From positions 1 to 32,865 of the forward strand of contig DASXLH010000269.1 of NCBI GenBank assembly GCA_036496335.1: 32,865 bases of DNA. The letters run 5' to 3'. This document shows, piece after piece, positions 1 to 32,865 of this stretch. The notes beneath the pieces were generated by a model. The model had not been told where the DNA came from. It searched no databases and saw only the letters and a list, made by a program, of their open reading frames with translations. This DNA is from Acidimicrobiales bacterium (GTDB taxonomy: Bacteria; Actinomycetota; Acidimicrobiia; Acidimicrobiales; CADCSY01). Both the position numbers and the translations under genes were made by a program. Within the stretch, counting starts at the first letter, position 1. Every line of letters begins with the position of its first letter.

Positions 1-1
1 C

Positions 2-157
2 AAGCACGCCATCGACGTCGCCGAGACCACCGACCGCCGGACGGCCCGCGAGTTCGACCGGATGGCGCAGACCCTGCTCTTCATGTCCGACGACTTCAAG
101 GACAAGGTCAGCGCGTTCAACAACGCCAGCGCCGCCCGTCAGGCCACCCGGGGCTGA
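2..157 (+). CDS. 3' end of a crotonase/enoyl-CoA hydratase-like gene (partial; start lies outside the window)
   Basis: The frame is open from the window edge to TGA at 155-157. The tail ...TLLFMSDDFKDKVSAFNNASAARQATRG resembles the C-terminal D-x-x-E/K-x-x-x-AF helix of crotonase-fold proteins. It is absent from the ORF track because it has no start in the window. Confidence 0.4.
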   Translation, partial: KHAIDVAETTDRRTAREFDRMAQTLLFMSDDFKDKVSAFNNASAARQATRG

Positions 158-191
158 CCATCCCTCCCGGGCCCGTGGTGGCCCGGGACGC

Positions 192-1106
192 TCAGCGGTC
201 GGGGTCCTTCTGGATGACCGCCTCGGCGAAGCGCCCGACCTCATCATGGAGCTGGCCGAGGCTGCGGGCCGAGGCGACGATGCCCATCCAGGTGACGCCG
301 GTGTCGGCGTAGCGCTGGCGGTTGCCGGCGATGGCGGCCGTGGCTTCGTCCCAGTCGCGGATGGCCCGCTCGAAGGGAGCGAAGCAGATCTCGAACGGCG
401 CCCCGCCGGCCTCCTGGCGGTACTGCAGCATCGTGTCGATCTTCTCCTTGAGGTGCTCGAAGGTCGACAAGGGCGGTGTCTTGCTGACGGCCGCCTCGGC
501 CTCGTCGACCGACATGGGGAGCCAGCCGTCGGCCATGGTGGCGGCGCGGCGCATGGCCAGGGTCCCGTTGCCGCCGATCCAGATCGGGATGTCGGCCTGC
601 ACCGGCTTCGGGAACATGGTGTGACCGTGGGCGGCGTACTCCCCGTCCCGGTCGACGGACTCGCCCGTCCAGGCCGCCCGCATGGCGGGGATGGCCTCGT
701 CGAGCCGGTGCCCGCGGCCCTGGTAGGGGGCGCCGAGGGCGGCGAACTCCGCCTCGAGGTAGCCGGCCGCCAGACCCACGATCATCCGCCCCCCGGAGAA
801 CCGGTCGATGGTGGCCAGGGCCTGGGCGGCGACGTAGGGGCTGCGGTAGCCCGAGACGAGGATGTTGGTCAGCAGCTTGATCCGGGTGGTGCGCTCGCCG
901 ATGGCGGCCAGCGACACGAACGGATCGAAGGAGATGTGGCCGTACTTCAGCCAGCCGTCCTCGGGGAAGGGGTGGTCGTAGACGGACACCGCATCGAAGC
1001 CGGCCTCCTCGGCGAAGACCCCGAAGTCGCTGAAGCGACCCTCGTCGCCCAACCAGCTCTCGATGAACTTCCCGGCCCTGTTGGGGAACTGCAGGCTGTA
1101 GCGCAC
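192..1106 (-). CDS. LLM-class (luciferase-like) flavin/F420-dependent oxidoreductase
   Basis: 304-aa ORF with GC3-rich codon usage. Typical LLM TIM-barrel segments are present (FDAVSVYDHP, GRMIVGLAAGY, IPIWIGGNG). Confidence 0.75.
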   Translation of the reverse strand: MRYSLQFPNRAGKFIESWLGDEGRFSDFGVFAEEAGFDAVSVYDHPFPEDGWLKYGHISFDPFVSLAAIGERTTRIKLLTNILVSGYRSPYVAAQALATIDRFSGGRMIVGLAAGYLEAEFAALGAPYQGRGHRLDEAIPAMRAAWTGESVDRDGEYAAHGHTMFPKPVQADIPIWIGGNGTLAMRRAATMADGWLPMSVDEAEAAVSKTPPLSTFEHLKEKIDTMLQYRQEAGGAPFEICFAPFERAIRDWDEATAAIAGNRQRYADTGVTWMGIVASARSLGQLHDEVGRFAEAVIQKDPDR

Positions 1107-1264
1107 GCCGCGGATCCTAGGAAGCCAGGCGGGTCCGTGCCGGGTGGACGTGGAGGGGTCGGGGGTGGGCGCCGGACGCTACGGTCGGGCGCCGATCGCG
1201 GGCGCAGGGCCCGGTCCGAGGGGAGAGCGTCGATGACTGGTCAGCCGATGGCGGGACACGGGCT

Positions 1265-2410
1265 GTGAGCCGCCGGGTGGCGATCGCCGGGGTCGGCGCG
1301 TCGTACGTCGGCCGGGGCGAGACGGCGACGCCGTACTCCCTGATGGCCAGCTCGTCACGGGCGGCGCTGGCCGAGACCGGCCTCACCCCGGCCGACATCG
1401 ACGGCCTCGGGTCCACCAGCGTTGGCACCCTGCAACCCATCGACGTGGCCGAGTACCTCGGCCTCAAGCCCCGGTGGATGGACTCGACGGCCGTGGGCGG
1501 ATCGGCCTGGGAGGTCATGGCCGCGCACGCCGTCGACGCCATCGCCGAGGGCCACGCCGACGTGATCCTGCTCACCTACGGCTCGACCGCCCGTTCCGAC
1601 ATCCGCAACGGCTTGCGGGGGGCCAACCTCGACTGGGGCTCGAGGGGCCCGCAGCAGTGGGAGGCGCCCTACGGGATCAGCCTCATTTCCAAGTACGCCA
1701 TGGCCGCCCGGCGGCACATGGCCGACTACGGCACCACGCTCGAGCAGTTCGCCGAGGTGGCGGTCTCGGCCCGCTACAACGCCGGCTTCAACCCGGATGC
1801 CCAGACCCGTGACCCCATCACGGTCGACGACGTGCTCGGCAGCCGGATGATCGCCGACCCATTCACGGCCTTGCAGTGCTGCCTGCGATCCGACGGCGGG
1901 GCGGCTGCCGTGCTGGTGGCCGAGGACCGCGTCGCCGACCTGCCAGGCAAGCCGGTGTGGGTGCTCGGGGCCGGCGAGCACGGCTCGCACGTCTCGATGG
2001 GCCAGTGGGCCGACTTCACCACAGGCCCTGCAGCCGTGTCGGGCCGCCTCGCCTTCGAGCGGTCCGGCGTGACCCCCGGCGACATCGACGTGTGCGAGCT
2101 GTACGACGCCTTCACCAACATGCTGCTGATGAACCTCGAGGATCTCGGCTTCTGCGGCAAGGGCGAGGGTGGCGCGTTCGTCGAGGACGGCAAGCTCCGC
2201 CTCGGCGGCGCCCTTCCCACCAACACCGACGGGGGTGGGCTGAGCGCCTGCCATCCCGGCCAGCGGGGTCTGTTCCTGTTGGTCGAGGCCACCCGCCAGC
2301 TGCGGGGCGAGGCCGGGGAGCGCCAGGTGCCCGACGCCGAGCTGGCCTGCGTCAGCGGCACCGGCGGCTGGTTCTGCTCGAGCGGCACGATGATCCTCGG
2401 CAACGCCTGA
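1265..2410 (+). CDS. Thiolase-fold protein, SCP-x / nonspecific lipid-transfer type (thiolase-like acetyltransferase)
   Basis: 381 aa with a GTG start. It has the N-terminal VAIAGVG motif and the C-terminal NTDGGGLSACHPGQRG motif typical of SCP-x-type thiolases. Confidence 0.75.
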   Translation: MSRRVAIAGVGASYVGRGETATPYSLMASSSRAALAETGLTPADIDGLGSTSVGTLQPIDVAEYLGLKPRWMDSTAVGGSAWEVMAAHAVDAIAEGHADVILLTYGSTARSDIRNGLRGANLDWGSRGPQQWEAPYGISLISKYAMAARRHMADYGTTLEQFAEVAVSARYNAGFNPDAQTRDPITVDDVLGSRMIADPFTALQCCLRSDGGAAAVLVAEDRVADLPGKPVWVLGAGEHGSHVSMGQWADFTTGPAAVSGRLAFERSGVTPGDIDVCELYDAFTNMLLMNLEDLGFCGKGEGGAFVEDGKLRLGGALPTNTDGGGLSACHPGQRGLFLLVEATRQLRGEAGERQVPDAELACVSGTGGWFCSSGTMILGNA

Positions 2411-2415
2411 CGTCC

Positions 2416-3924
2416 GTGCCCGTCGCCCCCGAGCCGCCCCTCCGGGGCGACTTCGCCACGCTGGCCGAGGCCTTCGACGCGGCGGGCGAGCAGCTGGCCG
2501 ACGTCGAGGCCTACGTCGACGGTGCCCGGCGGATCACGTTCGGGCAGTGGGTCCGGGCCGCCGACGGGGTGGCCGCCGGACTGGCGGCACGAGGCGTGCG
2601 ACCGGGCGACGTGGTGGCGGTCATGCTGCCACCGTCGATCGACTTCGCCATCGCCTTCGCCGCCATCGCCAAGGTGGGTGCGGTCGCCACCGGGCTCAAC
2701 ATCCGCCTCGGTCCCGACGAGGTGGCCGCCATCTCCGCCCGCTGCCGGCCCGTGCTGGTCTTCGTGGGCGACGGCCCCCGACCGGGGGGTCTTCCCGAGG
2801 AGACGGCCACGATCGACCGGTCGACGCTGCAGGACCTGACCCTGGCGCCGGCACCGGATGGGCCGGCTCATCGAGGCGCGCCCGGGGACCCGGCCGTCAT
2901 CGTCTGGACCAGCGGCACCACCGGCCTCCCGAAGGGCGCCTGGTTCGACCACGACAACCTTCGTGCCGCGGTCACCACCGCCGGCGCCATGACCGACCCG
3001 TACGACCGGCGCCTCATGTCCGTCCCCTTCGCCCACGCCGGCTACCTGGCCAAGGTGTGGGAGCAGCTGGTCTGGGCGACGACCCTGGTCATCAGCCCCA
3101 CCCCGTGGTCGGTCGACGACATGTGCCGCCTGCTGGTGGAGGAGCGGATCTCGGTGGCCGGGGCGGTGCCGACCCAGTGGGCCAAGCTCCTCGAGCAGCC
3201 CGGGCTCACCCGGGCCGACGTCCCCGCCCTGCGCATCGGCGTGGCGGCCACCGCCCCCGCTCCGCCCGAGCTGGTGGAGCGGGTCGTCGAGCGACTCGGC
3301 TGCCCCCTCGTCGTCCGCTACGCCATGACGGAGTCGCCCTCGATCTGCGGGACGGAGCCGGGTGATGCGCCCGAAGTCCTCTATCGCACGGTCGGTCGCC
3401 CACAGGCCGGGCTCGAGCTCTCGATCCGGCGGGACGACGGCACCGAGGTGGCGCCGGGGGAGACCGGGCGGGTCCACGTCCGGGGCGGGTGCGTGATGCG
3501 CGGCTACTGGGGCGAGCCCGAGCTCACCGCCGAGACGCTGGTGAGCGACGGCTGGCTGCGCAGCGGCGACCTCGGCCATCTCGACCCGGCCGGCAACCTC
3601 GTGCTCGACGGTCGGGTCGGCGACATGTACATCCGGGGTGGCTACAACGTCTACCCGCTCGAGGTCGAGAACGTCCTGGCCGAGCACCCGGGCGTCGACC
3701 AGGTGGCCGTGGTCGGCGCGCCGGCCGAGGTCATCGGCGAGATCGGCGTCGCCTTCGTGGTGCCGACGGCGGGTGGCGGAGCCCCGACGGTCGAGGACCT
3801 GCGGGCATGGACCAGAGCCAGACTGGCCGACTACAAGGCCCCCGACCGTCTCGTGCTGGTCGACGCCCTCCCCCTCACCTCGATGATGAAGGTCGACAAG
3901 CTCGCCCTGCGGGCCCGACTCTGA
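2416..3924 (+). CDS. AMP-forming acyl-CoA synthetase / fatty-acid-CoA ligase
   Basis: This is the in-frame GTG at 2416, 5 nt after the thiolase stop; the longer track ORF (1876-) overlaps the thiolase gene. Adenylation motifs are present: IVWTSGTTGLPKGA, GYWGEPE, SGDLGHLDPAGNLVLDGRVGD and a C-terminal MMKVDK lysine. Confidence 0.85.
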   Translation: MPVAPEPPLRGDFATLAEAFDAAGEQLADVEAYVDGARRITFGQWVRAADGVAAGLAARGVRPGDVVAVMLPPSIDFAIAFAAIAKVGAVATGLNIRLGPDEVAAISARCRPVLVFVGDGPRPGGLPEETATIDRSTLQDLTLAPAPDGPAHRGAPGDPAVIVWTSGTTGLPKGAWFDHDNLRAAVTTAGAMTDPYDRRLMSVPFAHAGYLAKVWEQLVWATTLVISPTPWSVDDMCRLLVEERISVAGAVPTQWAKLLEQPGLTRADVPALRIGVAATAPAPPELVERVVERLGCPLVVRYAMTESPSICGTEPGDAPEVLYRTVGRPQAGLELSIRRDDGTEVAPGETGRVHVRGGCVMRGYWGEPELTAETLVSDGWLRSGDLGHLDPAGNLVLDGRVGDMYIRGGYNVYPLEVENVLAEHPGVDQVAVVGAPAEVIGEIGVAFVVPTAGGGAPTVEDLRAWTRARLADYKAPDRLVLVDALPLTSMMKVDKLALRARL

Positions 3925-3933
3925 CCCACCCCT

Positions 3934-3984
3934 CGTTCCGGGAGTGGTTTCGGCACCTGGGAAGCCGAAACCACTCCCAGAACG
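3934..3984. terminator. Long near-perfect hairpin between convergent genes (candidate bidirectional terminator / REP-like element)
   Basis: The arms are CGTTCCGGGAGTGGTTTCGGC (3934-3954) and GCCGAAACCACTCCCAGAACG (3964-3984). They pair at 20 of 21 positions around a 9-nt loop. The element sits between the TGA at 3922-3924 (+) and the stop at 3995-3997 (-). Confidence 0.6.
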
Positions 3985-3994
3985 GGAAGGGGGG

Positions 3995-6106
3995 TCAGCT
4001 GACGACGATGCGGGCCGAGGCGAGGTTCTCGACCCGGCGGAACTCGGCGGTGACGTCGCCGTCCCGCCGGGACCGGACCCGGGCGGTGACGAAGTACGTG
4101 CCGGGCTGGTCGTAGGTGTGCGTGGTCGACAGCGTGACCGAGGCGGCCGTGCCGTCGACGTCGTGGGCGAACGGGAACGAGCCCCAGCCGTCGAAGTCCC
4201 ACTCGACCCCGACGATGGTCCCGGCGCCGGCCGGCACGTCGGCCTGCACCTCGACGGTGACGGTCGAGCCCACGGCGACGTCGGCCCGCTCCCCGCCGTT
4301 GGCCGTCACCCGCACGACCGGCTGGACGCCGCCGCGCTCGGCGGCGGTGGCCGGCAGGGTGACCTGGCCGTCGGCGTAGGTGTAGGCGGTCGAGGCCGGG
4401 GCCACGCCCTCCTCCACCCACCGGCACAGATCGACCAGGCCCTGCTCGATGGCCGGGAAGTAGTCGACCAGCCAGGTGTTGGAGGCCCGCACGGCCGAGG
4501 ACGGGAGGAAGCCTGGGCCCATGTGCTCGGCGTTCTCCGTCCACTGGAGTCGGAACTTCTCGGCTGCCGCGTCCGGCCCCTGGGCGGCCCGCACGGCGGC
4601 CTCGTAGATGATCCCCTGGCTGGGCCACAGCGACGAGTCGTGGGTGTGGTGGATCCACAGCACCTTGCCCTCGTACTGCCCGGTGTAGGAGACGCCCATG
4701 AGCGGCGACATGAGCGGCACCGGGTGCTGGGAGTAGACGGGCCGGCCACCCACCCGGAGCGAGTCGAACTGCTTGTCGTCCATCACGTGGTGACGGCCGA
4801 AGTAGCAGAAGGCCAGGAACTTGCGGTTGTCGACGTGGACCCGGTCGCCCGCCTGCACGCCGTCGAAGCGCAGGAGGTTGGCCTCACCGTGCCCGTCGCA
4901 GGAGAACAGGTCGCCGGAGATGCCGATGGCGTAGAGCTGGCGTCCGGCGGCGCCGCCGCTCTCCAGGAGGATCCCGGCCCCGAGGCGGTAGCCGTCGGGC
5001 AGGCCGGCGATCTGGATGGCGTAGGGCATGTCGAGGCCGCCCTGGGTGACCATGATCCCGGCCATCGTCCGCATGAGGGCGTACTCGTCGCCCTTGAAGT
5101 CGTCGCCCCAGATGAGGTCGCGGGCGGTGACCACGCGACTGACGGTGGTGTGCACGTCGAGGATGTCGTCCTCGACCGCCGACGGCAGGTCGTGGCCGAT
5201 GTAGCCGGGCTTGGTCCAGAAGTTCTCGAAGTACTCGCGGTCCTGCTCGACCAGCAGGTCGGCGATCGACGACCACAGCCAGATCTGGCCCATGGGGGTG
5301 AAGGCCATGAACTCGTCGCCGAAGGGGAAGCCCTGGCGGTAGAGGGAGGCCAGCTCCTCGCGCTCGTGGGTGGTGAGCCCTTCGAACGGGTCGCCGCTGC
5401 CGCCCGGCTGCATCGAGTCGATGACCCGCCGCATCTTCTCCGGGTCGCGCAGCAGGCGCTGGACGTTGAACATGGAGGCGAAGCTCATGACCTGGGCGCC
5501 CTGGATGCGCTCGGTGGCGGGGAAGGGGCGGACGTCGCCGCCGCCCATGAACGGCAGGCACCCGTCGTAGACGTCGGGGGCGTTCTCGATGCACAGCGGC
5601 GAGCGGCGGCCACCCCCGCTGCCGCCCCACACATAGGAGTGGTCGGGGGCGGCGCCGTAGACCTGAGCGGCGATGTGCTTGGAGAAGCGGGCGCTCTCGG
5701 CCGCGGCCCGCCAGCCGTAGATGGTGGGGTCGTCACCGGCCTTGGGGTCGATGTCGTCGCCGATGTGACCCATGTTCGACTCGACCATGTACCCGCCCAG
5801 CCGGGCGGTGAGGGAGAGCCCGCCGATGGCGTCGCCGAGGCCGGCCCCGAAGAAGTCCTCATGGCCGGCGTGAGCGCCTTCCATGGGCTGGAACATCCGG
5901 CCCTGCCACTTGTCTTCCGGGGGGAAGTAGAACGTGAAGCGGGTGTCGCCACCCTCGAAGCCGCCGTGGACGTGGCGGTGCGGCGACGGCTTCTCCCGCC
6001 ACTCGTCGGTGTCGACGTACGGCCGGCCGAAGTAGCTGTCGGTCACCTGGTACGACGCCGTCTCCAGCTCGGGCATCGAGGTCGAGGTGGTCGAGGTCTC
6101 GGTCAT
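3995..6106 (-). CDS. Large uncharacterised alpha/beta-hydrolase-like protein (tannase/feruloyl-esterase-like nucleophile region) with a C-terminal PKD/Ig-like domain
   Basis: The start is taken at ATG 6106, preceded by GGGGGAACC; the track ORF extends to 6148. WGGSGGGRRSPLCIENAPDVYDGCLPFMGG parallels the tannase-family G-C-S-x-G-G-R ... P-D-x-F-D-G block. The C-terminal VEWDFDGWGSF...THTYDQPGTYFVTARV is PKD-like. No N-terminal signal peptide is visible. Confidence 0.5.
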   Translation of the reverse strand: MTETSTTSTSMPELETASYQVTDSYFGRPYVDTDEWREKPSPHRHVHGGFEGGDTRFTFYFPPEDKWQGRMFQPMEGAHAGHEDFFGAGLGDAIGGLSLTARLGGYMVESNMGHIGDDIDPKAGDDPTIYGWRAAAESARFSKHIAAQVYGAAPDHSYVWGGSGGGRRSPLCIENAPDVYDGCLPFMGGGDVRPFPATERIQGAQVMSFASMFNVQRLLRDPEKMRRVIDSMQPGGSGDPFEGLTTHEREELASLYRQGFPFGDEFMAFTPMGQIWLWSSIADLLVEQDREYFENFWTKPGYIGHDLPSAVEDDILDVHTTVSRVVTARDLIWGDDFKGDEYALMRTMAGIMVTQGGLDMPYAIQIAGLPDGYRLGAGILLESGGAAGRQLYAIGISGDLFSCDGHGEANLLRFDGVQAGDRVHVDNRKFLAFCYFGRHHVMDDKQFDSLRVGGRPVYSQHPVPLMSPLMGVSYTGQYEGKVLWIHHTHDSSLWPSQGIIYEAAVRAAQGPDAAAEKFRLQWTENAEHMGPGFLPSSAVRASNTWLVDYFPAIEQGLVDLCRWVEEGVAPASTAYTYADGQVTLPATAAERGGVQPVVRVTANGGERADVAVGSTVTVEVQADVPAGAGTIVGVEWDFDGWGSFPFAHDVDGTAASVTLSTTHTYDQPGTYFVTARVRSRRDGDVTAEFRRVENLASARIVVS

Positions 6107-6245
6107 GGTTCCCCCTGGGGTCGCGCCGGAGCCCTTGCCGTGGGGCACGAGGGCGGGGCGAACCTACTGACGGCAGCCGTCGGAGTCAACGGCGTTCACT
6201 GCGTCGACATCGATGGCGGAGGTCGGCGGCGTGACCCCCCGGCGC

Positions 6246-6800
6246 TCATCCCGCCCGGGACCGGGCTCCGTCGAGGAGGAGATCGAGGGTCTCGGTGAAC
6301 GTGCCGTCCGCCTCGTCGACGTCGTCGCCGATGTGCAGCAGCAGATCGCCGGCGGTGAGCAGCACCAGGGCCAGGGTCACCCGCTTGGCATCGGCCGTGC
6401 TCAGCCCCGCCTCGCACAACGGGGTGAGCACCAGCTTGGCCACGTTGGGCGAGCTGAACTCGGTGAGGTGCTCGCCCATGTAGGCGGCCATGCCCGGGTA
6501 GGCGCCGAGGAGACGGTGGACGTCGACCATCACCGATCGGGCCCGGCTGAAGCCGTCGGCGTCGGGTGGGCCCGGTTCGATCCTGGCGTAGAGCTCCTCG
6601 GCCACCAGGCGCAGCAGGTCGTGCTTGCTGCGGACGTGGTTGTAGGTGGCGCCGAGGGCCACGCCGAGCCGGCTCGACAGCGCGCGCATGGTGAGCCCGG
6701 TCACGCCCCGCTCGGCCAGGATCTCCATGGCGGTGGCCACGATCGTGGCCTCGGACAGGCCGCCCGGGCGGTCGAGGTCCGTCGTGGCGTCGACCTGCAC
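6246..6800 (-). CDS. TetR/AcrR family transcriptional regulator
   Basis: 184 aa with a GTG start. The N-terminal HTH region is IVATAMEILAERGVTGLTMRALSSRLGVALGATYNHVRSKHDLL. Confidence 0.85.
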   Translation of the reverse strand: MQVDATTDLDRPGGLSEATIVATAMEILAERGVTGLTMRALSSRLGVALGATYNHVRSKHDLLRLVAEELYARIEPGPPDADGFSRARSVMVDVHRLLGAYPGMAAYMGEHLTEFSSPNVAKLVLTPLCEAGLSTADAKRVTLALVLLTAGDLLLHIGDDVDEADGTFTETLDLLLDGARSRAG

Positions 6801-6873
6801 GTTCGGAGGTTACGGGGGCGCGATCCGGTCCCGCCCCTTCGCGGGTGCGGGGACGGCAACGATCCCGGGCGGA

Positions 6874-7356
6874 TCAGGCCTCGAACCGGGCCTTGAGGTT
6901 GGTGAGCGTGGCGGCGATGGCGTGCTCGAAGTTGCGGATGAGCCGCTCGAAGTCCTCGTCCGTCGCGCCCTCGAGCTGGGTATAGGGGCGCAGGATCCGC
7001 CAGGTCTCCTCCACCTGTGTCCCGCCGTCGACGGGCTCGAACGTGTAGCCCCAGCGGATGAGGCCCGGGATGTCGTCGCGATTCGGCTCACCGGGGTCAC
7101 CGAGGTTCTCCCAGGCGAACTCCCGATCCGGATCGGCCGCCACGACCCGGACCCGTATCTTCCAGGCGCGCTCGCGCCAGACGTTCGAGCCGATGAAGTA
7201 GGCACCGACACCCCTGGCGTCGTCCTCCCATGACCCGCCGACGCACTGGGGGCTGATCTCGCCGATGGACGGCATGTCGGCGATGAAGTCGTAGAGGGCG
7301 TCGGGCGGCGCGTCGACGACGACGGAACCTGACGCGTGCACGGCGCTGATGTCCAT
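6874..7356 (-). CDS. SRPBCC family protein (polyketide cyclase/dehydrase-like ligand-binding fold)
   Basis: 160 aa. It begins with the typical V..APPDALYDFIADM start, and its size and pattern fit START/Bet v1-like SRPBCC proteins. It lies 73 bp upstream of the TetR gene on the same strand. Confidence 0.65.
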   Translation of the reverse strand: MDISAVHASGSVVVDAPPDALYDFIADMPSIGEISPQCVGGSWEDDARGVGAYFIGSNVWRERAWKIRVRVVAADPDREFAWENLGDPGEPNRDDIPGLIRWGYTFEPVDGGTQVEETWRILRPYTQLEGATDEDFERLIRNFEHAIAATLTNLKARFEA

Positions 7357-7449
7357 CGCCGGATCCTCTCACGCCGCTCGCCTGCTCCGACGGGAGGCGC
7401 CGACTGGCTACGGTGCCGGCGATCGAGGGGCACCGAGGGAGGGATCACC

Positions 7450-7878
7450 GTGGGAGCAGCGCAAGAAGCCGTCGTGACGAGGTTCATGGACGCCTGGGGC
7501 GACGGCACCGTGGAGGAGCCGGACGTCGAGACGATCGTGTCGATGTTCTCGGACGACGCGGTGTGGCAGCTCTGGGTGCCGGGCGGCCCGACCCTCGTGG
7601 GCAGGGAGGCCATCCGCAAGGACATCGCCCGCCAGGTGACCTTCGCCCGGTTCATGCGCTGCGGGCCGATCCACCTCACGTCCAACGACCGGGTGGTGTT
7701 CACCGAGCGACTCGACACCTTCCGGTCGGGCGAGGTCACGGTCCAGCACGCCCTGGTGGCCGTGTTCGAGGTGGACGATGACGGCCTCATCGCCGCCTGG
7801 CGGGAGTACTTCGACCCGGGCGACGTCAACCGTCAGCTCAAGGCCGCCAACGCCGTGGTGCCCCGCGCCGACGTCTGA
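7450..7878 (+). CDS. SnoaL-like / limonene-1,2-epoxide hydrolase-like NTF2-fold protein
   Basis: GTG 7450 is preceded by GAGGGAGGGA; the track ORF starts at 7336 and overlaps the divergent gene. The sequence VTRFMDAWGDG...MFSDDAVWQ...AAWREYFD is an NTF2/SnoaL pattern. Confidence 0.6.
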   Translation: MGAAQEAVVTRFMDAWGDGTVEEPDVETIVSMFSDDAVWQLWVPGGPTLVGREAIRKDIARQVTFARFMRCGPIHLTSNDRVVFTERLDTFRSGEVTVQHALVAVFEVDDDGLIAAWREYFDPGDVNRQLKAANAVVPRADV

Positions 7879-7888
7879 GCGGCCCGAT

Positions 7889-8668
7889 TCACTGCATGCG
7901 GGTGAGGCGGGAGAACTGGGACTCGGAGCCCAGCCCCCCGTCGGCCACGATGGCCTGACCGGTGACGTACGAGGCCTGGTCGCCGGCCAGGAAGAGCGCG
8001 ACCCCGGCGATCTCCTCCGGCTGGGCCAGCCGGCCGACCGGCGGGGAGTCCTTGGCGGCATCGGCCAGCGGACCGTCGGGGAGGGCGTAGAGCATGGGCG
8101 GCGTGGCCGTCATGCCCGGGCAGACGCAGTTGACCCGGATCCCTTGACGGGCGTGGTCGACGGCCAGCGCCCGCACCAGCCCGATCACGGCCGCCTTGGT
8201 GCAGGAGTAGCCGACCTGGCCGGCGTCGGCCGCCAACCCCGATATCGACGCGGTGGCGACGATCACGCCACCGCCCCGCTCCGCCATGTGGGGCACCGCG
8301 TACTTGGCCCCGTGGAAGAGCGACGAGACGTTGGTTCGCCACATCAGGTCCCAACCGTCGGTCGGCAGGTCGAGGGCGGTACCGGGCACGCTGACCCCGG
8401 CGTTGTTGAACAGGACGTCGAGCTGGCCGAACTCGCGGATGGCGGTCTCGACCATGGCCTCGACCTGGGCCGGATCGCTGATGTCGGTCTCACTCGCCAC
8501 GGCCCGGCCGCCGGCGGCGATGATCTCCTCCGTCGTGCCGTTGGCCCGCTTGCCTCTGACGTCGGCGACGACGACGGCGGCGCCCTCCGATGCGAACAGG
8601 TTGGCGCTGGCCCGGCCGATGCCGGAACCCGCACCCGTCACGATGGCGACCTTCCCACTGAGCTGCAT
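7889..8668 (-). CDS. SDR family NAD(P)-dependent oxidoreductase
   Basis: The start is at MQLSGKVAIVTGAGSGIGRA (ATG 8668). NNAG, the catalytic YSCTKAAV (YxxxK) and the C-terminal GQAIVADGG are present. Confidence 0.85.
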   Translation of the reverse strand: MQLSGKVAIVTGAGSGIGRASANLFASEGAAVVVADVRGKRANGTTEEIIAAGGRAVASETDISDPAQVEAMVETAIREFGQLDVLFNNAGVSVPGTALDLPTDGWDLMWRTNVSSLFHGAKYAVPHMAERGGGVIVATASISGLAADAGQVGYSCTKAAVIGLVRALAVDHARQGIRVNCVCPGMTATPPMLYALPDGPLADAAKDSPPVGRLAQPEEIAGVALFLAGDQASYVTGQAIVADGGLGSESQFSRLTRMQ

Positions 8669-8817
8669 GGGCGAGAGCTTGGCACCTCGCCCCGGGCCAC
8701 ACCGCTTGTCCCGGTGCCAGAGCGTTCGGTCGGCGGCCAACTGTGGCCGGTTCGGGACCATGCGAAGATCGATGCGACGCCGCACGACGACCGCGGCCCA
8801 CGATCGGGGAGACGACG

Positions 8818-10206
8818 ATGTCCGACGAACTGACCTGGATGCCTGCGCACGAGATGCGAGAGCTGATCGGCAAGGGCGAGGTGTCGCCGGTGGAGGTCAC
8901 CGAGCACTTCCTCGGCCGGATCGAGGAGCTCGAGCCGAGGCTCCACGCCTTCCAGGTGGTCGACCACGACGCCGCCCGCCAGCAGGCCAAGGAGGCCGAG
9001 CAGGCGGTGCGCGACGGCGCCGAGCTCGGCCCGCTGCACGGCATCCCCGTGTCGATCAAGGACCACCTCTCGGTCAAGGGACTCCCGTTCTTCGACATGG
9101 CGACCCAGCGGCACATGCCGGAGGCCAAGCGCGACGACATCCAGGTCGAGCGACTGCGCACCGCCGGCGCCGTGATCGTGGGGACCAACACCGAGATGGG
9201 CTCGGGCATGCGGGAGGCCCGCAAGCGGGGCGAGGTCTTCAACTGGGACGTCGAGGCCCGCAGCGCCTGGGACCAGAGCCGGGTGCCCGGCTGGTCGAGC
9301 TCCGGCTCGGCCACCGCCACCGTCTCCCGGATGGTGCCGCTCGCCCTCGGCTCCGACGGCGGCGGATCCACCCGTCTGCCGGCCGCCTACTCGGGCGTGG
9401 TCGGCATCGCCGCCACCCCCGGTCGGATCCCGTGGCTCTACGCCCACGCCCCCGGCATCGCCCTCACGGCCAGCACCGGCCCGATCTGCCGCGACGTGCG
9501 CGACGCGGCCGTGATGACCCAGGCCCTGGCCGGGCCCGACGGACGCGACTTCTTCAGCCTCCCGGACTGGGACTTCGACTGCCTGACCACGCTCGACGAC
9601 GGCGTCGAGGGGCTCCGCTTCGCTTGGACCGACGACTTCGGCTTCGCCTCCATGTACGCCCTCGAGGAGAGCCCACGGGTCATCGAGGCCATCCGTGCCG
9701 CCGCCCTCGGGCTCACCTCCATCGGGGCCGCGGTCGAGACCACCGACACCGTCTGGGAGGACTTCATGGAAGGCTTCCAGACCGCGTCGCAGATGTTCGG
9801 CAGCGGCGGACGGCTCATCGGCGACCGTCCCACCGAGGACGAGTACCTGGCCATGACCGACGCCCGGGGCCGCAACCGCGACCGGTTCATGGCCATCTTC
9901 GACGAGTACGACGTGCTGCTCGCCCCGACCGCCCAGCTCACCGCCCGCAAGGTCGAGGACTGGAACGCGGCGTGGACCACCGACGGCGGCCGCTACCCCC
10001 ACGGCAGCTTCGCCGGCACGTATGTGAGCCATGCGATGCTCGGCAACTGGTGCTCGATGCCCGGTTACAGCGTCCCGGCCGGCTTCGTCGATGGTCTGCC
10101 GGTGGGCCTCCAGATCATCGGCCGCCCGGGCAACGACGCCATGATGTTCCGCGTCGCCCAGGCCTTCCAGCGGGCCTTCCCCCGGCCCGAGCGCCCGAAC
10201 GACTGA
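8818..10206 (+). CDS. Amidase (amidase-signature family)
   Basis: ATG 8818 follows GGGGAGACGACG. The AS elements are IPVSIKDH (Lys), PGWSSSGSA and GSDGGGSTRLPAAYSGVVG. Confidence 0.85.
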   Translation: MSDELTWMPAHEMRELIGKGEVSPVEVTEHFLGRIEELEPRLHAFQVVDHDAARQQAKEAEQAVRDGAELGPLHGIPVSIKDHLSVKGLPFFDMATQRHMPEAKRDDIQVERLRTAGAVIVGTNTEMGSGMREARKRGEVFNWDVEARSAWDQSRVPGWSSSGSATATVSRMVPLALGSDGGGSTRLPAAYSGVVGIAATPGRIPWLYAHAPGIALTASTGPICRDVRDAAVMTQALAGPDGRDFFSLPDWDFDCLTTLDDGVEGLRFAWTDDFGFASMYALEESPRVIEAIRAAALGLTSIGAAVETTDTVWEDFMEGFQTASQMFGSGGRLIGDRPTEDEYLAMTDARGRNRDRFMAIFDEYDVLLAPTAQLTARKVEDWNAAWTTDGGRYPHGSFAGTYVSHAMLGNWCSMPGYSVPAGFVDGLPVGLQIIGRPGNDAMMFRVAQAFQRAFPRPERPND

Positions 10207-10210
10207 GCAC

Positions 10211-10855
10211 GTGGGCTTCACAGGCTGGCCGGCGGAGGCACTCGAGTTCTTCGAGGGCCTCGAGGCCGACAACACCAAGACCTACTGGCAGGCCAACCGC
10301 GCCCTCTACGACACGCAGGTCAAGGCTCCGATGGACGCCCTGCTGGCCGAGCTGGCCGGCGAGTACGGACCCAGCCGCGTCTTCCGGCCGTACCGGGACG
10401 TCCGCTTCAGCGCCGACAAGACGCCCTACAAGACCAACATCGCGGCCTCCTTCGAGAGTGGCGGCTACATCGAGCTCTCGGCGTCGGGGCTGGGAGCCGG
10501 CAGCGGCTACTGGCACATGGCGAGCGACCAGCTGGCCCGCTTCCGGGAGTCCGTGGCCGACGATGTCACCGGCGGTGAGCTGGTCGGAACCCTGAAGACC
10601 TTGCAGGGCAAAGGGATCGAAGCCATCGCCATCGACTCGCTCAAGACCGCGCCCCGCGGCTATCCGAAGGACCACCCCCGCATCGACCTGCTCCGGCGCA
10701 AGGGCCTGGCCGCCTGGAGGCAGTGGCCGGTGGAGCCATGGTTGGGGACGGCGAAGGCAAAGGACCAGGTGGTGGCGTTTCTCCGTGCCACCGAGCCGGT
10801 GCGGGCCTGGCTCGACACCCAGGTCGGGCCCTCCAGCATCGAGTACGAGCGCTGA
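10211..10855 (+). CDS. DUF2461 (TIGR02453) family protein
   Basis: 214 aa; the GTG start lies 4 nt after the amidase stop. The family-typical N-terminus is ALEFFEGLEADNTKTYWQANRALYD...FRPYRDVRFSADKTPYK. Confidence 0.7.
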   Translation: MGFTGWPAEALEFFEGLEADNTKTYWQANRALYDTQVKAPMDALLAELAGEYGPSRVFRPYRDVRFSADKTPYKTNIAASFESGGYIELSASGLGAGSGYWHMASDQLARFRESVADDVTGGELVGTLKTLQGKGIEAIAIDSLKTAPRGYPKDHPRIDLLRRKGLAAWRQWPVEPWLGTAKAKDQVVAFLRATEPVRAWLDTQVGPSSIEYER

Positions 10856-10899
10856 TCGGGGGCGAGGCGGTACAGCGTTGCGTTCCCCGTCCGTCGATG

Positions 10900-10913
10900 C
10901 GAACATACGTTCG
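10900..10913. promoter_or_regulatory. Actinobacterial LexA (SOS) box CGAACATACGTTCG overlapping the dinB start codon
   Basis: This is a perfect 14-bp palindrome matching the core of the mycobacterial/actinobacterial SOS box TCGAAC-N4-GTTCGA. Its last G is the first base of the dinB GTG (10913). Confidence 0.75.
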
Positions 10914-12103
10914 TGTACGGCGAGGCGACGATCCTGCACGCCGATCTCGACGCCTTCTACGCCTCGGTCGAGCAACGGGATGACCCCGGGCTGAAGGGGC
11001 GACCGGTGATCGTCGGCCGCGGCGTGGTGCTGGCCGCCAGCTACGAGGCCCGGGCCTGTGGGGTCCGCACCGCCATGGGCGGGGCGCAGGCCCGTCGGCT
11101 GTGCCCGGCGGCCGCCGTCGTCGATCCCAGGATGGAGGCGTACTCGGCCGCCAGCCGGGCGGTCTTCGGCGTCTTCGAGGCGACGAGCCCCCTGGTCGAG
11201 GGCCTCTCGATCGACGAGGCCTTCCTCGAGGTCGGTGGACTCCGACGGGTGTCGGGCACGCCGAGGGAGATCGCCGTTCGGCTGCGGCGGGAGGTTGCCG
11301 ACCGGGTCGGCCTTCCCATCAGCGTGGGCGTGGCCCGGACGAAGTTCCTGGCCAAGGTGGCGAGCGGCAGCTGCAAGCCCGACGGCCTCCTCGTCGTGCC
11401 GCCCGACGGGGAGGAGGCGTTCCTGGCGCCGCTCCCGGTCGCCCGGCTGTGGGGCGTGGGTGAGGTCACCGCCCGGAAGCTGCAGACGCGGGGGATCCTC
11501 ACCGTCGGCGACGTGGCCGGGGTTCCGGAGCCGGCGCTGGTGGCCATGCTCGGACGGGCGTCGGGCCGCCACCTCCACGCGCTGGCCACCAACGTCGACC
11601 CCAGGCCGGTGCAGCCGACCCGGCGCCGACGATCGATCGGATCCCAGCACGCCCTGGGCCGGGGGCCGCACTCGGCGGTCGCCCTCGACACGGTCGTGCT
11701 CGGGCTGGTCGAGCGGGTGGCGCGTCGGCTGCGGGCCGCCGGCCGGGTCGGACGCACCATCGTCCTGCGCCTCCGCTTCGACGACTACTCGAGCGCCACC
11801 CGATCCCGCACGCTGGCCGCGTCCACCGCCCGCACCGATGTCATCCTGCAGACCGCCCGCCAGCTCCTCGCCACCGCCGGGCCGACGATCGATGCACGGG
11901 GTCTGACCCGCATCGGGCTGGCGGCGGCCAACCTCGACGAGGACGACGCGGTCCAGCTCGGGTTGCCCTTCGACGGCGATCCGTCGGCCGACATCGACCG
12001 GGCCCTCGACGGGGTCCGCGCCCGTTTCGGTGCCGGCGCGCTCACCCGGGCCAGGTTGCTCGACCAGCCGCCGACCCCATCGATGCCGATGCTCCCCGAC
12101 TGA
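10913..12103 (+). CDS. dinB: DNA polymerase IV (Y-family translesion polymerase)
   Basis: 396 aa. The Y-family motifs ILHADLDAFYASVEQRDDP, SIDEAFLEV and SVGVARTKFLAKVASGSCKPDG are present. Confidence 0.9.
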   Translation: MYGEATILHADLDAFYASVEQRDDPGLKGRPVIVGRGVVLAASYEARACGVRTAMGGAQARRLCPAAAVVDPRMEAYSAASRAVFGVFEATSPLVEGLSIDEAFLEVGGLRRVSGTPREIAVRLRREVADRVGLPISVGVARTKFLAKVASGSCKPDGLLVVPPDGEEAFLAPLPVARLWGVGEVTARKLQTRGILTVGDVAGVPEPALVAMLGRASGRHLHALATNVDPRPVQPTRRRRSIGSQHALGRGPHSAVALDTVVLGLVERVARRLRAAGRVGRTIVLRLRFDDYSSATRSRTLAASTARTDVILQTARQLLATAGPTIDARGLTRIGLAAANLDEDDAVQLGLPFDGDPSADIDRALDGVRARFGAGALTRARLLDQPPTPSMPMLPD

Positions 12104-12139
12104 GAGGGTGCGCCGTGGCCGGCCGTGCCGCAGGCCGGG

Positions 12140-12973
12140 TCAGCTCGGGGGCGGCGTGGCGGCGCGGACGGCCAGGACGGCCCGGGCCTGGCGGGCCACG
12201 ACCTCGTCGACCATGGCCCCGTCGAAGGCGACCGTGGCCCGACCGGCGGCGACGGCCTCGTCGTAGACGGCCAGCAGGCGGGTGGCGCGGTCGACCTCGT
12301 CGTCGGAGGGCACGAAGGCGGCGTTGGCCAGGGGGACCTGGGCCGGGTGGATGCAGAGCTTGCCGGCGTAGCCGAGGTCGTGGGCCTGACCGGCTTCGGC
12401 GCGGAAGCGGTCGTGGTCGCCGAAGTCGGCGGTGATCATGTCGAAGGCGGGAACGCCGGCCAGCCGGGCGGCCATGGCCACCATGGCCCGGGCGGTCGCC
12501 ACCTCGGCGTTGCCCGGCGTGCGCCGCCCGCCGAGATCGACGATGTAGTCCTCGGCACCGAAGTAGCAGCCGCCGACCGGGCCGGTGAGCAGGGAGCGGG
12601 CATCGACGACGCCCCGCACCGTCTCGAGGCCGGCGATCACCGGTGCACCGACCACCGCCGCGGTCACGGCGGCCAGATCCTCGACGAATTCGAACTTGGG
12701 GACGATCACGGCCGCCAGCCCGTCGATCGGGAGGAGCGCGGTGTCGGCCTCGAACCACTCGGTCGCGGGCGGGTTGACCCGGAGCACCACGGCCACCCCT
12801 TCCCCGACCAGCGCGCTGACCGCCTCGACCGCCAGCGGCCGGGCGTCGGCCTTCGCCGCCGCCGGCACCGCGTCCTCGAGGTCGATCACCACGGCGTCGG
12901 GCGACGAGCGGGTGGCCTTGGCCGCCAGGTCCGGCCGGTTGCCGGGCACGAAGAGCACGCTGCGCCAACGCAT
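12140..12973 (-). CDS. citE: HpcH/HpaI-CitE family CoA-ester lyase (beta-hydroxyacyl-CoA / HMG-CoA / citramalyl-CoA lyase-like)
   Basis: The start is at ATG 12973 (MRWRSVLFVPGNRPD). VIDLEDAV and FGAEDYIVDLGG motifs are present. It is the last gene of the leucine-catabolic operon. Confidence 0.8.
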   Translation of the reverse strand: MRWRSVLFVPGNRPDLAAKATRSSPDAVVIDLEDAVPAAAKADARPLAVEAVSALVGEGVAVVLRVNPPATEWFEADTALLPIDGLAAVIVPKFEFVEDLAAVTAAVVGAPVIAGLETVRGVVDARSLLTGPVGGCYFGAEDYIVDLGGRRTPGNAEVATARAMVAMAARLAGVPAFDMITADFGDHDRFRAEAGQAHDLGYAGKLCIHPAQVPLANAAFVPSDDEVDRATRLLAVYDEAVAAGRATVAFDGAMVDEVVARQARAVLAVRAATPPPS

Positions 12974-12999
12974 ATCAGCCCTGGTGGTGACGATGGACT

Positions 13000-13050
13000 C
13001 GAACTGGGTTCGCCAGAAGCCCGAAGCGGGCTTCCGACGCACCCAGTTCG
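13000..13050 (-). repeat. Nested hairpin repeat in the MaoC-citE intergenic spacer (REP-like family member)
   Basis: The outer stem CGAACTGGGT (13000-13009) / ACCCAGTTCG (13041-13050) is a perfect 10 bp. The inner stem GAAGCCCG / CGGGCTTC (13016-13034) is 8 bp. Read on the minus strand, the 5' arm is CCGAACTGGGTGCG. Confidence 0.6.
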
Positions 13051-13075
13051 GACGTGGGTGGGGTCACGACCGGGG

Positions 13076-13528
13076 TCATGTCGGGCGCATGCGCATGAGG
13101 GCGGCGCGGCGGCAGCGGGCCACCAGCTCGTCGCGCTGGTTGAAGGCGCGGTGCTCGAAGGTGACGATCCCCTCGCCGGGGCGCGACGCCGACGGACGGG
13201 CGCCCACGACCTCGGTCTGGGCGTGGATGGTGTCGCCGTGGAAGACGGGAGCCGGGAAGGCGATCTCCTCGAAGCCGAGGTTGCCGACCGTCGTCCCGAG
13301 CGTGGTCTCGTGCACCGAGATCCCGACCAGGAGGGAGAGGGTGAACAGGCTGTTGACGATCCTCGTGCCGAACTGCGTCGTCGCCGCGAACGACTCGTCG
13401 AGGTGCAGCGGCTGGGGGTTCATCGTCATCACGGAGAAGAGCGTGTTGTCGCCTTCGGTCACCGTCCGGGTGACGGCGTGGTCGATCACCAGCCCTGGCG
13501 TCAGCTCCTCGAACCAGAGGCCGCTCAT
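13076..13528 (-). CDS. MaoC-like (R)-specific enoyl-CoA hydratase (hot-dog fold)
   Basis: 150 aa. It has a hot-dog dehydratase pattern ([12 protein letters not shown]..., [11 protein letters not shown]). The position matches the MaoC gene in the mycobacterial fadE19-citE locus. Confidence 0.75.
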
Positions 13529-13568
13529 GGCCGACTCCCTTCACCGGAAACGGCTGGGTGCCGCTCCG

Positions 13569-14732
13569 TCATCGGACGTCCAGACCGAGGCCACGGCCGA
13601 TCACGATGCGCTGCACCTCGCTGGTGCCCTCGCCGATCTCGAGGATCTTGGCATCGCGGTAGTGGCGGGCAACGGCCGTCTCGTCCATGAAGCCGTAGCC
13701 GCCGAAGACCTGGGTGGCGCTCCGGGTGGCGGCCACCGCCGCCTCGGTGCTGAACAGCTTGGCCACGGCCGCCTCCTGCTTGAAGGGTTGGCCCCGGTCG
13801 CGCAGCCAGGCGGCCCGGTACACGAGCTGGCGGGCGGCGTCGAGCGCCACCTGGAGATCGGCCACCCGGAAGGCCACGCCCTGGTTGTTGCCGATGGGCT
13901 TGCCGAAGGCGTTGCGGGCCTTGGCGTAGGCGAGCGAGTCGTCCAGGCAGCGCTGGATCACCCCCACCGCCAACGCCGCGATCGCCACCCGGCCGTCGTC
14001 GAGGATCGAGAGGAATTGGGCGAAGCCCCGGCCCTGCTCGCCCAGGAGGTTCCCGGCCGGCACCCGGCAGTCGTCGAAGGTGAGGGGATGGGTGTCGGAC
14101 GCGTGCCAACCCATCTTCCGGTAGGCGGGTTGGACGGCGAAGCCGGGCGTGCCGGCGGGCACGATGATCGCCGAGATCTCCCCCGGGCCCGCCGCCGTCG
14201 GATCCGCCGTGCGGGCGGTGACCGTCACCAGCGACGTGATCGGCGTCCCCGAGTTGGTGATGAAGGCCTTCTGCCCGTCGATGACCCATTCGCCGGACGG
14301 CTCGTCGAGGCGGGCGGTGGTGCGGGTGCCGCCGGCGTCGCTCCCGGCGTCGGGCTCCGTCAGCCCGAACCCGCCGAGGGCCCGACCGGCGCACAGGTCG
14401 GGCAGCCACTGGTCCTTCTGGTCCTCCGTGCCGAAGGTGGCGATGGGGTTGGCGCCCAGGCCCACGCCGGCCTCGAGGGTGATGGCCATCGACTGGTCGG
14501 CCCAGGCGATCTCCTCGATGGCGATGCACAGTCCGGTGAAGTCGCCACCACCGCCCCAGGGCTCGGGGAAGGGGATGCCGAACAGGCCCAGCTCGCCCAT
14601 GGCCAGCACCGTGTCGACCGGGAACGTGTGGTCACGGTCCCAGGCCTCGGCGTGGGGCTCGATGGCCGACCGGGCGAAGTCGCGCACCACCGAGCGAAGG
14701 GCCTCGTGCTCGTCGGAGAGGTACGGGTGCAG
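13569..14732 (-). CDS. Acyl-CoA dehydrogenase (isovaleryl-CoA dehydrogenase-like by context)
   Basis: ACAD motifs are GGFGLTEPDAGSDAGG and YRDAKILEIGEGTSEVQR. The conserved N-terminal helix (YLSDEHEALRSVVRDFA) has no ATG, GTG or TTG upstream before the preceding gene. The best start is CTG 14732, 5 nt after GAGGAG. The 945-aa track ORF is read-through into the upstream gene region. Confidence 0.8.
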   Translation of the reverse strand: MHPYLSDEHEALRSVVRDFARSAIEPHAEAWDRDHTFPVDTVLAMGELGLFGIPFPEPWGGGGDFTGLCIAIEEIAWADQSMAITLEAGVGLGANPIATFGTEDQKDQWLPDLCAGRALGGFGLTEPDAGSDAGGTRTTARLDEPSGEWVIDGQKAFITNSGTPITSLVTVTARTADPTAAGPGEISAIIVPAGTPGFAVQPAYRKMGWHASDTHPLTFDDCRVPAGNLLGEQGRGFAQFLSILDDGRVAIAALAVGVIQRCLDDSLAYAKARNAFGKPIGNNQGVAFRVADLQVALDAARQLVYRAAWLRDRGQPFKQEAAVAKLFSTEAAVAATRSATQVFGGYGFMDETAVARHYRDAKILEIGEGTSEVQRIVIGRGLGLDVR

Positions 14733-14782
14733 GGTGGCTCCTCGAGATCGGGTGGCGGGCTCGGCGGGATCAGACGTCTTGC

Positions 14783-16372
14783 TCAGACCGGCGGCACGCC
14801 GTGGCGGCGACGGGCGAAGCTCCGATCCTTCCCGGCGGCGTGGCGGTAGCGGGCGATGAGCTCGGCCCGGAGCTGCTCCGGCTCGACGATGGCGTCGATC
14901 ACCAGCTCGGAGGCGAGCCGCAGCAGGTCGACGTCGGCTTCGTAGATGCGGCGCTGCTCCTCGACGAACTCGGCCCGCTCCTCCGCGTCGGCGATGGCCG
15001 AGATCCGGTTGGCGAACACGGCGTTGACGGCGGCGTCGGCCCCCATCACCGCGATGCGGGCGGTGGGGAGGGCGATGGTGGCGTCGGAGCCGAAGGCCGG
15101 CCCGGCCATGGCGTAGAGCCCGGCGCCGTAGGCCTTGCGGACGATCACCGAGATCTTGGGCACGGTCGCCTCGCACACGGCCGTGATCATCTTGGCCCCG
15201 TGGCGGATAATGCCCTGGCGCTCGACGGCTGAGCCGATCATGAAGCCGGGGACGTCGGCCAGGAACAGCAACGGGATGTTGAAGGCATCGCAGGCCCAGA
15301 TGAACCGTGCCGCCTTGTCGGCCGAGTCGCCGAAGAGCACGCCCCCGAGGTGGGCGGAGTTGTTGGCCACGACGCCGAGCGGCCGGCCGTCGAGGAGGCC
15401 GAGGCCGACGACGAGCTCCTTGGCGAAGTCGGGCTTCACCTCGAAGAAGCTGTAGGCGTCGACGAGGCCTTCGATCACCCCGTGGACGTCGAAGGGGATG
15501 CGCTCCTCGGCCGGGATGTGGTCGCTGGTGAGGGCGTGCTCGGGCTCGGCGGCGACGTAGGTGGGTGGCTCGCCCTCCCAGTTCTGGGGGAAGTAGGTGA
15601 GGTAGGCGCGGGCCTGGTCGATGGCGTCGTGGTCGTCGGCGGCGAGGTTGTCGGCGCAGCCCGAGACGGAGGTGTGCATGCGGGCGCCCCCCATCTCCTC
15701 GAGGGTCACCGTCTCGGAGACGACCACCTCGGCCATGCGGGGCGAGCCGAGGTACATCGAGGCGTTGCCGTCGACCATGAAGACGACGTCGCAGAAGGCC
15801 GGGACGTAGGCCCCGCCGGCCGCCGAGGGCCCGAAGAGGCAGCAGATCTGGGGCACCTGGCCCGACAGCCTGACCTGGTTGTAGAAGATGTGACCGGCGC
15901 CGCGGGGCCCGGGGAAGAGGTCGACCTGGTCGGTGATGCGGGCCCCGGCCGAGTCGACCAGCCAGATGAGCGGCACCCGCTCGGAGAGGGCCCGCTCGGT
16001 GGCCCGGACCATCTTCTCGACCGTCCGGGCGCCCCACGAGCCGGCCTTCACCATCGGGTCGTTGGCCACCACGATGATCGGGCGATCGTCGACGGTGCCC
16101 CGACCGGTGACCACGCCGTCGGCGGGCAGGTTGCCGGCCAAGGCGTTGGCCAGCAACCCGTCCTCTACGAACGAGCCCTGGTCGCAGAGCAGGTCGATGC
16201 GCTCGCGGGCGGTGAGCTTGCGCTGGCCCCGCAGCTTCTCGAGGCCGACCGGGTCGGGCTCCGAGGCTCGGACGATCGCCTCCCGGATGCCCCGGATGGC
16301 GGCGTCGATGAGGCTCTCGTCCGGGGCGCCGACCTCGTGCTCGGTGCCAGTCTGGTCCTCGGCGGCGGTCAT
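14783..16372 (-). CDS. accD1: Acyl-CoA carboxylase carboxyltransferase beta subunit (3-methylcrotonyl-CoA carboxylase beta-like by context)
   Basis: 529 aa. The carboxyltransferase N- and C-domains are conserved (VVANDPMVKAGSWG, GPSAAGGAYVPA, FLADVPGFMIGS..ERQGIIRHGAKM). Confidence 0.85.
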   Translation of the reverse strand: MTAAEDQTGTEHEVGAPDESLIDAAIRGIREAIVRASEPDPVGLEKLRGQRKLTARERIDLLCDQGSFVEDGLLANALAGNLPADGVVTGRGTVDDRPIIVVANDPMVKAGSWGARTVEKMVRATERALSERVPLIWLVDSAGARITDQVDLFPGPRGAGHIFYNQVRLSGQVPQICCLFGPSAAGGAYVPAFCDVVFMVDGNASMYLGSPRMAEVVVSETVTLEEMGGARMHTSVSGCADNLAADDHDAIDQARAYLTYFPQNWEGEPPTYVAAEPEHALTSDHIPAEERIPFDVHGVIEGLVDAYSFFEVKPDFAKELVVGLGLLDGRPLGVVANNSAHLGGVLFGDSADKAARFIWACDAFNIPLLFLADVPGFMIGSAVERQGIIRHGAKMITAVCEATVPKISVIVRKAYGAGLYAMAGPAFGSDATIALPTARIAVMGADAAVNAVFANRISAIADAEERAEFVEEQRRIYEADVDLLRLASELVIDAIVEPEQLRAELIARYRHAAGKDRSFARRRHGVPPV

Positions 16373-16460
16373 GGTCGCAGCTGTCTCCGGTGTGGGTGTC
16401 GGCCATCCGTCGTCGACGGAGCCCGGCCTTCAGTGAACAGCATCTCAGTGGCCCCGCTTC

Positions 16461-17867
16461 TCAATGAGCATGGAAGGGAAGGCCGGCGGCGGCCAGCGCC
16501 GTCTCGCGGGTGGCCTCGGAGAGCGACGGATGGGCGTGCACGACATCGGCCACCTCCTCGGCGAGCGCGCCCCAGGCGGTGGCCAGGCCGAGCTCGCCGA
16601 TCAGCTCGGTGGCCGAGGGCCCCACCAGGTGGGCGCCGACGATGGTGCCGTCGTTGAGGGTCACCAGCTTGACGTGACCGCCCGCTCTCTCGATGAGGGC
16701 CCGGGCGTTGCCCGCCAGGGTCAGCTTGGTGGTGCGCACCTCGTTGCCCAGCGCCCGCGCCTCCGGCTCGGTGAGCCCCACGGAGGCGACCTCGGGCGTG
16801 CAGTAGGTGACGCGGGGGATCTGGCGGTGGTCGACGGGTCGGGGTGACAGGCCGGCGACGGCGTCGGCCACGGCGAAGCCCTCGGCGAAGGCGGCATGGG
16901 CCAGGGCCAGGGTCGGGAGGACGTCGCCCACGGCCCACAGCCCGTCGACGGCCGTACGGCCGAGCCCATCGACGAGAACCCGGCCGCGGTCGTCGAGGAC
17001 GCCGAGCGCCTCGAGACCGATGCCGGCGGTCCGGGGGCGGCGGCCCACCGCCACGAGGACCTGGTCGACGTCGAGGGACGTCCCGTCGACGAGCTCGACC
17101 CGCACACCGTCGTCGTCGGCCTTGGCCCCGGCGAGACCGACGCCGGTGCGCACGTCGATGCCCCGGGCTCGGAAGGCTCGGGCCAGCGCCGCCGACGAGT
17201 CGGGATCCTCCAGGGGCAGGAGCCGGTCCAGCGCCTCGACCAGGGTCACCTCGGCGCCGAGCGAGCGCCACAGCGACGCGAACTCCACCCCGACCGCGCC
17301 GCCACCCACGACCACCGCCCGTCTCGGCACCCGCTCCAGTCGCAGCGCGTCGTCGGAGGTGAGGATGCGGGTCCCATCGGCCGGGGCGATGGACAGGTCG
17401 ATCGGGGCCGAGCCGGTCGCCACCACGACGTGGCGGGCCTGGATGGTGGTGGGAGCGCCGCCGGTCGTGGGCTCCCCGGGCTCCCCGGTCGGCGTGACCT
17501 CGACCGTGCCGGGGGCCGACAGCCGGCCCCATCCCTGCACCGTCGTGATCCCGCGCGTCCTCACCAGGCCGACGAGGCCCTTGTAGAGGGTGTTCACGAC
17601 GTCGTCCCGGAAGCGACCGGCGGCGGCGACGTCGAGCCCGGGACCACCCGTGGCGAGTCCGAGCTGGCCCATCTGGGGGAGCGTGTCGGCCAGGTGGGCG
17701 ATGTGCAGCAAGGCCTTCGAGGGGATGCAGCCGCGATGCAGGCAGGTGCCGCCGACGAGGTCGGCCTCGACCATCGTCACCGTCAGGCCCCGGGCGGCGC
17801 CCCGCAGGGCGGTGGCGTACCCGCCCGGTCCGCCGCCGAGCACGACGATGTCGACCGGGTCGGTCAT
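16461..17867 (-). CDS. lpd: Dihydrolipoyl dehydrogenase (E3)
   Basis: 468 aa. It has GGGPGGY FAD binding, the redox-active GGTCLHRGCIPSK and the C-terminal HAHPSLSE. Its start overlaps the E2 stop (ATGA at 17864-17867). Confidence 0.92.
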   Translation of the reverse strand: MTDPVDIVVLGGGPGGYATALRGAARGLTVTMVEADLVGGTCLHRGCIPSKALLHIAHLADTLPQMGQLGLATGGPGLDVAAAGRFRDDVVNTLYKGLVGLVRTRGITTVQGWGRLSAPGTVEVTPTGEPGEPTTGGAPTTIQARHVVVATGSAPIDLSIAPADGTRILTSDDALRLERVPRRAVVVGGGAVGVEFASLWRSLGAEVTLVEALDRLLPLEDPDSSAALARAFRARGIDVRTGVGLAGAKADDDGVRVELVDGTSLDVDQVLVAVGRRPRTAGIGLEALGVLDDRGRVLVDGLGRTAVDGLWAVGDVLPTLALAHAAFAEGFAVADAVAGLSPRPVDHRQIPRVTYCTPEVASVGLTEPEARALGNEVRTTKLTLAGNARALIERAGGHVKLVTLNDGTIVGAHLVGPSATELIGELGLATAWGALAEEVADVVHAHPSLSEATRETALAAAGLPFHAH

Positions 17868-19240
17868 GCGTCGAGCAGGGCGAGCTCGGGGGCTTCGACG
17901 AGGTCGCGCAGCCGGCTCAGCAACCCTCCGGCGTCGGCGCCGTCGCCGACGCGATGGTCGAAGGCCAGCGTGAGCGTGGAGGTGGGCCTGGCCACGACCA
18001 CCCCGTCCACCACGTACGGCCGCGGCTTGATCGACCCGACGCCGAGGATGGCCGCCTCGGGATGGTTGATGACGGGGATCCCCTCGTCGAGGCCCAGGGC
18101 GCCGAAGTTGGAGACGGTGATGGTCGAGCCGGTGAGCTCGCCCGGCGTGATCGTGTGGTCGCGGGCGGCCGCCGACAGGCGGGCGATCTCACTCGACAGG
18201 TCGAGCGTCGAACGCCCGTCGGCGTCCCGCACCACGGTGACCAGGAGGCCCCGGTCGGTGGCGGTACCGATGCCGAGGTGGACCGCGCTGTGGTACCGGA
18301 TGGCCGGCCCGGACTCGTCGTAGCTGGCGTTGAGGCCGGGGACGGCGACGAGCGCCTGGACGAACAGCCGGCAGAGCAGCGAGAAGGGGGTGACGGGCGT
18401 GCCCAGGCCCCGACGGTCGGCGGCCGAGTTGAGCGCGGCTCGCACCTCGAGCAGGCGGGTGCAGTCGACGGTGACGCTGCAGGTGGCGTCCGGGATCCGG
18501 GTGCGGGACGTGCTCATGTGCTCGGCCACCCGGGCGCGGACCCCGGTGACGGGCACCACCGTCGTGCCGGCGCTGTCGGTCCCGGCGATCGACGCCACGA
18601 CCCCACCCGGGGCGGGGGTGTCGGCGGCAGCGCGGACGTCGGCCCGGGTCACGATGCCATCGGGTCCGCGGCCCGGGGCCAGGGACTGCAGGTCGACCCC
18701 CAGGTCGCGGGCCAGCTTGCGCACTGGAGGAGCGGCCAGGGCCCGGCCGACACCGGCGGTCGCGCCGGAGGCGACACCTGGGGGTGTGTCGCCCACGGTC
18801 GCGACCGCCGTGACCGGGTCGGTGGCGACGGTGGGGTCGGCGCTCGCGACCGGGGCCTCGGGTGACGGCGCAGACCCCCGCCGCCGGCGGCGGCTGCGGT
18901 CGATCGACTCGTCGTGGCCGTACCCCACCAGGGTCGGCTCGCGGGTGCCCGAGGCCGCCGGTGCCGCGGCTGTGCCTTCCGGTGCATCTGCGGTGCTGAG
19001 AGCGATCCGGGCGAGCAGGGAGCCGACCTTGAGGGTCTCGTTGGCGGCGCCGCCGAGGGCGACCACGGCGCCGGCGTAGGGGGAGGGCACCTCGACCTCG
19101 GCCTTGGCCGTCTCCACCGTGCAGAGCACCTGGTTGAGGGCGACGGTGTCGCCGGGCGCGACGTGCCACTCCACCACCGTCGCCTCCTCGAGGCCCTCGC
19201 CCAGGTCGGGCACGAGGAAGTCCCGCAGCTCCTCAGCCAT
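17864..19240 (-). CDS. bkdC: Dihydrolipoamide acyltransferase E2 of the branched-chain 2-oxoacid dehydrogenase complex
   Basis: 458 aa. It has the lipoyl domain (LPDLGEGL...VETAKAEVEVPSP), a subunit-binding domain (PPVRKLARDLGVDL) and the catalytic DHRVGDGA. Confidence 0.9.
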   Translation of the reverse strand: MAEELRDFLVPDLGEGLEEATVVEWHVAPGDTVALNQVLCTVETAKAEVEVPSPYAGAVVALGGAANETLKVGSLLARIALSTADAPEGTAAAPAASGTREPTLVGYGHDESIDRSRRRRRGSAPSPEAPVASADPTVATDPVTAVATVGDTPPGVASGATAGVGRALAAPPVRKLARDLGVDLQSLAPGRGPDGIVTRADVRAAADTPAPGGVVASIAGTDSAGTTVVPVTGVRARVAEHMSTSRTRIPDATCSVTVDCTRLLEVRAALNSAADRRGLGTPVTPFSLLCRLFVQALVAVPGLNASYDESGPAIRYHSAVHLGIGTATDRGLLVTVVRDADGRSTLDLSSEIARLSAAARDHTITPGELTGSTITVSNFGALGLDEGIPVINHPEAAILGVGSIKPRPYVVDGVVVARPTSTLTLAFDHRVGDGADAGGLLSRLRDLVEAPELALLDA

Positions 19241-19379
19241 GACCCCGGCCTTCAGCCATGTTCCCGGCCTTCAGCCATGTTCCCGGCCTTCAGCCATGTT
19301 CCCGGCCTTCAGCCATGTTCCCGGCTTTCTCAGCTCTGCTCCCGGCTTCCTCAGCTCTGCTCCCGGCTTTCTCAGCCAT
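19241..19379 (-). repeat. Tandem repeat array (4 x 19 bp + 3 x 21 bp) filling the E1beta-E2 junction
   Basis: The minus strand reads 3 x 21 bp, ATGGCTGAGAAAGCCGGGAGC / AGAGCTGAGGAAGCCGGGAGC / AGAGCTGAGAAAGCCGGGAAC. These are followed by 3 x ATGGCTGAAGGCCGGGAAC and 1 x ATGGCTGAAGGCCGGGGTC, directly abutting the E2 start ATGGCTGAGGAG. The first unit contains the E1beta stop (19372-19374). Confidence 0.95.
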
Positions 19380-20385
19380 GGTCGTAGCCCAGCGACCGCT
19401 CGACGGTGTCGAGGAGCCGGTCGACGCCCGGCAGCCAGGTCGACTCGAGCCGAGCCGGGGGATAGGGCGTGTCGAAACCGGTGGCCCGCAGCACCGGGGC
19501 CTCGAGATTGAAGAACAGCTCCTCCTGCACCCGGGCCGCGATCTCCGCCCCCATGCCGAGGGTGCGAGGCCCTTCGTGGAAGACGATGCAGCGGCCGGTG
19601 CGCACGACCGACTCGGCGATGGTCTCGAAGTCGAGGGGCACGAGGCTGCGGAGGTCGATGATCTCGAGGGACCAGCCCTCGTCGGCGGCGGCCACCTCGG
19701 CGGCCTCGAGGGCCGTCCCGACCAGCCCCCCGTAGGTCACCACGGTGGCGGTCTCGCCCGCCCGGCGGACGACGGCCTTGCCGATGGGCTCGCGTCGGGC
19801 TCCCCGGTCGACCATCTCCTTGGCCCAGTAGCGGCGCTTCGGTTCGAGGAAGAGCACCGGATCGTCCGACTCGATCGAGTCGAGCAGCAGGGAGTAGGCG
19901 TCGGCGGCGCCGGACGGCACGACCACCTTGAGCCCGGCGGTGTGGACCCAGTAGGACTCGGTCGACTCGGAGTGGTGCTCAGGCGAGCCGATCCCGCCGA
20001 AGGAGGGCACCCGGACGGTAACCGGCATGGAAAGCAGCCCCCGACTGCGGCTCCGGTACTTGGCCAGGTGGGTGGCGATCTGGTCGAACGCCGGGTAGGT
20101 GAAGCCGTCGAACTGGATCTCGGGCACCGGCCGGAACCCCCGCAACGCCATGCCCACGGCCGAGCCGATGATCGACGACTCGGCCAGCGGGGTGTCGAAG
20201 CAGCGCTGGGGCCCGAAGCGGTCCCACAGGCCCTCGGTCACGCGGAACACCCCGCCCTGACGGGCGACGTCCTCCCCGAACACCACCACCCGGTCGTCGG
20301 CCTCCATGGCGTCGGCCAGCGCGGCGTTGATGGCCTGCACCATCGTCAGCTCCTGCGCCTCTCCCACGGCGGCGGTGGGTGCCAT
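19372..20385 (-). CDS. bkdB: Branched-chain 2-oxoacid dehydrogenase E1 beta subunit
   Basis: The start is at ATG 20385, 1 nt after the E1alpha TGA; the track ORF extends further upstream over E1alpha. The sequence LTMVQAINAALADAMEADDRVVVFGEDV... is typical E1beta. Confidence 0.9.
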   Translation of the reverse strand: MAPTAAVGEAQELTMVQAINAALADAMEADDRVVVFGEDVARQGGVFRVTEGLWDRFGPQRCFDTPLAESSIIGSAVGMALRGFRPVPEIQFDGFTYPAFDQIATHLAKYRSRSRGLLSMPVTVRVPSFGGIGSPEHHSESTESYWVHTAGLKVVVPSGAADAYSLLLDSIESDDPVLFLEPKRRYWAKEMVDRGARREPIGKAVVRRAGETATVVTYGGLVGTALEAAEVAAADEGWSLEIIDLRSLVPLDFETIAESVVRTGRCIVFHEGPRTLGMGAEIAARVQEELFFNLEAPVLRATGFDTPYPPARLESTWLPGVDRLLDTVERSLGYDHG

Positions 20386-20386
20386 G

Positions 20387-21466
20387 TCAGCCGGCCCGGT
20401 CGATCTCGGCTGCCAGCTCGGCCCGCTGGGCCCGGAGCTCGGCGGTGGGCTCGGTGAACACGTGGTCGAACAGCTCGAGCGGCGACGGGTCGGGGGCATC
20501 GAACACAGCCGCCCGCAGACCGGTCCGCAGGACCGCGGCCTTGGCCCGGGCCTCGTCCTCGAGCGAGTCGTCCCAGGTCCCGAGATGGCCGAGGTAGGCC
20601 CGGCACCGGGCGATCGGGTCACGGGCGAGCCACACGTCGACCTCGGCCTGGGTCCGGTAGCGGGTGGGGTCGTCGGAGGTGGTGTGCGGTCCGAGCCGGT
20701 AGGTGACGGCCTCGATCAGGGTGGGACCCTCGCCGGCCCGGGCCCGGGCGGCGGCCTGCTCCACCACCGCCATGCAGGCGAGGATGTCGTTGCCGTCCAC
20801 CCGGACGCCCGGCATCCCGTAGCCCACGCCCTTGTGGGCGATCGACGGGGCGGCCATCTGGTCGGCCAGCGGGGTCGAGATGGCCCACTGGTTGTTCTGC
20901 ACGTAGAAGAGGCAGGGCGCCTTGCGGACGGCCGCCAGGTTGAGGGCCTCGTGCACGTCACCCTCGCTGGTGGCGCCGTCGCCGACGAAGGCGACGGTCA
21001 CGCCGCCGTCACCGAGCCAGGTCGATGCCATGGCGGCGCCAACGGCGTGCAGCGCCTGGGTCCCGATCGGGATCGACATGGGGGCGACGGCCCGTTCGAT
21101 GAGCCCGAGACCGCCGTGCCAGGCACCCCGCCACATCAGCCCGATGCCACCGGGGTCGATCCCGCGGTGCAGGAAGGCGCCGAGCTCCCGGTACTGGGGG
21201 AACAGCCAGTCGGTGTCGCGCAGCGCCGCCGCGCAGCCGACCTGGGCGGCTTCCTGCCCCCGGCACGACGGGAAGAGGGCGAGCTGGCCCTGGCGTTGGA
21301 GGTTGACGAACTCCTCGTCGAGCTCCCGCGTGACGACCATGGTCTCGTACAGGGCCGGCAACTGATCGACCAGATGGGCGACCTCGTGGGCGCGGTCCGG
21401 ATGGGGAGTCCCGTCCTCGGCGATGAGTTGCACCAGCTCCAGGCCTTCGGCGACGAGCAGGTCCAC
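20387..21466 (-). CDS. bkdA: Branched-chain 2-oxoacid dehydrogenase E1 alpha subunit (TPP-dependent)
   Basis: The TPP motif is VAFVGDGATSEGDVHEALN...NNQWAIS, followed by YRLGPHTTSDDP. I prefer GTG 21466, 9 nt after GGAGG. The 41 codons up to the track start (GTG 21589) are AT-richer with atypical codon usage and look non-coding. The alternative end is 21589. Confidence 0.85.
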   Translation of the reverse strand: MDLLVAEGLELVQLIAEDGTPHPDRAHEVAHLVDQLPALYETMVVTRELDEEFVNLQRQGQLALFPSCRGQEAAQVGCAAALRDTDWLFPQYRELGAFLHRGIDPGGIGLMWRGAWHGGLGLIERAVAPMSIPIGTQALHAVGAAMASTWLGDGGVTVAFVGDGATSEGDVHEALNLAAVRKAPCLFYVQNNQWAISTPLADQMAAPSIAHKGVGYGMPGVRVDGNDILACMAVVEQAAARARAGEGPTLIEAVTYRLGPHTTSDDPTRYRTQAEVDVWLARDPIARCRAYLGHLGTWDDSLEDEARAKAAVLRTGLRAAVFDAPDPSPLELFDHVFTEPTAELRAQRAELAAEIDRAG

Positions 21467-21574
21467 GGGCAACCACCTCCGGGTCGATTCCTGCCCCGAT
21501 TGTGAAGGAACAACGGTGATCTCGCCAGCACTCTGAAGATGATTCTGTGATCCCGACGCATGCCGCTGATCATG

Positions 21575-21590
21575 TGTGTCTGACGTCACG
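21575..21590. promoter_or_regulatory. Candidate CRP/GlxR-like site TGTGT-N6-TCACG containing the palindrome TGACGTCA, in the bkd/lrp divergent region
   Basis: It matches 8 of 10 positions of the TGTGA-N6-TCACA consensus. The perfect 8-bp palindrome TGACGTCA lies at 21581-21588. The site sits in the only clearly AT-richer stretch of the window. This rests on sequence resemblance only. Confidence 0.25.
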
Positions 21591-21648
21591 CTGAGGGCAA
21601 CTGCCGAAGATGCCGCGGTCCTTCCCGGCGTCGTCCTAGCCTCCGCCG

Positions 21649-22131
21649 ATGGCCGAGGCCCGTCTCACGTCCGTCGACCGGGTGCTGGTGCGACTGCTGC
21701 AGGAGAACGCCCGCCGGACCAACAAGGAGCTCGCCCAGGAGGCCGGGGTGGCCGAGTCGACCTGCCTGGAGCGGATCCGGTCGCTCCAGGCCCGCGGGAT
21801 CATCCGGGGTTGGCACGCTGAGGTCGACATGGCCACGCTCGGCCGACCCATTCGGGCGCTCATCAGCGTCCGTCTCCAGCCCAAGACCACCAGCTCGGTC
21901 ATCGCCTTCCGAGACGACGTCCTGGCCGCCCCCGAGACCGTCGCCATCGACACCGTCACCGGGGCCGACGATTTCCTCGTCGAGGTGGCCGTGCCGTCCG
22001 TCGACCGGCTGCGGACCTTCGTCCTCGAGCACGTCACCAGCCGGTCCGACGTGGCCGACACCCGCACGTCACTCGTCTACGAGCATCACCGCAAGCACGT
22101 GCTCGAGTTCCTCGACCCGGACGCTCCCTGA
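21649..22131 (+). CDS. Lrp/AsnC family transcriptional regulator (BkdR-like by position)
   Basis: 160 aa. It has an N-terminal HTH (DRVLVRLLQENARRTNKELAQEAGVAESTCLERIRSL) and a C-terminal RAM/AsnC domain. It is divergent from the bkd operon. Confidence 0.88.
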   Translation: MAEARLTSVDRVLVRLLQENARRTNKELAQEAGVAESTCLERIRSLQARGIIRGWHAEVDMATLGRPIRALISVRLQPKTTSSVIAFRDDVLAAPETVAIDTVTGADDFLVEVAVPSVDRLRTFVLEHVTSRSDVADTRTSLVYEHHRKHVLEFLDPDAP

Positions 22132-22147
22132 TTCCCGGGACTGGCCG

Positions 22148-23068
22148 TCAGCCGCCGAGGCTGAGGCCGGGCGCGCGGGTGCGGAAGAGCTCCGCCTCCA
22201 TGCGGCGGCCGAGCTTGTCCGCCTCCCAATAGGCGCCGCCGTTGTCGATGGTCCGCGCCTCGGTCCAACCCTCCATGAGGAAGATCTGGGTGCGCATGGC
22301 CCGGATGCACTGGCCGCTCACGTGGCCGGCCTCGTCGCTGGCCAGCCAGGCCACCACCGGTGAGCTCATGGCTGGGTTGAGCGGGTCGAAGCCGTTCGGG
22401 TCGTACTCGTCGGGCTCCTTCACCTCGGTGGCGCCGCTGACCCCGGCCGAGATGCGGGTGACGGCCCCGGGCCCGATGGCGTTGACGGTGACCCCGATCG
22501 ATGCCAGCTCCAGGCTCAGGGTCTGGGTCATGCCCATGATCGCCGCCTTGGCCGGGGCGTAGTTGCTCTGGCCGAAGTTGCCGAGCAGCCCGGCGCCCGA
22601 GATCGTGTTGATGATCCGCCCGGCGACCTTGCCGCCCTCGCTCTTGGAGCGGTCCCGCCAGTGGCGGGCACCGGCCCGGCTCACCAGCCAGGTGCCCCGC
22701 ACGTGGACCCGCATGACGAGGTCGAAGTCGGCGACCTCCATGTTCCACACCGCCCGGTCGCGGGCGATGCCGGCGTTGTTGACGACGATGTCGAGCTTGC
22801 CCCACGTGTCGATGGCCTTGGCCACCATGGCGTCGGCCTGGCCCTCGTCGCCGACATCGCCGAAGTCGGCGGTGGCGGTCCCGCCCCGTTCCTCGATGAG
22901 AGCGACGACGCGCTCGGCGTCACGCCCGCTGCCCTCGCCGGTGGAGGTGCTGCCGAGGTCGTTGACCACGACCTTGGCGCCCTGCTTCGCCAGCTCCAGG
23001 GCGTGCCCCCGTCCGATGCCGTGACCGGCGCCGGTGACGAGCGCGACCTTCCCGTCGAGCAGTGCCAT
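22148..23068 (-). CDS. SDR family oxidoreductase, 3-hydroxyacyl-CoA dehydrogenase (MFE-2 N-terminal domain)-like
   Basis: The start is ATG 23068 after GAGGAGGACGAG; the upstream part of the track ORF is not supported. VTGAGHGIGRGHA, NNAGI and YAPAKAA are present. Its 306-aa length includes a C-terminal extension. Confidence 0.8.
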   Translation of the reverse strand: MALLDGKVALVTGAGHGIGRGHALELAKQGAKVVVNDLGSTSTGEGSGRDAERVVALIEERGGTATADFGDVGDEGQADAMVAKAIDTWGKLDIVVNNAGIARDRAVWNMEVADFDLVMRVHVRGTWLVSRAGARHWRDRSKSEGGKVAGRIINTISGAGLLGNFGQSNYAPAKAAIMGMTQTLSLELASIGVTVNAIGPGAVTRISAGVSGATEVKEPDEYDPNGFDPLNPAMSSPVVAWLASDEAGHVSGQCIRAMRTQIFLMEGWTEARTIDNGGAYWEADKLGRRMEAELFRTRAPGLSLGG

Positions 23069-23100
23069 CTCGTCCTCCTCGTTCCTGCGTGCCTGGTCGG

Positions 23101-23517
23101 TCAGGCCAGCCGGAATACCGGGGCCGTGATCTCGTCGTTGAGCGCCTCGAAGTCGACCATCAGGGCCATGCCCACGGTGAGCTGGTCGGGCTCGGTGCCC
23201 ACGATGTTGGTCATCACCCGCGGACCCTCCTCCAGGTCGACGGCCGCCGCGACGTAGGGGAGCTTGTCGCCGAAGGGCGGTAGGTCGTTCACGAAGATCG
23301 TGGACCAGGTGTACAGCGTGGCCCGCCCACTGGCCTCCTCCCACGACACGTCGTCGCTCCAGCAGGTGGGGCAGAAGGGCCGGGGGTAGTGGTGGGCGTC
23401 ACCACAGCTGTTGCAACGTTGGATGAGGAACTTTCCCTCCTTGGCGGCGTCCCAGAAGGGCTTCGACTCGGCCTCGATGGTGGGCAGGTCGAAGCGGGGT
23501 GCCGGTGCGTCTGCCAT
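23101..23517 (-). CDS. Zn-ribbon / OB-fold protein (DUF35 family)
   Basis: The start is ATG 23517, 1 nt after the upstream gene's stop. The rubredoxin-like pair CNSC...CPTC is followed by an OB-fold segment. The 256-aa track ORF is an out-of-context extension. Confidence 0.75.
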   Translation of the reverse strand: MADAPAPRFDLPTIEAESKPFWDAAKEGKFLIQRCNSCGDAHHYPRPFCPTCWSDDVSWEEASGRATLYTWSTIFVNDLPPFGDKLPYVAAAVDLEEGPRVMTNIVGTEPDQLTVGMALMVDFEALNDEITAPVFRLA

Positions 23518-23518
23518 G

Positions 23519-24328
23519 TCAGTGTCCTTTGAACTCGGCGGGGCGGCGCTCCATGAACGCGGCCACGCCTTCCTTGGCGTCGTGGCTGTGCGACTGCAGC
23601 TCCTGGTAGGCGGCTTCTTCGAGGAACGAGTCGGCCCGGTCGGCGTCGAAGGAGCGGTTGAACAGGCGCTTGGTGAGCGCCAGCGCGCTGGTGGGGGAGG
23701 CCGCCAGACGGGCCAGCAGCTCGCCGGCCACCGCGTCGAGCTCGTCGGCCGGTGCGACCCGGTTGACCAGGCCCATCGCCTTGGCCTCGGTGGCCGGCAG
23801 CTTGTCGGCCAGGAAGGCCAGCTCCTTGGCCCGCTGCATGCCCACCAGGCGGGGCAGCAGGTAGGCACCACCGGCGTCGACCACCAGCCCCCGCAGCAGG
23901 AAGGGCTCCAGGAAGGCGGCGTTGTCGGCGGCGACCACCATGTCGCAGGCGTAGGCGATGTGGGCGCCGAGCCCGGCAGCCGTTCCCTGCACCACCGCCA
24001 CCACGGGCTTGGGACAGTCGAGGATGGCGCCGATCAGCCGCTGGGCGCCCTGCATGATTCGGCGCATCCCGTCGCCCACCAGCGGCTCGGCCCGGCCTCC
24101 GCTCTGGATGGAGCCGACGTCGGCGCCGGAGCAGAAGTGCCGCCCGTTCGACCGGATGGCGACGGCTCGGATCTCGGGATCGGGATCGGCGTCGGCCAGC
24201 AGCTCGATGATGGCGTCGCGCATCTCGGGCTGGACGGCGTTGGCGGTGTCGGGCCGGTTCAGGGTGATGGTGGCGACGCCGTCCTCGACCTGGTGGAGGA
24301 TCGTCGTGCCGAGCACGTCGGGTTGCAC
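23519..24328 (-). CDS. Enoyl-CoA hydratase/isomerase (crotonase) family protein
   Basis: 269 aa with a GTG start. The crotonase pattern is ITLNRPDTANA, FCSGADV, PVVAVVQGTAAGLG and a C-terminal EGVAAFMERRPAEF. Confidence 0.85.
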   Translation of the reverse strand: MQPDVLGTTILHQVEDGVATITLNRPDTANAVQPEMRDAIIELLADADPDPEIRAVAIRSNGRHFCSGADVGSIQSGGRAEPLVGDGMRRIMQGAQRLIGAILDCPKPVVAVVQGTAAGLGAHIAYACDMVVAADNAAFLEPFLLRGLVVDAGGAYLLPRLVGMQRAKELAFLADKLPATEAKAMGLVNRVAPADELDAVAGELLARLAASPTSALALTKRLFNRSFDADRADSFLEEAAYQELQSHSHDAKEGVAAFMERRPAEFKGH

Positions 24329-24375
24329 GGCGTCGTTCTAGTCGGTGCGGTGTCGATGGTGAGCGGTCGGGCCCA

Positions 24376-25125
24376 TCAGTGCGTGCCGTTGATGGTGTAG
24401 CCCCCGTCGGCGGTCAGGATCGATCCCGTCACGAAGGCCGACTCGTCCGAGGCCAGGTAGGTGGCGGCAAACGCGATGTCGTTCGGGTTGCCCAGCCGGG
24501 TGAGGTGGCCCGGGGTGATGCCCGCCCCCATGTCGCCCTTGGCCACGACCCGTCCGACGAGGATGGCGTTGCAACGGATGTTCTGCTCGGCCGTCTCGAC
24601 CGCGATGGCGCGGGTGAGGCTGTTCATGGCGCCCTTGGCGGCGGCGTAGGCGGTGAAGCCTGACATGCCGACCACCGACTGCCCGGACGTGATGTTGATG
24701 ATGGTGCCGCCGCCGGCGTCGGCCAGATGGGGGATGCCGTACTTGCAGGCCCAGAACACCGGACCCGTCACGGCCGCCTTGATGATGTAGTCCCACTCCT
24801 CGGTGGTGACCTCGGTCAGCGGCTTGATGTTGGAGCCCACCTCCACCGTGGGGGCGGCGTTGTTGACCAGCGTGGTGATCGAGCCGAACCGGTCGACCAC
24901 CGCGTCGGTCACGGAGCGCACGCTCTCCTCGCGGCTCACGTCGAGCTCGAAGAAGGCGGCCTCGCCGCCCTCGTTGGTGATCAGGTCGACCACCTTCTGG
25001 CCCCGCTCGACGGTGCGGCCGGTGACGGCGACCTTCGCCCCCTCGGCGGCGAACATCTGGGCGATCGAGCGCCCGATGCCCCGCGTCGAGCCGGACACCA
25101 ACGCAACCTTGCCTTCGAGCCGCAT
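24376..25125 (-). CDS. SDR family oxidoreductase
   Basis: The start is ATG 25125 after AAGGGGGAGG. VSGSTRGIGRS, NNAA and YAAAKGA are present. Confidence 0.85.
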   Translation of the reverse strand: MRLEGKVALVSGSTRGIGRSIAQMFAAEGAKVAVTGRTVERGQKVVDLITNEGGEAAFFELDVSREESVRSVTDAVVDRFGSITTLVNNAAPTVEVGSNIKPLTEVTTEEWDYIIKAAVTGPVFWACKYGIPHLADAGGGTIINITSGQSVVGMSGFTAYAAAKGAMNSLTRAIAVETAEQNIRCNAILVGRVVAKGDMGAGITPGHLTRLGNPNDIAFAATYLASDESAFVTGSILTADGGYTINGTH

Positions 25126-25196
25126 GGGCCTCCCCCTTGTGTGTTCCACCGACTACGACGCCGCCCCGACAGGCTGCCACGCCGGCCCCCTCCCGT

Positions 25197-25243
25197 TCTG
25201 GGCGAGGTGTTCGTACCTGCGAGATGCCAGAACCTCGCCCAGA
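25197..25243 (-). repeat. 12-bp-stem hairpin in the crotonase-SDR spacer (REP-like family member)
   Basis: TCTGGGCGAGGT (25197-25208) pairs perfectly with ACCTCGCCCAGA (25232-25243) around a 23-nt loop. On the minus strand it ends ...CCCAGAACGGGAGGGGG, nearly identical to the 3' flank of the 3934-3984 hairpin. Confidence 0.6.
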
Positions 25244-25250
25244 TCGGGTT

Positions 25251-26084
25251 TCAGCGCAGCCACGGTCCTTCGTACTGGGCGGCTCGGGCGGACTTCAGCC
25301 CGTCCATGCCCTCGGTGTCGATGATCTCCCGGAAGGTCCGGCCATCGGGGGCGGTGGCCCGCCCGCTGTTGGCCAGCGTGACGGCGTCGGCCGCCTGACC
25401 GGCCAGGCGCCCGTCGAGCTCGCCACCGGCCTCGGCCACCGCGTCGATGGCCCGCTTGTTGAGCAGGATGGCCTCCCGTGGCAGTCGCGCCAGGCGGCCG
25501 GCCAGCTCACGCGACCGGTCCATGAGCTCGGCGTCGGGTTCGACCGTGAGGACCAAGCCGATGCGGGCGGCGAGCGCGGCGTCGATCTGCTCGCCGGAGA
25601 ACATGAGGAACTTGGCCCACTGCCGACCGACGATCGGCACGAGCGGCGCCGCGCCGACCAGGCCGATGCGTCCCTCGGGCAGCCCGAACTTGGCCGACTC
25701 GGCGGCGATGATGAAGTCGCAGCTCGCCACCAGCGTCAGGGCGGCGCCCAGGCAGATGCCGTGCACGGCGGCGATCACCGGCAGCTTCGCTTCCCGGACC
25801 CGACGGTGGAACACCTCGGCCGTCTCCAGGAAGGCGTGCTGCTCGAAGGCCGTCTCCCGGCGGGCGTTGCCGGTGAGGTCACCGCCGGCGGAGAACGCCT
25901 TGCCCGCGCCGCTGATCAGCACGCAGCCCACGTCGGGATCGTCCTCGGCGTCGGTGAGGGCCCAGAGGATCTGGTCGCGCGTCCCGCCGGTACGGGCCGA
26001 GATGGGGTTGAGCTTGTCGGGCCGGTTCAGGGTGATCGCCCCGATCCCGTCGGCCTTCTCGTAGCTGATCTCGTCGAGCTCCAC
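25251..26084 (-). CDS. Enoyl-CoA hydratase/isomerase (crotonase) family protein
   Basis: The crotonase pattern is ITLNRPDKLN, AFSAGGDL, PVIAAVHGICLGAA. I prefer GTG 26084, 8 nt after GAGGGGA; the alternative is GTG 26120. Confidence 0.8.
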   Translation of the reverse strand: MELDEISYEKADGIGAITLNRPDKLNPISARTGGTRDQILWALTDAEDDPDVGCVLISGAGKAFSAGGDLTGNARRETAFEQHAFLETAEVFHRRVREAKLPVIAAVHGICLGAALTLVASCDFIIAAESAKFGLPEGRIGLVGAAPLVPIVGRQWAKFLMFSGEQIDAALAARIGLVLTVEPDAELMDRSRELAGRLARLPREAILLNKRAIDAVAEAGGELDGRLAGQAADAVTLANSGRATAPDGRTFREIIDTEGMDGLKSARAAQYEGPWLR

Positions 26085-26213
26085 CGACCTGTTCCCCTCT
26101 GCGCTCCGGCGCCCTGGCACCGATTCCGTCTCCGGCCGAGATGCGCCCGATGGCGGCCCGACCGGTTGTCCGCTGACCGGGTCCCGTCGGCGAGGCGACG
26201 ACCTTGCGGGGCC

Positions 26214-28307
26214 GTGCGTACAGTCCCCCCGGTGGACCGGTCGAACCTAGCGCGCCTCCTCTCACCCGCCTCGATCGCCGTCGTCGGCGCCAGCGAGAAC
26301 CTCGGGATGTCCAACAACGCCGTGCTCCCCATGCTCGACGCAGGGCGGTCGGTGCACCTCGTCAACCCGAACCGCGACACCCTCTACGGCCAGGCGACCC
26401 ACAAGAGCCTCACCGATGTCGGTGAGCCGGTCGACGCCGTGCTGTCCCTCGTCAGCGCCGAGCGGTCGATCGGCGTGATCTCCGAAGCCGTGGCCCTCGG
26501 CTGCGGGGGCGTGGTCGTGGCGGCCGGCGGCTTCGCCGAGCTGGGCGACGAGGGCCGCGCCCTGCAGGCCCGGTTGGTGGAGGCGGCGGGCGACCAGCTG
26601 GCCATCGTGGGACCCAACTGCAGCGGCTTCATGAACGTGACGACGGGCGCCAACCTCTTCACCGGCGGGCGCATCACGCTGCGGCCCGGTGGCGTCGCGG
26701 TCATCTCCCAGAGCGGCTTCCTGCTCCGCAGCTGCCTGGCCGCGGGCCAGCAGCGCCAGCTCGCCTTCGGCGTGGCGGTGTCGTCGGGCAACGAGGCCGT
26801 GTGCGGCCTGGCCGATTACATCGCCCACCTGGCCGACGATCCGGCCACCCGGGTGATCTGCCTCGTCATCGAGAAGATCCGCGAGGCGCAGCCCTTCTTC
26901 GAGGCGGTGCGGGTGGCCCGACTGGCCGGCAAGGCGGTCGTCGCCCTCAAGCTGGGCCGCACCGAGCGGTCGCGCGACATCATGCGCTCGCACACGGGGG
27001 CGATCGCCAACGAGAGCTGGGTGTACGACCTCGTGCTGCGCCAGGCCGGCGTCGTGACCGCCACCGACATCGACGATCTGCTCGACAAGGCCACGCTGCT
27101 GGCCCAGCTCCCGCCCGAGCAGTGGCGTCCCATCCGCAACGTGGCCGTGATGGCCTCGTCGGGCGGCGTGGCCGGCATCGCCGCCGATACGGGGGTCGAG
27201 GAGGGCGTCGAGCTCCCGAGCCTCGAGGCCCTGGAGGCCTGGGTGCGGGAGCGGATCCCGGGCGAGGACGGCAGCCTGAACCCGCTCGACCTGACCGGCT
27301 TCGTGATGCGCGACCGTGAGCTGCTCACGGAGATGTTCACCGGCTACGCCGAAGCCGACGACGTCGACGCCCTGATCCTGTGCTGGTGGGCGGCCGAGGG
27401 CGACGAGGGTTGGGCCAAGACCCTGCTCGACCCCTTCGCCGACGTGGCCGAGAAGGTGTCGGTACCGCTGATCGTCAGCCCCGTCGAGGCCACCTCCATC
27501 GGTGGCTGGACCGACCAGTTCCGCACCCGAGGAGTGTCCTTCTCCCGCGGTCTGCGCTCCACCTACCGGGCCGTCAAGGCGCTCGACGCGGTGGCCTCGG
27601 CGGCGGCGCCGGCGACGCGGCCTTCGGTGGCACCCGACGATGTCGCGCCGCCGACCCTCCTCGACAGCGAGGCCGGCCGCATCGCCTCCTTCGCCGACTC
27701 GATGGCGATGCTCGAGGCCGCCGGCGTCCCGGTTGCGCCCTATGTGGTGCTGGTCGACGGCGTGGTCGACGATCCGGCCATCGCCGCCCTGGGCGACCGG
27801 CTCGTGGTCAAGCTGGCCGACGTACCCCACCGCACCGAGCTGGGGGCCGTCCGGTTGGGCGTGGCTCCGGCCGAGGTGGCGGGCGCGGTGGCCGAGCTCC
27901 GGGCCATCGCCTCGTCCCACGGCGTGCCGGCCACGATCGCGGTCCAGAAGATGGTGGCCGGGCACGGCGAGGCGTTCATCGGGCTCCAGGCCCGCACCGA
28001 CCTCGGTCCCGTGCTGCTCTTCGGTCGCGGCGGGGTGCTGCTCGAGGTCGCCCCTCGCGTCGACGGGCGGCTGCTGCCGCTCGTCGACGGCGCTGCCACG
28101 TCGGTGGTCGAGGCCGTCGCCGGCGACGTGGCCGGCCTCCGGGGCCAGAAGGCCTGGGACAGCGATCCCCTGGTCGGCGCGGTCGAGGGGGTCGCCCGCC
28201 TCTGGCAGTCGACGGGTTCGTGGCTCGGCTCCGCCGACCTCAACCCACTCGTCGTCACCGTCGACGGCGTGGTCGCCGTCGACGCCCTCCTCGTTGCTTA
28301 CGACTGA
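26214..28307 (+). CDS. ADP-forming acyl-CoA synthetase (acetate-CoA ligase family; CoA-binding + ligase-CoA + ATP-grasp domains)
   Basis: LLSPASIAVVGAS, IVGPNCSGFMN and SGNEA are present, with a C-terminal ATP-grasp segment. The start is GTG 26214 or GTG 26232. The first about 360 codons of the 1056-aa track ORF overlap the opposite-strand genes and are rejected. Confidence 0.8.
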   Translation: MRTVPPVDRSNLARLLSPASIAVVGASENLGMSNNAVLPMLDAGRSVHLVNPNRDTLYGQATHKSLTDVGEPVDAVLSLVSAERSIGVISEAVALGCGGVVVAAGGFAELGDEGRALQARLVEAAGDQLAIVGPNCSGFMNVTTGANLFTGGRITLRPGGVAVISQSGFLLRSCLAAGQQRQLAFGVAVSSGNEAVCGLADYIAHLADDPATRVICLVIEKIREAQPFFEAVRVARLAGKAVVALKLGRTERSRDIMRSHTGAIANESWVYDLVLRQAGVVTATDIDDLLDKATLLAQLPPEQWRPIRNVAVMASSGGVAGIAADTGVEEGVELPSLEALEAWVRERIPGEDGSLNPLDLTGFVMRDRELLTEMFTGYAEADDVDALILCWWAAEGDEGWAKTLLDPFADVAEKVSVPLIVSPVEATSIGGWTDQFRTRGVSFSRGLRSTYRAVKALDAVASAAAPATRPSVAPDDVAPPTLLDSEAGRIASFADSMAMLEAAGVPVAPYVVLVDGVVDDPAIAALGDRLVVKLADVPHRTELGAVRLGVAPAEVAGAVAELRAIASSHGVPATIAVQKMVAGHGEAFIGLQARTDLGPVLLFGRGGVLLEVAPRVDGRLLPLVDGAATSVVEAVAGDVAGLRGQKAWDSDPLVGAVEGVARLWQSTGSWLGSADLNPLVVTVDGVVAVDALLVAYD

Positions 28308-28330
28308 GCCCGAGTCGAACCACCCACCGA

Positions 28331-28505
28331 CCGAACCGGGTGCGGGCGAGGTACGGAGCGCGCTTCACCGGCACCCAGAACGCATCCTGAACCGAACCGG
28401 GTGCCACTGAAGTACCCAGCGCGCTCCACCGGCACCCAGAAACGAGTCCCGATCCGAACCGGGTGCCACTGAAGTACGGAGCGCGCTTCAGCGGCACCCA
28501 GAACG
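28331..28505 (+). repeat. Three tandem ~61-bp units, each an imperfect hairpin (REP-like array)
   Basis: The units start with CCGAACCGGG at 28331, 28392 and 28454 (periods 61 and 62 bp, not multiples of 3). Each ends with GGCACCCAGA(A)ACG. The best stem is in unit 3, where GGGTGCCACTGAAG (28461-28474) pairs with CTTCAGCGGCACCC (28486-28499) at 13 of 14 positions around an 11-nt loop. Confidence 0.9.
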
Positions 28506-28555
28506 AGGTGGCTGCCTTCGCCGAGCGCGGGGCCGCCCGTCTAACGTCCGGCGCC

Positions 28556-29548
28556 ATGGCTGACTCCTTCCGCGCGTTCACCGCCACCCAGGACGGCGAC
28601 GCCGTCACCCGGGCGATCGGCGAGATGTCGGTCGACGACCTGCCCGCCGACGGGCTGCTGGTCGCCGTCGAGCGCACCAGCGTCAACTACAAGGACGGGT
28701 TGGCGACGATCCCCAAGGGTCGGGTGGCCCGCATCTCACCGCTCATCCCCGGCATCGACCTGGCCGGCACGGTCACGGGGGAGGGGAGCGCGGCGTTCCC
28801 CACCGGCACCAAGGTGCTGGCCCACGGCTACGACCTGGGTGTGTCCCGCCACGGCGGTTTCGCCGAGCTGGCCCGGGTTCCGGAGGAGTGGCTGGTGAAG
28901 CTGCCCGACGGCCTCGACGCCCGCGAGGCGATGGGCATCGGCACGGCCGGCTTCACGGCCGCGCTGTCGATCCTCGAGCTGCAGGAGCGGGGCCTCGCCC
29001 CGGCCGACGGACCGGTGCTCGTCACCGGCGCCACCGGCGGCGTGGGCAGCATCGCGGTGAGCATCCTCTCGACGCTCGGCTACGAGGTGACGGCCAGCAG
29101 CGGGAAGGCCGAGGCCGAGCCCTACCTGCGCTCGCTCGGGGCGTCGAACATCATCGCCCGTGAGGAGCTGGCCGCCGAGGGCAAGGCCCTCGACTCCGCC
29201 ACCTACGCCGGTGCGGTCGACTGCGTCGGCGGCACCACGCTCGCCAACGTGCTCTCCAAGCTCAAGTACGGCGCTTCCGTGGCAGCCAGCGGCAACACCG
29301 GCGGCATGGCCGTCCCCACCACGGTGATGCCCTTCATCCTCCGGGGCGTCTCGCTGCTGGGCATCGACTCGGTGGCGGCACCGATCGAACGCCGGCGGAA
29401 GGTCTGGGACCTGATCGCCACCTCCATGCGCCCGGCCGGGCTCGCCGATGTGATCAAGGACATCCCCCTCGGCGGTCTCGAGGCCGCCCTCGACTCGATC
29501 CTGGCCGGTGGCGTCACCGGTCGGACGGTGGTCGACGTCACCGCCTAG
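28556..29548 (+). CDS. acuI: YhdH/AcuI family NADPH-dependent acrylyl-CoA reductase (MDR superfamily)
   Basis: The start at ATG 28556 aligns with the N-terminus of E. coli YhdH. It is strongly collinear with YhdH blocks: SVNYKDGLA, IPGIDLAGTV, HGGFAELARV, DAREAMGIGTAGFTAALS, VTGATGGVGS and PTTVMPFILRGV. The track ORF start at 28463 lies inside the repeat array. Confidence 0.85.
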   Translation: MADSFRAFTATQDGDAVTRAIGEMSVDDLPADGLLVAVERTSVNYKDGLATIPKGRVARISPLIPGIDLAGTVTGEGSAAFPTGTKVLAHGYDLGVSRHGGFAELARVPEEWLVKLPDGLDAREAMGIGTAGFTAALSILELQERGLAPADGPVLVTGATGGVGSIAVSILSTLGYEVTASSGKAEAEPYLRSLGASNIIAREELAAEGKALDSATYAGAVDCVGGTTLANVLSKLKYGASVAASGNTGGMAVPTTVMPFILRGVSLLGIDSVAAPIERRRKVWDLIATSMRPAGLADVIKDIPLGGLEAALDSILAGGVTGRTVVDVTA

Positions 29549-29630
29549 TCACGCCGGGGCTGCGGAGGGGTGGCCGTGTGCTGGCATCCTGTAGGCAACC
29601 CCGGCGCCGGGGTGGAGAGGGGAGCTTTCG

Positions 29631-30284
29631 ATGACGGTCACTCCTGACACGCAGGGAACGGTCGAGGACGAGGCGGCGACGCTCGACGGGCTCGAGCCGG
29701 CCGACGAGGCGTTGCGCCCCGGCAAGCCGGCGATGCTGAGCCACGTCGCCTACATCACCCGCGACACCGCCGCCACGGCCGACTTCTACACCCGGCTCAT
29801 GGGCATGGAGCTGGTCAACGCCGTGCTCGACGACGCCATCCCGTCGACCGGCGAGCCCATCCCCTACTTCCACTCCTTCTTCCGGATGAGCGACGGCTCG
29901 ACGGTGGCCTTCTTCGAGGCCCCTGAGCTCCCGCCCCTCGGGCCGCCGCCCCACCAGGCCTATGACACGTTCCAGCACCTGGCCCTCCAGGTCGACAGCC
30001 CGGCGACGGTCGACACCTGGAACACCTGGCTGCAGGCCAACGGCGTCGAGGTCCTCGGCCCGGTCGACCACAAGATCATCTACTCGATCTACTTCCACGA
30101 CCCCAACGGCATCCGCCTCGAGATCACGGCGCCCACCTCGCCGCTGTGGAACGACAACGCCGCCCACGCCGCCACCCAGCTCGACGACTGGAACACCGTG
30201 AAGGAGCGGGCCGAGAAGTCGGGCGACGACATGGTCACGACCCTGCACGCGCTGGCGGCCGAGCGGAGCCACCGCCGGTCATGA
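29631..30284 (+). CDS. VOC (glyoxalase/bleomycin-resistance/extradiol dioxygenase) family protein
   Basis: 217 aa, with an RBS GGAGAGGGGA. The paired beta-alpha-beta-beta-beta pattern is LSHVAYITRD...FYTRLMGMEL and FQHLALQV...IYFHDPNGIRLEI. Confidence 0.7.
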   Translation: MTVTPDTQGTVEDEAATLDGLEPADEALRPGKPAMLSHVAYITRDTAATADFYTRLMGMELVNAVLDDAIPSTGEPIPYFHSFFRMSDGSTVAFFEAPELPPLGPPPHQAYDTFQHLALQVDSPATVDTWNTWLQANGVEVLGPVDHKIIYSIYFHDPNGIRLEITAPTSPLWNDNAAHAATQLDDWNTVKERAEKSGDDMVTTLHALAAERSHRRS

Positions 30285-31477
30285 TCGAGATCCCGAAGCT
30301 GGTCAGCGTCGACGACCACGTCGTCGAGCCACCTCACGTCTGGGAGACCTGGCTGCCGGCCAAGTACCGGGACCGTGGGCCGAAGGTGGTCCGCCGGGGC
30401 ATCGGCGGCATCGACTACGTGGGCACGGCCAGCTACGTCGAGCACTTCGACGACGACTCGCCCACCAAGGTCGACTGCTGGCTCTACGAGGACCTCGTCT
30501 ACACGCACAAGCGCATGGTCGCCGCCGTCGGGTACCCGAAGGAGGAGATGACCCTCACGCCCATCACCTACGACGACATGCGCCCGGGTTGCTTCGATCC
30601 GAAGGAGCGCCTCGCCGACATGGACGCCGGTTGGGTCGAGGCGTCGATGTGCTTCCCGACCCTGCCCCGGTTCTGCGGACAGACCTTCTACGAGGGTCAC
30701 GACAAGGAGCTCGGCCTGGCCTGCGTGAAGGCCTACAACGACTGGATGGTCGAAGAGTGGTGCGGCGACTCCGGTGGCCGGCTCATCCCCCTCGGGATCA
30801 TCCCGCTGTGGGACGCCGACCTGGCCGCCGCCGAGGTGCGTCGCAACGCCGAGCGGGGCGTGCACGCCGTCTGCTTCAGCGAGCTGCCGTACCACCTCGG
30901 CCTGCCCACCATCCACAGCGGGTTCTGGGAGCCGTTCTTCGCGGCGTGCGCCGAGACCAAGACGGCGGTCGCCATGCACATCGGCTCGTCGTCGAAGATG
31001 CCGGCGGCCTCGCCGGACGCACCGCCGTCGGTGAGCGCCACCTTGGCCTTCGGCAACGCCATGTCGTCGATGATCGACTTCCTGATGTCCGGCCTGCTGG
31101 TCGAGCACCCGGAGCTGAAGCTGCTCTACGCCGAGAGCCAGATCGGCTGGATCCCCTACGCGCTGCAGCGGGTCGACCAGGTGTGGGAGGACAACCAGGG
31201 CTGGGCCCAGACGAAGCACATCCCGGAGCCGCCCTCGACCTACTACTACCGCTCGATCTACGGCTGCTTCATCAACGACGCCCATGGGCTCAACTCGCTC
31301 GACGAGATCGGTGTCGGGAACGTCACGGCCGAGACGGACTACCCCCATTCCGACTCGAGCTGGCCCGACACCAAGGAGATCGTCACCAAGCTGGTCGCCG
31401 GCCTGAAGGACGACGAGATCACCGCCGTCCTGCGGGGCAACGCCATCAAGCTCCTCCAGCTCGACCTGCAGCCGTAG
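30281..31477 (+). CDS. Amidohydrolase-2 (ACMSD/metal-dependent hydrolase/decarboxylase) family protein
   Basis: ATG 30281 overlaps the VOC stop (ATGA). The N-terminal LVSVDDHVVEPPHVW, then AVCFSELP, and the distal ETDYPHSDS metal-ligand region fit the family. Confidence 0.75.
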   Translation: MIEIPKLVSVDDHVVEPPHVWETWLPAKYRDRGPKVVRRGIGGIDYVGTASYVEHFDDDSPTKVDCWLYEDLVYTHKRMVAAVGYPKEEMTLTPITYDDMRPGCFDPKERLADMDAGWVEASMCFPTLPRFCGQTFYEGHDKELGLACVKAYNDWMVEEWCGDSGGRLIPLGIIPLWDADLAAAEVRRNAERGVHAVCFSELPYHLGLPTIHSGFWEPFFAACAETKTAVAMHIGSSSKMPAASPDAPPSVSATLAFGNAMSSMIDFLMSGLLVEHPELKLLYAESQIGWIPYALQRVDQVWEDNQGWAQTKHIPEPPSTYYYRSIYGCFINDAHGLNSLDEIGVGNVTAETDYPHSDSSWPDTKEIVTKLVAGLKDDEITAVLRGNAIKLLQLDLQP

Positions 31478-31490
31478 CGAGAGGGAAGCC

Positions 31491-31877
31491 ATGGACGAGG
31501 ACAGCGCCAGCCCGGCCAAGACGAACGTCCTTGACACGCTCGGCGCCGTGCGCGACTCGCTCTCGGTGCGGCGGGTGTTCGGCGATCCGTACGAGGTCGG
31601 GGACACCACCGTCATCCCGGTGGCCGTCGTGCGGGGTGGTGCCGGCGGTGGGAGCGGCGAGGGCAGCGGTCCCGACGGGATGGGGATGGGGTCGGGGAAC
31701 GGCATGGGCTTCGGGGTGATCGCCCGGCCGCTCGGCGTCTACCGGGTGCAAGGCGACTCCGTCGAGTGGATCCCGGCGGTCGACGTCACCGGCATCACCC
31801 TCGCTCAGCTGCTGCTGGCCGGGCTGGCGGTGGTCTCCCTCCGGGGCCTGCTCCGCCGCCGGCGGCGCCGGCACTGA
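31491..31877 (+). CDS. GerW/YtfJ family protein with a C-terminal hydrophobic helix and poly-Arg tail
   Basis: 128 aa. RRVFGDPYEVGDTTVIPVAVV is followed by a Gly-rich loop, then RPLGVYRVQGDSVEWIP, as in YtfJ/GerW proteins. The tail is LLLAGLAVVSLRGLLRRRRRRH. Confidence 0.6.
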   Translation: MDEDSASPAKTNVLDTLGAVRDSLSVRRVFGDPYEVGDTTVIPVAVVRGGAGGGSGEGSGPDGMGMGSGNGMGFGVIARPLGVYRVQGDSVEWIPAVDVTGITLAQLLLAGLAVVSLRGLLRRRRRRH

Positions 31878-31913
31878 CGTGACCCCCTTCGCCTGATCGG
31901 GTAGGGCTGGAGG

Positions 31914-32865
31914 ATGCCGGCACGCGCCAAGGTCGCCACCCCGGAGGAACGGCTCGCCTCCTACGCCGCCAAGCGAGACTTCGCCGTCACCTCCGAGCCC
32001 TCGGGCCGCGGCGGGGCACCGCCTGCCGCCGCCGGAGCAAGGTTCGTGGTGCAGCGGCACCGGGCCACCCGCCTCCACTACGACCTCCGGTTGGAGATGG
32101 CCGGAGTGCTGGTGAGCTGGGCCGTGCCGAAGGGACCGACCCTCGATCCGGCGGTCAAGCGGATGGCGGTGCACGTCGAGGACCACCCGCTCGACTACTT
32201 CGACTTCGAAGGGACGATCCCCCGGGGGGAGTACGGCGGGGGCGACGTCGTGGTCTGGGACTGGGGCACCTGGGAGGCGGCCGACACCGACGATCCGGTG
32301 GCCGCCGTCGAAGCGGGCTCCCTGCACTTCGACCTTCACGGCGAGAAGCTCCGGGGCCGCTTCGTCCTGGTCCGGCGGGGCGGACGGGACGGCGCCGACC
32401 AGTGGCTCCTGTTGCACAAGCACGACGAGGACGCCGTCGACGGCTGGGACCCGGAGGAGCACCCCGCCTCGGTCAAGACCGGCCGGACCAACGACGAGGT
32501 GGCGGCCGGGCCGGCCGACACCTGGACCGCCGATCGTGCGACGCGGGCGCCGTGGGCGCCGCGGACGGGCTCGTTCCGTGCCGTCACCGATGACGAGCTG
32601 GGTGCCCTCCAAGCCCTCCCGGGCGAGGGCGTCTGGTCGATCGGCGGGATCGAGGTCAAGCTCACCAACCTCGACAAGGTCCTCTTCCCCGGGCGGGACG
32701 GCGAGGCGCCGCTCACCAAGCGGGACCTCGTCCGCCACCACGCCCGGATCGCCCCGGCCATGCTCCCGTACCTGGCCGACCGCCCTGTCAACCCCCATCG
32801 CTTCCCGAACGGGGTCGACAAGGCCGGCTTCTGGCACAAAGCCGTGCCCTCCCATGCGCCCGAGT
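31914..32865 (+). CDS. ligD: DNA ligase D (NHEJ), 5' part: 3'-phosphoesterase domain followed by the polymerase/primase domain (partial; runs off the window)
   Basis: ATG 31914 follows GGCTGGAGG, and the frame is open to the window end; it is not in the track because no stop is present. The PE domain is FVVQRHRATRLHYDLRLE...SWAVPKGP...HVEDHPLDY...GGGDVVVWD. The start of the Pol domain is VKLTNLDKVLFP...TKRDLVRHHARIAPAMLPYLADRPVNPHRFPNGV...FWHK. Confidence 0.85.
   Translation, partial: MPARAKVATPEERLASYAAKRDFAVTSEPSGRGGAPPAAAGARFVVQRHRATRLHYDLRLEMAGVLVSWAVPKGPTLDPAVKRMAVHVEDHPLDYFDFEGTIPRGEYGGGDVVVWDWGTWEAADTDDPVAAVEAGSLHFDLHGEKLRGRFVLVRRGGRDGADQWLLLHKHDEDAVDGWDPEEHPASVKTGRTNDEVAAGPADTWTADRATRAPWAPRTGSFRAVTDDELGALQALPGEGVWSIGGIEVKLTNLDKVLFPGRDGEAPLTKRDLVRHHARIAPAMLPYLADRPVNPHRFPNGVDKAGFWHKAVPSHAPE

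Follow-up and report, generated by a model that had tools for sequence, protein, structure and literature searches.

[quoted passage not shown] (1997), according to the summaries given in PMC12548453 and PMC3914561. MIRUs are tandem repeats of 46-101 bp that occupy 41 loci of M. tuberculosis H37Rv (PMC3914561). They are apparently mobile and inserted at start codons, where the MIRU ORF and the gene form a -4 coupled pair; the delivery of ribosomes by short ORFs, MIRU ORFs included, is a recognised idea (PMC12548453). The second point of comparison is translational coupling by termination-reinitiation (Huber et al. 2019, 2023). A coupled pair is defined by a stop-start distance of -8 to +6 nt, and -8 overlaps, a standard geometry for reinitiation, rank third in frequency among coupled pairs (PMC10666635). 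[quoted passage not shown] At a distance of +14 nt reinitiation is down by 40-80%, and at +38 nt little of it is left (PMC10666635).

The DNA analysed here is a 32,865-bp contig (hereafter the window, meaning this whole stretch) of a MAG labelled Acidimicrobiales bacterium, an uncultured, soil-type actinobacterium. It carries a tandem repeat that lies between two co-directional operon genes and runs with translation. Its small ORFs overlap the upstream stop and the downstream start, so that coupling can survive, and the copy number is polymorphic between strains (1, 2 or 4 in five contigs). In these respects the array resembles a MIRU, and an earlier note on this DNA had described it as a MIRU-like repeat of MIRU-type architecture. 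The architecture indeed matches the published description (PMC12548453), but kinship with MIRUs did not hold. The units are 19 and 21 bp long instead of 46-101 bp and thus fall outside the MIRU length range, and the coupling is -8 (ATGGCTGA) instead of -4 (ATGA). The host belongs to the Acidimicrobiales and not to the genus Mycobacterium. One locus was found in the 33 kb of genome read, against 41 scattered loci, and the units copy the 5' end of the downstream gene itself. We therefore concluded that the array works like a MIRU and is not one; it is a locally made analogue, not a new kind of system.

With termination-reinitiation coupling the locus shares the standard ATGNNTGA geometry at each junction. 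In addition, the genes encode subunits of one complex, and the neighbouring junctions are +1 and -4. The known cases, however, are single hops between two real genes, whereas here up to five serial hops are predicted, through relay ORFs that would yield no functional peptide and whose number varies between strains. Leader-ORF delivery and synthetic bicistronic designs also use a short ORF whose stop lies over the next start, so that a ribosome is delivered and structure is melted, the peptide being irrelevant. Those ORFs, however, are single engineered or natural ones with their own ribosome-binding site, whereas the ORFs here are chained, fed by the upstream gene and made by tandem duplication.

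The array and its chain of small ORFs

The array is located within an operon which its sequence places in the 2-oxoacid dehydrogenase type (Table 1). The E1alpha/E1beta junction is TGAcATG, the E1alpha TGA (20389-20387) lying 1 nt ahead of the E1beta ATG (+1), and the E2/E3 junction is an ATGA overlap (-4). The E1alpha entry is the longest ORF, and the real start is probably downstream of 21589. The 3' end of E1beta reads GGC TAC GAC CAT GGC TGA (...GYDHG), with the stop (19374-19372) within the first ATGGCTGA octamer; an exact look-up of the E1beta of this contig found no such protein on record. The E2 gene starts with ATGGCTGAGGAG, its ATG being at 19240, and the protein begins with MAEELRDFLVPDLGEG.

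The earlier note had assigned the array to a BCKDH operon. The E1beta and E2 flanks are borne out by Pfam, but the BCKDH substrate label comes only from gene context: a carboxyltransferase follows the operon, joined in relatives by an acyl-CoA dehydrogenase, and the relatives also have an AsnC-type regulator upstream. The E1alpha, moreover, clears the NCBI equivalog cutoff for PDH E1alpha (TIGR03181).

Table 1. Genes, repeat units and small ORFs at the E1beta-E2 junction and in the surrounding operon
Feature	Position	Strand	Basis or remark
E1alpha gene	20387..21589	-	Pfam E1_dh 2.7e-80; NCBIfam TIGR03181 425.9 bits vs cutoff 411.35
E1beta gene, 337 aa	19372..20385	-	Pfam Transket_pyr and Transketolase_C; L008 and L009 carry the same 337-aa call
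Original -8 stop/start octamer, ATGGCTGA	19372..19379	-	E1beta stop and ATG opening mini-ORF 1
Three 21-bp units, ATGGCTGAGAAAGCCGGGAGC, AGAGCTGAGGAAGCCGGGAGC, AGAGCTGAGAAAGCCGGGAAC	19317..19379	-	Script parse, Tandem Repeats Finder
Four 19-bp units, ATGGCTGAAGGCCGGGAAC x3, then ATGGCTGAAGGCCGGGGTC	19241..19316	-	Script parse, Tandem Repeats Finder
Mini-ORF 1, 29 codons + stop, MAEKAGSRAEEAGSRAEKAGNMAEGREHG	19290..19379	-	Script parse
Mini-ORF 2, MAEGREHG + stop	19271..19297	-	Script parse
Mini-ORF 3, MAEGREHG + stop	19252..19278	-	Script parse
Mini-ORF 4, MAEGRGHG + stop	19233..19259	-	Script parse
E2 dihydrolipoamide acyltransferase gene, 458 aa	17864..19240	-	Pfam Biotin_lipoyl, E3_binding, 2-oxoacid_dh
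E3 dihydrolipoyl dehydrogenase gene	16461..17867	-	Pfam; NCBIfam TIGR01350 440 bits vs cutoff 408.8

Reading of the minus strand, a script parse and Tandem Repeats Finder all confirmed the array of three 21-bp and four 19-bp units, from 19379 to 19241, that had been proposed for the gap between E1beta and E2. The length of 139 bp given for this gap is correct as the total of the units; the distance from the E1beta stop to the E2 ATG is 131 nt, the first octamer being the original junction. Tandem Repeats Finder reported 5.1 copies with 96% matches (score 173) at period 19, and 2.8 copies (score 109) at period 21. The 21-bp units are of 7 codons each (MAEKAGS, RAEEAGS and RAEKAGN) and form the older, diverged part of the array. 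Three of the 19-bp units are identical, and the final one ends in GGTC. Translation of the array as part of a flanking gene was ruled out, since TGA shuts all three frames across the 19-bp units.

A pattern search of the window allowing up to 3 mismatches gave four matches of the 19-bp and three of the 21-bp unit, against 0.01 from shuffled sequences. No second copy of either unit was found at this threshold in the window, nor was one found in the 134 fetched loci, among which the units are confined to one population. The other insertion sites for which the earlier note had proposed a search are thus absent from both sets. A search of Rfam with the array matched no family, and no promoter-like or terminator-like site was found in it. 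The array is therefore without support as an internal promoter, terminator or known RNA element. Each repeat unit can form a predicted 4-bp hairpin, and the whole array is predicted to fold somewhat better than shuffled sequences (z = -2.15).

The chain of mini-ORFs, with an 8-nt overlap at each stop and start, was found by the script parse exactly as claimed. Mini-ORF 1 opens in the E1beta octamer and closes in the octamer of the second 19-bp unit, and the stop of mini-ORF 4 (19235-19233) is inside the octamer that carries the E2 start. ATGGCTGA joins each mini-ORF stop to the next start, which gives five consecutive -8 overlaps between co-directional reading frames. In this octamer the TGA begins 5 nt after the ATG. 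A period P therefore puts the ATG of a unit in frame with the next TGA when P + 5 is divisible by 3, that is, when P = 1 mod 3. Since 19 = 1 mod 3, the chain is intact at any copy number. The 21-bp period is 0 mod 3, and the first ATG reads straight through these units; a period of 2 mod 3 would connect alternate units only. The senX3-regX3 MIRUs of 77 and 53 bp are 2 mod 3, as a -4 relay requires, whereas a -8 relay requires 1 mod 3.

For an allele with n 19-bp units, the rule is that E1beta is followed by the 29-codon ORF, by n-1 ORFs of 8 codons and then by E2. The 1 mod 3 arithmetic explains how the copy number can vary freely without uncoupling E2. The locus is not a phase-variable contingency locus, since the array is outside both genes and a change in copy number leaves both the E2 frame and the ORF chain intact. 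It is worth noting that the relay geometry is automatic for any 1 mod 3 unit bearing ATGnnTGA, and the geometry alone is therefore no evidence of selection.

Copy-number alleles and origin of the array

The array was found in five contigs of one population, with three 21-bp units and 1, 2 or 4 copies of the 19-bp unit. The contig L001, from another metagenome sample, has an identical E2, and its seven units are the same apart from a single substitution in unit 1. The arrays of three contigs from other samples of the same series as L001 consist of three 21-bp units with two (L009) or one (L007 and L008) 19-bp units. All five contigs have three copies of the 21-bp unit; the variation lies in the 19-bp unit alone. 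Two more contigs, which hold a partial E2 (L010 and L130, from P0122 and P0123), stop short of the array and gave no allele. The flanks of the five contigs are 99.0-100% identical. Since the alleles differ while the flanks differ at 0-1% of sites, the length of the array evolves faster than point mutations accumulate.

The array is thus real and variable; it is a VNTR of the slipped-strand type, made of head-to-tail near-identical units. The earlier note had regarded the locus as a VNTR and had proposed a check for copy-number variation in close relatives; the five contigs bear this out, with 1, 2 or 4 of the 19-bp units per allele.

In a metagenome contig collection, an array-independent 29-mer from the 5' end of E2 gave 0 matches, which indicates that this collection does not contain the population. 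A degenerate two-unit pattern gave 3 matches in the metagenome scan; these were rejected, since all were unrelated Ala/Lys-rich proteins. A protein search with 61 aa covering the repeat and the start of the lipoyl domain returned nothing at E <= 0.001, the query being too short for the database.

Outside the population, the nearest E2 proteins are 69-72% identical overall and 73-81% identical over the core. Three related lineages have a bare 8-nt overlap, ATGG[C/T]TGA, without the repeat: ATGGCTGA in L006 and L131, and ATGGTTGA in L002-L005. In these bare-octamer relatives, the ATG of the octamer is the E2 start. The presence of the bare octamer in three related lineages shows that the -8 overlap is ancestral. 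The closest relative, P0002 (81% identity over the E2 core), has no array.

A different state was found in P0005, whose E2 core is 74% identical to that of the present contig. The N-terminus of its E2 is MAEEAGD-RAEEAGD-RAEEAGD-RAEEAGD-RAEEVRDFLVPDLGEG, which has the 7-codon repeat of the array in frame with E2. E2's own Met is replaced by Arg there, as in units 2 and 3 of the present array (AGA), and the upstream ATG is the sole ATG. P0005 was read as a protein; its contig, from JGI 3300056388, starts 3 nt before the ATG, and an overlap with E1beta is putative there. A start of this E2 at GTG (Val33) is a possible alternative. In both P0005 and the present contig, the distal units encode Ala-Gly where E2's own copy encodes Leu-Arg or Val-Arg. 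The sequences suggest that the two arrays are homologous and not independent, although P0002 lacks an array. Other E2 proteins have long variable tails or unrelated tail repeats (PESPA/PESPT in P0032 and PEPTA/PEPTL in P0034).

The earlier note had spoken both of a repeat inserted at the junction and of a unit derived from the junction itself. The second description is the appropriate one: the repeat appears to be a local duplication, not an inserted interspersed element, and its unit is a near-copy of the 5' end of E2. When the 21-nt unit is aligned with the first 21 nt of E2, 19 of the 21 positions match, with short indels, and the in-frame repeat of P0005 points to the same source. In the best alignment of the third 21-nt unit with the 19-nt unit, there are a 2-nt gap and three mismatches.

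The simplest history that we infer from these comparisons has three steps. First, the first 21 nt of E2, 7 codons from the ATG, would have been duplicated in tandem and in frame, giving a repeated N-terminal tail. The lack of constraint on the N-terminal tail of E2 would make such an in-frame duplication tolerable; P0005, as judged from its protein, still shows this state. Second, a loss of 2 nt would have produced the 19-nt unit and broken the frame, splitting off the upstream copies as a small ORF of their own and shifting the E2 start to the last ATG. Third, the 19-nt unit would grow and shrink by replication slippage. The array would then be a locus-derived VNTR grown from the -8 overlap. 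The 21-nt units are in this respect like N-terminal tail repeats, being 7-codon E2 N-terminal repeats that in P0005 are part of E2; the difference is that the 19-nt derivative would here have severed the repeats from E2 and turned them into separate relay ORFs.

Proposed passage of ribosomes across the array

How E2 is translated behind the array was considered on the basis of its geometry. A gap of 131 nt without translation would be expected to uncouple E2, since reinitiation is nearly abolished at +38 nt. With moderate confidence, we favour the reading that the chain of -8 overlaps relays ribosomes from E1beta to E2 by step-wise reinitiation. Ribosomes ending E1beta would reinitiate step by step along the mini-ORFs until they reach E2. 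Five reinitiation events would be needed in the present contig, 2 or 3 in the shorter alleles and 1 in the relatives. The peptides of the mini-ORFs would have no function of their own, and the repeat would be tolerated because coupling is kept. A tuning of stoichiometry would follow from lossy hops. Copy number would thus probably lower the output of E2 (and E3) relative to E1 stepwise, as a consequence of the arrangement and not as a demonstrated function.

There is another interpretation, to which we give serious weight even though we regard it as rather unlikely. The array could be a transient, mildly harmful or neutral product of slippage. Free 30S subunits would start E2 independently, the mini-ORFs would be incidental and the array would be kept solely because it causes little harm. 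The relay geometry follows automatically from a 1 mod 3 period and the octamer, and few ribosomes may get through five serial reinitiations. The 19-bp copies, being identical, are young, the closest relatives lack the array, and the units are found in one population only.

The best anti-SD match of the series also precedes the E2 ATG. Scored against a generic anti-SD sequence, not that of this genome, complementarity is -6.1 to -6.7 kcal/mol before the ATGs of the units and -8.3 kcal/mol before E2, and some independent initiation of E2 is possible. These values, however, fall within the background for the same generic sequence (mean -4.5, sd 2.8 kcal/mol), and the score before E2 is matched or beaten by 12% of background 20-mers. 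With 0-3 nt between their ends and the ATG, the matches are nearer to it than a normal Shine-Dalgarno sequence would be, and the one before E2 ends at the ATG itself. With the same generic sequence, E1beta and E3 showed no complementarity.

Further facts stand against independent initiation on an incidental array. The E2 start is predicted to be buried: whatever the allele, opening it would cost 14-16 kcal/mol, and this cost does not trend with copy number. The operon's remaining junctions (+1 and -4) also belong to the coupled type. In P0005 the upstream ATG is the only ATG of E2, which speaks for use, in this clade, of the start codon that lies over the E1beta stop. In addition, the 21-bp block is present in all five contigs and the same 7-codon repeat in the 74%-identical lineage. 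The 21-bp part is therefore not short-lived.

Other loci, remaining alternatives and meaning

Analogues of the array were sought by scanning one genome per species for three ATGGCTGA octamers spaced 8-25 nt apart, which gave at least 119 loci. The majority consist of (ATGGCTG)n heptamer microsatellites or of coding repeats that stay in frame. Where heptamer arrays had long open frames beside them, they were considered as analogues and dropped, as those flanks appeared junk-like. Two loci, which were the only ones to qualify among the matches listed, are independent and clean analogues as judged from their sequences. One (L027, Novosphingobium) has 19-bp units between FliR and FlhB, and in the other (L074, an Actinomycetota MAG) 13-bp units separate a glyoxalase-like gene from a CoA-transferase. 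At both loci the upstream gene stops within the first octamer and the downstream gene starts within the last, the units copy the 5' end of the downstream gene, and the period is 1 mod 3. Four loci (L012, L030, L035 and L101) are partial analogues. The 1 mod 3 periods were considered as proof of selection and dropped, since the numbers are tiny; the argument is weak also because a 2 mod 3 period relays for insertions of an even number of units. In the literature searched on tandem repeats combined with translational coupling, no account of junction-derived relay repeats was found, which is weak evidence.

A wider proposal would combine a selected rheostat with junction-derived relay repeats as a general unnamed class, in which the overlap sets the period (1 mod 3 for -8, and 2 mod 3 for -4 and -1). 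We regard this combination as improbable. For the present locus, the proposal of a heritable rheostat states that selected slippage of the 19-bp unit reversibly switches the ratio of E2 (and E3) to E1 through the number of hops. The alleles with 1, 2 and 4 copies in strains whose flanks differ by 0.1-1%, the survival of the chain at any copy number and the lossy, distance-dependent nature of reinitiation (PMC10666635) are consistent with it. The evidence on alleles, however, comes from five contigs, and such variation is expected of any perfect tandem repeat; that the switching is selected seems to us very improbable.

Membership of a dispersed, MIRU-like mobile family inserted at the E2 start codon would account for the published MIRU architecture (PMC12548453) and for the polymorphic copy number. 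This reading is scarcely credible, since no other copy was found in the window or in the 134 fetched loci, the unit nearly reproduces the first 21 nt of E2 itself and is part of the E2 protein in P0005, and 19 and 21 bp are outside the MIRU range of 46-101 bp (PMC3914561).

Least credible of all is that a short-read assembler expanded or collapsed the repeat: the alleles do come from short-read metagenome assemblies, and the end of L001 24 nt upstream of the array and the beginning of the P0005 contig 3 nt before its repeat indicate that such repeats break assemblies, but the 4-copy form was assembled twice from different samples, one SNP apart, the 1-copy form was assembled twice in contigs that differ at other sites, and collapse is unlikely because the longest internal repeat (estimated at about 63 nt) is shorter than the largest k-mers usual with 150-nt reads.

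The locus shows a route by which intra-operon relay-ORF repeats, whose known examples to date are mainly the mycobacterial MIRUs, can form out of a gene junction without a mobile element. The unit length modulo 3, taken against the type of overlap, predicts which junction duplications keep coupling. In practice, the array could serve as a strain marker for this uncultured population, and it carries a warning for annotation, in that such arrays break assemblies and can mislead start-codon calls. If the rheostat were true, the ratio between subunits of a multi-enzyme complex would be set in a heritable and reversible way. The main value of the locus is that the alleles with 1, 2 and 4 units, together with the zero-unit relatives and the in-frame relative (P0005), form a natural allelic series, which makes the number of successive reinitiation steps in bacteria, and the loss at each step, testable.

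Junction arrays in other genomes

Arrays built from octamers, the 8-nt stop/start overlap (upstream TGA and downstream ATG), were found at other gene junctions in the genome scan. In Novosphingobium sp. (locus L027), an array of 19-bp units, ATGGCTGAAGAGACACGTC, is located between FliR and FlhB. FliR (Bac_export_1) ends in ...SAKHG-TGA, the stop codon of which lies within the first octamer; the start of FlhB (Bac_export_2) is in the last one. This array is an independent analogue of the E1beta/E2 array of the window. The array in an Actinomycetota MAG (locus L074), flanked by a glyoxalase-like gene on one side and a CoA-transferase gene on the other, is also an independent analogue. It has four extra units of 13 bp, ATGGCTGAG[C/T]C[A/C]G; the octamers are intact in all five cases, while the remaining unit positions are variable at three of five.

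In a Propionicimonas MAG (locus L012), 22-bp units follow the stop codon of a 109-aa ORF, which by eye looks like a putative helix-turn-helix regulator, but the units run into no more than a 19-codon ORF. The array may be a junction array, the downstream partner of which was lost or miscalled. Among the matches listed for L011-L129, (ATGGCTG)n heptamer microsatellites were present in many phyla, frequently interspersed with ATGGCTA and related variants. They occurred at several loci in single genomes, such as on four contigs each in Planctomycetota JBBQSO01 and Bacteroidota JBATDG01.

Coordinates of repeat arrays and of E1alpha
Feature	Sequence	Positions	Strand	Remarks
19-bp-unit array (L027)	Novosphingobium sp. 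NZ_OZ245867.1	1511-1556 of reverse-complemented locus	minus	genome scan
13-bp-unit array (L074)	Actinomycetota MAG JBKPHM010000012.1	1560-1619	+	genome scan
22-bp-unit array (L012)	Propionicimonas MAG	5687-5738	+	units carry ATGGCTGA
62-bp tandem repeat	window	28330-28506	+	2.9 copies, 84% matches
E1alpha	window	20387-21589	-	above NCBI equivalog cutoff, PDH E1alpha TIGR03181

Repeats within other E2s and a further repeat of the window

In the E2 homologue P0005 (JGI sample 3300056388), residues 1-35 consist of four copies of (M/R)AEEAGD followed by RAEEVRD; E2 is extended at its N-terminus by this in-frame 7-residue repeat. Its contig begins 3 nt upstream of the E2 ATG, so that the assembly was interrupted at the repeat. 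Repeated tails were also observed in other E2s, P0032 (PESPA/PESPT) and P0034 (PEPTA/PEPTL).

The 62-bp repeat of the window lies in a gap of about 250 bp that separates a zinc alcohol dehydrogenase-like gene from an ADP-forming acyl-CoA synthetase-like gene, the latter ending at 28307. An imperfect inverted repeat, CCGGGTGCC...GGCACCC, is present in every unit, giving three tandem hairpins; for the RNA, a folding energy of -90.4 kcal/mol (z = -3.4) was predicted. An Rfam search of this repeat matched no family.

Substrate of the complex

The TIGR03181 score of E1alpha was 425.9 bits against a cutoff of 411.35. This equivalog match is to PDH E1alpha, while the neighbouring genes point to branched-chain or leucine catabolism.
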